Shown: positions 1 through 5,564 of the stretch, piece after piece
How the letters are laid out: each line of letters opens with the position of its first letter
How positions within the stretch are numbered: position 1 is the first letter of the stretch
Source of the DNA: a virus
Lineage: Duplodnaviria > Heunggongvirae > Uroviricota > Caudoviricetes
Direction: 5' to 3' (one strand)
Length of the DNA stretch: 5,564 nucleotides
Virus record (IMG/VR): IMGVR_UViG_2681813234_000001
Location: 1-5,564 of that record
Program-made: the position numbers and the translations under genes
The notes under the pieces: generated by a model
Databases searched by the model: none
Told to the model about the DNA's origin: nothing
The model's input: only the letters and a program-made list of their open reading frames with translations

Positions 1-147
1 GAAATATTCAACATGCTGCTCATCTGCTTCACGGATGTTGTATCCCGGCTCCAGATAGATTTGCTCCACTGGCACGAGATAGGTTTTGTTAACAGCGATG
101 CCGTTTCGCGTTTCTTTGTCTGAATAGATTTTGCTTAGTGTTTTCAT
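1..147 (-). CDS. hypothetical protein, N-terminal part only (gene runs off the left edge); weak ParB-like N-terminal resemblance
   Basis: ATG at 147-145 (plus 'cat'), preceded by GGTGA about 8 nt upstream on the minus strand; open to position 1. Translation MKTLSKIYSDKETRNGIAVNKTYLVPVEQIYLEPGYNIREADEQHVEYF. Starts 1 nt after the stop (151-149) of the upstream gene, so it is the last visible gene of the leftward operon. The ParB-like hint (LVPVEQIYLEPGYNIR) is from memory only. Confidence 0.4.
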   Translation of the reverse strand, partial: MKTLSKIYSDKETRNGIAVNKTYLVPVEQIYLEPGYNIREADEQHVEYF

Positions 148-148
148 C

Positions 149-340
149 TCATTCACCACTTTCTTCCAATAATTGCTCGTAATATGCGACGTACTCATTA
201 GCAAGATAGTACAGGCGCTCAGCAGACTTGCGTTCTGCATTGCTTAAGTCACCAATAGACTCAATGTTGCCAATTGCATCAACACAATCGTTGAAGTCTT
301 GCTCCGTGTTACGGAATCTACAGTAGGACATGTTTGCCAT
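149..340 (-). CDS. hypothetical small acidic protein (63 aa)
   Basis: ORF-track ORF; ATG at 340-338 with a strong GAGGAG RBS 5 nt upstream on the minus strand; 2-nt gap to the upstream stop (345-343). 13 acidic vs 5 basic residues. No family recognised. Confidence 0.5.
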   Translation of the reverse strand: MANMSYCRFRNTEQDFNDCVDAIGNIESIGDLSNAERKSAERLYYLANEYVAYYEQLLEESGE

Positions 341-342
341 GA

Positions 343-603
343 TTACTCCTCACCACCCTGAAAAATGCCACCAAACTCTTCAACTAGTTCATCAATGCAT
401 TCGTCCGCCTCAGCGCAATTACCAGCAGCACTCAGCAGAATATCAACAGCCTCATCGTCAGGAATGTTGATTGCCGAGAAGAACTCAACAATGCACATTT
501 TCACAACCTGATATTCACCTTCTGTCTGGCAAGAAGCAAAACTGCAAGCGACTGCATCAATCAGCTTGGCTTTGTCATCACTTGGGTTATCAATATCAAA
601 CAT
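343..603 (-). CDS. hypothetical highly acidic cysteine-containing protein (86 aa from ATG 603; track ORF starts at TTG 633)
   Basis: The track ORF 343..633 starts at TTG. The in-frame ATG at 603-601 has an AAGGTG RBS with ~6-nt spacing and lies after the upstream gene's stop (620-618). Product MFDIDNPSDDK...EEFGGIFQGGEE has 21 D/E vs 3 K, no R/H, and 5 Cys. No family recognised. Confidence 0.5.
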   Translation of the reverse strand: MFDIDNPSDDKAKLIDAVACSFASCQTEGEYQVVKMCIVEFFSAINIPDDEAVDILLSAAGNCAEADECIDELVEEFGGIFQGGEE

Positions 604-617
604 TTCCATCACCTTTG

Positions 618-1088
618 TTAGTAAAAAAACCAATTTTCTGTTTCTTGGTTGTGTCCAAAGTTATATTCAATATCTGGCGTTGATGTATCAATATTCTTCA
701 TCCCATCAACAATGGTTGATACAACAGCCAAATCTTGTTTGATTCTCATTAAATGGTATTTCTTCCGGCGCAATAAACTTTCAATGGCAAGTTTCTTCGT
801 TGGAAATGCAAAAGATCTTTCTGCATTTTTTGCTACCTTCTTGATTGCATATCTGTTTATCTTTTTCTTCCATTCCTGTAACCACTGATTTGGTGCTGGT
901 TTTAAATCAACAACCCAATGCGCAGGAACCAACCATGCATAATGCTCTGTCTGATGAAAAGCTATATATTGAAGTGCGAATATTTTGATTCCATCTTCTT
1001 CAACTGTCGCTTGGAATCTCCAGAAAACAGGCATTCCATCATGTTCAGATTCTGATTCGGGGAATGGTACTAACCATGATTTATTCAT
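618..1088 (-). CDS. hypothetical protein (156 aa from ATG 1088; track ORF starts at ATG 1106)
   Basis: Track ORF 618..1106. The second in-frame ATG at 1088-1086 is preceded by GAGGTAA with good spacing, whereas ATG 1106 has no RBS and would sit ~16 nt from the predicted TSS. First gene of the leftward operon. Product MNKSWLVPFPESESEHDGMPVFWRF...ETENWFFY; no family recognised. Confidence 0.55.
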   Translation of the reverse strand: MNKSWLVPFPESESEHDGMPVFWRFQATVEEDGIKIFALQYIAFHQTEHYAWLVPAHWVVDLKPAPNQWLQEWKKKINRYAIKKVAKNAERSFAFPTKKLAIESLLRRKKYHLMRIKQDLAVVSTIVDGMKNIDTSTPDIEYNFGHNQETENWFFY

Positions 1089-1129
1089 CTTTATTACCTC
1101 TAACATTTATTGTTGTTTCTACGTCACTA

Positions 1130-1158
1130 ACTATAAACGCACCATCAATCTACGTCAA
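1130..1158 (-). promoter_or_regulatory. sigma70-like promoter for the leftward operon (TTGACG-17-TATAGT on the minus strand)
   Basis: Minus strand reads cctgTTGACGtagattgatggtgcgttTATAGTtagtg: -35 TTGACG (plus 1153-1158), 17-nt spacer, -10 TATAGT (plus 1130-1135). Predicted TSS near 1122, about 34 nt upstream of ATG 1088. Confidence 0.45.
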
Positions 1159-1166
1159 CAGGAATA

Positions 1167-1175
1167 TGCTAAAAT
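1167..1175 (+). promoter_or_regulatory. candidate extended -10 promoter (TGcTAAAAT) for the rightward block
   Basis: TGcTAAAAT at 1167-1175 with no good -35. It sits about 30 nt upstream of the AGGGGA RBS and ATG 1206, divergent from and overlapping the leftward promoter. Confidence 0.3.
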
Positions 1176-1205
1176 CATGCTAATCAAACAACAGGGGATT
1201 TAAAC

Positions 1206-1325
1206 ATGGGTTCCACCAATTCGCCTTCTCGTTCACGCGCTACTGGCAACACCAAAACTGGCGGCAAAACTGGCGCGGTGAAGCCAAACGGCTCCACCCG
1301 TTCACCATCGCGCGGTAAGAAATAA
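1206..1325 (+). CDS. hypothetical 39-aa basic low-complexity peptide
   Basis: ATG 1206 preceded by AGGGGA about 7 nt upstream. Translation MGSTNSPSRSRATGNTKTGGKTGAVKPNGSTRSPSRGKK, stop TAA 1323-1325 overlapping the next ATG (TAATG). Codon choices (ggc, cgt, cgc, acc) look coding. Below the ORF-track size cutoff. Confidence 0.4.
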   Translation: MGSTNSPSRSRATGNTKTGGKTGAVKPNGSTRSPSRGKK

Positions 1326-1765
1326 TGTTCGGTGCAGACGTTGCCATCATGATCATGTATGTGTTGGGTTTTGCCTGTACGGGCATGGTCGCGTTTCTGG
1401 TGTTCATTCCGGCAATGGTGATGTCTGTGTATCTTGGATGGGTGCTTGTTGATTCATTTCCCGCCGAATATCTGTATTACCTTGCGCAGTCTATGGTCTG
1501 GTTGTTTCCTGCCATTGCACTGCGCAAAAGTACAAAGATGGCGCTCTGCGTGCTGACTATGAGCCTTTACGAATGGCTGGTTGCGATAGAGTCATTCGTA
1601 TGGGAATTTATCACGCCTGTAGAAACGCCGCTTCATGCGCAGTACGCATTTATTATTATCGGCATCCATCTGTTCATCCTTTCCATCACTTTTAAATGGG
1701 GCGGCGAAATTGGACATTATTCTTGGCGTGGTCGCCATCGTTTTTTCGCTGATTCAAATCTATAA
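1325..1765 (+). CDS. hypothetical integral membrane protein (146 aa, about 4 predicted TM segments)
   Basis: Track ORF with ATG 1325 overlapping the upstream stop. Four hydrophobic stretches (VAIMIMYVLGFACTGMVAFLVFIPAMVMSVYLGWVLV, YLAQSMVWLFPAIAL, MALCVLTMSLYEWLVAI, YAFIIIGIHLFILSITF). The 3' end overlaps an alternative open frame (1635..1862), so the true C-terminus is uncertain. Confidence 0.45.
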   Translation: MFGADVAIMIMYVLGFACTGMVAFLVFIPAMVMSVYLGWVLVDSFPAEYLYYLAQSMVWLFPAIALRKSTKMALCVLTMSLYEWLVAIESFVWEFITPVETPLHAQYAFIIIGIHLFILSITFKWGGEIGHYSWRGRHRFFADSNL

Positions 1766-1797
1766 GTGCTGGAAACATATCATCAGCGAGACACGCA

Positions 1798-2082
1798 ATG
1801 AACGGAGCACTAAGACAAGTCGCAGAGCAGATTATAAGCGGAACGACAGGACAGGTGATTGATAAGGCTGGATATGCTTCTATTGGAACCGGCATCGGCC
1901 TGAAAGTTGCAGAGCAAACACCTGTCACGCAATCTTATTTTGAGGCTATGATTCCACACAGCCTGACAGAGTGGGCGGCAGTAGCGTCAATCCTCGGCGC
2001 TCTGTCTCTGGTAATAAAGAATCTGTTTGAAATGTGGTGGAAAGTTAGGGAGTCGAAGAAAAATGGCAGCACCAACACCTGA
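1798..2082 (+). CDS. putative holin-like small membrane protein (phage 21 S / pinholin-like architecture)
   Basis: Track ORF, 94 aa. A weakly hydrophobic G/A-rich TMD1 (AGYASIGTGIGLKVA), a second TMD (EWAAVASILGALSLVIKNLFEMWW) and a charged C-tail (KVRESKKNGSTNT) resemble phage 21 S as I recall it. An alternative GTG start at 1855 (AGGA 4 nt upstream) would give a shorter form. Stop TGA 2080-2082 overlaps the next gene. Confidence 0.45.
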   Translation: MNGALRQVAEQIISGTTGQVIDKAGYASIGTGIGLKVAEQTPVTQSYFEAMIPHSLTEWAAVASILGALSLVIKNLFEMWWKVRESKKNGSTNT

Positions 2083-2455
2083 AGAATTAGTAAGCCAGAT
2101 GGCATCCCGTGGAATGACTATCACCACAACGGATGCGTCCGGTATTCTGTGCCTTGTGACAGCAATCAGTGAATGCCTTGAACTGAACTATCCAAACGAT
2201 GAATGCCGACAAAATGCGATCATGCTGTGGGCTTCCATCCTGATTAGCGCAAATACCTCAGGTCGCTACGTTACCAGTCAGAGTGCACCATCTGGGGCAT
2301 CGCAATCGTTCGCGTATGGCAGTAAGCCGTGGGTGGCGCTGTACAATCAGATGAAACTACTGGATACAGCCGGATGCACTGGGGATTTGGTGGAAGACCC
2401 TGACGGAAGCGGTAAGCCGTGGTTTGCGGTTGTGCGTGGGAGTAAATGTAAATGA
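2063..2455 (+). CDS. putative head-tail adaptor / connector-like protein (130 aa)
   Basis: Track ORF 2027..2455 starts at TTG. The in-frame ATG 2063 has a GGGAG RBS about 11 nt upstream. N-terminus MAAPTPEELVSQM...DASGILCLVTAISECLE resembles gp6-like adaptors, and it is the first of four coupled genes ahead of the major tail gene. The assignment rests on synteny and a weak motif. Confidence 0.45.
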   Translation: MAAPTPEELVSQMASRGMTITTTDASGILCLVTAISECLELNYPNDECRQNAIMLWASILISANTSGRYVTSQSAPSGASQSFAYGSKPWVALYNQMKLLDTAGCTGDLVEDPDGSGKPWFAVVRGSKCK

Positions 2456-2793
2456 CTTCGCTGGCTCGGTTTTCCTATACGCAACCATGCACCATCTGGC
2501 ACAAAAGCGGCACCGACAAGTACGGCAAGCCGACTTTTGACGCGCCAGTGAGCATCATGTGCGATCATGGCTTTAACGATGATGTATCGACTGATGCGAA
2601 AGGTAATGAGATTGTACAGAAGAACACTTTCTGGACAGAATACACTGGCGCTAATGTTGGTGATTACATCATGATTGGCACGGTAACAGAAGCTGACCCG
2701 CTGGCAGCTGGCGCAAATCAGATTCTGAATGTGATTAATTATGGCAACACCTTCAATCGCGCTGAACCGCCTGACTTTGCACTGGTGACATAA
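2452..2793 (+). CDS. putative head-closure / head-tail joining protein (113 aa)
   Basis: ATG 2452 overlaps the upstream stop (ATGA), with GGGAG 9 nt upstream. Size and position between an adaptor-like and a gp10-like gene fit a head-closure protein. Product MTSLARFSYTQPCTIWHKSG... Confidence 0.45.
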   Translation: MTSLARFSYTQPCTIWHKSGTDKYGKPTFDAPVSIMCDHGFNDDVSTDAKGNEIVQKNTFWTEYTGANVGDYIMIGTVTEADPLAAGANQILNVINYGNTFNRAEPPDFALVT

Positions 2794-3191
2794 TGCCAGC
2801 GAAATTAAGAGGTGTCCGGCAGGCTGTAGAGAGAACTTCGCAAATTGTGGATGAGATAATCGCCACGAAAGCTGTGCGTGCAATCAAGTCAGCGACATAC
2901 ATCATCCGCACCGAATCAGCCACGCTAACGCCAATTGATACATCAACGCTGATTAACAGCCAGTTTGATACCGTGGAAGTTAACGGAACGCGAATCACTG
3001 GCAAGGTTGGCTACTCTGCGAAATATGCGCTGTATGTCCACAACGCCAGTGGGAAACTTACAGGCAAACCACGCAGCAACGGTAATGGTACGTACTGGTC
3101 GCCGGGTGGTGAACCGCAATTTTTGACCAAGGGAGCACGACGCACAAAAGACCTTGTTGATGGCGCGATTAAGAAGGAGATGACACTCTAA
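2793..3191 (+). CDS. HK97 gp10-like tail-completion / neck protein (132 aa)
   Basis: ATG 2793 overlaps the upstream stop (TAATG). The pattern ...TLTPIDTSTLINSQ...GKVGYSAKYALYVHNASGK...PQFLTKG matches my memory of the HK97 gp10 family consensus (D-T-G-x-L ... YAxYVE-like ... FL-KG). Confidence 0.55.
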   Translation: MPAKLRGVRQAVERTSQIVDEIIATKAVRAIKSATYIIRTESATLTPIDTSTLINSQFDTVEVNGTRITGKVGYSAKYALYVHNASGKLTGKPRSNGNGTYWSPGGEPQFLTKGARRTKDLVDGAIKKEMTL

Positions 3192-3565
3192 TGAATATGC
3201 TTGAGCTGGTTGATGCATATCTTCAGGATGCCGGATTGTATGATGGCTGGACTTCGCAGTTGCAGTTCTGGAATGATACCGGAGATGGTAACGAGCAATT
3301 TATTGTCCTGCAATCAAACGGCGGCACACAGGTGATGGATGGCCTCGGCGGTGATTTCTATTTCTCGCTGTACGTTGTTGGAAAACAAGGCCAGTACAAT
3401 GTTGCTGATGTTGATGCGAAAGCCAATGAGATTATCGAATACATCAAGACGCACCCGATTGATTCATGCGTTAACTACATCCAGTTGCAGGCTCCGCTCG
3501 GTCGGCCGATGTTGACGGAAGAAAAAAGACCAGTGCATGAGCTTCTATTGCGGGTTGTGAAATAA
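3191..3565 (+). CDS. putative tail terminator protein (gpU-like position, 124 aa)
   Basis: ATG 3191 overlaps the upstream stop (TAATG). It is the last gene before the terminator and the major tail gene; size and position fit a tail terminator. The call is mainly by synteny. Confidence 0.4.
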   Translation: MNMLELVDAYLQDAGLYDGWTSQLQFWNDTGDGNEQFIVLQSNGGTQVMDGLGGDFYFSLYVVGKQGQYNVADVDAKANEIIEYIKTHPIDSCVNYIQLQAPLGRPMLTEEKRPVHELLLRVVK

Positions 3566-3567
3566 AT

Positions 3568-3594
3568 AAAGCCGCATGAAGCGGCTTTTAATTT
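3568..3594. terminator. bidirectional rho-independent terminator
   Basis: aaaGCCGCatgaaGCGGCttt hairpin (stem 3568-3575 / 3581-3588) followed by TTTTAATTT on the plus strand and by TTTATTTATT on the minus strand. It ends both the rightward neck operon and the antisense tRNA. Confidence 0.65.
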
Positions 3595-3670
3595 GGTGGA
3601 CACGGACGGATTTGAACCTTCAATCAGCCGATTATGAGTCGGTTGCTTTAACCAATTAAGCTACGCGTCC
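3594..3670 (-). tRNA. tRNA with anticodon CAU (elongator Met or lysidine-modified Ile2 type), CCA encoded
   Basis: Minus-strand read GGACGCG-TA-GCTT-AATTGGTTA-AAGC-A-ACCGA-CTCATAA-TCGGC-TGATT-GAAGG-TTCAAAT-CCGTC-CGTGTCC-A-CCA. Acceptor stem 7 bp (one G-U), perfect D stem, anticodon loop CUCAUAA with U33 and A37, T-loop TTCAAAT. Caveats: one A-G mismatch in the T stem and an A-C at the first anticodon-stem pair. G1-C72 is paired, so it is not an initiator. Confidence 0.6.
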
Positions 3671-3704
3671 ATAAGTGCTGGTTTAAGCATTGCCAGCGTG
3701 CTTT

Positions 3705-3770
3705 CTTAATATCCAGCCCCGTAACCCATACATACCCCTACATATGATTGCGATAATGCTGGATATTAAG
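3705..3770. repeat. perfect 13-bp inverted repeat (cttaatatccagc / gctggatattaag) around a 40-nt loop
   Basis: Arms at 3705-3717 and 3758-3770 are exact reverse complements. A 13-bp inverted repeat within 100 bp is unlikely by chance in 5.5 kb (rough expectation about 0.01). Confidence 0.55.
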
Positions 3771-4045
3771 TGCTGTGGTGGCCGGTGCTGATCTCCGGCT
3801 TAGGTGCGAAACGGCACGGGTTTACGTACTGGATTCGCCGCATTTTTATAGCGCATCAGCCTGCGCATTCACCACAACGGAAAGAGCACTGCGCGGCACC
3901 TTTCACCAAATCCGCGAGGTCTACGTGTTCAATGCTCTTACCTGTTGCGTGCCGGTTACGCGTCCGGCGTCTTTCGACCGCTAATTGTAATTGAAGGATT
4001 GGATGTAATTAAATGAAATCATGGAACCAATCTCTGTTAAATCCT

Positions 4046-4074
4046 AATCTACACCACAAAATAATCACTGTCAA
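4046..4074 (-). promoter_or_regulatory. sigma70-like promoter, leftward (TTGACA-17-TAGATT), candidate promoter of the tRNA transcript
   Basis: Minus strand reads caggtgTTGACAgtgattattttgtggtgTAGATTagg: -35 at plus 4069-4074, -10 at plus 4046-4051. Near-identical architecture recurs at 5440-5468. Confidence 0.45.
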
Positions 4075-4080
4075 CACCTG

Positions 4081-4089
4081 TGATATAAT
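4081..4089 (+). promoter_or_regulatory. extended -10 promoter (TGaTATAAT) upstream of the major tail gene
   Basis: TGATATAAT at 4081-4089, about 27 nt upstream of the GGAG RBS (4116-4119) and ATG 4126. The same gatataatca motif recurs at 5481-5490. Confidence 0.4.
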
Positions 4090-4125
4090 CACCACGTTAG
4101 CAGCTAACACAATTCGGAGATCGAA

Positions 4126-4842
4126 ATGGCTATTTGTGCAAATGATAAAGGCGTTCTGGTCGGTCGCATGACCCGACTATTCCTTGCTGAAGGGTGCGGC
4201 GACGCAGTCCCGGAAGCAGGAGACTGGAAGTATTTGGGGTCAACCACCAGTAAAGGCGTTGACTACTCGCCGCAGACCACCACGTCGGAAGCTGATACCG
4301 CTGGCGGCTTTGTTTCCACTCTCGTTACCAGCTCTGATATGACCATCAGCGCAGAGGTTGAAATCCGCAAGAATGACCCGAGCGATGAGTTTGGTTTCCA
4401 TCGTCTTGTTGAGATTTACGCCACTGAACTGAAAGCGCGTCGCCAGCCTTCCTTGTGGGTGCGTGAGGTAACTGGTGCAACTATCGTTACCGCGTACTGC
4501 AACATCACTAGTATCAGCTACGAAGGTGGCACGAACGACATCGTTACTGGTAGCCTTGAGTTCAAGGTTTACGATTCTGACAGCGTTACCGTCGAAAGCC
4601 TTGAGCCTCTGGCATTCACTACCGACCTGCAATCAACTGGCAGCACTGGCAGCCCGTTAACTGTTGCTGTTGAAGGTGGCGTTGCTCCTTACACTTATGT
4701 ATGGCGCAAAGATGGTGTGGTTGTAGGCAGCGAATCTGGAGCAACACTGGCAAGCCCAACCGCTGGCGTGTATACCGTCACGGTAACTGATTCGTCTACT
4801 GACCCTGAAGTTATCCTGAGCACGGCTTGCACCGTATCCTGA
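4126..4842 (+). CDS. major tail (tube) protein with C-terminal Ig-like domain (238 aa)
   Basis: Track ORF; ATG 4126 with GGAG 6 nt upstream. Lies just downstream of the neck/terminator genes. C-terminal ~80 aa (LAFTTDLQSTGSTGSPLTVAVEGGVAPYTYVWRKDGVVVGSESGATLASPTAGVYTVTVTDSS) is an Ig-like (Big_2/PKD-like) beta-sandwich pattern typical of siphovirus major tail proteins such as lambda gpV. Confidence 0.6.
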   Translation: MAICANDKGVLVGRMTRLFLAEGCGDAVPEAGDWKYLGSTTSKGVDYSPQTTTSEADTAGGFVSTLVTSSDMTISAEVEIRKNDPSDEFGFHRLVEIYATELKARRQPSLWVREVTGATIVTAYCNITSISYEGGTNDIVTGSLEFKVYDSDSVTVESLEPLAFTTDLQSTGSTGSPLTVAVEGGVAPYTYVWRKDGVVVGSESGATLASPTAGVYTVTVTDSSTDPEVILSTACTVS

Positions 4843-4849
4843 CAAAGAA

Positions 4850-4877
4850 AAAGCCCCGAAAGGGGCTTTGTTTTATT
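4850..4877. terminator. bidirectional rho-independent terminator
   Basis: aaAGCCCCgaaaGGGGCTtt hairpin (GAAA tetraloop 4858-4861) followed by GTTTTATT on plus and TTTTTCTTT on minus. It ends the major tail gene and the leftward cassette, whose stop is at 4875-4873. Confidence 0.7.
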
Positions 4878-5073
4878 CTTGTGGTGGCTCTGGTGATTTA
4901 GCCCAATGGGTGGCTGGAATGCCGTGACAGCGGTCCAATTCACTAACAAACATCTTGCTGCCAATACTATCTACAGCTTTACATACCGCAGTTCTAACAA
5001 CACCGCGAAATGCTGTAAGAACCATCGCTCCTTCTTCCGGCATCTGATCACTACACTTAATCCACTGGATCAT
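4873..5073 (-). CDS. DUF551-like phage protein (66 aa)
   Basis: Track ORF; ATG 5073-5071 overlaps the upstream stop (ATGA). MIQWIKCSDQMPEEG...VLTAF...THWAKSPEPP matches the DUF551 signature as I recall it (WI-x-D-x-LPE-x-G ... HW ... PEPP). Confidence 0.65.
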   Translation of the reverse strand: MIQWIKCSDQMPEEGAMVLTAFRGVVRTAVCKAVDSIGSKMFVSELDRCHGIPATHWAKSPEPPQE

Positions 5074-5213
5074 ATCACCTTATCCTCATCAAAAATCACA
5101 CCAATCACACGAAGCAAGTCTTTCGCCATACGCTCTGCTTCTTCATAGTCGTAACCAGCATCAACATACAATTCAGTGTAGAAAATCAGGTCAGCTTTTG
5201 TTTGTTCGTTCAT
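5070..5213 (-). CDS. hypothetical 47-aa acidic protein
   Basis: ATG 5213-5211 overlaps the stop of the upstream Imm-like gene (ATGA), and its own stop TGA 5072-5070 overlaps the DUF551 ATG (ATGA). Translation MNEQTKADLIFYTELYVDAGYDYEEAERMAKDLLRVIGVIFDEDKVI (12 acidic, 5 basic). Below the ORF-track size cutoff; supported mainly by this double coupling. Confidence 0.45.
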   Translation of the reverse strand: MNEQTKADLIFYTELYVDAGYDYEEAERMAKDLLRVIGVIFDEDKVI

Positions 5214-5404
5214 TTCTTGTCGCCACTTTTAACCAGTGCCCAAACCAGTGCCGCAACCCACCCAATAAAGCTCCATCCGACAAGAATATTCAGTACGCAG
5301 ATTGCAGTCGTGTTTACGTGCTTGCGTTGCAGCGCCACAAAAGATGGAAGAAGATAAGCAAATATCACCAATCCAGCGAAAAGCAACAAAATAACAACAT
5401 CCAT
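5210..5404 (-). CDS. superinfection immunity (T4 Imm-like) family small membrane protein (64 aa)
   Basis: Track ORF; ATG 5404-5402 with GAGGTGA RBS 5 nt upstream. Two TM segments and the motif AYLLPSFVALQRKHVNTTAICVLNILVGWSFIGWVAALVWAL, which matches the superinfection-immunity small-protein family consensus as I recall it (YFLPSIIA-x-R-x-H-x-N ... LGW-x-IGW ... ALIWA). Confidence 0.7.
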   Translation of the reverse strand: MDVVILLLFAGLVIFAYLLPSFVALQRKHVNTTAICVLNILVGWSFIGWVAALVWALVKSGDKK

Positions 5405-5439
5405 AAATCACCTCACTCATATCTCGTTTCGATGACTTG

Positions 5440-5468
5440 AATCTACATCACCACCTCACAGGTGTCAA
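5440..5468 (-). promoter_or_regulatory. sigma70-like promoter, leftward (TTGACA-17-TAGATT), for the three-gene cassette
   Basis: Minus strand reads ggtggtgTTGACAcctgtgaggtggtgatgTAGATTcaag: -35 at plus 5463-5468, -10 at plus 5440-5445. TSS about 29 nt upstream of ATG 5404. Overlaps the inverted repeat GGTGT-ca-ACACC (5461-5472). Confidence 0.5.
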
Positions 5469-5479
5469 CACCACCGAGA

Positions 5480-5488
5480 TGATATAAT
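5480..5488 (+). promoter_or_regulatory. extended -10 promoter (TGaTATAAT) for the downstream rightward gene
   Basis: TGATATAAT at 5480-5488, about 18 nt upstream of AGGA (5506-5509) and ATG 5518. Confidence 0.4.
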
Positions 5489-5517
5489 CAACATCAGTCA
5501 AATTCAGGATGCAAAAC

Positions 5518-5564
5518 ATGAGCAATCGCACGCCACTAACAGAAATCGGAGAGATGCGCATCTC
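5518..5564 (+). CDS. hypothetical protein, N-terminal 15 codons only (position is consistent with a tail assembly chaperone, but too little sequence to say)
   Basis: ATG 5518 with AGGA 8 nt upstream; an alternative ATG at 5509 is in frame. Open to the window end (MSNRTPLTEIGEMRI...). Confidence 0.3.
   Translation, partial: MSNRTPLTEIGEMRI

Follow-up and report, generated by a model that had tools for sequence, protein, structure and literature searches.

A probable exchangeable gene slot opening a conserved early operon of a Skatevirus-type siphophage

The locus and its source phage

The window, that is, the whole stretch of 5,564 nucleotides that was analysed, is the entire contig LOOM01000014.1 of the E. 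coli draft assembly GCA_001575535.1. Its nearest matches, at 88-93% identity, are Salmonella phage SeSz-2 and the E. coli phages Bas77 and ZCEC08, and the phage is a Skatevirus-type siphophage, a member of a group isolated as lytic siphophages. At the left end of the window, four chained leftward reading frames encode proteins of 156, 86, and 63 amino acids (aa) and the N-terminal 49 residues of a ParB-like protein. The preliminary description had reported such a chain with gaps of 1-8 nt; the chaining was confirmed, but the gaps are 14 nt between the 156-aa and 86-aa genes (with the start at position 603 that is common to relatives), followed by 2 nt and 1 nt, and a gap of 8 nt is obtained only with a window-specific ATG at 609. 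A scan of the minus strand between the operon genes found no terminator-like site. The dN/dS values show purifying selection on each of the three complete genes, which are thus real coding genes. The operon region of this phage has no N/nut system. A second accessory cassette in the window carries a superinfection-immunity gene (PF14373).

Promoter, leader, and repeats

The operon is preceded by a predicted sigma-70-type early promoter on the minus strand (positions 1130-1158), composed of TTGACG (1158-1153), a 17-nt spacer, and TATAGT (1135-1130). It is the sole match of at least 9/12 within positions 1-1500; since shuffled sequence yields 3.6 such matches on average, a single match is not beyond chance. 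The promoter is nevertheless taken as real because it is near-identical in Bas77 and in all IMG/VR relatives checked, where it stands ahead of different first genes. The early proposal of a good promoter at this site is thus borne out by both the consensus match and its conservation, and these sequence comparisons indicate that it drives the operon.

Between the promoter and the first gene lies a 5' leader (1089-1129, minus strand) that is conserved in relatives and ends in a shared ribosome-binding site (..GACGTAGAAACAACAATAAATGTTAGAGGT..). In the relatives, the identical leader and ribosome-binding site precede at least eight unrelated families of first genes. Moreover, a repeat scan revealed two exact copies of TGACGTAGA on the minus strand (1149-1157 and 1118-1126, together spanning 1118-1157), one of which overlaps the -35 element while the other lies just past the -10 element. 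Both are conserved in relatives, and at one mismatch or fewer the motif has 3 matches, as against 0.9 expected. The repeats may possibly constitute an operator.

Proteins encoded by the operon

The first gene (618-1088, minus strand) encodes a basic 156-aa protein (pI 8.7). An alternative frame of 162 aa opens at 1106; the ribosome-binding site, however, belongs to the ATG at 1088. Initially considered unrecognisable, the protein turns out to belong to the HK97 gp45/933W L0079 family (phrog_1636, E 4.8e-105, 156/156 positions), which carries function-less annotation throughout. Along its entire length, it shares 92-94% amino-acid identity with the proteins of HK97 (gp45, 92.3%), H-19B, and 933W, and its dN/dS relative to HK97 is 0.18. 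The family is wider than first apparent: a profile search against 1.84 billion representatives retrieved 83 relatives of 130-170 aa, all of them without a Pfam domain and with every PHROG match assigned to "unknown function". The predicted structure has a pLDDT of 52.5, which is too low to read a fold, and a literature search on HK97 gp45 and 933W L0079 found no functional study.

The second gene (343-603, minus strand) encodes the most acidic product of the window, an 86-aa protein with a net charge of -18 and a pI of 4.05. A recount of its charged residues and cysteines agrees exactly with the preliminary description (21 D/E, 3 K, and 5 C; there is no R). The protein matches phrog_14587 (E 1.2e-46, residues 1-82 against 82 profile positions), and its homologs form only 18 clusters. 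An AlphaFold model contains four helices (pLDDT 81.7), and the protein is predicted to be a generic four-helix bundle. Among 16 close homologs (alignment A1), the invariant acidic residues are D5, E40, E51, D67, D71, E72, and E75, of which E40, D67, and D71 are also invariant in the wider superfamily. C25 and C37 are invariant among the close homologs, and C64 and C69 vary; a metal site formed by the five cysteines was considered and rejected, as C25 alone stays unchanged throughout the superfamily. The dN/dS of the gene is as low as 0.01-0.05, which could point to a housekeeping partner role. Counter-defence genes often evolve fast, and in this respect the 86-aa gene does not resemble them. 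A literature search for phrog_14587 and for a peptide from the 86-aa protein found no functional study.

The third gene (149-340, minus strand; phrog_8760) encodes a 63-aa protein whose 13 acidic and 5 basic residues, also counted correctly at the outset, give a net charge of -8 and a pI of 4.23. This acidity is not exceptional, as a 47-aa product (5070-5213) exceeds it per residue. The family shares an invariant N-terminal motif, MANM.YC.FRNT..D...C, and the dN/dS of the gene is 0.10-0.28. The exact 63-aa sequence is found on 118 contigs, in many different slot arrangements. The possibility that the 86-aa and 63-aa genes form an obligate pair was rejected, as each is found without the other.

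The last reading frame (1-147, minus strand) comprises 49 codons from the start of a ParB-like/KorB-like gene and is ended by the contig edge. The weak ParB-like N-terminus originally noticed here was correctly identified: the fragment matches phrog_1033 (E 1.1e-9) and aligns at 100% identity with the start of the full-length ParB-like protein of Bas77 (Bas77_0045, 269 aa). The latter matches Pfam HTH_ParB (E 2.5e-11) and KorB (E 4.5e-6), domains that lie past the contig end and are thus seen in relatives only; Pfam ParBc was not detected. Scans of all four products against Pfam, NCBIfam, and PADLOC gave nothing significant, and a sequence search of the PDB gave nothing below E 0.2. The best PADLOC match, to a Cas1 fragment (E 0.003), was treated as noise.

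A variable slot between conserved flanks

The promoter, the leader, and the ParB-like gene are conserved over about 80 relatives. In contrast, the genes between leader and ParB-like gene occur in more than 30 arrangements among 79 IMG/VR loci, all collected through ParB, and further cargo combinations occur on ten contigs that share the exact 63-aa sequence. All cargo families examined carry function-less annotation, and one has a DUF551 domain. With its observed anatomy, conserved flanks, variable cargo, capture confined to the reading frame, and purifying selection, the region is probably the swap-prone head of a conserved early operon. Like phage accessory regions and morons, it has conserved flanks and small, variable, mostly uncharacterised cargo traded among relatives and unrelated phages; that close relatives carry different cargo between conserved flanks is what defines an accessory region. 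Unlike classical morons, in which each gene brings its own promoter and terminator, the slot has one fixed promoter, leader, and ribosome-binding site. The slot is of an ordinary class, and nothing about it suggests a new principle. The three slot proteins were not found in the supplementary files of an accessory-gene screen (Silas et al., bioRxiv 10.1101/2023.04.06.535777).

Capture of cargo is best seen in the 156-aa gene. It is missing at the same spot in Bas77 and SeSz-2, and in an alignment of the window, Bas77, and HK97, nucleotide similarity to HK97 extends from ATG to stop codon only. Its nucleotide identity to the copies in Stx and HK97-type prophages is 94%. Among Skatevirus-type phages, only Bas81 and NX263 have a version of the gene, at about 62% protein identity and as the sole slot gene. 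These comparisons indicate that lambda-like prophages were the source of the gene, which was placed behind the leader and ahead of the following gene. It occurs in 598 of 5,426 complete E. coli genomes (about 11%), where PGAP labels it hypothetical.

The parallel with lambdoid phages extends to gene position. The N-cIII region of lambda holds ral, sieB, and ea10. The gp45 family gene directly follows N in HK97 and 933W, and homologs 42% identical to the 86-aa protein occupy the N-cIII slot of HK446, ECP1, and Kapi1; in HK446 (HK446_036) and ECP1 (ECP1_057), the homolog is an 82-aa protein encoded between N and cIII. Thus, both families lie immediately behind the early promoter and N in lambdoid phages, a placement analogous to the first-gene position here. 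However, the hosts of the gp45 family genes are temperate lambdoid phages, whereas the window gene heads the early operon of a Skatevirus-type phage; the slot proteins have no sequence relation to Ral, SieB, or Ea10; and N/nut is absent from the window region. The sequence relationships suggest that these two families are exchanged between lytic siphophages and lambdoid prophages, in which they occupy the ral slot.

The N-cIII location, which is that of sieB in lambda, raises the question of whether the slot genes serve competition between phages, by superinfection exclusion or prophage interference of the SieB kind, and not the evasion of host immunity. The 156-aa gene is shared with E. coli prophages, the would-be competitors of the window phage, and the other cassette of the window contains the superinfection-immunity gene. 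On the other hand, the three proteins lack membrane segments, searches of Pfam, PHROGs, and PADLOC linked none of them to a known exclusion family, and the lambdoid copies lie in the lytic pL transcript rather than in a unit expressed in lysogens. We consider a role in competition quite unlikely.

It has also been considered that the slot proteins are accessory factors of phage DNA metabolism that are not aimed at the host, working with or modulating the ParB-like protein, replication, or recombination. They are tightly chained and co-transcribed with the ParB-like gene, downstream of which relatives encode small genes, sometimes a DNA methyltransferase, and RusA. The very strong purifying selection on the 86-aa gene, the basic character of the 156-aa protein (nucleic acid binders are often basic), and a distant homolog located in a replication and recombination region of a Vibrio phage are consistent with such a role. 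However, many relatives keep the ParB-like gene while lacking one, two, or all three of the slot genes, which would not be expected of a core partner, and both the gp45 and the 86-aa families occur in lambdoid phages that do not have this ParB-like gene. A function in DNA metabolism is therefore judged unlikely.

The 86-aa and 63-aa proteins and restriction

T7 Ocr (gene 0.3) inhibits type I restriction enzymes by mimicking DNA. The preliminary description regarded the operon as a candidate anti-defence locus and proposed that its acidic proteins mimic DNA in the manner of Ocr or ArdA; such proteins would block type I (and type III) restriction enzymes. The early accessory position of the cargo has been upheld, but the DNA-mimic anti-restriction function has not. 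What the 86-aa protein shares with Ocr is small size, an early promoter-proximal gene, high negative charge density (a net charge of -0.209 per residue, as against -0.239 for Ocr), and the same computed pI of 4.05. In addition, PHROGs and RefSeq tag the family "anti-restriction protein", and a homolog occupies the ral slot of lambdoid phages.

In mimics of the Ocr/ArdA type, the spacing of the charges follows the phosphates of bent B-DNA, and the protein is usually a dimer. The sensitive profile and structure searches that had been proposed as a check revealed no link to anti-restriction families. In particular, a Pfam-A scan of the four products at E <= 1 gave no match to ocr (PF08684), ArdA (PF07275), ArdB/KlcA (PF03230), or Ral (PF11058). 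In the same library, T7 Ocr and lambda Ral, positive controls for the ocr and Ral profiles alone, were recovered at E 1.3e-64 and 1.6e-48, respectively. Aligned to Ocr with hhalign, the 86-aa family reached a probability of 0.3% and the 63-aa family one of 1.6%, and the model of the 86-aa protein has no fold match among solved DNA mimics. Compared with lambda Ral, the 86-aa protein scored 0.1% probability in hhalign and E 16 in BLASTP, its HK446 homolog has no Pfam Ral match, and the 63-aa protein likewise bears no resemblance to Ral. The only depositor-given name found behind the label is "antirestriction protein ral" (ECP1_057 of phage ECP1), to which the phrog_14587 annotation most likely traces; no experimental or homology basis for it was found.

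Published plating data bear directly on this question. Bas77 carries near-identical copies of both acidic proteins (85 of 86 residues identical for the 86-aa protein and 60 of 63 for the 63-aa protein), and the efficiency of plating of this sister phage, rather than of the window phage itself, has been determined on E. coli K-12 against six restriction systems (PMC11990801 S1 Data). Among type I enzymes, EcoKI, with one site, reduces plating to 0.04-0.08 (12- to 25-fold restriction), and EcoCFT_I, with two sites, to between 6e-4 and 1e-3 (approx. 1,000-fold). The values are 3e-5 for EcoRI and approx. 1e-7 for EcoRV, and type III restriction reaches 1e5- to 1e6-fold (EcoCFT_II, 1e-6; EcoPI, 1e-5). 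Bas77 is thus restricted about 10- to 10^7-fold by all six systems, which contradicts the proposed DNA-mimic function for each of them: the copies fail against type I, II, and III enzymes alike. Moreover, AntiDefenseFinder lists nothing for Bas77, and Bas106, which carries a 93%-identical 156-aa gene, has been described as highly sensitive to restriction-modification (PMC11990801). Together with the missing Pfam, hhalign, and fold matches, these results make Ocr- or ArdA-like anti-restriction very improbable.

Possible functions of the slot

Early promoter-proximal exchangeable slots are the sort of place that harbours counter-defence genes. In the arrangement that we favour, a host RNA polymerase promoter with a fixed leader and ribosome-binding site would drive a slot filled with accessory genes specific to each relative, and the conserved ParB-like gene would come after this variable slot. 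Here, the cargo consists of three unrelated genes encoding an HK97 gp45 homolog, a putative acidic four-helix bundle, and a small acidic protein. Their products probably act early, binding proteins of the host or of rival phages stoichiometrically. For the 86-aa protein, the most likely mode of action is to mask a basic surface that binds nucleic acid. A classical restriction enzyme of type I, II, or III is probably not what it targets, since Bas77, with its near-identical copies, is fully restricted. Position, variability, and charge are the grounds on which a role as protein binders, in host takeover, or in counter-defence is inferred.

A more specific proposal, possible but doubtful, is that the 86-aa bundle is a new nucleic-acid-mimic inhibitor common to lytic Skatevirus-type and temperate lambdoid phages, which would be directed against either a conserved DNA-binding machine of the host or a non-restriction defence system; the gp45-family and 63-aa proteins would then be further early effectors. 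Nucleic acid mimicry of this kind would account for both the extreme sequence constraint on the 86-aa protein and its failure to relieve restriction.

The label "anti-restriction protein" spreads via PHROGs, Pharokka, and RefSeq to dozens of phage genomes, and published plating data contradict it. Those who rely on it in choosing therapeutic phages or in mining counter-defence genes would be misled. The gp45 family also occurs in Shiga-toxin phages; this occurrence, the movement of both families between phage groups, and the presence of the 156-aa gene in about one-ninth of complete E. coli genomes make the function worth finding. The slot itself resembles a clean natural "expression cassette" with a constant promoter, leader, and ribosome-binding site and swappable cargo. 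As the phage group that carries it is now represented in the BASEL collection, the cargo is directly testable.

Operon structure and origin of the sequence

The window constitutes an entire contig (LOOM01000014.1) of the E. coli draft assembly GCA_001575535.1, and its sequence is phage DNA. In nucleotide comparisons, the best matches share 88-93% identity across 81-88% of the window and include Salmonella phage SeSz-2 (genus Skatevirus), E. coli phage ZCEC08, and the BASEL collection phage ClaudiaMuster (Bas77). Since the window is a whole 5.6-kb contig there, a Skatevirus-type phage of ~46 kb lies in fragments in the assembly of this E. coli isolate, as a contaminant or a carried phage. Head-tail connector and tail genes take up the right-hand two thirds of the window; the operon studied here occupies the left fifth.

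Four chained minus-strand reading frames encode a 156-aa protein (618-1088), an 86-aa protein (343-603), a 63-aa protein (149-340), and the first 49 codons of a ParB-like gene that is cut by the contig end (1-147). They are separated by 14, 2, and 1 nt; the chaining stands as first described, but gaps of 1-8 nt would need a window-specific ATG at 609, whereas the start common to relatives is at 603. The promoter TTGACG-17-TATAGT (1158-1130, minus strand) is the only good match in positions 1-1500. The motif alone does not exceed chance expectation; it is taken as real because promoter and 40-nt leader are kept almost base-for-base in Bas77 and IMG/VR relatives while the downstream gene changes. 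The four-gene leftward operon, its promoter, and the charge bias of its products are confirmed. In particular, the charge figures are exact for both the 86-aa protein (21 acidic versus 3 basic residues, 5 cysteines, pI 4.05) and the 63-aa protein (13 versus 5, pI 4.23). The ParB-like assignment of the truncated gene also holds: the product matches phrog_1033 (E 1e-9), and all 49 residues agree with the N-terminus of Bas77_0045, a full-length ParB-like protein of 269 residues with Pfam HTH_ParB and KorB domains.

Two exact minus-strand copies of TGACGTAGA, one immediately after the -10 (1118-1126) and one over the -35 (1149-1157) of the leftward promoter, are kept in relatives. A further copy with one mismatch (5442-5450, minus strand) overlaps the putative -10 of a second leftward cassette. 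Against an expectation of 0.9, three matches were found, and 9 of 200 shuffled sequences gave at least as many. These repeats may serve as an operator, for instance for the KorB/ParB-like protein. Divergent from the leftward promoter, the first rightward gene is a 39-aa frame (1206-1325, plus strand) whose product, MGSTNSPSRSRATGNTKTGGKTGAVKPNGSTRSPSRGKK, is very basic and Ser/Thr/Gly-rich; the frame is kept, and annotated as a gene, in Bas77, Bas81 (also a BASEL phage), NX263, and several metagenome contigs.

A lambdoid gene in a variable accessory slot

The 156-aa protein, previously considered unrecognisable, is 92-94% identical to HK97 gp45, 933W L0079, and their equivalents in H-19B and many Shiga-toxin phages. 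There it directly follows N as the first gene of the pL operon downstream of it. Of 5,426 complete E. coli genomes, 598 carry the gene, annotated as hypothetical in every case. Profile searching extended the family to 83 representatives (130-170 aa), which have no Pfam domains and whose PHROG matches are all of 'unknown function'; structure prediction yielded a failed model (pLDDT 52.5). In a three-way alignment of the window, Bas77, and HK97, similarity to HK97 runs only from the ATG to the stop codon, and the insertion point lies inside the ribosome-binding site of the leader, which is re-created before the 86-aa gene. The gene came from lambdoid prophages or was exchanged with them; a synonymous divergence of 0.19 indicates that the transfer was not very recent.

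Bas77 and SeSz-2 carry the promoter, leader, and 86-aa, 63-aa, and ParB-like genes as in the window, without the 156-aa gene, and in Bas81 and NX263 the sole gene between leader and ParB is gp45-like (62% identical). For a wider survey, 79 IMG/VR loci were fetched via the ParB-like protein, and the reading frames upstream of ParB were chained. Between leader and ParB, more than 30 gene arrangements occur, and at least eight unrelated first-gene families share the same leader and ribosome-binding site. Ten contigs encoding a 63-aa protein identical to that of the window hold further gene combinations; the 156-, 86-, and 63-aa arrangement of the window was absent from the loci surveyed. The other cargo families are likewise uncharacterised. 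Because the flanks are fixed, the cargo varies, and HK97 similarity extends from start to stop only, the region is a slot of variable accessory genes behind a fixed early promoter. Slots of this class (phage accessory region or moron-like) are a familiar feature of phages, and databases already list all three families as hypothetical proteins. The novelty is modest and lies in this mosaic, in the capture of a lambdoid gene over its reading frame only, and in the connection of the Skatevirus slot with the ral slot of lambdoid phages (the N-cIII segment of the pL operon).

The 86-aa protein belongs to phrog_14587, a small family of 18 clusters; a structure prediction of fair confidence (pLDDT 81.7) gives a four-helix bundle. 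Its 82-aa homologs in the lambdoid phages HK446, Kapi1, and ECP1 (42% identical) lie between N and cIII, and E40, D67, and D71 are invariant in the superfamily. The 63-aa protein (phrog_8760, 33 clusters) combines an invariant N-terminus, MANM.YC.FRNT..D...C, with a variable acidic tail. The dN/dS values against diverged homologs are 0.01-0.05 (86-aa), 0.10-0.28 (63-aa), and 0.18 (156-aa), and all three complete slot genes are under purifying selection. Some relatives encode, downstream of the ParB-like gene, a paralog of the 86-aa protein with 74 residues (SeSz-2 gp60, at 2114-2338 of L002, the SeSz-2 sequence), which matches phrog_14587 (E 9e-8) and has a Foldseek TM-score of 0.73-0.84. The operon thus contains a second variable stretch, and phrog_14587 has undergone duplication within these phages.

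Anti-restriction and the proposed role

The acidic products had been proposed to be DNA mimics resembling Ocr (the T7 inhibitor of type I restriction) or ArdA, and the 86-aa family carries the name 'anti-restriction protein' in RefSeq and Pharokka-style annotations. The most plausible origin of the PHROG label is one depositor name, 'antirestriction protein ral' (ECP1_057), the only such name found; the position of ECP1_057 is that of ral in lambda. This widely propagated label appears unfounded, which is a new point. The most telling evidence is the plating experiments of the BASEL completion paper. Bas77, whose copies are identical to those of the window at 85 of 86 (86-aa) and 60 of 63 (63-aa) residues, is restricted there, with plating efficiencies of 0.04-0.08 with EcoKI (one site in the genome), 6e-4 to 1e-3 with EcoCFT_I (two sites), 3e-5 with EcoRI, 1e-7 to 5e-7 with EcoRV, 1e-6 with EcoCFT_II, and 1e-5 with EcoPI (PMC11990801 raw data). 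AntiDefenseFinder reported nothing on Bas77, and the BASEL phage Bas106, whose 156-aa gene is 93% identical to that of the window, is described as highly RM-sensitive and without predictable anti-restriction functions (PMC11990801). Because Bas77 is still restricted and Bas106 is RM-sensitive, general inhibition of type I and III enzymes in the manner of Ocr or ArdA is very unlikely; the remaining likeness of the 86-aa protein to Ocr is charge density only.

Early promoter-proximal signals, dispensability among relatives, cross-group exchange, lambdoid N-cIII residence, and purifying selection suggest that the three slot products would be early accessory effectors that work through binding to other proteins. 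In the 86-aa protein, the conserved acidic residues E40, D67, and D71 point to a basic surface that binds nucleic acids as the most probable class of target. The plating results speak against a classical restriction enzyme as this target, and the strong constraint would fit a conserved host target. Counter-defence against other systems ranks first among possible roles, ahead of competition between phages and, lastly, a role alongside the phage's ParB-like protein.

Other features of the window

A tRNA gene with anticodon CAU (Met or Ile2 type; 3594-3670, minus strand; ARAGORN; Rfam 63 bits) lies in an otherwise gene-free gap between the tail-terminator (3191-3565) and major tail (4126-4842) genes, and relatives have tRNA-Ile or tRNA-Met annotated somewhere under the match to the window. 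The second leftward accessory cassette (4873-5404, minus strand), embedded in the tail module, encodes a 64-aa superinfection-immunity protein (PF14373), a 47-aa acidic protein (net -7), and a 66-aa DUF551 protein. A promoter-like site, TTGACA-17-TAGATT, lies upstream near 5440-5470, and relatives carry other versions of the cassette.

Follow-up and report, generated by a model that had tools for sequence, protein, structure and literature searches.

The window, by which is meant the whole stretch of 5,564 nucleotides that was analysed, belongs to a Skatevirus-type siphophage, a virulent phage of Salmonella and E. coli whose relatives at 82-93% DNA identity include Bas77. Nucleotides 1206-2082 hold p39, p146 and p94 (Table 1), which on sequence grounds are almost certainly three real, conserved genes opening the rightward neck/tail operon, because they show purifying selection, full-length PHROG matches and the same gene order as in distant relatives. 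The predicted products match phrog_34767 (p39, 7e-27), phrog_14688 (p146, 3e-97) and phrog_13738 (p94, 2e-60) end to end; the labels attached to these families ('membrane protein/moron', 'lipoprotein') are annotation carry-over. Against the relatives, dN/dS is 0.05-0.10 for p39, 0.06-0.14 for p146 and 0.03-0.07 for p94, a range that the adjoining neck genes share, and the order p39, p146, p94 is kept in the distant relatives L008/L009 despite protein identities of only 46-59%.

Table 1. Genes and signals of the neck-gene region and the Imm-like gene of the window.
Feature	Position	Strand	Description
Divergent intergenic region	1107..1205	.	Between leftward accessory genes and rightward neck/tail block
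Sigma-70-like site	1158-1130	minus	10/12 match in promoter scan; serves leftward genes
p39	1206..1325	+	39 aa, pI 12.0, 9 K/R, no D/E
p146	1325..1765	+	146 aa; polytopic, ~4 helices; predicted inner-membrane protein
Terminator-like hairpin	1724-1737		Weak
p94	1798..2082	+	94 aa; predicted holin-like bitopic membrane protein
DUF7370 protein	2063..2455	+	Head-tail adaptor-like; PF24085 9e-36; phrog_786
Rest of neck module	2452..3565	+	113-aa protein (phrog_797), 132-aa Neck1/HK97-gp10-like protein, 124-aa tail terminator
Terminator-like hairpin	3568-3588		Bidirectional; ends rightward block
Imm-like superinfection immunity gene	5210-5404		Separate ORF from p39/p146/p94

The first gene encodes the short basic peptide that the initial annotation had described, and its composition bears that description out. 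The peptide is rich in Ser, Thr, Gly and Pro, carries a GSTNSPSR motif at both ends and is without a TMD. Compared with Bas77, the gene has 12.8 synonymous and 2.2 non-synonymous differences, and in L008/L009 its length (39 aa) and position are unchanged at 59% identity, while it was not found in Roufvirus ZX4. A chance ORF was considered for p39 and ruled out by its dN/dS and by its conservation in distant relatives. The ATG of p146 overlaps the TAA of p39 by 1 nt, and p39 may be a lineage-specific basic peptide coupled to p146.

The block was at first said to run without a break, through a 20-nt overlap, into the head-tail adaptor-like gene. The overlap stands, the start of the DUF7370 gene lying 20 nt inside p94, but the continuity does not hold throughout, since a gap of 32 nt (1766-1797) separates p146 from p94. 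An overlap of 20-23 nt between a p94 homologue and the DUF7370 gene is also present in L006, L021, L008, L028, L030 and ZX4, and the overlap suggests translational coupling of the two genes. The synteny of p94 with DUF7370 persists down to ~30% identity, and every member of the group has p94, which also extends outside the group.

In the divergent intergenic region no + strand promoter was called by the promoter scan, and the annotation of the equivalent region in ASO78B has a minus-strand promoter only. A candidate extended -10 element (TGcTAAAAT) near 1164-1172 was spotted by eye. All three genes are co-oriented with the late structural genes, and their GC content of 0.45-0.51 is like that of structural genes and unlike that of the AT-rich accessory genes to the left. 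The other ORFs of the window encode an anti-restriction protein, unknowns, a DUF551-like protein and the Imm-like protein; neither an endolysin nor a spanin was found among the window ORFs by Pfam, PHROG and ORF review of the 5.5 kb, and the initial statement that both are missing from the window agrees with these family assignments.

Architecture of the p146 and p94 products

Pfam, NCBIfam and PADLOC assigned no family to p39, p146 or p94, the Pfam P21-holin match to p94 being sub-threshold. For p146, the prediction of about four TM segments is supported by the TMHMM annotation of its 97%-identical orthologue in Vi II-E1, which has 4 helices, and by an all-helical AlphaFold2 model (pLDDT 75). 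The conserved motifs YEWLVAxESFxWQFxxPVET and KWGGEIG are present in the protein. A Foldseek search with the model gave no PDB match with E below 5, and the matches in BFVD were uncharacterised phage membrane proteins only. The 'lipoprotein' label on p146 traces to a PROSITE PS00013 lipobox match in Vi II-E1. A lipoprotein was rejected on two counts, Cys18 being V, I or F in the homologues and the protein being of a four-helix membrane type, and, judged from the aligned homologues, the label is an artefact.

The p94 product is laid out as an N-terminal helix, a Gly-rich motif, a TMD at ~59-81 with a conserved IKN, and a basic tail: KVRESKKNGSTNT. Its invariant motif GQVIDKAGYxSIGTG is Gly-rich and weakly hydrophobic. 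The TMHMM annotation of the p94 orthologue has a single TMD (59-81), and AlphaFold2, run with a 23-sequence alignment, gave a mean pLDDT of 64 and was confident only for the helix 55-92. Generic holin features (small size, at least one TMD, charged C-terminus) are present in p94, whose tail has a net charge of +2, and the same applies to 23 family members. Only 26 clusters of the family at 50% identity were found among 1.84 billion representatives, and scans of genome contigs found no prophage copies.

The S21 pinholin of phage 21 (PF04971, class II) and p94 are both small, with a Gly/Ala/Ser/Thr-rich, weakly hydrophobic first helix (KD17 hydropathy of 0.58 in the Gly-rich segment of p94 vs 0.49 in the S21 SAR helix), a strong TMD starting (S/T)(Q/E)WAA, a basic K(I/V)RE..(K/R)K tail and nearly identical hydropathy profiles. 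Unlike S21, p94 has a 23-residue charged N-terminal extension ahead of its Gly-rich segment, and the uncharged stretch of this segment is only 12 residues long, bracketed by D22/K23 and K36, although it is longer in some distant family members. In addition, the p94 gene is not beside an endolysin gene, and the relatives are without a SAR endolysin. The P21-holin family PF04971 scores 13.5 bits against p94 (E 0.07), below the Pfam cut-off of 26, and matches 5 of 23 family members, all sub-threshold, with a best E of 1e-3. The sole family similarities of the p94 family are to the class II holin families PF04971, PF16080 and PF10746, again all sub-threshold, and hhalign of the p94 family against an S21 alignment gave 45% probability over 38 columns, which cover TMD2 and the tail only. 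One TMD and a tail, the part that the holin similarities of p94 span, is where compositional bias can mimic homology.

A 'pinholin architecture' had been ascribed to p94 in the initial annotation. The strong TMD, the basic tail and the S21-like hydropathy of the Gly-rich segment uphold this in part, whereas the 12-residue uncharged stretch, the 23-residue extension and the one TMHMM TMD speak against it, and the comparison with holin-family HMMs produced no P21-holin match above threshold.

Genomic settings of the p146/p94 pair

The p94 gene occurs in 205 phage records, vs 103 for p146, which is absent from Roufvirus. Distant relatives of p94 usually lie directly behind a polytopic membrane protein of 130-165 aa, and such pairs variously precede DUF7370, follow lysis cassettes, lie in lambdoid late regions or form isolated islands. 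The partner directly upstream of the p94 homologue belongs to the p146 group in L008/9, L021, L030 and L022, to a second group in L010/L011/L019 and to a third group in L007/L025/L027; in Roufvirus, L005 and L028, p94 has no polytopic partner. Between the three partner groups phmmer gave no matches, and hhalign gave P 0.002 for one pair of groups, in a collinear alignment of 113 columns that spans the greater part of each protein and includes a common (E/D)xF...PxET motif, and P 0.012 for the second pair, so the groups share the same architecture only and homology is not demonstrable. The partner proteins of L007, L011 and L027 had no matches in Pfam, NCBIfam or PADLOC.

In two settings the pair follows endolysin genes. 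The cluster upstream of it contains an endolysin in L007 (Peptidase_M15_4, with a GTA_holin_3TM/phrog_3427 holin) and in L025/L026 (Amidase_2), and in each the p94 homologue is 4-6 genes downstream of the endolysin in the same short co-oriented run. In the L025 cluster only the endolysin is identified, because its 152-aa ORF is unlike the GTA_holin_3TM holin of L007. In L027, the pair forms an island by itself, with genes of the opposite orientation around it, and in L020, the p94 homologue stands alone and isolated between oppositely oriented neighbours, both with a moron-like look.

Lysis genes, deletion mutants and virion proteins

No endolysin adjoins p94 in the window, and in relatives a complete lysis cassette lies ~11 kb from p39/p146/p94. 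The cassette of Bas77 consists of a lambda-R-like endolysin, a two-TMD holin (DUF7940/phrog_13249) and an Rz-like spanin (DUF2514), and that of ZX4 (Roufvirus) of a T4-lysozyme-type endolysin, a holin and a spanin. No SAR domain was found in the Bas77 and ZX4 endolysins, whose N-termini are hydrophilic. The initial annotation had suggested looking for an endolysin elsewhere in the genome, particularly one of the SAR type; the endolysins of these relatives are soluble, and with neither having a hydrophobic N-terminus a pinholin would lack a SAR endolysin to work with. Since complete cassettes with soluble endolysins are located elsewhere in Bas77 and ZX4, p39/p146/p94 are probably not the primary lysis system, and just as probably they are not required for plaque formation as far as p146, the p39 C-terminus and p94 residues 1-28 are concerned.

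The premise that holins are not normally placed ahead of neck genes was too strong, given the example of P2, whose lysis genes are located between head-completion and tail genes. The Y holin of P2 has ~93 aa, and LysA, a 4-TMD putative antiholin of ~141 aa, is non-essential and would affect lysis timing only. Like p94/p146, Y and LysA combine a holin-type protein with a four-TMD accessory protein, the accessory being non-essential and such as would affect lysis timing alone, among the head-completion/tail genes of a late operon; unlike p94/p146, they have the endolysin K between them, where here the endolysin is ~11 kb away. No sequence or profile similarity to Y/LysA was detected, p94 and p146 being without Pfam and NCBIfam hits.

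Genome-reduced mutants of the phage seszw are viable plaque isolates (PMC9825161). About 53 of 151 matching records cover <80% of the wild-type region, and all of those sampled are seszw mutants with a ~433-bp gap that corresponds to p146, which is cleanly deleted in ~50 viable mutants. In seszw 290L p146 alone is missing, with exact junctions; seszw 2t2 has a 100-bp disruption of p146; in seszw 250S p146 is gone and the end of p39 is lost with it; and seszw 180S, which is viable, carries an in-frame p39(1-28)::p94(29-94) fusion, in which p94 residues 1-28, including the invariant N-terminal motif, are dispensable. The p94 TMD is kept in all ~70 seszw-derived genomes, and its loss would also take the start of the DUF7370 gene. 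In these viable isolates, dispensability extends to p146, the C-terminus of p39 and residues 1-28 of p94.

In the virion mass spectrometry of Sf11, gp77 and gp78 were detected, and gp74, gp75 and gp76 are not listed (Table 1 of PMC12724387). By orthology, gp74 is p146 and gp75 is p94, and gp77/gp78 are the two neck proteins downstream of DUF7370, so the products of p39/p146/p94 are probably non-structural; the list comes from a gel band and is also without the DUF7370 protein and the tail terminator, so that absence from it carries little weight (PMC12724387). An injection-related role, one of the ideas first raised, is unsupported, neither p94 nor p146 being on this list.

Possible roles of the pair

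We propose that p146 and p94 may be one copy of a portable two-gene membrane module, in which a p94-family protein comes directly after a polytopic protein of 130-165 aa; the copy in this lineage would be fixed before the DUF7370 gene, with translation of the adaptor coupled to that of p94. The p94 product would be a small bitopic inner-membrane protein with a cytoplasmic basic tail, and p146 a four-helix inner-membrane protein. Late in infection, both may become inserted in the inner membrane of the host, where, as an accessory holin/antiholin-like pair, they would tune the permeabilisation or the lysis timing set by the canonical holin and would not themselves release the endolysin. The putative role in modulating lysis specifically is offered tentatively, as the likeliest of the readings considered. 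The leaning towards lysis derives from the holin-like build of p94 and its class II holin similarities, from the position of the pair behind the endolysin clusters of L007 and L025/L026, and from the co-orientation and coupling with late structural genes together with the structural-like base composition. Points against it are the ~11 kb to the cassette in this lineage, the islands of L020 and L027, the sub-threshold level of the holin matches and the one TMHMM TMD. The initial suggestion that these are not lysis proteins at all is compatible with the data, but no HMM puts the proteins in a non-lysis family, and their only weak likeness is to class II holins.

The main rival is a function of p146/p94 in superinfection exclusion or in other, moron-like targeting of the host membrane, with no lysis role, which appears rather unlikely. 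It would suit genes that are dispensable for plaque formation, that encode small predicted inner-membrane proteins without a family assignment, and that stand as an isolated, oppositely oriented pair in L027 or, as p94 alone, in L020. Further, p39 and p146 are distributed patchily (103 records for p146, 205 for p94), with neither present in Roufvirus, and PHROGs files phrog_13738 under 'moron/host takeover', which is a label only. However, a universal p94, syntenic with DUF7370 down to such low identity, is atypical of exclusion morons, the base composition is structural-like, the genes have no promoter of their own in the scan and no terminator beyond the weak hairpin at 1724-1737, and p94 is apparently coupled in translation to a neck gene. 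Expression late, together with the neck genes, would suit exclusion by a virulent phage poorly, and this phage already has the Imm-like gene; no similarity to known exclusion families, PF14373 Imm among them, was found in Pfam and PADLOC. The T4 proteins Imm and Sp are likewise small, dispensable phage inner-membrane proteins, but they have no homology to p146/p94, and the latter are co-oriented and coupled with neck genes. The T4 genes imm and sp are expressed early.

A bolder form of the lysis-modulating proposal, which we consider quite improbable, is that p94 and its polytopic partner constitute an unrecognised portable holin-like family outside the curated ones, controlling the state of the membrane, or when lysis occurs, without dependence on the canonical cassette; the coupling to the adaptor in Skatevirus-like phages could then make the timing of lysis depend on the supply of neck protein and hence on virion completion. 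Slightly less probable again is a role in the virion or its assembly, where p94, possibly with p39, would be packaged or act at the neck, for instance as a pilot or ejection protein or by anchoring head-tail joining to the membrane. The DUF7370 adjacency and the 20-23-nt overlap are kept across lineages at ~30-40% identity, the p94 TMD survives in every seszw-derived genome, and p39 has an extreme basicity that would suit a peptide associated with DNA. Against this, p94 is missing from the Sf11 list on which two downstream neck proteins appear, the p94 family is far from structural genes in L007, L020, L025 and L027, the p94 N-terminus is dispensable together with p146 and the p39 C-terminus, and a hydrophobic protein of four helices would hardly be expected inside a capsid. 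The split of lysis functions first envisaged, with p94 as a true pinholin, p146 as its antiholin and depolarisation of the membrane activating a SAR endolysin elsewhere, is very improbable, for the weak P21-holin and hhalign matches and the SAR-like hydropathy of the N-proximal Gly-rich helix are set against a Pfam score far below the cut-off, a putative TMD1 with only 12 uncharged residues behind a charged extension, an invariant N-terminal motif that seszw_180S can spare, the viability of p146 deletions and partial p39/p94 losses, and an ordinary full cassette in the 82-93% identical relatives, whose endolysins are soluble, without hydrophobic N-termini, and adjoin their own two-TMD holin and spanin.

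As the evidence stands, p39/p146/p94 are an ordinary-looking accessory gene set. The label 'lipoprotein' for p146 and the occasional label 'holin' for p94, spread over >200 phage genomes, are unsupported, and 'membrane protein' is preferable. These phages are under development for the biocontrol of Salmonella, E. coli and Klebsiella, and it is already known that p146 can be removed. If the pair does modulate lysis, it would represent a holin-like family that escapes current HMM libraries, and control of lysis would in these phages be encoded away from the cassette and coupled to a neck gene.

Gene content and layout of the cluster

By megablast, the window sits among the Skatevirus-type small siphophages of Salmonella, E. 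coli and Shigella, a group including SeSz-2, Bas77, Skate, seszw, Sf11 and Vi II-E1, and the best matches listed show 88–93% identity across 81–88% of its length. The initial annotation had correctly observed the gene cluster; the coordinates and sizes of p39, p146 and p94 (named by length in amino acids) and the 20-nt overlap of the p94 and DUF7370 genes are exactly as it gave them. The three genes are real, with a full-length match of each to its own PHROG, purifying selection as intense as on the neck genes (dN/dS 0.03–0.14) and the order p39-p146-p94 kept in the metagenomic relatives L008 and L009 at only 46–59% protein identity. The cluster is already annotated, as hypothetical, in more than 200 genomes.

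The cluster has a membrane-protein character. The p146 protein is strongly hydrophobic, and the roughly four transmembrane segments first proposed for it agree with the four helices recorded from TMHMM for the Vi II-E1 orthologue (97% identity); its AlphaFold2 model is all-helical. The p94 protein has one clear transmembrane domain (TMD) and a basic tail, and p39 is extremely basic (pI 12) with no hydrophobic stretch. The "lipoprotein" label on p146 was rejected, as it goes back to a lipobox that PROSITE matched in Vi II-E1 and whose cysteine is not conserved; the "holin" label on p94 in a few records rests on no test.

Features of the window around the p39-p146-p94 cluster
Feature	Position	Direction or strand	Remark
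Accessory genes	149–1106	leftward	
162-aa protein	618–1106	minus	phrog_1636 (unknown function); adjoins divergent promoter region
Divergent intergenic region			between leftward accessory genes and rightward block
p39	1206–1325	rightward	
p146	1325–1765	rightward	
Weak terminator-like hairpin	1724–1737	plus	5 bp (4 GC) and T-run; in p146 3' end, ~30 nt before stop
p94	1798–2082	rightward	
DUF7370 gene	2063–2455	rightward	
113-aa protein, Neck1/HK97-gp10-like protein, tail terminator		rightward	in this order after DUF7370 gene
tRNA-Met (CAT)	3594–3670	minus	between tail terminator and major tail protein gene
Stretch of ~455 nt	3671–4125		no convincing ORF, no Rfam match
Promoter-like site	4074–4046	minus	within 3671–4125
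Major tail protein	4126–4842	rightward	part of rightward block
Three more accessory genes		leftward	right of major tail protein; one Imm-like (5210–5404)
64-aa two-TMD protein	5210–5404	minus	phrog_1039, "immunity to superinfection"; pfam14373 in Sf11 annotation

Several smaller features accompany these genes. In the window, p39 begins and finishes with nearly the same motif (MGSTNSPSR ... KPNGSTRSPSRGKK), and the p94 C-terminus is KKNGSTNT (2056–2079). The p39 of L008/L009 reads MGSTNSPGRK...PNGSTNSPGRG (L008 5401–5520), and a 62-aa ORF ahead of the p146 homologue in the relative L030 (640–828) ends in ...SSTGSPGRG; an NGST(N)SP(S/G)R motif is common to these sequences. The hairpin within p146 might attenuate transcription that reads on into p94 and the neck genes, or might be a chance feature. 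The region flanking the cluster on the left varies, since the phrog_1636 protein is missing at the same position in Bas77 and several other relatives. At the spot of the tRNA-Met, relatives carry other tRNAs (Ser, Arg, Ile) or homing-type genes (AP2, HNH), and the site looks like a hotspot for variable insertions.

A recurring pair of membrane proteins

A p94 profile search of 1.84 billion representatives yielded only 26 clusters, sharing the motifs (I/V)DKxG(Y/F)xS(I/V)GxGxG and (T/P)(E/D)WAxxxSIxGxxxxxIKNxxE and a basic tail. Their genomic contexts are of four kinds. The gene lies directly upstream of DUF7370, with an overlap of usually 20–23 nt (L005, L006, L021, L028/29, L030, L008/9 and the more distant Klebsiella relative ZX4); downstream of an endolysin in the same co-oriented gene run (L007, with a Peptidase_M15_4 endolysin and a GTA_holin_3TM holin, and L025/26, with an Amidase_2 endolysin); in a lambdoid region past NinG and before the small terminase subunit (L010, L011, L018/19); or in an island amid oppositely oriented genes (L020, L027). 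The DUF7370 association marks one large structural-module lineage (DUF6260 capsid, DUF7370, tail terminator 3).

In most contexts a polytopic membrane protein of 130–165 aa is encoded immediately upstream of the p94 homologue, while ZX4, L005 and L028 have p94 without it. By sequence these partners fall into three groups that match in size and topology, but homology between the groups could not be shown. Since the pair recurs in differing contexts, it behaves as a portable membrane module of two genes.

Lysis genes of relatives and dispensability of the cluster

As had been noted at first, the window holds no endolysin-like or spanin-like ORF. In Bas77, the lysis cassette lies about 11 kb upstream of the cluster and comprises a lysozyme remnant, a 154-aa endolysin (phrog_90 match; hydrophilic N-terminus) that reads as lambda-R-like, a 79-aa holin with two TMDs (DUF7940/phrog_13249) and an Rz-like spanin (DUF2514). 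ZX4 has a soluble T4-lysozyme-type endolysin, a spanin and a holin of the same family as that of Bas77. The p39-p146-p94 cluster is not the canonical lysis cassette in these relatives, and their complete cassettes, which hold no SAR endolysin for a pinholin to serve, argue against split lysis; an ordinary cassette elsewhere was among the findings that the initial annotation had named as refuting its reading. The Bas77 remnant (92 aa, PF00959), of a T4-type lysozyme, lies directly upstream of the endolysin (the two at L003 8200–8932), where ZX4 has an intact T4-type enzyme (L031 5829–6266); the arrangement suggests that one endolysin was replaced by another and left a relic behind.

Mutant genomes of seszw from CRISPR-based iterative genome reduction are public (PMC9825161). 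The wild-type p39-p146-p94 region matches 151 phage records, 53 of which cover less than 80% of it, and every one sampled among these was a seszw mutant with a gap of about 433 bp. Junction mapping showed that exactly p146 is missing in 290L, that p146 is disrupted (100 bp) in 2t2, that 250S has also lost the last 18 nt of p39, and that in 180S residues 1–28 of p39 are fused in frame to residues 29–94 of p94, with loss of the invariant GQVIDKAGY motif of p94. All four are plaque-forming isolates; the phage can dispense with p146, the C-terminus of p39 and the N-terminus of p94. The p94 TMD is kept everywhere, which says nothing on its essentiality because its deletion would also remove the DUF7370 start. 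Separately, seszw_180S (L013 767–1609) and the wild type (L012 4318–5162) differ by 2 nt in length in the DUF7370 region, and the mutant's annotated gene 22 is only 78 aa long; the difference reflects either a sequencing error or a frameshifted adaptor-like gene in a mutant that is viable and forms small plaques.

Putative role of p94 and p146

The initial annotation called p94 pinholin-like, and the resemblance is real, if thin. Against PF04971 (P21 holin S) the window p94 scored 13.5 bits, where the cut-off is 26. Among 23 diverse family members, five matched PF04971 (best E 1e-3), two PF16080 and two PF10746. Every one of these matches is sub-threshold, and Pfam labels the three holin families type II. 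With an alignment of the phage 21 pinholin S21 (sequence confirmed by a 100%-identical PF04971 match), the p94 family aligned at an hhalign probability of 45%, confined to TMD2 and the tail. The Gly-rich N-proximal segment of p94 is as low in hydropathy as the SAR helix of S21, but in the window's lineage it has just 12 uncharged residues between charged ones and is preceded by 23 residues. Pinholin-family membership is thus not established.

The cluster would presumably be expressed late, together with the neck genes. We tentatively favour the reading that p94 and p146 modulate the timing of lysis as a holin/antiholin-like accessory, because of the holin-like build, the exclusive if weak class II holin similarity, the two lysis-adjacent contexts and the late-gene coupling. 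Superinfection exclusion or another host-membrane role is less likely; the phage already has, in the phrog_1039 match, an Imm-like exclusion candidate apart from the cluster. A virion or assembly role is improbable. Mass spectrometry of purified Sf11 virions listed gp77 and gp78 (PMC12724387), encoded directly downstream of DUF7370, and did not list gp74 (p146) or gp75 (p94, 98.9% identical to that of the window), which is weak negative evidence because DUF7370 and the tail terminator are missing from the list as well. A true pinholin within a split lysis system is not supported and highly improbable. The recurrent pair of membrane genes, with its putative function, is a lead of modest interest.

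Follow-up and report, generated by a model that had tools for sequence, protein, structure and literature searches.

A functional accessory phage gene for tRNA-Ile2 is probably encoded on the minus strand at positions 3594–3670 of the window, by which we mean the whole 5,564-nt stretch of viral DNA analysed here. Its source is a Skatevirus-like siphophage of Salmonella/E. coli. Isoleucine tRNAs for the rare AUA codon are a common and already annotated type of phage accessory gene, and an identical gene is public in phage Bas80, so the practical gain is small: the label tRNA-Met in Bas80 and KFS-SE2 should become tRNA-Ile2. The gene adds one more phage case of decoders for the codons AUA and AGA, which are the rarest in enterobacteria. 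Less ordinary are the natural C-to-A switch which the anticodon shows in sister phages and, just upstream of the gene, a tRNA-shaped RNA with no annotation, and these two could matter more than the CAU tRNA. The features of the locus are listed in Table 1.

Table 1 Features of the tRNA locus, in window coordinates.
Feature	Positions	Strand	Basis
Tail completion/Neck1	2793–3191		PHROGs
Conserved virion-module protein, phrog_782, function unassigned by PHROGs	3191–3565	plus	PHROGs, ORF list
GC-rich terminator hairpin, A/T runs on both sides	3568–3588	minus, plausibly also plus	minus-strand terminator scan; sequence
tRNA gene, anticodon CAU, encoded CCA, 77 nt	3594–3670	minus	ARAGORN, Rfam tRNA, alignment with ileX/ileY/metT/metV
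Leader hairpin between tRNA-shaped RNA and tRNA	3706–3770	minus	sequence, MFE fold
tRNA-shaped structured RNA, four-way junction	3774–3876	minus	alignment A1, covariation, MFE fold
boxA-like sequence AGUGCUCUUUCCGU	3877–3890	minus	directly upstream of tRNA-shaped RNA; alignment A1
Sigma-70-type promoter TTGACA-17-TAGATT, towards tRNA	4046–4074	minus	promoter scans
Major tail protein, phrog_853, E 1.7e-85	4126–4842	plus	PHROGs, annotation of relatives

The tRNA gene and its identity determinants

ARAGORN, run on the whole window, returned a single tRNA, with anticodon cat at position 35; at the 80% threshold there was one further weak call in the 5.5 kb. The Rfam tRNA model (RF00005) matched positions 3597–3670 of the minus strand over its full length with 63.4 bits (gathering score 29, E 1.8e-12), a score beyond what chance gives. 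Both programs agree with the sequence-only reading, which had placed a tRNA(CAU) with an encoded CCA here and had proposed the ARAGORN check; the gene was accepted as a 77-nt tRNA with anticodon CAT. Its stems are those of a canonical bacterial-type tRNA (7, 4, 5 and 5 bp), and the invariant positions are complete (U8, A14, G18G19, A21, U33, G53-T54-T55-C56, A58, C61). Exactly two pairs are non-standard, A27·C43 and A51·G63 (NC line of cmscan), and these are the A-C pair at the start of the anticodon stem and the A-G pair in the T stem to which the same reading had drawn attention; G5·U68 forms a wobble. At -17.4 kcal/mol, against -32.8 kcal/mol for the host tRNA-Ile2, the cloverleaf is weak, and the MFE fold differs from it. 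As an argument against a tRNA the latter was set aside as uninformative, since MFE folding misses the cloverleaf in host ileX and metT too.

A CAU anticodon belongs either to an elongator tRNA-Met or to a lysidine-dependent tRNA-Ile2. This earlier statement holds, and the determinants now favour Ile2 over Met: going by them, the tRNA body is almost certainly of the Ile2 type. The IleRS set of E. coli includes A73, C4-G69, U12-A23, C29-G41, A35, U36, A37 and A38 (PMC9976931), and all of these determinants, which lie outside position 34, are present. The scoring covered the acceptor stem, the D stem and the anticodon arm, the D-loop members G16/U20/U21 being outside it; these were defined on tRNA-Ile1 (PMC9976931), and position 16 of the phage tRNA is U, the same as in host ileX/ileY. 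The genomic anticodon is CAT and the 3-70 pair is A3-T70. G3/A3 and C70/T70 mark tRNA-Ile(CAT), tRNA-Met/fMet genes usually being C3-G70, and A3-U70 may discriminate completely against genes for tRNA-Met and tRNA-fMet (Silva et al. 2006). The determinants for ac4C34 formation in tRNA-Met by TmcA are C27-G43, C30-G40 and G44 (PMC2500205), and all three are absent, with A27·C43, G30-C40 and U44 found instead. A non-Watson-Crick 27·43 is a known TmcA anti-determinant in E. coli tRNA-Ile2 (PMC2500205), and it occurs also in the copy of phage KP591P1, in a prophage tRNA labelled tRNA-Ile by PGAP and in T4 tRNA-Ile. The features of an initiator tRNA-fMet (C1xA72 mismatch, A11-U24, three G-C pairs 29-31/39-41; Silva et al. 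2006) were not found; the phage tRNA has G1-C72, C11-G24 and the stem ACCGA/UCGGC, and is identical to metV at 46/77 positions.

The 13-nt core CGACUCAUAAUCG (positions 29–41) is the same as in host ileX/ileY and unlike that of metT, and the nearest matches in E. coli genomes are all annotated as tRNA-Ile, none as tRNA-Met. Global identity did not separate the classes (56–57/77 to ileX/ileY versus 58/77 to metT) and was rejected as a classifier. So was the score of the Rfam ‘Plastid-ycf2’ model, whose plus-strand match we take, from its consensus, to be an antisense image of plastid trnI-CAU: the window scored 41.3 bits, the prophage Ile 43.6 and ileX 39.5, but ileY (30.3) scored lower than metT (32.1), which makes it at best weak support.

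The host tRNA-Ile2 genes share with the phage gene the CAU anticodon, the anticodon loop and the pairs 29-41, 30-40 and 31-39, as well as C4-G69, U12-A23, A73 and U44. At 27·43, ileX has G·U and the phage tRNA A·C, both non-Watson-Crick. They differ at 5-68 (C-G in the host, G·U in the phage) and at 3-70 (C3-G70 versus A3-U70), at an overall identity of 56–57/77, and the phage tRNA alone has the A·G mismatch in the T stem and an AU-rich D stem. T4-like CAU tRNAs are likewise phage-borne and labelled Met from the anticodon while carrying IleRS signatures, and T4 tRNA-Ile has long been read as a lysidine-dependent tRNA-Ile. It has the same C29-G41 and a non-Watson-Crick 27·43 (G·A), and the T4 tRNA cluster, with Arg(UCU), a homing endonuclease and additional stable RNAs, parallels the HNH gene of KFS-SE2 and the tRNA-shaped RNA of the window. 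However, T4 tRNA-Ile keeps both C4-G69 and C5-G68 and shows no close sequence relationship to the phage tRNA, and T4 encodes eight tRNAs whereas the phage of the window encodes one. The prophage tRNA-Ile (CAU) of E. coli MB51 is 60/77 identical overall (85.5% over a 55-nt BLAST match), with C27·A43, C4-G69 and G5-C68. A tRNA-Arg(UCU) follows it in the interval from Q to the lysis genes, a pairing seen also in KFS-SE2 and KP591P1. Such lambdoid tRNA-Ile/tRNA-Arg pairs downstream of Q, presumably of the ileZ-argN-argO type of Stx phages, differ from the present case in belonging to temperate phages, in their late-leader location and in a fully paired T stem.

Codon demand and likely role

Judging from codon usage, the role of the tRNA is most likely the optional supply of an AUA decoder. 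Codons were counted in Bas80, a sister phage with the identical tRNA (14,930 codons), and in a K-12 gene sample (13,232 codons, 49 kb), a comparison which the sequence-only reading had proposed for AUA. This codon is commoner in the phage and rare in the host, as codon compensation would have it: its frequency is 11.9 per 1000 codons in Bas80 (18% of Ile) versus 3.55 in the K-12 sample (5.9% of Ile), a 3.4-fold excess. AGA (8.6 versus 1.9 per 1000) and AGG (7.3 versus 0.6) behave in the same way. Within the 13 ORFs of the window itself, AUA reaches 6.7 per 1000. In Bas80 it is concentrated in the tape measure, tail fibre and replication genes (roughly 10–40 per 1000); the capsid and major tail genes have none. 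The partner tRNAs in relatives decode other rare or AG-starting codons, namely Arg(UCU) and Ser(GCU), and every tRNA-encoding T4-like genome in one study had a CAU tRNA with IleRS signatures. In the proposed mechanism, host RNase P and 3' exonucleases would free the 77-nt tRNA, whose CCA is encoded, and host TilS would convert C34 to lysidine, so that IleRS instead of MetRS would charge the tRNA, which would then read AUA instead of AUG. Phage genes rich in AUA (tape measure, tail fibre, replication) would be translated more easily with this additional decoder, a benefit expected where both AUA and its tRNA are scarce in the host.

The choice between codon supply and the replacement of host tRNAs cleaved by defence nucleases had been left open, and it is now narrowed: the codon data fit AUA supply, and the host-identical anticodon loop opposes evasion. 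As an anti-defence spare, the gene would replace host tRNA-Ile2 or another CAU tRNA destroyed by an anticodon nuclease or tRNA-targeting effector. Phage tRNAs do rescue from PARIS (Lys), retron-Eco7 PtuAB (Tyr) and P2-OLD (Thr-UGU), and the variable tRNA sets at this locus (Ser, Arg, Thr, Asn, CAU) resemble an arms-race inventory. The weak stems and the non-Watson-Crick 27·43 and 51·63 could moreover change recognition by a stem-reading nuclease, and the OLD nuclease reads anticodon-stem motifs. However, the targets of defence nucleases found in a limited literature search were Lys, Tyr and Thr(UGU), with none against tRNA-Ile2 or tRNA-Met(CAU), and PMC10264068 mentions neither Ile nor Met. 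The loop CUCAUAA and the three flanking pairs (29-41 to 31-39) are those of ileX/ileY, so that the phage tRNA has no escape mutation in the anticodon loop of the type to which the title of an eLife paper refers. Since the partner Arg(UCU) and the excess of AUA and AGA are also explained more simply by codon supply, we consider an anti-defence function unlikely.

Lysidinylation and the methionine alternative

E. coli TilS is reported to require C4-G69 plus C5-G68 (PMC2500205 among the sources), while TilS enzymes other than that of E. coli do not read 5:68. The phage tRNA has C4-G69 and lacks C5-G68, with G5·U68 in the window, G-C in one related locus (L010) and A-U in another (L012). The prophage tRNA called tRNA-Ile by PGAP is likewise without C5-G68 (G5-C68). 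A5-U68, a negative TilS determinant of tRNA-Met, is absent from the window copy and occurs in L012 only. With C5-G68 missing, efficient lysidinylation is not assured, and the phage tRNA, if not lysidinylated, would accept Met weakly and read AUG.

This missing pair, one of the two acceptor-stem determinants of E. coli TilS, is among the points that speak for an elongator tRNA-Met, which would go unmodified by TilS, be charged by MetRS via CAU and add AUG-decoding capacity. CAU is the dominant MetRS determinant (PMC9976931), ARAGORN and several GenBank records say tRNA-Met, and the tRNA matches metT (58/77 positions) as well as it matches ileX (56/77). However, the ARAGORN label derives from the anticodon alone. 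The MetRS acceptor elements C3-G70, U4-A69 and A5-U68 are absent, as are the tRNA-Met features read by TmcA, whereas the Ile determinants C4-G69 and C29-G41 are present together with A3-U70, which is unusual for tRNA-Met/fMet genes. The AAU found in sister phages, in addition, is unusable for MetRS. AUG is no rare codon, and host tRNA-Met is not known to be limiting, which also counts against a tRNA-Met. An elongator tRNA-Met is, on this evidence, very unlikely.

Conservation and anticodon alleles among relatives

The tRNA gene is 96–100% identical in 14 related loci, while the adjacent coding sequences are 85–91% identical, and this higher conservation points to purifying selection. Identical copies (100%) are found in Bas80 and EcoIv28_Lewi and single-base variants elsewhere, and the Skatevirus records (Bas80, EcoIv28_Lewi, KFS-SE2, Skate, HC6) have the gene at the same site, between the phrog_782 and major tail genes. 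Public labels vary between tRNA-Met (Bas80, KFS-SE2 among others) and tRNA-Ile where the anticodon is AAU, and many copies are unannotated. The KFS-SE2 copy carries C43A and is accompanied by an additional tRNA-Arg(UCU) and an HNH gene, and KP591P1 has the array Ser(GCU)-Arg(UCU)-CAU. An ARAGORN ‘tmRNA’ call in one relative (L013) is built on the 3' half of the tRNA and was taken as a false positive.

The two mismatches had been read as either identity features or signs of decay. A51·G63 is invariant across the 14 loci, and 27·43 is never Watson-Crick in the phage and prophage relatives or in T4 tRNA-Ile; being invariant or a family trait, they do not represent decay. A neutral or decaying passenger would have arrived together with the neighbouring noncoding cassette, out of the tRNA island of a lambdoid or Klebsiella phage, and would now be eroding. 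It would agree with the clean deletion of the gene in the closest relative, SeSz-2, with its presence in just 97 of 326 related records, with the three changes in L010, two of which break pairs (G49·A65, G1·A72), with the low cloverleaf energy and with the mosaic hot spot at 3779–4045. However, the tRNA is better conserved than the flanking coding DNA, the mismatches are fixed rather than scattered, pairing at 5-68 survives the changes there, promoter and terminator are both intact and conserved, and 4 of the 10 variant positions across the 14 loci fall on position 34, which is unexpected under random decay. A passenger is thus most improbable; for a functional gene, the loss in SeSz-2 indicates that any benefit is conditional.

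The homologous gene has AAU (A34), an anticodon for isoleucine, in Skate, Seszw, HC6 and 3 IMG/VR contigs, which also speaks for an Ile identity. This allele cannot be a lysidine tRNA, and part of the genus uses the gene otherwise. We know of no use of AAU by bacterial tRNA-Ile genes. The AAU copies do not form one clade in an NJ tree of the adjacent 380 nt, from which the C34/A34 alternation looks recurrent, although phage mosaicism weakens the use of this tree as evidence of recurrence. The alternation may reflect selection to escape dependence on host TilS, and if so the unmodified-A34 tRNA-Ile may read AUU, AUC and AUA. The CAU and AAU alleles in close relatives are a natural experiment on the TilS dependence of phage-borne Ile2 tRNAs, and the AAU allele is also a natural test of how an isoleucine tRNA with an unmodified A34 behaves in a bacterial cell. 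The tRNA goes unmentioned in the CiPGr genome-reduction paper on phage seszw.

Proposed transcription unit

The tRNA seems to form the last cistron of a non-coding unit of sigma-70 type. The promoter lies ~370 nt upstream of the tRNA and is the only good candidate on the minus strand, and no promoter immediately beside the tRNA was found under relaxed scan criteria. In 13 relatives both hexamers are unchanged; the spacer between them is variable, and homology stops directly after the -10. The boxA-like sequence, which we take to resemble rrn/lambda boxA, is invariant in alignment A1 and found upstream of 116 of 200 copies of the tRNA-shaped RNA. The leader hairpin consists of a perfect 13-bp stem, CUUAAUAUCCAGC / GCUGGAUAUUAAG, and a 39-nt loop with an inner hairpin. 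One of its stem pairs is U-A in the window, U·G in L001 and C-G in L013; the right-arm change is found also in L006 and L007, and both changes in L003, L005 and L012. SeSz-2 has both changes plus C-to-U at another stem position, and L010 a G·U at a different pair. These changes fit an RNA on the minus strand.

The terminator hairpin, AAAGCCGC-TTCAT-GCGGCTTT, begins 5 nt past the CCA; in L010 its stem is kept and the loop alone differs. On the plus strand, the hairpin follows the stop codon of the phrog_782 ORF and precedes TTTTAATTT, and it plausibly also ends the neck/tail-completion genes which stop at 3565. A bidirectional terminator had been proposed from the sequence: the minus direction was called by the scan, while the plus direction, for which the scan gave no flag, is reasonable from the stem and TTTTAATTT. 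The location of the tRNA between tail-terminator and major tail genes is likewise confirmed for the major tail gene (phrog_853), the name ‘tail terminator’ reflecting gene order only. The primary transcript would probably start at the sigma-70-type promoter (4074–4046), run through an untranslated leader comprising the tRNA-shaped RNA and the 13-bp hairpin, and end at the hairpin terminator (3588–3568). In the gap 3671–4125, no degenerate tRNAs were found at the 80% ARAGORN threshold, with noise alone at 70%, and no convincing ORFs. A 74-aa GTG ORF at 3770–3994 was rejected: it overlaps blocks whose nucleotide sequence stays invariant even in a phage with a ~67% identical major tail region, and this fits RNA rather than coding sequence.

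A tRNA-shaped RNA in the leader

The junction of the tRNA-shaped RNA is formed by P1 (7 bp, UGUGGUG/CACCACA), P2 (GCGC/GCGC, loop AGGCUGAU), the variable hairpin P3 and P4 (GCCGG/CCGGC, loop AGAUCAGCA), the last adjoining the 3' strand of P1. The MFE fold gives this junction (z -3.3), and covariation supports it, with nine pairs doubly changed versus 1.7 expected (0 of 500 shuffles). The exact blocks occur in at least 120 IMG/VR contigs each; IMG/VR has some 200 loci of the RNA, and copies are present in 629 of 5426 E. coli genomes. With at least 140 unrelated cassettes at the P3 position, the RNA would define a family with a constant acceptor/D/T-like scaffold, complementary loops and what seems a freely exchangeable cassette in the place of the anticodon arm. 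It is found in the late leader of HK620, downstream of a cI-like repressor in SfV/CPS-53-like prophages and at the head of tRNA arrays in virulent phages. The RNA had no match in Rfam, and searching the leader alone with E up to 10 returned noise (snoR27 and an 18-nt rydB fragment). No annotation was found in the public records examined, and no paper in a literature search with the block sequences; a preprint on the Pas sRNA was considered as a match, and no link could be made. If truly undescribed, it would constitute a new class of RNA that has a variable module built in.

The operon may be read in the order promoter, boxA-like sequence, tRNA-shaped RNA, hairpin, tRNA and terminator. That the tRNA ends a noncoding operon led by an apparently undescribed RNA family is a proposal which we put forward tentatively, as is the independent one that the C34/A34 alternation is an escape from TilS. 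tRNAs lie near the tRNA-shaped RNA at 18 of 133 loci, always on the same strand and some of them 8–22 nt away, in sets which vary (Ser, Arg, Thr, Asn, CAU). It is barely credible that the tRNA acts chiefly in cis, as an RNase P/3'-processing site providing a stable end for the upstream RNA, with decoding secondary: T4 does place the stable RNAs rnaC and rnaD beside its tRNA genes, but 115 of the 133 copies have no tRNA nearby, and every decoding and identity feature is kept here, needless for a mere processing signal.

The tRNA gene and its genomic context

Skatevirus siphophages of Salmonella and E. coli (SeSz-2, KFS-SE2, HC6 and the BASEL phages Bas77, Bas80 and Bas81) cover 82-88% of the window at 88-93% identity. 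All the features that the sequence-only reading had described are present where it placed them. The minus-strand tRNA(CAU) with an encoded CCA is accepted by ARAGORN (77 nt, anticodon cat) and matches the Rfam tRNA model end to end (63.4 bits, E 1.8e-12, gathering score 29). Only two pairs, A·C at 27-43 and A·G at 51-63, are flagged as non-standard in this match; these are the mismatches noted at the first anticodon-stem pair and in the T stem. The set of conserved tertiary positions (U8, A14, G18G19, U33, GTTC, A58) is complete. The cloverleaf (-17.4 kcal/mol) is not the thermodynamic optimum (-18.7 kcal/mol), which is no argument against the gene since the host tRNA-Ile2 ileX and tRNA-Met metT show the same gap. 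A bidirectional shared terminator is plausible: it is called by scan on the minus strand, and on the plus strand its stem comes after the stop codon of the 3191-3565 ORF and is followed by TTTTAATTT. The gene had been placed between the tail-terminator and major tail genes; the latter is confirmed, and the other neighbor encodes a phrog_782 protein, a putative tail terminator by gene order.

Features of the tRNA locus
Feature	Position	Strand	Basis or context
Tail completion/Neck1 gene	2793-3191		upstream of the phrog_782 gene in gene order
phrog_782 protein gene, function not assigned	3191-3565	opposite to tRNA	
Hairpin AAAGCCGC-TTCAT-GCGGCTTT	3588-3568	minus	terminator by scan; 5 bases past the tRNA CCA
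tRNA(CAT) with encoded CCA, 77 nt	3594-3670	minus	ARAGORN; sole tRNA call in the window
Perfect 13-bp inverted repeat, CTTAATATCCAGC and GCTGGATATTAAG	3706-3718 and 3758-3770 (plus-strand coordinates)	minus-strand leader	encloses a 39-nt loop
tRNA-shaped RNA with boxA-like 5' flank	3774-3890	minus	conserved blocks, covariation
Candidate promoter TTGACA-17-TAGATT	4074-4046	minus	promoter scans; only good candidate on the minus strand
Major tail protein gene	4126-4842	opposite to tRNA	next after the tRNA in gene order

The tRNA gene is not new, as identical copies are already public in Bas80 (where it is labelled tRNA-Met) and EcoIv28_Lewi; it is found in 97 phage records with at least 90% identity, and 93 of these reach at least 95%. 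It is optional for the phage, being present in only about a third of related records and cleanly deleted from SeSz-2, the closest overall relative. The Rfam family "Plastid-ycf2 5'UTR" (RF04354) matches the antisense of the tRNA (41.3 bits, window 3596-3670, plus strand). The family also matches ileX, ileY and metT/metU of E. coli and the prophage tRNA-Ile of E. coli MB51, in each case in antisense, and therefore behaves as an antisense tRNA(CAU) model; its consensus looks like plastid trnI-CAU in reverse complement.

Methionine or isoleucine identity

A CAU anticodon leaves the choice between elongator tRNA-Met and tRNA-Ile2, which decodes AUA once TilS has turned C34 into lysidine. Overall identity does not discriminate (58/77 to metT, 56-57/77 to ileX/ileY); the published determinants favor tRNA-Ile2. 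The E. coli IleRS determinants A73, C4-G69, U12-A23, C29-G41 and A35-U36-A37-A38 (PMC9976931) are all present, with the D-loop members of the set unscored, while none of the MetRS acceptor elements C3-G70, U4-A69 and A5-U68 (PMC9976931) is found. The 3-70 pair is A3-T70, and G3/A3 with C70/T70 has been suggested as a possible complete discriminator against tRNA-Met and tRNA-fMet genes (Silva et al. 2006). Acetylation of tRNA-Met C34 by TmcA requires C27-G43, C30-G40 and G44 (PMC2500205), in place of which the tRNA has A27·C43, G30-C40 and U44. Its anticodon core 29-41, CGACUCAUAAUCG, is the same in ileX/ileY, initiator features are absent, and the closest E. coli matches are all labelled tRNA-Ile: ileY on the chromosome, and a tRNA-Ile that a lambdoid prophage carries together with a tRNA-Arg between Q and the lysis genes. 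One determinant fails, as E. coli TilS is reported to require C5-G68 in addition to C4-G69 and the 5-68 pair here is G·U. This is the main uncertainty of the lysidine mechanism; it does not amount to a refutation, since another TilS ignores 5:68 and the prophage tRNA-Ile has G5-C68. Judged by these determinants, the gene appears to belong to a known kind of phage accessory gene, of tRNA-Ile2 type. The finding is real and was correctly described.

The two mismatches had been read as either identity changes or signs of decay, and the evidence is against decay. A51·G63 is a trait fixed in this lineage: it is invariant in 15/15 copies examined, and the more distant Klebsiella-phage and prophage relatives have fully paired T stems. 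Between loci whose neighboring coding DNA is 85-91% identical, the tRNA keeps 96-100% identity, a mark of selection and not of decay. The 27·43 pair is never Watson-Crick within the family (A·C in the window, A·A in KFS-SE2, C·A in the Klebsiella phage KP591P1 and the MB51 prophage), and is likewise G·A in T4 tRNA-Ile. As TmcA is blocked by G27·U43 of tRNA-Ile2 (PMC2500205), the simplest reading of this pair would be an identity feature excluding the tRNA-Met acetylase. A copy at another locus (L010, 12372-12448) has three changes, two of them pair-breaking (G49·A65 and G1·A72), and is possibly eroding.

Role of the tRNA

Both codon compensation and replacement of a nuclease-cleaved host tRNA had been proposed. 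The annotated genes of Bas80 (14,930 codons), a sister phage with the identical tRNA, were compared with 43 K-12 genes (13,232 codons): AUA occurs 11.9 times per 1000 codons in the phage (18% of Ile) and 3.55 times in the K-12 sample (5.9% of Ile), AGA 8.6 and 1.9 times, and AGG 7.3 and 0.6 times. Bas80 AUA codons are absent from the capsid and major tail genes, number only 2 in the portal gene, and reach approximately 10-40 per 1000 in the tape measure, tail fibre and replication genes. Extra tRNAs stand at the same site in KFS-SE2 (Arg(UCU)) and KP591P1 (Ser(GCU) and Arg(UCU)). T4-like phages provide a direct precedent, their CAU tRNAs being read as lysidine-dependent tRNA-Ile, and in T4 itself one cluster combines Ile and Arg tRNAs with a homing endonuclease and two stable RNAs. 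The AUA, AGA and AGG excess, the partner Arg and Ser tRNAs and this precedent make codon supply the best-supported role. Nothing specific favors anti-nuclease replacement: the anticodon loop is the same as the host's, as are the three stem pairs next to it, and the nuclease targets found in a limited literature search are Lys, Tyr and Thr tRNAs.

In KFS-SE2 (L002, 4002-4725) an HNH endonuclease gene immediately follows tRNA(CAU)-tRNA-Arg(UCU), and in T4 (L248, 2174-3034) the GIY-YIG homing endonuclease gene segB lies between the Arg and Ile tRNA genes; both tRNA islands look like homing-endonuclease landing sites.

Anticodon polymorphism at position 34

The A34 allele of this tRNA merits separate attention, as does an unannotated tRNA-shaped RNA that probably lies on the same transcript. 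To our knowledge, AAU is not normally carried by bacterial tRNA-Ile genes. The same tRNA has AAT instead of CAT in HC6, Skate (the type phage), Seszw and three IMG/VR contigs; among the compared loci, L001, L006, L007 and L012 carry it. Position 34 (window 3636) makes up 4/10 variant positions across 14 related loci. Of the 97 GenBank records, 77 have the exact AAT allele and 11 the exact CAT allele; about 70 of the 77 are laboratory derivatives of one phage. AAT looks derived, since the more distant relatives carry CAT; its copies do not group on a tree built from the adjacent 380 nt, a scatter for which recombination could account. L012 combines A34 with A5-U68, a tRNA-Met-like pair that repels TilS (PMC2500205). 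This combination would fit a relaxed TilS constraint after the loss of C34. Unmodified A34 is able to read more than U, which leads us to speculate that the AAU tRNA-Ile could be a TilS-independent AUH reader.

Candidate promoter and predicted transcript

No promoter adjoining the tRNA was found in the minus-strand scan. The two hexamers of the distal candidate stay unchanged in 13 relatives, with a variable spacer between them, and homology stops directly past the -10 (4046), as would be expected of a functional promoter located at a mosaic joint. The resulting transcript would be approximately 470 nt long and wholly non-coding, ending at the hairpin terminator. The 13-bp hairpin lies between the tRNA-shaped RNA and the tRNA; one of its pairs is U-A, U·G or C-G across relatives, so it fits an RNA on the strand of the tRNA. 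SeSz-2, which has lost the tRNA, still has this hairpin.

The mosaic joint coincides with the predicted transcription start. A conserved block (window 4046-4125) contains the candidate promoter and separates the variable leader from the major tail gene. The promoter and the conserved tRNA-proximal block are in turn separated by a swap zone (window 3779-4045, and related loci), 365-650 nt in length, whose inserts are unrelated between relatives; that of Bas80 has two small annotated plus-strand ORFs missing from the window.

A tRNA-shaped leader RNA

Upstream of the tRNA on the same strand, two blocks, AGTGCTCTTTCCGTTGTGGTGAATGCGCAGGCTGATGCGC and GCCGGAGATCAGCACCGGCCACCA, show no change even in KP591P1, a phage with ~67% identity in the major tail gene region, while the part between them is completely different from phage to phage. 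Each block occurs as an exact string in at least 120 IMG/VR contigs. The element is widespread among phages and prophages of enterobacteria: 629 of 5426 complete E. coli genomes carry it, as do 163 phage records, and it is never annotated as RNA, the features there being none or a hypothetical protein; Rfam has no matching family, and a literature search with the block sequences found no paper. The 205 copies collected (56-226 nt, median 124) come with at least 140 unrelated middle cassettes, and at least 200 IMG/VR loci have the element.

The fold is a tRNA-shaped four-way junction. A 7-bp closing helix and a 3-nt linker lead into a 4-bp hairpin whose loop has 8 nt; then come the variable arm and, abutting the closing helix, a 5-bp hairpin whose loop has 9 nt. 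In the alignment of 64 distinct sequences 97% of cells pair, falling to 25-49% in slid controls, and nine pairs are doubly changed against 1.7 +/- 1.2 in shuffles (0/500). Covariation supports the constant helices P1, P2 and P4; the two hairpin loops are complementary (GCUGA/UCAGC), this loop-loop helix being too conserved for the test. This junction is also what minimum free energy folding predicts for the copies from the window, HK620 and KP591P1.

Other copies lie in the late leader of HK620, with qut on one side and the late terminator on the other, downstream of a cI-like repressor in SfV/mEp460/CPS-53-like prophages, and at the head of same-strand tRNA arrays (18/133 loci). Just upstream, 116 of 200 copies have GTGCTCTTT, which we read as boxA-like from the boxA sequences of rrn and lambda, and 11 have their own -10-like hexamer. 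By analogy with these systems, the boxA-like sequence would shield the untranslated transcript from Rho.

In several loci (L013, L014, L025 and L035) the tRNA-shaped RNA is directly preceded by T-arm-like tRNA 3' ends (GGTTCGAnTCC), which ARAGORN does not call as tRNAs. An ARAGORN "tmRNA" in L013 (3200-3574), with tRNA(CAU) as its 3' domain and a body spanning the tRNA-shaped RNA, is most likely a false positive arising from two consecutive tRNA-like modules.

Follow-up and report, generated by a model that had tools for sequence, protein, structure and literature searches.

The C4 antisense RNA of phages P1 and P7 and the CI RNA of P4 are both cut from longer transcripts by RNase P, to which they look like tRNA precursors. 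Phage T4 encodes two RNAs, rnaC (species 1) and rnaD (species 2), for which to our knowledge no function has been established. A further system is YrlA, a non-coding RNA with a tRNA-mimicking domain which is found in bacteria and some phages and is in one case cleaved by RNase P; its tRNA-like part is closed by a stem that replaces the anticodon arm, it keeps the canonical nucleotides of the T and D loops, and it adjoins Ro60 (Chen et al. 2014, PMC4201824).

The locus considered here lies in a tailed phage sequence of 5,564 nucleotides (the window, meaning the whole stretch that was analysed), in the gap separating the tail-terminator gene from the major tail gene. We think it probable that the gap holds a non-coding transcription unit in its own right, leftward and about 470 nt long, the core of which is a stable tRNA-shaped RNA belonging to a phage and prophage family that is unannotated and not represented in Rfam. 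A sequence-only reading had pointed to TTGACA-17-TAGATT (4074-4046, minus strand) as the only strong leftward promoter, about 370 nt upstream of the tRNA. It is indeed the sole sigma-70-like match of our scan in 3400-4200 (score 10/12), it provides a credible start, and its block (4045-4091) is invariant across six relatives. Transcription would start near 4039. The whole window holds three sigma-70-like matches, all on the minus strand and each heading a minus-strand unit; the one at 5468-5440, which heads the minus-strand genes at 5404, has the identical pair of hexamers. A rightward extended -10 element, TGnTATAAT (4081-4089), which is overlapped by the leftward promoter, may serve the major tail gene.

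A single leftward transcript would carry, in this order, a 5' leader (4038-3948), a conserved hairpin which we call module 1 (3947-3879), a tRNA-like four-way junction of 107 nt (module 2, 3878-3772), a long and a small hairpin (module 3, 3770-3677), a tRNA with anticodon CAU (3670-3594) and the intrinsic terminator located by the terminator scan (3588-3568), which probably also ends the rightward tail-terminator gene. The leader, with a hairpin GCCGG...CCGGC at 3951-3968, is 89-96% conserved in close relatives, and 3950-3986 is identical in locus L018. The tRNA is called by ARAGORN, with CAT as the anticodon in the DNA, and by Rfam with 63.4 bits; by its anticodon it is a Met tRNA, possibly Ile2, and its homologue in Skate and IME11 has the anticodon AAU. 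The weaker leftward promoter that had been proposed immediately upstream of the tRNA, TTAAGA (3709-3704) and TTAAAC (3686-3681) at a distance of 17 nt, is present in the sequence but stays under the threshold of the scan and sits within module 3.

The elements described in the sequence-only reading were all found at the positions given there. The GC-rich block has a G+C content of 0.52-0.56 (3750-3950) against 0.44-0.46 on one side (3600-3750) and 0.33-0.41 on the other (3950-4150), and the short GC stems can be read directly: GCCGG/CCGGC at 3781-3799 and 3951-3968, GCGCA/TGCGC at 3851-3866 and CGCGG/CCGCG at 3892-3916. Three of these four hairpins are parts of elements conserved beyond the close relatives, namely a T-like arm, a D-like arm and an inner hairpin of module 1, and the fourth, at 3951-3968, is conserved mainly among close relatives. 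The minus frames are closed, with no minus-strand ORF of at least 30 aa between 3603 and 4009. The view that the interval is non-coding and encodes a structured RNA on the strand of the tRNA gained from the folds and from covariation: the minus-strand RNA folds better than its shuffles (z = -2.19 for 3760-3965 and -3.5 for the predicted transcript 4039-3565), and the plus strand folds no better than shuffles (z = 0.03).

Module 2 is built as follows, all on the minus strand. The closing stem P1 consists of a 5' strand (3878-3870) and a 3' strand (3780-3772), in which GUUGUGGUG is paired with CACCACAGC in 9 bp including one U·G. The 5' strand is followed by the linker AAU (3869-3867), the D-like hairpin P2 (3866-3851; GCGCA GGCUGA UGCGC), the variable arm P3 (3850-3800), which has a length of 51 nt and is capped by a 6-nt loop in the predicted fold, and the T-like hairpin P4 (3799-3781; GCCGG AGAUCAGCA CCGGC). 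P4 joins the 3' strand of P1 without a linker, so that helices of 7 bp and 5 bp form a 12-bp stack as in tRNA. The minimum-energy fold of 3772-3878 is this four-arm junction (z = -3.31). GCUGA in the P2 loop (3860-3856) is complementary to UCAGC in the P4 loop (3791-3787).

A covariance model, R1, was built from 78 diverse members of the tRNA-like family. The window, which is part of this 78-sequence seed, scores 89.3 bits on the minus strand of 3772-3878 (E = 9e-25) and 4.0 bits on the plus strand. Among 108 distinct sequences the helices are paired in 95.8% of cells; shuffling lowers this to 85.7% and sliding the partners to 27-48%. The paired percentage is inflated because the sequences were gathered with exact anchors and passed a pairing filter (at least 6/9 pairs in P1 and at least 4/5 in the other stems). 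When no P1 filter at all was applied, 64 of 103 genome matches had at least 7/9 P1 pairs, where about 1.7% would be expected by chance. The alignment of homologous phage spacers does contain structure-preserving base changes: both sides change in 17 of the 24 pairs, and there are 213 double-change cells against 47 in shuffles, a value reached by none of 500. Changes on both sides occur in 8 of the 9 P1 pairs of this 108-sequence set. P1 positions 3-9 are nearly always paired and positions 1 and 2 are unpaired in 47% and 32% of the sequences, so the conserved stem is 7 bp; in many non-enteric members the closing stem and its flanks extend to at least 18 bp, unlike a tRNA acceptor stem. P2 and P4 themselves vary little in sequence. 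Their loops, GCUGA/UCAGC, are paired in 99.8% of cases across the family, with 10 G·U variants, and one member has a double compensatory change to GUCGA/UCGAC, which suggests that the two loops pair with each other like those at the elbow of tRNA. Helices 2-4 hold 32 G·U pairs against 10 non-pairs. These G·U pairs, together with the strand of the tRNAs within 1 kb of family elements (33 of 34 are on the same strand as the element), make the minus strand the strand of the element.

Module 1 consists of the strand H5 (3947-3930; RNA CAACAGGUAAGAGCAUUG), a variable insert V1 (3929-3892) and the strand H3 (3891-3879; RNA CAGUGCUCUUUCC). In 75 distinct combinations H5 and H3, which contain a conserved U·G, are 97.6% paired (93.0% in shuffles) and show 40 double-change cells (6.4 in shuffles), and neither value was reached by any of 500 shuffles. 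The V1 type of the window is common to HK629-type E. coli prophages; in other family members V1 holds a canonical T arm. At 119 of 131 loci there is a single H5 and a single H3, most loci thus being one unit, which rules out tandem arrays as the rule. Two base pairs of P1 stand in competition with module 1, which directly adjoins P1 and could thus hinder RNase P. Module 3 has a long hairpin (3770-3705) with a 13-bp stem, 3705-3717 with 3758-3770, and a small one, 3677-3681 with 3693-3697, and the minus strand of 3671-3775 folds with z = -4.08. The block 3676-3770 is near-invariant, with few substitutions and 97-100% identity, in six relatives including those that have no tRNA. Module 3 was found only in the phage group of the window and in locus L091.

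The distribution is wide. Blocks of the spacer are found, collinear and variably spaced, in the unrelated phages HK629 (lambdoid), IME11 (N4-like), UPM 2146 (Ackermannviridae) and SopranoGao; two anchor patterns each retrieved at least 120 IMG/VR contigs that carry them. Of 5426 E. coli genomes, 808 (about 15% of the complete genomes) match the blocks in 3849-3947, which cover module 1 and P2 but not the rest of the junction, and the one E. coli match that was inspected sits in a prophage. At least 120 GTDB species contain the core 20-mer; 103 of the sites could be scored, and 64 of these have the full architecture, in at least 64 bacterial species. Phages and prophages from four classes, Alpha-, Beta-, Gamma- and Deltaproteobacteria, share the 20-nt core and the junction. 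Skate, INT55 and many prophages have a canonical D arm and a canonical T arm inside the same leader and closing stem, and the sister unit L052 scores 40 bits on the Rfam tRNA model, above the gathering score of 29. HNH endonuclease genes sometimes lie near family members. As to the idea that the spacer is a captured piece of foreign DNA, it holds insofar as the modules are shared horizontally among unrelated phages, but in no other sense; a host-derived fragment was not found by the nucleotide search, since the variable arm (3798-3853) has no match in the 5426 E. coli genomes even at E = 10, and the same result speaks against an antisense target for this arm.

One alternative for the interval is that it is a cis-acting leader, a long structured 5' extension which governs how the tRNA is processed, how stable it is or how much of it is made, and which does nothing else. 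In favour of this, the interval lies upstream of the tRNA in the same orientation, with the only strong promoter on its far side, and family members in other places occur within tRNA clusters of the same strand. We nevertheless regard it as unlikely, and the earlier suggestion of a processing-regulated tRNA leader has the relationship reversed. SeSz-2 and INT55, which have no tRNA, and IME207, which has Arg and Ser tRNAs instead, retain the promoter, modules 1 and 3 and a body within the same closing stem; 192 of the 226 family members (85%) have no tRNA within 1 kb, and the nearby tRNAs lie upstream and downstream of the element equally often (32 vs 32). The unit persists in relatives without the tRNA and most members have none within 1 kb; the tRNA is a passenger which this non-coding RNA unit can carry or do without. 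Another possibility, which we find about equally improbable, is a cis-acting transcription element like the put RNA of HK022 or boxA/nut, which would protect RNA polymerase against Rho or terminators while an untranslated or a late transcript is being made. H3 contains an 8-nt boxA-like core, UGCUCUUU, which we take to be the core of rrn boxA, and [CT]GCTCT is found at most 18 nt 5' of P1 in 56 of the 80 members with an enteric closing stem (background 0.9%). The unit of the window is untranslated and would therefore be exposed to Rho. The neighbours point the same way, with Q antiterminators and CI-like repressors enriched upstream (Pfam, 133 neighbours) and holins, lysozymes and N peptides downstream (Pfam, 149 neighbours), so that the element sits just after pR' or pL; in the one case checked, an E. 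coli prophage, it lies between Q and the holin gene and is co-directional with both. Against this, just 4 of the 122 members whose closing stem is of another type have the boxA-like motif, and boxA, being restricted to the enteric subfamily, was discarded as a general feature of the family. Moreover, the core is base-paired in a helix supported by covariation while boxA acts single-stranded, the family is broad and has no fixed position relative to promoters, and the unit of the window stops at a strong terminator directly after the tRNA. These neighbours are typical lambdoid ones, and no constant protein partner was found among the 133 upstream and 149 downstream neighbours (Pfam).

The mosaic makeup of the unit could also be taken to mean that it acts as DNA, the boundary sequences being recombination or homing sites for the exchange of small cassettes and the RNA structure incidental. 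The window joins a V1 of the HK629 type to a P3 of the L020 type, close relatives which are 84-87% identical over the spacer hold wholly different bodies within the same closing stem, and there are the occasional HNH genes. This is very unlikely in our opinion: covariation preserves the pairs, many of them G·U, which on the opposite strand would turn into A·C mismatches; the element is oriented with tRNAs and operons; and neither a recombinase nor an endonuclease gene accompanies it consistently. That cassettes are exchanged more plausibly results from the flanks being conserved than explains what the flanks are for. To a small protein encoded now or formerly in the spacer we give almost no credence. 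Two plus-strand frames are open together, as had been pointed out, at 3770-3994 (74 aa) and 3775-3984 (69 aa), and some GenBank records (Skate, INT55) call small hypothetical ORFs in the homologous gap. But both frames start with GTG, neither product matches PHROG or Pfam, and conservation tracks helices rather than codons. A decayed ORF fares no better, since the relatives differ by the replacement of whole segments and by non-triplet indels, the spacing of homologous blocks differing by 23, 13 and 12 nt.

Known RNA families did not account for the element. With permissive thresholds Rfam 15 gave no family matching the element in the window, 13 viral loci, six relatives and the Burkholderia and Pseudomonas loci. 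Apart from noise, the matches were genuine tRNAs (in the window, the tRNA gene itself), a single sister unit that resembles a tRNA, and a RydB hairpin scoring below threshold. A weak match to Bp2_287 was on the wrong strand and did not recur on the Burkholderia and Pseudomonas loci. Self-cleaving ribozyme cores, hammerhead and others, were considered and set aside, because CUGAUG lies inside the P2 loop and not at a junction and because Rfam gave no matches. The element is unannotated in the genome records inspected. No description of it was found in the main texts of openly accessible articles, among them the paper on 10,006 viral csRNAs; the Pas sRNAs of a preprint are different, being Hfq sRNAs that bear a terminator.

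Returning to the dedicated non-coding unit, we propose that host tRNA-processing enzymes free the tRNA-like RNA as a stable species, with RNase P cutting 5' of the closing stem and the 3' end being trimmed. Our best guess is a stable tRNA mimic matured by the tRNA-processing enzymes. Having no anticodon loop, such an RNA might engage a host factor that recognises acceptor, T arm and elbow, as a decoy, or it might be a stable scaffold displaying the variable arm. A more daring version, which we put forward as speculation and would not expect to hold, is that proteobacterial phages possess a new class of portable tRNA-shaped display scaffolds, which could be cut from any transcript and stabilised by host tRNA enzymes, with a third arm that can be exchanged, and that in some members mimics helix 11 of 16S rRNA, acting as decoy or guide against host factors or anti-phage defences. 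If true, nature would have its own version of the engineered tRNA scaffold.

If the RNA is a stable tRNA mimic, a widespread RNA player is added to phage-host biology, at a time when defences directed at tRNAs, and the counter-tRNAs of phages, are coming to light. The unit accounts for an unannotated gap which recurs in genomes of Skatevirus, Saltrevirus and Shuimuvirus and for the gap between Q and the lysis genes of lambdoid prophages, and R1 makes it possible to annotate the element.

Coming back to the known systems, RydB of E. coli K-12 (RF00118) has a hairpin, GCCGGAGAUAAGCGCCGG, which is nearly identical to the T-like hairpin and is, as in the family, directly followed by a strand complementary to the 5' part of the RNA. 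The window matches RF00118 at model positions 30-47 only, with 13.7 bits and E = 7.3, under the gathering score of 50, and R1 gives 12.1 bits on the rydB locus. Unlike the family, RydB lacks a D-like hairpin and any kissing partner, and its gene lies on the chromosome, flanked by sufA and ydiH; kinship of the two is unproven. YrlA differs from the RNA of the window, where the junction is closed by an acceptor-like stem and no Ro60 or other constant protein is nearby: Ro60 (Rsr) is absent from the top neighbour families listed, and Rfam gives no match to YrlA, of which the motif GNCGAAN0-1G is a further hallmark. C4 and CI RNA share with the element the topology of a terminal stem enclosing hairpins. 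The loops of C4 pair with sites in the target mRNA, whereas the two conserved loops of the element are complementary to each other, and the Rfam C4 model has no match in the window at E up to 10.

The T4 RNAs rnaC and rnaD are, like the element, non-coding, somewhat larger than a tRNA and adjacent to phage tRNA genes on the same strand. In rnaC a canonical T arm at the end is closed by the terminal stem, but its T loop is standard where the RNA of the window has a 9-nt loop which would pair with the D-like loop. R1 gives only noise in this T4 region at E up to 10, and homology was therefore set aside. The family would offer a broad comparative setting for the 'species 1 and 2' RNAs of T4, a puzzle now 50 years old.

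From canonical tRNA (RF00005) the element of the window differs in having no GG or T-Psi-C loop motifs, no 7-nt anticodon loop on a 5-bp stem and no encoded CCA, in a D-like hairpin of 5 bp with a 6-nt loop, in a T-like loop of 9 nt and in five predicted Watson-Crick pairs between the loops. Neither ARAGORN nor the Rfam tRNA model, even with E up to 10, detects a tRNA in 3772-3878. The 3' flank of the window is GCACUU, and in the family NCCA follows in 10 and NCC in 52 of 202 members. As in tRNA, there is a closing stem of 7 bp, a short linker, here of 3 nt, before the first hairpin, a 3'-proximal 5-bp hairpin joined without linker to give a stack of 12 bp, and a predicted contact between the loops of the first and the last hairpin; the element clusters with tRNA genes, and sister elements that occupy its position have real D and T arms.

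The spacer of 455 nt between the tRNA(CAU) gene (3594-3670, minus strand) and the major tail protein gene (4126-4842, rightward) specifies a conserved RNA, specific to one strand, whose tRNA-like junction is backed by covariation and whose unit has promoter and terminator signals of its own. The window belongs to a Skatevirus/Saltrevirus-like siphophage of Salmonella or E. coli; 326 phage records match it, the best of them with 88-93% identity over the whole window. Both structural genes flanking the spacer read rightward, the other one coding for the tail-terminator protein (3191-3565; PF23842, E = 2e-41), and a terminator hairpin (3568-3588) lies in the gap between them.

The sequence-only reading had pointed to a GC-rich, hairpin-dense, non-coding interval behind a strong leftward promoter, and these observations were reproduced. 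TTGACA-17-TAGATT (4074-4046, minus strand) is the sole site found by a promoter scan in 3400-4200; GC is 0.52-0.56 within the interval against 0.33-0.46 outside; two plus-strand ORFs with GTG starts are present and a minus-strand ORF is absent from the interval; and the four hairpins lie at 3781-3799, 3851-3866, 3892-3916 and 3951-3968. Compared with shuffled sequence, the minus strand gives more stable folds (z from -2.2 to -4.1 in its parts and -3.5 over the predicted transcript), which is not the case for the plus strand (z = 0.03). Over the whole window the scan gave only three sites of at least 10/12, all on the minus strand and each heading a minus-strand unit; the one at 5468-5440, which precedes minus-strand genes starting at 5404, has hexamers identical to those at 4074-4046. 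The window also contains three divergent promoter blocks of one design (1130-1175, 4046-4091 and 5440-5488), and every switch in transcription direction is marked by one of them. Their leftward -35/-10 is strong (TTGACA-17-TAGATT in two, TTGACG-17-TATAGT in one), the leftward -35 overlaps a conserved GTCAACA, and a rightward extended -10, TGnTA(T/A)AAT, stands about 10 nt beyond. The original finding is real, and of greater interest than proposed.

In a blastn search with the spacer, Skate-, Saltre- and Shuimu-viruses matched over its whole length with 77-87% identity; lambdoid HK629 and mEp460, N4-like IME11, Klebsiella Ackermannviridae (157-160 kb) and others matched in short segments with 93-100% identity, and in these unrelated phages the matching DNA is nearly always without annotation. 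IME11 and HK629 have collinear blocks matching 3771-3802, 3851-3891 and 3930-3953, with spacings that differ from the window by 23, 13 and 12 nt. The pattern is one of invariant blocks with unrelated segments of differing length between them, and the blocks complement one another (TTGTGGTG with CACCACAA; AGAGCA with TGCTCT).

Read on the minus strand, module 1 is a hairpin (3947-3879) made of H5 (3947-3930, CAACAGGUAAGAGCAUUG), a variable insert V1 of 38 nt, and H3 (3891-3879, CAGUGCUCUUUCC). Module 2 (3878-3772) is a four-way junction, also reproduced by the minimum-energy fold: the P1 5' strand (GUUGUGGUG), a linker AAU, the P2 hairpin (GCGCA-GGCUGA-UGCGC), P3 as an arm of 51 nt, the P4 hairpin (GCCGG-AGAUCAGCA-CCGGC) and, immediately after P4, the P1 3' strand (CACCACAGC). 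The P2 loop GCUGA is complementary to the P4 loop UCAGC. The predicted layout of module 2 is that of a tRNA, with a 7-bp acceptor stem, D arm, anticodon/variable region, a T arm that stacks on the acceptor stem, and contact between the D and T loops. At the comparison loci L014, L059, L194, L220, L222 and L233, V1 carries a canonical T arm (e.g. GGGUUCGAGUCCC) inside H5/H3, upstream of the tRNA-like core, so module 1 too can form a tRNA-like unit; in L220 the order is a real tRNA, then module 1, then module 2.

A search of IMG/VR with an H3/P1 pattern gave at least 120 contigs, reduced to 109 distinct units, and a second pattern built on the P2 hairpin gave at least 120 further matches. In the latter set the 9 nt preceding AAU were free to vary, and their complement is found in the 9 nt following P4 (for example TGGAGCCGG/CCGGCTCCA, GATTGGATG/CATCCAATC and TCTAGTCGG/CCGACTAGA). 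In an alignment of 108 distinct sequences, with a fixed linker in place of the variable arms, 95.8% of cells fit the proposed pairing, compared with 85.7% after column shuffling and 27-48% after sliding of the partners, the percentage paired being inflated by the exact anchors and the filter of at least 6/9 P1 pairs used in gathering the sets. Both sides change in 17 of the 24 pairs, double-change cells number 213 against 47 in shuffles, and none of 500 shuffles reaches any of five measures. A genome scan without the P1 filter found at least 7/9 P1 pairs at 64 of 103 sites, where about 1.7% is expected by chance. P1 positions 3-9 are almost always paired; since positions 1 and 2 lack a partner in 47% and 32%, the conserved part of the stem comes to 7 bp, and adding the 5-bp P4 gives the 12 bp of a tRNA. 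Pairing in the loop-loop helix reaches 99.8%, with 10 G·U variants and GUCGA/UCGAC in one member. H5/H3, in 75 combinations, is paired in 97.6% against 93.0%, with 40 double-change cells against 6.4, again reached by 0/500 shuffles. The structure-preserving covariation that the sequence-only reading had suggested looking for is present at both places.

Four lines of evidence agree that the minus strand is the RNA strand: G·U pairs outnumber non-pairs in helices 2-4 (32 against 10); H5/H3 has a conserved U·G; where a tRNA lies within 1 kb it is on the same strand as the element in 33 of 34 members; and in lambdoid prophages the element is co-oriented with the late operon, between Q and holin. 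R1, a covariance model from 78 diverse members whose seed alignment includes the window, scores the minus strand of the window at 89.3 bits and its plus strand at 4 bits.

The window's element is a mosaic of a V1 of HK629 type and a P3 of the type found at locus L020, and the body inside P1 is not constant among close relatives: R1 matches IME207, and a search of SeSz-2, sal3, Skate and INT55 gave no match. Skate, INT55 and many E. coli prophages have, within the same leader and closing stem, a canonical D arm (GCUC-AAUGGC-GAGC) and T arm (GCAGG-UUCGAUU-CCUGU), together with a long middle arm and a variable-arm hairpin, and one such unit, L052, reaches 40 bits on the Rfam tRNA model (gathering score 29). 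The kissing-loop version of the window therefore shares its position with a recognisable tRNA body. Module 2 as a true tRNA was rejected; it is without anticodon loop, T-loop motif and CCA, and neither ARAGORN nor Rfam detects it. Just 3' of P1 the nucleotides of 202 members are C/A-rich and G-poor (position 2 is C in 53% and G in 2.5%), with NCC in 52 and NCCA in only 10, and GCAC in the window; this composition partly echoes the 3' end of a tRNA.

The idea of a long tRNA leader fits less well, the unit being independent of the tRNA. The divergent promoter block (4045-4091) is invariant across six relatives, and module 3 (3676-3770, 95 nt, from the junction to the tRNA) is near-invariant in them (97-100% identity), better conserved than the flanking protein genes with or without a downstream tRNA. 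It has a 13-bp stem with an interior of about 40 nt plus a small hairpin (fold z = -4.08), contains the weak TTAAGA/TTAAAC promoter candidate proposed earlier, and is found only in the window's phage group and one viral contig, L091. The tRNA is missing from SeSz-2 and INT55, Arg and Ser tRNAs take its place in IME207, and 192 of 226 family members have no tRNA within 1 kb. Since promoter block and module 3 persist without the tRNA and most members have no tRNA close by, a non-coding RNA operon with an occasional tRNA is the better description. The tRNA itself has anticodon CAU in the window and sal3 and AAU in Skate and IME11 (homologues at L003 735-811 and L008 780-855), and is labelled tRNA-Ile in GenBank records of several relatives; the CAU tRNA may therefore be Ile2 (lysidine) and not Met.

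At least 120 species genomes contain the 20-mer GAAUGCGCAGGCUGAUGCGC, among them Enterobacterales, Pseudomonas, Xanthomonadales, Burkholderiales, Rhizobiales and Desulfo-/Geobacter-like taxa, along with single MAGs of Flavobacterium, Phycisphaerales and Coriobacteriia; about 10 Xanthomonadales matches were rejected as members, being coding-sequence coincidences. Blocks of 3849-3947 (module 1 and P2) match 808 of 5426 complete E. coli genomes, and beneath nearly all of the matches listed an annotated feature is absent. Q antiterminators and CI-like repressors are enriched among the nearest upstream ORFs, and holins, lysozymes and N peptides among the nearest downstream; about 70% of flanking ORFs run in the direction of the element, and no protein family was found as a constant neighbour among these nearest ORFs. 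In the Pseudomonas-type ATGCAGATG subfamily (L136, L223, L282, L300, L326) the closing stem directly follows an intrinsic-terminator-like hairpin and U-tract (...GGGCUUUUUGCUUU|AUGCAGAUG), with no space left for a promoter; these copies would therefore come only from terminator read-through. Two prophage contigs also have sub-threshold DicF-like matches at a distance of a few hundred nt from the element: L052 2190-2238 with 29 bits and L039 1020-1067 with 27 bits, against a gathering score of 48.

A cis-acting antitermination element would suit the position after pR'/pL and the boxA-like UGCUCUUU within H3 (3879-3891, minus strand), a motif that forms the core of boxA, the rrn signal for antitermination. 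However, the motif sits in a helix, paired with H5, and is restricted to one subfamily: among members with the enteric closing stem, 56 of 80 have it at most 18 nt from P1, compared with only 4 of 122 others. A cassette boundary acting at the DNA level accounts for the mosaicism but leaves the G·U pattern and the strand bias unexplained, and the reading of the spacer as coding for a small protein is without any support.

For the tRNA-like RNA, the chances are about even that host RNase P and 3' trimming would free it as a stable RNA. A role as a decoy in the shape of a tRNA, or as a scaffold that carries the variable arm, is speculative and rather unlikely; one hint of it is a match of that arm to SSU rRNA. 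In several members the variable third arm matches SSU rRNA models at helix 11 (32.9 bits, E = 4.6e-8; L049 4600-4646 corresponds to RF02542 positions 172-218, and by eye also L053, L059, L060, L062 and L124), and by eye its stem departs from typical gammaproteobacterial 16S by paired changes; it looks like an rRNA-helix mimic on a tRNA-like scaffold.

The Rfam comparison suggested for this spacer was made with Rfam 15 on the window and 25 other loci and gave no family for the element. The T-like hairpin of the window (3782-3799, GCCGGAGAUCAGCACCGG) is almost identical to that of the E. coli K-12 sRNA RydB (GCCGGAGAUAAGCGCCGG; L368 714-781), with hairpin-only scores of 13.7 and 12.1 bits, and in RydB too a strand complementary to the 5' part of the RNA directly follows the hairpin. 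The likeness is confined to the hairpin, and RydB might be a degenerate relative of the family. YrlA, which is linked to Ro60, has another topology (PMC4201824). Our literature search found no description of the element; the element may be among the roughly 10,000 candidate structured RNAs of a viral survey whose data lay outside that search. The closest analogues in kind are rnaC and rnaD of T4, stable RNAs from a phage tRNA cluster, of which rnaC has a T arm, although homology with the element is not detectable. The element is a new, widespread family among the tRNA-mimicking stable phage RNAs, its own stability being predicted.

Follow-up and report, generated by a model that had tools for sequence, protein, structure and literature searches.

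Three short intergenic gaps in the window, by which we mean the whole 5,564-nucleotide stretch of phage DNA analysed here, each appear to hold two predicted promoters that face apart. The three sites, designated A, B and C, are best explained, with a probability of about 0.7, as back-to-back divergent promoter regions, in which a sigma70 -35/-10 promoter would direct transcription leftward and an extended -10 promoter without a -35 element would direct it rightward, with cargo slots lying between conserved elements and a putative early-to-late switch operating at the junctions. The source phage is a virulent Skatevirus-type siphophage, approximately 92% identical to Salmonella phage SeSz-2, and its relatives are reported as lytic (e.g. 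PMC12001532, PMC9825161). The three divergent-promoter gaps between genes are a real, coherent and largely ordinary arrangement, and the junctions mark spots of cargo exchange among related phages.

A sequence-only reading of the window had noticed that two regions share the same ordered blocks, and this observation is correct: the blocks lie where it placed them, as AATCTACA ccacaaaataatcac TGTCAACACC tgt GATATAATCA at site A (4046-4091) and as AATCTACA tcaccacctcacagg TGTCAACACC accgagat GATATAATCA at site B (5440-5490). The looser third copy at 1130-1175 (site C) is also present, and its hexamers differ as that reading said. When AATCTACA-N15-TGTCAACACC was searched for with up to three mismatches, two matches were found in the window, compared to 0.01 expected from 200 dinucleotide shuffles. 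Furthermore, a composite pattern of ANNNTA, 16-18 nt, NGTCAA, 0-12 nt and TGNTANNNT occurs three times in the window and three times in the 45-kb SeSz-2 genome, there at the orthologous places, against 0.06 expected. The predicted elements of the three sites, together with the features that adjoin them, are compiled in Table 1.

Table 1. Predicted promoters, transcription starts and neighbouring features of the three junctions (coordinates of the window).
Feature	Position	Strand	Details
Site C leftward promoter	1130..1158	-	TTGACG (1158-1153), 17-nt spacer, TATAGT (1135-1130); 10/12 match
Site C leftward predicted start	~1123	-	ATG 1088 (156 aa); ribosome-binding site GAGGTAAT 1100-1093
TGAYGTAGA copy TGACGTAGA	1118..1126	-	over predicted leftward start, site C
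TGAYGTAGA, second site C copy	1149-1157	-	overlaps -35
Site C rightward extended -10, TGcTAAAAT	1167..1175	+	best -35 score 1/6; invariant in relatives
Site C rightward predicted start	~1182	+	first ORF ATG 1206
Hairpin terminator, slot A left boundary	3568..3588		scored on minus strand
tRNA, anticodon CAT	3594..3670	-	optional slot-A cargo
Candidate conserved structured RNA, 101 nt	3677..3777	-	constant slot-A cargo
Site A leftward predicted start	~4039	-	heads slot-A RNA
Site A leftward promoter	4046..4074	-	TTGACA (4074-4069), 17-nt spacer, TAGATT (4051-4046); 10/12 match
Site A rightward extended -10, TGaTATAAT	4081..4089	+	without -35
Site A rightward predicted start	~4096	+	ribosome-binding site GGAGA 4116-4120; major tail protein ATG 4126
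Two-way hairpin terminator, slot B left boundary	4850..4869		scored on both strands
Slot B cargo	4873..5404	-	Imm_superinfect 5404-5210; 47-aa ORF 5213-5070; DUF551 5073-4873
Site B leftward predicted start	~5433	-	ribosome-binding site GTGAGGTG 5416-5409; ATG 5404
Site B leftward promoter	5440..5468	-	TTGACA (5468-5463), 17-nt spacer, TAGATT (5445-5440); 10/12 match
TGAYGTAGA copy TGATGTAGA	5450-5442	-	at site B leftward -10
Site B rightward extended -10, TGaTATAAT	5480..5488	+	best -35 score 1/6
Site B rightward predicted start	~5495	+	next structural gene ATG 5518

A scan of the whole window for sigma70-like -35/-10 pairs returned only three sites, compared to a shuffle mean of 8.3. These are minus-strand sites without exception, and they coincide exactly with those named by the sequence-only reading, including the minus-strand TTGACA-17-TAGATT that it had described at both A and B. 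The predicted start lies 29 nt from the ATG at B and 35 nt at C, with a ribosome-binding site at each, and the minus strand downstream of leftward promoter A carries a tRNA and a conserved structured RNA followed by a terminator. Across approximately 34 relatives, none of the hexamers of the three sites changes, in contrast to the bases beside them. At site C the -35 and -10 are invariant among 31 distinct relatives and the spacer is hypervariable at 1139-1146. The leftward promoter of site A, carried by 33 listed loci of which two are duplicate records, is nearly invariant in all 31 relatives that have it. On the left it is adjoined by DNA of four or more unrelated classes, which places a homology breakpoint at the outer edge of its -10. 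Approximately 30 distinct orthologs of site B agree in both hexamers and differ in the spacer (at 5453 and 5457-5458), and two further genomes (L025 and L028) have an alternative sequence of the same design with another spacer, in which AATCTA-18-TGTCAA is directly followed by TGATATAAT. TAGATT agrees with the -10 consensus at only four of six positions; nevertheless, the hexamers, the 16-18 nt spacer, the unit on the same strand and the constraint on hexamers rather than spacer together point to sigma70 promoters.

On the plus strand, TGNTANAAT occurs three times in the window, as TGCTAAAAT at 1167 and as TGATATAAT at 4081 and 5480, the latter two being the extended -10 TGaTATAAT that had been proposed for A and B. 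This count is unremarkable (1.0 expected; three reached in 14 of 200 shuffles), but the placement is notable, 30-37 nt upstream of a start codon at all three sites. The best -35 scores upstream of these elements in the window were 1, 3 and 1 of 6, and the mean -35 score of ten SeSz-2 sites (2.4) matched that at random positions (2.49). With a TG one base before a near-consensus hexamer and no recognisable -35, the rightward elements thus look like extended -10 promoters. At site B the element is invariant in 30 distinct relatives, and positions 5471, 5472 and 5475 just upstream vary.

Could the leftward promoters alone be real, with TGnTAnAAT on the plus strand being incidental AT-rich sequence and the structural genes being reached by read-through? 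AT-rich UP elements sit at -45 to -60 of promoters, which is where these words lie relative to the leftward promoters, and the TGNTANAAT total is not above chance, with 13 in SeSz-2 compared to 8.3 expected. We consider this very unlikely, given where the words are placed. In SeSz-2, 10 of the 13 sites lie 15-100 nt upstream of a same-strand start codon (binomial P = 1.6e-9), so that they exceed chance in placement only, and all but one of these ten are plus-strand sites ahead of virion or lysis genes. The same word class precedes five co-directional SeSz-2 late operons (13510, 17587, 26427, 41063 and 43645) that have no divergent partner, and orthologous sites are present in Skate and Vi II-E1. 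Moreover, Vi II-E1-type genomes retain TGATATAAT at site A in the absence of the adjacent leftward promoter, and hairpin terminators upstream of A and B mean that transcription would need to restart there. Total counts of promoter-like words were discarded as evidence, as neither TGNTANAAT nor strict -35/-10 matches exceed shuffles; only placement and conservation carry weight.

The sequence-only reading had described overlapping elements in one module; the pairing holds up, but not as a rigid unit, because the distance from the -35 of the leftward promoter to the TG of the rightward one is 6-11 nt at the window sites and spans 0-11 nt overall. The module thus amounts to two adjoining independent promoters, and the variable gap argues for simple juxtaposition and against a designed composite switch. 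The predicted divergent starts are separated by 57, 62 and 59 bp, with 29-34 nt between separate -10 elements. In symmetric bidirectional promoters, divergent starts are about 18 bp apart (7-25 bp) and share one -10 (PMC10268837, PMC12825309). The present sites resemble these in that divergent transcription from a short region and competition between polymerase orientations are predicted, but differ from this Warman-type arrangement in their separate -10s (4046-4051 versus 4084-4089 at A) and in the 57-62 bp between their predicted starts. Pairs of -10 elements that truly overlap (TAnAATCTA) were observed elsewhere in SeSz-2, with none in the window. The closer match is to sigma70/extended -10 divergent pairs, with which the sites share the hexamers, the 17-nt spacer, the TGn at a -10 that has no -35, and the distances to ribosome-binding sites and start codons.

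A shared operator had also been suggested, on the basis of GGTGT-ca-ACACC and of a CACCTGT/ACAGGTG word in opposite orientation, so that one regulator would act on both junctions. The palindrome exists at 5461-5472, and the inverted word linking A and B is longer than reported (ACACCTGTGA at 4074-4083 versus TCACAGGTGT at 5456-5465, 10 nt); in shuffles, the two modules have some inverted 7-mer in common with a probability of 0.036. However, an operator would be expected to have a conserved dyad and to be present at all co-regulated sites, and here the left arm is invariant but the right arm varies (acacc, acatc, acact), with C/T at 5471 in six and at 5472 in five, making 11 of 30 orthologs of B. 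In addition, positions 5457-5458 within the ACAGGTG word are the most variable of the module, and the inverted word is shared in only a subset of genomes; neither site C nor the alternative B sequence of L025/L028 contains it. A palindromic operator is accordingly highly improbable. The 10-nt match itself is not accounted for by a promoter pair and stands as a point against our preferred explanation.

The gene content on the two sides, as annotated from sequence, agrees with the proposed division into leftward accessory and rightward structural units. To the left, site A is followed by the tRNA and a non-coding RNA, site B by genes for Imm_superinfect and DUF551 proteins, and site C by small uncharacterised genes, with anti-restriction and ParB-like genes further left in relatives. 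The rightward units hold head-tail genes, the major tail protein and tail chaperone/tape-measure genes. Slot A is flanked by the genes of the tail-terminator and major tail proteins, and slot B by the major tail protein gene and the tail gene that follows it. The hairpin at 3568-3588 would terminate the leftward transcript of slot A as well as the rightward operon that holds the tail-terminator protein, and in all slot-A classes its stem is conserved and its loop variable. Similarly, the hairpin at 4850-4869, conserved in all slot-B classes, would end transcription that arrives from the major tail protein gene on one side and from the leftward cassette of slot B on the other. Both slots are hypervariable, with 12 sequence classes each in approximately 35 genomes, and homology breaks at the promoter edge at A, at the start codon at B and at the terminators. 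Among 34 relatives measured, slot A spans 422-1566 nt and slot B 654-1358 nt, and a search of these 34 for an empty slot found all filled. G+C content is 0.43-0.46 in slot B, 0.35-0.44 in the cassette left of C, 0.46-0.54 in the structural genes and 0.47-0.50 in slot A. Comparison of the sequences indicates that promoters and terminators are conserved backbone and that the DNA between them is a differently filled cargo slot.

The slot-A tRNA is a clean indel of approximately 80-90 nt among relatives (the tRNA and a few flanking bases). The 101-nt candidate RNA beside it is predicted to form a 13-bp stem (3770-3758 with 3717-3705), with hairpins inside it and another at the 3' end (3697-3677); in the comparative fold, 98.8% of cells are paired, with compensatory change at three pairs. 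The many G-U pairs argue that the RNA is structured on the minus strand, which provides an independent argument for leftward transcription downstream of promoter A. The Rfam scan of the window (E <= 1) detected the tRNA only, with no family matching the 101-nt RNA; a weak match on the plus strand of the tRNA locus was set aside. Folding of the whole slot-A leader is modest (z -2.3 with the tRNA; -1.35 for a lambdoid-phage-like segment), and the informative test is the comparative fold of the 101-nt core rather than whole-leader folding.

The sequence-only reading had taken the repeated blocks as duplicated promoter cassettes that mark modular acquisition. The hypervariability of the adjoining slots bears out part of this, but recent duplication does not stand, and the promoters are fixed backbone in most genomes. 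Little is shared between A and B beyond the family consensus, the spacers agreeing at 9 of 17 positions by eye, and thus sites A and B are, on sequence, members of a family and not a recently duplicated mobile cassette. A related possibility is that a mobile or duplicated promoter cassette travels with the accessory genes and mediates their insertion, like the PeSLs of T4-type phages. The diversity of the two slots and the coincidence of breakpoints with the promoter edge, the start codon and the terminators would fit such a cassette, as would the few bases that A and B share beyond the hexamers and the 10-nt inverted word, and the replacement of the leftward promoter along with the cargo in L025, L028 and Vi II-E1-type genomes. 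Against this, most genomes combine one and the same promoter sequence with different cargo, making the promoter backbone rather than passenger; much of the A/B spacer match is the family-wide TGRTG beside the -10; and the strict composite is found at only three orthologous places per genome. No stem-loop lies beside the promoters, the hairpins being 0.5-1 kb away at the far end of the cassette. We therefore regard a mobile cassette as unlikely.

PeSLs, the composite promoter/stem-loop cassettes through which modules are shuffled in T4-like phages (PMC2839356, PMC4122927), consist of a compact stem-loop terminator and an early promoter, in near-identical copies flanking variable ORFs (PMC4122927). 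As in PeSLs, a promoter and a terminator hairpin bracket variable genes here and match homology breakpoints. Different from PeSLs, the promoter and hairpin stand at opposite ends of the slot instead of forming a compact unit, and A and B are too dissimilar for obvious mutual recombination. The slots also recall morons. In the concept of Juhala and Hendrix, these are autonomous promoter-gene-terminator units between phage late genes; likewise, slots A and B lie between tail genes in the opposite direction, with their own promoter and terminator and varying contents, and the protein-coding cassettes are lower in G+C than the structural genes, slot A being the exception. They differ from morons in that none of the 34 relatives has an empty slot, so that the presence/absence polymorphism of morons is not seen, and in that the promoter is mostly fixed backbone and not part of the insert. 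The phage being virulent, there is no prophage expression, a moron property that probably does not apply since the relatives are described as lytic.

Beyond the window, the leftward and rightward elements are members of two genome-wide predicted promoter classes. Class 1 consists of -35/-10 promoters that contain the clade-specific word TGAYGTAGA and head early or accessory units in either orientation; class 2 consists of extended -10 promoters without a -35, before virion and lysis operons. In class 1 the word appears as TGATG+TAGATT at the -10 and as tTGACGTAGA at the -35. It occurs 15, 11 and 10 times in three clade genomes, compared to 0.76 expected (13-20-fold over-represented), almost always in intergenic DNA, and the copies with Y=T lie 25-45 nt before start codons. 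The window holds three copies versus 0.10 expected. The copy at 1118-1126 of site C is essentially conserved among 31 relatives: position 1123 (Y) is G/A in five of them, and three neighbouring positions vary in one sequence each. The sequence-only reading had proposed failure of the motif to recur in the genome beyond chance as grounds for rejecting it; TCTACRTCA recurs far beyond chance, and TGNTANAAT does so by position.

These additional conserved bases, which lie outside the sigma70 consensus, set the class 1 members apart from ordinary sigma70 promoters. The sigma70 model has no account of why TGAYG is conserved in front of the -10 and TAGA behind the -35, nor of the third TGAYGTAGA copy over the start point of site C. 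Reading the word as an extended -10 in another register was rejected, as its TG is 3 nt and not 1 nt from the hexamer; sites for another sigma factor or for a host factor (MetJ, IHF or CRP) were considered too, and none fits. Instead, the AATCTAC(A/G)TCA blocks (TGAYGTAGATT on the other strand) may be sites for a phage-encoded regulator of early transcription, a repressor or a factor redirecting polymerase, with sigma70 likeness only partly causing their conservation; this is a possibility to be held in view, albeit not the probable one, and it can coexist with the divergent-promoter explanation. The over-representation and intergenic confinement of the 9-mer are in line with such a regulator, and TGACGTAGA-N8-TGATGTAGA was found in only 40 IMG/VR stretches, nearly all on contigs of approximately 44-49 kb and many of them on contigs of relatives already found. 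At site C the AATCTA beside the -35 and the start-point copy are conserved across a hypervariable spacer, orthologs differ mostly in the degenerate Y, and some copies, read by eye, lack a usable -35 at 16-18 nt (e.g. L001 16053, 24348 and 24365). On the other side, copy spacing is irregular (10, 17, 30-31 and 37 nt; direct and inverted), unlike cooperative operators, and site A carries the variant TGGTGTAGA. The C/T choice tracks the role of the copy as -35 or -10, which would follow if the sequence were constrained mainly by sigma70 contacts. In addition, no candidate protein was identified, and nothing was found in the literature.

Returning to the divergent-promoter explanation, we infer a mechanism of promoter competition with a temporal switch. 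At each junction, the leftward near-consensus sigma70 promoter would head an accessory unit running to a terminator shared with the preceding rightward operon, and the extended -10 promoter would restart rightward transcription past that terminator. With predicted starts 57-62 bp apart, two RNA polymerases could presumably not occupy a junction simultaneously. Early in infection, unmodified host polymerase would favour the -35-dependent leftward promoter; a phage function able to abolish recognition of the -35, or to bind the TGAYGTAGA/-35 region, would then pass the junction to the rightward promoter, and handover at each junction would produce an early-to-late switch. No anti-sigma or repressor candidate was identified. 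Thermus phage P23-45 uses a polymerase of its own for its early genes, a difference from the scheme proposed here. Phage-driven switching from the -35/-10 to the extended -10 class, by factors that prevent -35 recognition, is exemplified by P23-45 gp39 and T4 AsiA (PMC3950348). The resemblance lies in the -35-dependent early/accessory units here and in the virion/lysis operons, which are -35-less like the P23-45 middle/late genes (PMC3950348); different from P23-45 and T4, no gp39- or AsiA-like protein was identified here.

More speculatively, and with little confidence, TGAYGTAGA may be the recognition word of a clade-specific regulator that switches the genome from early to late through promoter competition. 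This regulator would be a phage-encoded repressor or a factor redirecting host polymerase, and the presence of the word on the -35, on the -10 and, at C, on the start point of every early/accessory promoter would allow their joint shut-off. Because each promoter so shut overlaps an opposing -35-less extended -10, its binding would release all virion and lysis operons. If true, a genome-wide early-to-late switch would arise from promoter competition at interleaved junctions.

Literature searches on the motif words and on promoter studies in Jersey-, Skate- and Vi II-E1-like phages returned nothing relevant, and the genome papers on this phage group give only counts of predicted promoters. One 36.6-kb mutant from the genome-reduction study of the relative seszw (PMC9825161) retains the cassette region; as deletions in this region were planned one gene at a time, the fact that the promoters were kept carries no information.

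The value of these results is organisational and practical, and current understanding is not overturned. They propose a usable transcription map for common but little-studied phages of Salmonella, E. coli and Shigella that are of use in biocontrol and therapy, with two promoter classes, insulated leftward cassettes and a restart promoter for each structural operon. They also expose two unstudied elements, the clade word TGAYGTAGA and the conserved structured RNA of slot A. Finally, they locate two natural cargo slots, each with a conserved promoter and a conserved terminator at its ends, which are obvious sites for payload insertion, as relatives already tolerate 0.4-1.6 kb of varied content there.

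The window aligned to Salmonella phage SeSz-2 at ~92% identity, and similar ~92% identity was found to roughly 300 related siphophages of 45-48 kb with Salmonella, E. coli and Shigella hosts, which belong to Skatevirus and neighbouring genera, Vi II-E1 among them. The protein-coding minus-strand cassettes have a lower G+C content (0.35-0.46) than the structural genes (0.46-0.54), and an ORF-free stretch of ~370 nt lies on the upstream side of the tRNA. The first ORF past the rightward promoter of site C encodes a very basic 39-aa peptide rich in Gly, Ser, Thr, Lys and Arg (MGSTNSPSRSRATGNTKTGGKTGAVKPNGSTRSPSRGKK), which is annotated in phage Skate and not in SeSz-2.

Features of the window; promoters are predicted
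Feature	Positions	Strand	Remark
Small ORFs	149-1088	minus
Site C, leftward promoter	1158-1130	minus	TTGACG-17-TATAGT
Site C, rightward promoter	1167	plus	TGNTANAAT
ORF of 39-aa peptide	1206-1325	plus
Head-tail genes	1206-3565	plus	last, tail-terminator protein (PF23842)
Hairpin terminator	3568-3588		at meeting point of converging units
tRNA	3594-3670	minus	anticodon CAT
Candidate structured RNA, 101-nt core	3777-3677	minus	directly upstream of tRNA/terminator
Leader stretch, 97 nt	3851-3947	minus (sense)
Site A, leftward promoter	4074-4046	minus	TTGACA-17-TAGATT
Site A, rightward promoter	4081	plus	TGNTANAAT
Major tail protein	4126-4842	plus
Hairpin terminator	4850-4869		at meeting point of converging units
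Imm_superinfect / 47-aa / DUF551 cassette	4873-5404	minus
Site B, leftward promoter	5468-5440	minus	TTGACA-17-TAGATT
Site B, rightward promoter	5480	plus	TGNTANAAT
Next tail gene	5518 (start)	plus

The sequence-only reading had described the same ordered blocks at sites A and B, with a looser copy at site C, and had taken each as a divergent promoter pair. The blocks were found at the positions given, with correct coordinates. The pattern AATCTACA-N15-TGTCAACACC occurs twice in the window (0.01 expected), and a consensus scan of the whole window returned only three sigma70-like sites, all on the minus strand and exactly those already named, while promoter-like hexamer pairs are depleted overall (3 versus a shuffle mean of 8.3, s.d. 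2.7). Likewise, TGNTANAAT occurs exactly three times, on the plus strand every time, with a start codon 30-37 nt downstream of each. A composite pattern joining both elements was found three times in the window and, across the whole of SeSz-2, again three times, at orthologous places, compared with 0.06 expected. The analysis shows promoter-like sequences of two classes together with their placement, conservation and terminators, and the divergent-promoter reading has good in silico support: judged from sequence, the leftward elements qualify on every testable criterion as sigma70 -35/-10 promoters, and the rightward ones as extended -10 promoters.

For comparison among relatives, 33 related loci were retrieved via the major tail protein, each with flanks of 10 kb, together with three complete genomes, and the sites were aligned one by one with the downstream gene as the anchor. 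No change was seen in the hexamers AATCTA or ACTATA, NGTCAA and TGnTAnAAT among the ~30 distinct sequences of each site. Differences fall mainly in the leftward spacer (5453 and 5457-5458 at site B, 1139-1146 at site C) and in a second zone between the -35 and the TG (5471, 5472 and 5475). Two genomes, L025 and L028, carry another site B sequence of the same design, in which AATCTA-18-TGTCAA is followed directly by TGATATAAT, and Vi II-E1-type genomes have no leftward promoter at site A and retain TGATATAAT and the leader; the gap between the two promoters ranges from 0 to 11 nt. These comparisons therefore argue that the two promoters of each junction are separate elements, adjoining by happenstance.

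The aatctaca block proved to be part of the 9-mer TCTAC(A/G)TCA, which in the transcribed orientation is TGAYGTAGA. This word occurs 15 times in SeSz-2, 11 in Skate and 10 in Vi II-E1 versus 0.76 expected, almost always between genes, and 3 times in the window versus 0.10 expected, with site A carrying a variant with one mismatch; the motif thus recurs in the genome beyond chance, contrary to the outcome that the sequence-only reading had named as refuting it. Where Y is T, the copy supplies the -10 region (TGATG+TAGATT), with a start codon 25-45 nt downstream; where Y is C, it overlaps the -35 (tTGACGTAGA). The genes behind these copies, on either strand, are for replication, recombination, anti-restriction or small proteins of unknown function. 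In IMG/VR, the double motif TGACGTAGA-N8-TGATGTAGA is limited to 40 stretches, almost all of them on contigs of one size class (~44-49 kb), many of which belong to relatives already retrieved. Elsewhere in SeSz-2 (L001 6603-6715), a divergent region between primase and HNH/helicase genes contains two direct repeats, atgaaacaat(c/t)aatcgttac, and its TGATGTAGAAT copy lies within the first codons of the primase, without a properly spaced -35.

The extended -10 class has a distribution of its own. Among the 13 TGNTANAAT sites in SeSz-2, 11 are on the plus strand and 10 sit 15-100 nt upstream of a same-strand start codon (P = 1.6e-9). Of those ten, nine are plus-strand sites ahead of virion or lysis genes, namely the terminase region, portal, endolysin, scaffold/capsid, major tail protein, tape-measure operon, distal tail, tail protein and tailspike, and site C would be a tenth were its first small ORF annotated in the SeSz-2 record. 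The same sites were found in Skate and Vi II-E1, and -35 scores at them are no better than at random positions. Ahead of the portal gene, the extended -10 word TGCTATAAT is followed at once by a hairpin and T-run (L001 17587-17630; L003 3235-3270) annotated as a terminator in Skate; transcripts from TGCTATAAT would begin inside the stem and so would escape the terminator that stops upstream read-through.

A shared operator, also put forward from sequence, was not borne out. In 11 of 30 orthologs the right arm of the palindrome GGTGT-ca-ACACC is lost and the left arm is unchanged, variation in the ACAGGTG word falls on the most variable positions of the module, and both are absent from site C and from the alternative site B of L025/L028. 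The actual length of the A/B inverted match is 10 nt (the chance of any common inverted 7-mer is 0.036), and comparison with relatives shows no sign of constraint on it. Sites A and B have in common the hexamers, the TG(A/G)TG beside the -10, which is a family-wide trait, and four bases beyond the -35 that vary in the orthologs of B; their spacers match by eye at 9 of 17 positions. Sites A and B look, from these sequences, like two members of one promoter family and not like a recent duplication.

The proposed modular acquisition held in part: it fits as cargo slots with conserved promoter and terminator bounds, but not as a travelling duplicated cassette. Slot A (tail-terminator-protein stop codon to major-tail-protein leader) ranges from 422 to 1566 nt and slot B (from the stop codon of the major tail protein to the gene that follows) from 654 to 1358 nt, with 12 sequence classes apiece in ~35 genomes; the window combines a slot A of the L012 type with a slot B of the L008/L011/L029/L030 type. 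The left boundaries are conserved hairpins. At site A, the point where homology sets in among at least four unrelated cargo classes is precisely the outer edge of the leftward -10; at site B, homology takes in the 5' leader and the ribosome-binding site as well and reaches the start codon of the first gene, whichever gene that is. These edges indicate that the promoter is part of the backbone in most genomes, with changing cargo behind it; L025/L028 at B and the Vi II-E1 type at A form a minority in which promoter and cargo were exchanged as one. In slot B of the window and relatives, unrelated last genes end in the same codons (...PPQE-stop) beside the terminator (window 4870-4900), which puts the left recombination boundary within the gene's 3' end, not at the hairpin. 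A genome-reduced, viable relative, the mutant seszw_300L.2 (L083, 36.6 kb; PMC9825161), retains three genes of slot B and, in slot A, the RNA/tRNA region; missing from it are the ortholog of the gene at window 1325-1765 and, from the cassette left of site C, two genes.

Slot A carries minus-strand tRNAs (Met-CAT, Ile-AAT, Arg-TCT, Ser-GCT) or none, and the tRNA of the window comes and goes cleanly among relatives, as an indel of roughly 80-90 nt. The anticodon is CAT in the window and many relatives and AAT (reported in PMC12001532) at the same position in others, with records differing between tRNA-Ile and tRNA-Met; tRNA-Arg(TCT) and tRNA-Ser(GCT) occupy slot A of other relatives. These tRNA observations concern the window and slot A of L003, L013, L015, L018 and L022. 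The 101-nt core is present in nearly all relatives whose slot A is of this type, 33 of 36 related loci (two of them duplicate records), with or without a tRNA and whatever the slot-A class. RNAalifold analysis of 19 distinct sequences gave a 13-bp stem, inner hairpins and a 3' hairpin, with 98.8% of cells pairing (27-45% in slid controls), compensatory changes at three pairs (one of them CG 9, UA 7, UG 2) and a covariation score above all 500 shuffles. Since G-U pairs make up about 80 cells and would turn into C-A mismatches if read from the opposite strand, the structure belongs to the minus strand, the one that promoter A transcribes. Leftward transcription at A thereby gains support that does not depend on promoter prediction, and the core is a candidate structured RNA. 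It matched no Rfam family, is limited to this clade (140 phage records) and in most records is unannotated or overlain by a "hypothetical protein". The leader stretch, also found at L042 1501-1597 and L040 1201-1294, shares 94-96% identity with unannotated lambdoid-prophage DNA between the Q antiterminator and holin genes; this counterpart, present in 224 of 5426 complete E. coli genomes, comes right after a hairpin-plus-T-run terminator. The stretch also occurs in phage HK629, and phages of Klebsiella and Erwinia from several families hold pieces of ~40 nt that match at up to 100% identity. Another shared block is near window 3770-3797.

The predicted starts lie at ~4039/4096 (A, 57 bp apart), ~5433/5495 (B, 62 bp) and ~1123/1182 (C, 59 bp). 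RNA polymerase covers roughly -55 to +20, so footprints would overlap at such spacing and the two promoters of one junction should compete. Unmodified host polymerase would favour the leftward, -35-dependent promoter. In phage P23-45, gp39 blocks -35 recognition and shifts transcription from -35/-10 to extended -10 promoters, and T4 AsiA probably makes the same switch by blocked -35 recognition (PMC3950348). A hypothetical -35-blocking factor, or a hypothetical repressor acting on TGAYGTAGA, would hand each junction to the structural operon.

Symmetric bidirectional promoters have starts ~18 bp apart (PMC10268837), and the window junctions are not of that type. Unlike them, two places elsewhere in SeSz-2 (L001 16037-16050 and 24365-24381), where plus- and minus-strand -10 sequences overlap by 3 nt (TATAATCTA, or TAGATTGTA/TACAATCTA), are of the symmetric type, with starts ~16-18 bp apart. 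In their behaviour the cassettes resemble morons, yet in none of the relatives is the slot empty, and the phage is lytic. As in the PeSL-bounded modules of T4 (PMC4122927), exchange points are marked by conserved regulatory DNA, whereas promoter and hairpin here do not form a compact repeated unit. Papers on related genomes give predicted-promoter counts only. The original observation is confirmed, and the junctions are a new, tidy example of already known kinds of element, to which the clade-specific promoter word and the slot-A RNA add modest interest.

Follow-up and report, generated by a model that had tools for sequence, protein, structure and literature searches.

The phage DNA analysed here, a stretch of 5,564 nucleotides that we call the window, carries three small leftward open reading frames between a promoter and a bidirectional terminator, both predicted, and this unit is flanked by the major tail gene on one side and the DUF6246 and tape-measure genes on the other. 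We consider it probable that the unit is a conserved divergent small-gene operon, a moron-derived swap site around the 47-residue product of its second gene (P47), and that its three products work independently. The operon is already known and annotated in Skatevirus-like phages. About 190 GenBank phage records carry P47 and the operon in some arrangement, and Escherichia phage vB_Eco_ZCEC08, deposited and annotated, has the identical Imm–P47–DUF551 arrangement at 90.8% nucleotide identity, so at the sequence level the cassette, which an earlier sequence-only reading of this DNA put forward as an undescribed system, has been described. The sequence is already public, and nothing in the locus would surprise phage specialists.

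Layout and predicted signals of the operon

The window belongs to a Skatevirus-like virulent siphophage and is 93.8% identical to Shigella phage Sf11 at the operon. The three leftward frames that the sequence-only reading had described are all present, chained by ATGA stop/start overlaps at 5210–5213 and 5070–5073 (Table 1), and a coding check of the window found support for each of them (family matches and, for P47, dN/dS). An Rfam scan returned tRNA-Met as its sole match and no RNA family in the cassette. The left-flank orthologues in relatives carry the annotation "major tail protein". The right-flank fragment matches Sf11 gp19 over 18 residues at 100% identity by tblastn; its orthologues have PF19759 (DUF6246) on record, sit in the tail-chaperone position and are followed by the tape measure gene.

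Table 1 Features of the operon and its flanks in the window
Feature	Position	Strand	Description and support
Gene 1 (Imm)	5210..5404	(-)	64 aa; ORF and PF14373 / phrog_1039 match
Gene 2 (P47)	5070..5213	(-)	47 aa; ORF and phrog_17424 match
Gene 3 (DUF551)	4873..5073	(-)	66 aa; ORF and PF04448 match
Leftward sigma-70-type promoter, predicted	5440..5468	(-)	Consensus match and conservation
Divergent rightward extended -10 promoter, predicted	5480..5488	(+)	Pattern TGATATAAT and conservation
Bidirectional intrinsic terminator, predicted	4850..4869	both strands	Hairpin and T-runs
Left flank: major tail protein gene, C-terminal Ig-like domain	4126..4842	(+)	phrog_853, E=1.7e-85
Right flank: start of DUF6246 gene, truncated by window edge	5509..5564	(+)	tblastn

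The predicted leftward promoter consists of a -35 hexamer TTGACA (5468–5463), a 17-nt spacer and a -10 hexamer TAGATT (5445–5440), matching the consensus at 10 of 12 positions. Such a pattern occurs twice in the window against 2.3 occurrences expected from shuffled sequences, which is chance level. Because the consensus match alone is no better than chance, the case for promoter function draws on conservation: an alignment of 20 relatives, Roufvirus-like Klebsiella phages among them, shows both hexamers unchanged, and the spacer of the Roufvirus-like clade is an unrelated sequence of 18 nt. A second predicted promoter, TGATATAAT, lies back-to-back with the first, facing rightward upstream of the DUF6246 and tape-measure genes. 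The pattern TGNTATAAT is found exactly twice in the window (4081–4089 and 5480–5488), compared with an expectation of 0.17, and the Roufvirus-like clade keeps this promoter as TGGTATAAT.

The terminator hairpin has an 8-bp stem, five of its pairs being GC, closed by a tetraloop and accompanied by a T-run on each strand, and is predicted to serve the major tail gene in the rightward direction and the cassette in the leftward one. It lies just beyond the range of 4873–5468 that the sequence-only reading had given. Both clades retain a hairpin here, each with its own stem sequence (AAAGCCCC/GGGGCTTT versus AACCCCC/GGGGGTT). The promoter pair and the terminator are thus retained across two clades whose flanking tail proteins are about 55–70% identical, and the TTGACA-17-TAGATT promoter, the bidirectional terminator and the self-contained leftward transcription unit proposed earlier are all borne out as conserved sequence elements. 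We infer promoter use, expression timing and co-transcription of the leftward genes.

P47 is conserved at every locus, and its neighbours are exchanged

Around this framework, gene content varies. The operons of vB_Eco_ZCEC08, Sf11, C1 and the Salmonella phages VSt472, seszw and Vi II-E1 have the same promoter, terminator and flanking tail genes as the window and differ from it only in the gene content of two variable slots; Sf11, for instance, has one additional upstream gene. In those records, the assigned functions stop at "superinfection immunity" and "DUF551". We compared 71 related IMG/VR loci, 34 Skatevirus-like and 37 Roufvirus-like, and distinguished 31 operon architectures among them. 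P47 is present in all 71 (with a nonsense codon in one), Imm in 27, DUF551 in 34, an exported 97-residue protein (Exp97) in 21, NinX in 30, DUF7740 in 25 and HNH in 14, and another 24 loci follow the same gene-content pattern. The slots flanking P47 are filled by no fewer than ten further gene families, a methyltransferase as well as Exp97, NinX, HNH and DUF7740 being among the occupants. The conservation of the 47-residue frame in homologous cassettes, which the sequence-only reading had named as a point to check, is thereby established, and this distribution marks P47 as the operon's invariant core.

The earlier proposal that the three genes act together fares poorly on the same counts, since the components do not co-occur as a set. 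An interdependent superinfection-exclusion or inter-phage competition system of Imm, P47 and DUF551 would fit the ATGA coupling, the single promoter and terminator common to all three genes, and the joint presence of the trio in most Skatevirus-like loci. Against it, P47 has no Imm beside it in 44 of the 71 loci and no DUF551 in 37, and some loci have a further gene separating P47 from DUF551 (NinX/DUF2591, or a 124-residue protein in Escherichia phage C1). The ATGA coupling is equally indiscriminate, joining P47 to whichever gene is next (NinX 27 times, DUF551 19 times, and a methyltransferase-like gene too), and P47–HNH pairs overlap by 14 nt. Constraint is uneven (dN/dS of 0.415 for DUF551 against 0.05–0.065 for Imm and P47), none of the three proteins has a significant PADLOC match, and T4 Imm is active alone (bioRxiv 10.64898/2026.03.06.709160). 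Because Imm and DUF551 come and go, the slots hold other genes and DUF551 can be deleted from a viable phage (seszw_220S, below), the trio reading is unsupported, and we judge it very unlikely.

A narrower pairing, in which basic Imm and acidic P47 form a two-gene module with P47 as cytoplasmic partner, chaperone or antidote, has evidence of its own. Where Imm is present, its stop overlaps the P47 start by ATGA in 26 of 26 cases, in both clades and with both the 64-residue Skatevirus and the 99-residue Roufvirus form of Imm; the two proteins are under comparably strong constraint (dN/dS 0.065 and 0.048) and are oppositely charged (pI 9.5 and 4.1). Yet P47 stays intact where Imm is missing, at 8 of the 34 Skatevirus-like loci and 36 of the 37 Roufvirus-like ones, and P47 is confined to this phage cluster, whereas the Imm family is widespread without it, as in T4. 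Because P47 is universal, its adjacency to Imm is uninformative, Imm simply filling the upstream slot. A toxin–antitoxin reading of the operon was rejected. Imm may still depend on P47, because the overlap is found in every such case and in both clades, but we consider the two-gene module as a whole unlikely.

P47 is a real gene of a family without assigned function

P47 is a coding gene of phrog_17424, a family with no function assigned, which it matches over all 47 positions (E=8e-37); the forms encoded by Klebsiella phages match the same family (E=8.5e-12 and 2.4e-17). Most GenBank relatives list its product as a hypothetical protein, and tblastn locates it in 192 phage records. The record of phage Vi II-E1 has an antisense ORF annotated in its place. 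Given these annotations and its own PHROG, the frame does not fall below ORF-calling cut-offs as had been supposed. The description of the protein as acidic and helical stands (pI 4.1; 12 D/E against 5 K/R; an AF2 model with pLDDT 90.8 that predicts a helical hairpin with helices at residues 3–18 and 23–36).

Selection on P47 acts at the protein level. The pooled dN/dS of 0.048 is close to that of the major tail protein (0.054), nine synonymous differences and one non-synonymous difference separate the window from Sf11, and the frame stays open at 42–47 codons down to about 50% identity. Its synonymous divergence (pS 0.29) is comparable to that of its neighbours, with no extra constraint at the nucleotide level. 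That the small frames, chiefly this one, are chance ORFs over a conserved non-coding element would be in keeping with the shortness of P47, its lack of a Pfam match and the antisense annotation in Vi II-E1, but the substitution pattern, the ordinary pS, the retention of the open frame and the Rfam null all speak against it. We rejected a non-coding reading of the cassette on the dN/dS, frame retention and Rfam results, and we give the chance-ORF explanation almost no credence.

Searches of P47 against Pfam, NCBIfam, PADLOC and PDB sequences gave nothing significant, the best match being a SAM-domain-like stretch at E ~1. With the predicted model as query, Foldseek returned only generic helical hairpins from the PDB (E of 2.4 or worse) and only its own family from BFVD. 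An exhaustive profile search recovered about eight real clusters and detected no P47 relatives outside the Skatevirus/Roufvirus-like cluster. Two actinobacterial repeat proteins with an AGYDYxxAxxLA motif were set aside as kin, their E-values of ~4e-4 being too weak.

The neighbourhood of P47 raises another reading, namely that it serves the tail genes, as a DUF6246/tape-measure assembly factor or as a regulator of the bidirectional promoter, which would turn the operon from an accessory feature into a core one. Even the most distant homologues (~40–50% identity) remain directly divergent from DUF6246, in invariant synteny, and the dN/dS of P47 equals that of structural genes. P47 was also kept in 69 of 69 sequenced genome-reduced seszw mutants, isolates that had lost up to 29 of 81 genes each, although such retention is weak evidence, as the seszw study could remove 52 of its 60 targeted genes at the population level (PMC9825161). 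P47 is, however, encoded on the strand opposite to the tail genes, DNA binding is unlikely for an acidic 47-residue hairpin, and Enterobacter phage CobraSix lacks P47 despite having both DUF6246 and a tape measure gene. We find a tail role unlikely, if a little less so than the Imm–P47 module.

Gene 1 is a homologue of T4 Imm

Gene 1 follows a Shine–Dalgarno sequence (GAGGTG, 5414–5409) and is predicted to encode a basic membrane protein of two segments, with hydrophobic stretches at about 1–26 and 33–58, a GRAVY of 1.29 and a pI of 9.5. It matches PF14373 (Imm_superinfect) at 63.9 bits (E=1.2e-17; profile positions 2–42 of 42), well above the gathering threshold of 27.9 bits, in agreement with its earlier description as a superinfection-immunity-type membrane protein, and it also matches phrog_1039 (E=5.5e-23). 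T4 Imm itself scores slightly lower on the same PF14373 model (58.2 bits), and the two proteins align directly with 34% identity over 62 residues (E=1e-11). On this profile and pairwise evidence, gene 1 is a true homologue of T4 Imm. PADLOC models gave it no significant match (a weak 2TM-TIR hit only, E=0.0015), and a search against PDB sequences gave nothing useful.

Expressed alone from a plasmid, T4 Imm excludes T4; the tape measure protein co-purifies with it, and exclusion drops when R33 or W50 is mutated (bioRxiv 10.64898/2026.03.06.709160). Gene 1 shares the small hydrophobic architecture and keeps this arginine and tryptophan, as R27 and W44, in alignment columns that are invariant even in the 99-residue Roufvirus form; its dN/dS is 0.065. 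It differs from the 83-residue T4 protein in being only 64 residues long, without the C-terminal tail. The phages differ as well: T4 is a myovirus, gene 1 is carried by a siphophage, and the tape measure protein of this siphophage bears no relation to gp29 of T4. Unlike T4 Imm, gene 1 adjoins the tape-measure region of its own phage, and by analogy with T4 we regard both its exclusion activity and its target as putative.

Gene 3 is an accessory DUF551 gene

The assignment of gene 3 to DUF551 was correct: its product matches PF04448 at 41.9 bits (E=1.8e-10; positions 1–68 of 68; gathering threshold, 22 bits). DUF551 is a portable domain of phage early and accessory regions with no function assigned (PMC10834534). 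The domain also occurs in variant V2 of lambdoid Ea22 and in YfdS, encoded by the CPS-53 prophage of E. coli, as the C-terminal domain of a larger protein; here it stands alone in 66 residues. Of the Skatevirus-like loci, 32 of 34 carry the gene, compared with 2 of the 37 Roufvirus-like ones. It evolves under constraint about eightfold weaker than that on Imm and P47 (dN/dS 0.415 versus 0.065 and 0.048), and the engineered mutant seszw_220S, which is viable, has a clean deletion of its orthologue (deposited genome; PMC9825161). Gene 3 is thus an accessory gene. Searching it against PDB sequences gave nothing useful. A structure prediction from 14 close homologues yielded an implausible single long helix (pLDDT 68.7) and was not used for a fold search.

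Origin of the operon and a working model

In the outgroup phage CobraSix, the major tail gene and the DUF6246 gene lie 57 bp apart without a leftward unit. The insertion between tail genes that the sequence-only reading had proposed therefore holds on a deep time scale; no genome lacking the unit was found among those of the Skatevirus/Roufvirus cluster that we examined. The adjacency of the flanking genes in an insert-free relative is a hallmark of morons, and the unit resembles morons of tailed phages in having its own predicted promoter and terminator, the opposite orientation and a lower G+C content (~0.43–0.46 versus 0.51–0.54 in the neighbouring tail gene). Sporadic presence applies to Imm, DUF551, Exp97, NinX and the other slot genes but not to the universal P47. 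The unit departs from typical morons in that its phages are virulent, which excludes prophage expression, and from sporadic recent morons in being fixed across the cluster around a constrained core gene. Most likely, as judged from these comparisons, the operon is an old moron-like insertion that has turned into a swap site for accessory genes.

We propose that a moron-like insertion with P47 occurred in the common ancestor of the Skatevirus/Roufvirus-like cluster and later became a landing pad, where accessory genes have come and gone to either side of P47. Leftward transcription by host RNA polymerase would run from the sigma-70-type promoter to the shared bidirectional terminator. Imm, an inner-membrane protein by homology, would most likely guard the infected cell against secondary infection by blocking translocation of the incoming genome, probably by binding the tape measure protein of the incoming phage, as T4 Imm does. 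P47, the lineage-specific acidic hairpin under strong constraint, would most likely act in the cytoplasm by binding another protein, and the DUF551 protein is a fast-evolving accessory domain, dispensable for plaque formation. The three products are most likely independent of each other.

It is possible, though we think it rather unlikely, that the element that has gone unnoticed so far is P47 itself, as a cluster-specific and near-indispensable small protein, rather than the trio. If so, its target might be some protein of the host or the phage, through which it would control infection, for example by binding RNA polymerase or a defence protein, or it might be a cofactor that enables the envelope proteins of the upstream slot (Imm and Exp97). 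P47 makes a small and easily testable target.

Skatevirus-like phages are in development for biocontrol of Salmonella, E. coli and Klebsiella and are represented in the BASEL collection; a working injection block of the Imm type, if real, would alter their behaviour in cocktails. An Imm homologue beside a tape-measure gene also makes a handy test of the T4 Imm/tape-measure mechanism in siphophages, and the locus as a whole offers a natural example of an old moron that has probably become a swap site for accessory genes.

Organization of the leftward operon

Comparison of the region between the major tail protein and DUF6246 genes confirmed the leftward three-gene cassette described in the sequence-only reading, with its open reading frames (ORFs), coordinates and flanks as proposed and ATGA stop/start overlaps linking all three ORFs. 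In relatives, the tape measure gene comes after DUF6246. The promoter and bidirectional terminator suggested for the cassette are present and conserved across two clades, the Skatevirus-like and Roufvirus-like phages, although the leftward promoter match alone is at chance level (2 found versus 2.3 expected). Its −35 and −10 hexamers are invariant across all aligned relatives, and the spacer is unrelated in sequence between the clades (17 versus 18 nt). The back-to-back rightward extended −10, TGATATAAT, is a motif occurring only twice in the window versus 0.17 times expected; its counterpart in the Roufvirus-like clade reads TGGTATAAT. The terminator hairpin is retained in both clades despite differing stem sequences. 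It is on these conservation patterns that the predicted functional leftward transcription unit rests.

Features of the window
Feature	Coordinates	Strand	Remarks
162-aa ORF	618-1106	minus	phrog_1636 (no assigned function)
Terminator of tRNA-Met unit	3588-3568	minus	
tRNA-Met, CAT anticodon	3670-3594	minus	end of second leftward unit
TTGACA-17-TAGATT	4074-4046	minus	second module, putative promoter
Extended −10 TGATATAAT	4081-4089	plus	second module, putative promoter
Major tail protein gene	4126-4842		left neighbour; phrog_853
Terminator	4850-4869	both	downstream of cassette; 8-bp GC-rich hairpin, T-runs on both strands
Gene 3 (DUF551), 66 aa	5073-4873	minus	ORF
Gene 2 (P47), 47 aa	5213-5070	minus	ORF
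Gene 1 (Imm), 64 aa	5404-5210	minus	ORF
Putative promoter TTGACA-17-TAGATT	5468-5440	minus	upstream of cassette
Extended −10 TGATATAAT	5480-5488	plus	divergent, back-to-back with leftward promoter
DUF6246 gene	from 5509		right neighbour; first 18 codons within window

The same motifs recur in a second bidirectional promoter module (region 3568-4089), which would drive a leftward unit ending in tRNA-Met and the 3588-3568 terminator. No feature is called in the ~370 nt between its leftward promoter and tRNA-Met, and relatives carry other tRNAs (Arg, Ser, Ile) at this site. Because of this second unit, we view the tail module as several rightward units with leftward accessory units interleaved.

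P47 is the fixed element of a variable operon

Shigella phage Sf11 shares 93.8% identity with the region, and many phages of Salmonella and Escherichia share ~89–92%. These relatives are virulent siphophages of ~46 kb from the genera Cedarrivervirus, Skatevirus, Deseoctovirus, Segzyvirus and Macdonaldcampvirus, which the BASEL authors unite in a single Skatevirus-like group whose sister is Roufvirus. The cassette genes carry annotation in the relatives' records, and ZCEC08 has the exact three-gene arrangement of the window. As a sequence, the cassette is not undescribed: public records already contain it, along with the gene calls and the family assignments of two of its genes.

We compared 71 IMG/VR loci gathered with a P47 alignment and 24 further loci taken from GenBank or public assemblies. 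Every locus contains P47, and the gene is intact in 70 of the 71 IMG/VR loci. Among 34 Skatevirus-like loci, P47 is encoded by 33 (a nonsense codon interrupts it in the other), DUF551 by 32, Imm by 26, the exported 97-aa protein Exp97 by 21 and NinX by 12. All 37 Roufvirus-like loci encode P47, with DUF551 in 2, Imm in 1, Exp97 in none and NinX in 18; a 50-aa gene (33), DUF7740 (25), HNH (14), a methyltransferase and others also occur there. GenBank Roufvirus-like phages including pYD38-A, BUCT610 and KP591P3 carry a 99-aa form of Imm. From the 31 architectures in total, of which the window's own type accounts for 6 of 34 Skatevirus-like loci, a common order emerges: promoter, an upstream slot (Imm and/or Exp97, or empty), P47, a downstream slot (NinX, HNH, DUF7740, DUF551 or others) and terminator. 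ATGA overlaps join P47 to Imm upstream in 26 of 26 cases and to NinX (27) or DUF551 (19) downstream; this coupling is ordinary operon packing and no sign of partnership.

Constraint is likewise unequal. Pooled Nei–Gojobori dN/dS across Skatevirus-like loci is 0.048 for P47, 0.065 for Imm, 0.12 for Exp97 and 0.415 for DUF551, with 0.054 for the major tail protein and 0.029 for DUF6246. Synonymous divergence of P47 (0.29) is similar to that of its neighbours, so conservation acts on the protein. Between clades, P47 is 53–64% identical versus 52–55% for the major tail protein and ~69% for DUF6246; its divergence keeps pace with that of the flanking tail proteins.

Gene 3 is a full-length DUF551 domain (PF04448, 41.9 bits), as first assigned, a portable domain without known function that also occurs in proteins such as YfdS and a variant of Ea22 (PMC10834534). 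Its protein is accessory, dispensable and fast-evolving: the seszw_220S mutant of Salmonella phage seszw (cassette order Exp97-P47-DUF551) is viable with DUF551 cleanly deleted. None of the 69 seszw mutants deposited in the CiPGr genome-reduction study (PMC9825161) lacks P47 or Exp97, in genomes down to 36.7 kb; this retention is only weak evidence of P47's importance, because that study could remove 52 of its 60 target genes at population level.

Three results contradict the proposal that the three genes act together as one module: their presence and absence are independent, they differ in constraint, and a phage with DUF551 deleted is viable. Nothing in the trio is mechanistically new. A two-gene partnership of Imm and P47 keeps a residual probability, as Imm never occurs without P47 in these loci, but that co-occurrence is uninformative, P47 being universal and remaining intact in the 44 of 71 loci that lack Imm. 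The reading with most support is that of an old moron-like unit, fixed around P47, that is now a site of accessory-gene exchange.

Imm and the upstream slot

Profile searches bore out the superinfection-immunity identity of gene 1, which matches PF14373 (Imm_superinfect) at 63.9 bits (Pfam cut-off 27.9) and phrog_1039 'immunity to superinfection'; with the PF14373 model, T4 Imm (from NC_000866) reaches 58.2 bits. The two proteins align at 34% identity, with R27 and W44 of gene 1 corresponding to T4 R33 and W50 in invariant columns. In a 2026 preprint (bioRxiv 10.64898/2026.03.06.709160), T4 Imm is reported to co-purify with gp29, the tape measure protein, to lose exclusion activity in part as R33A and W50A variants, and to exclude T4 when it is the only gene supplied from a plasmid. 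The Imm of the window would most likely also act alone, stopping genome translocation by a secondary phage, and residual interest lies in whether the tape measure binding mechanism extends to siphophages.

In Skatevirus-like IMG/VR loci (L026-L066), upstream-slot content correlates with tape measure protein length at the neighbouring gene. The protein is <800 aa in 17 of 24 Imm-containing loci and long (816–1097 aa) in 8 of 8 loci without Imm (Exp97 only) (Fisher p = 6e-4, uncorrected for phylogeny). This association may reflect simple linkage or an Imm matched to tape-measure type, the latter being conceivable because T4 Imm binds its own tape measure protein.

Many relatives encode a 97–112-aa signal-peptide protein (phrog_2315; no Pfam match) upstream of Imm or replacing it. 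One is Sf11 gp20 (L001 4161-4454 in reverse-complement orientation, annotated at L001 4838-5131, minus), an exported protein that the window lacks. T4 pairs Imm with periplasmic Spackle, and the exported protein alternating with membrane Imm in relatives may recall that pair.

P47 and its range

P47 matches phrog_17424 over the full length of that profile (E=8e-37) and has no match in Pfam, NCBIfam or PADLOC. Its predicted acidic, helical character held: the pI is 4.1, and the AlphaFold model is a helical hairpin predicted with confidence (pLDDT 90.8; helices 3–18 and 23–36), for which fold searches returned no informative match. P47 is an acidic hairpin that is under constraint and specific to this lineage. 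It most likely serves as a protein-binding factor, and the remaining interest of the locus centres on it.

The one exception to intact P47, L055 (5501-5641; IMG/VR UViG 3300045988_020202), carries a TAG in frame at codon 27 (GAG to TAG). This is either a natural knockout, which would mean that P47 can be lost, or a sequencing error. In Salmonella phage Vi II-E1 (AM491472; L006 1995-2174), an antisense 'membrane protein', VIP0030, is annotated over the locus in place of P47, probably a mis-annotation in view of the conservation of P47 and the purifying selection on it.

Only ~8 genuine P47 clusters emerged when 1.84 billion representatives were searched exhaustively with a profile, and even the farthest (P0012, P0014, P0015) lie directly divergent from a DUF6246 gene. 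Two actinobacterial proteins (P0016 and P0017; 277 and 339 aa) match weakly (E about 4e-4) over four tandem repeats of F-x-AGYDY-x-x-A-x-x-LA-x-x-W, a hint, too weak to interpret, that the hairpin resembles a repeat module from elsewhere. As an unbiased check of range, searching with DUF6246 instead found it at ≥60% identity in 206 phage records versus 192 for P47; a sampled 'missing' genome, VLCpiS13e, carries a P47 homologue, so the gap reflects search sensitivity.

In the distant Enterobacter phage CobraSix (DUF6246 45.7% identical), only 57 bp separate the major tail and DUF6246 genes, and the junction holds no leftward unit. The unit is therefore an insertion older than the Skatevirus/Roufvirus split, which partly vindicates the moron position first proposed while placing the event far back.

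Elsewhere in the window, the 162-aa ORF has 93–94% nucleotide identity to lambdoid phages of the Stx-converting type, H-19B among them. Its 81 matching records include no Salmonella or other recognisable Skatevirus-like phage (26 are labelled only Escherichia phages), and this match pattern suggests that the virulent window phage acquired the ORF horizontally from temperate phages.
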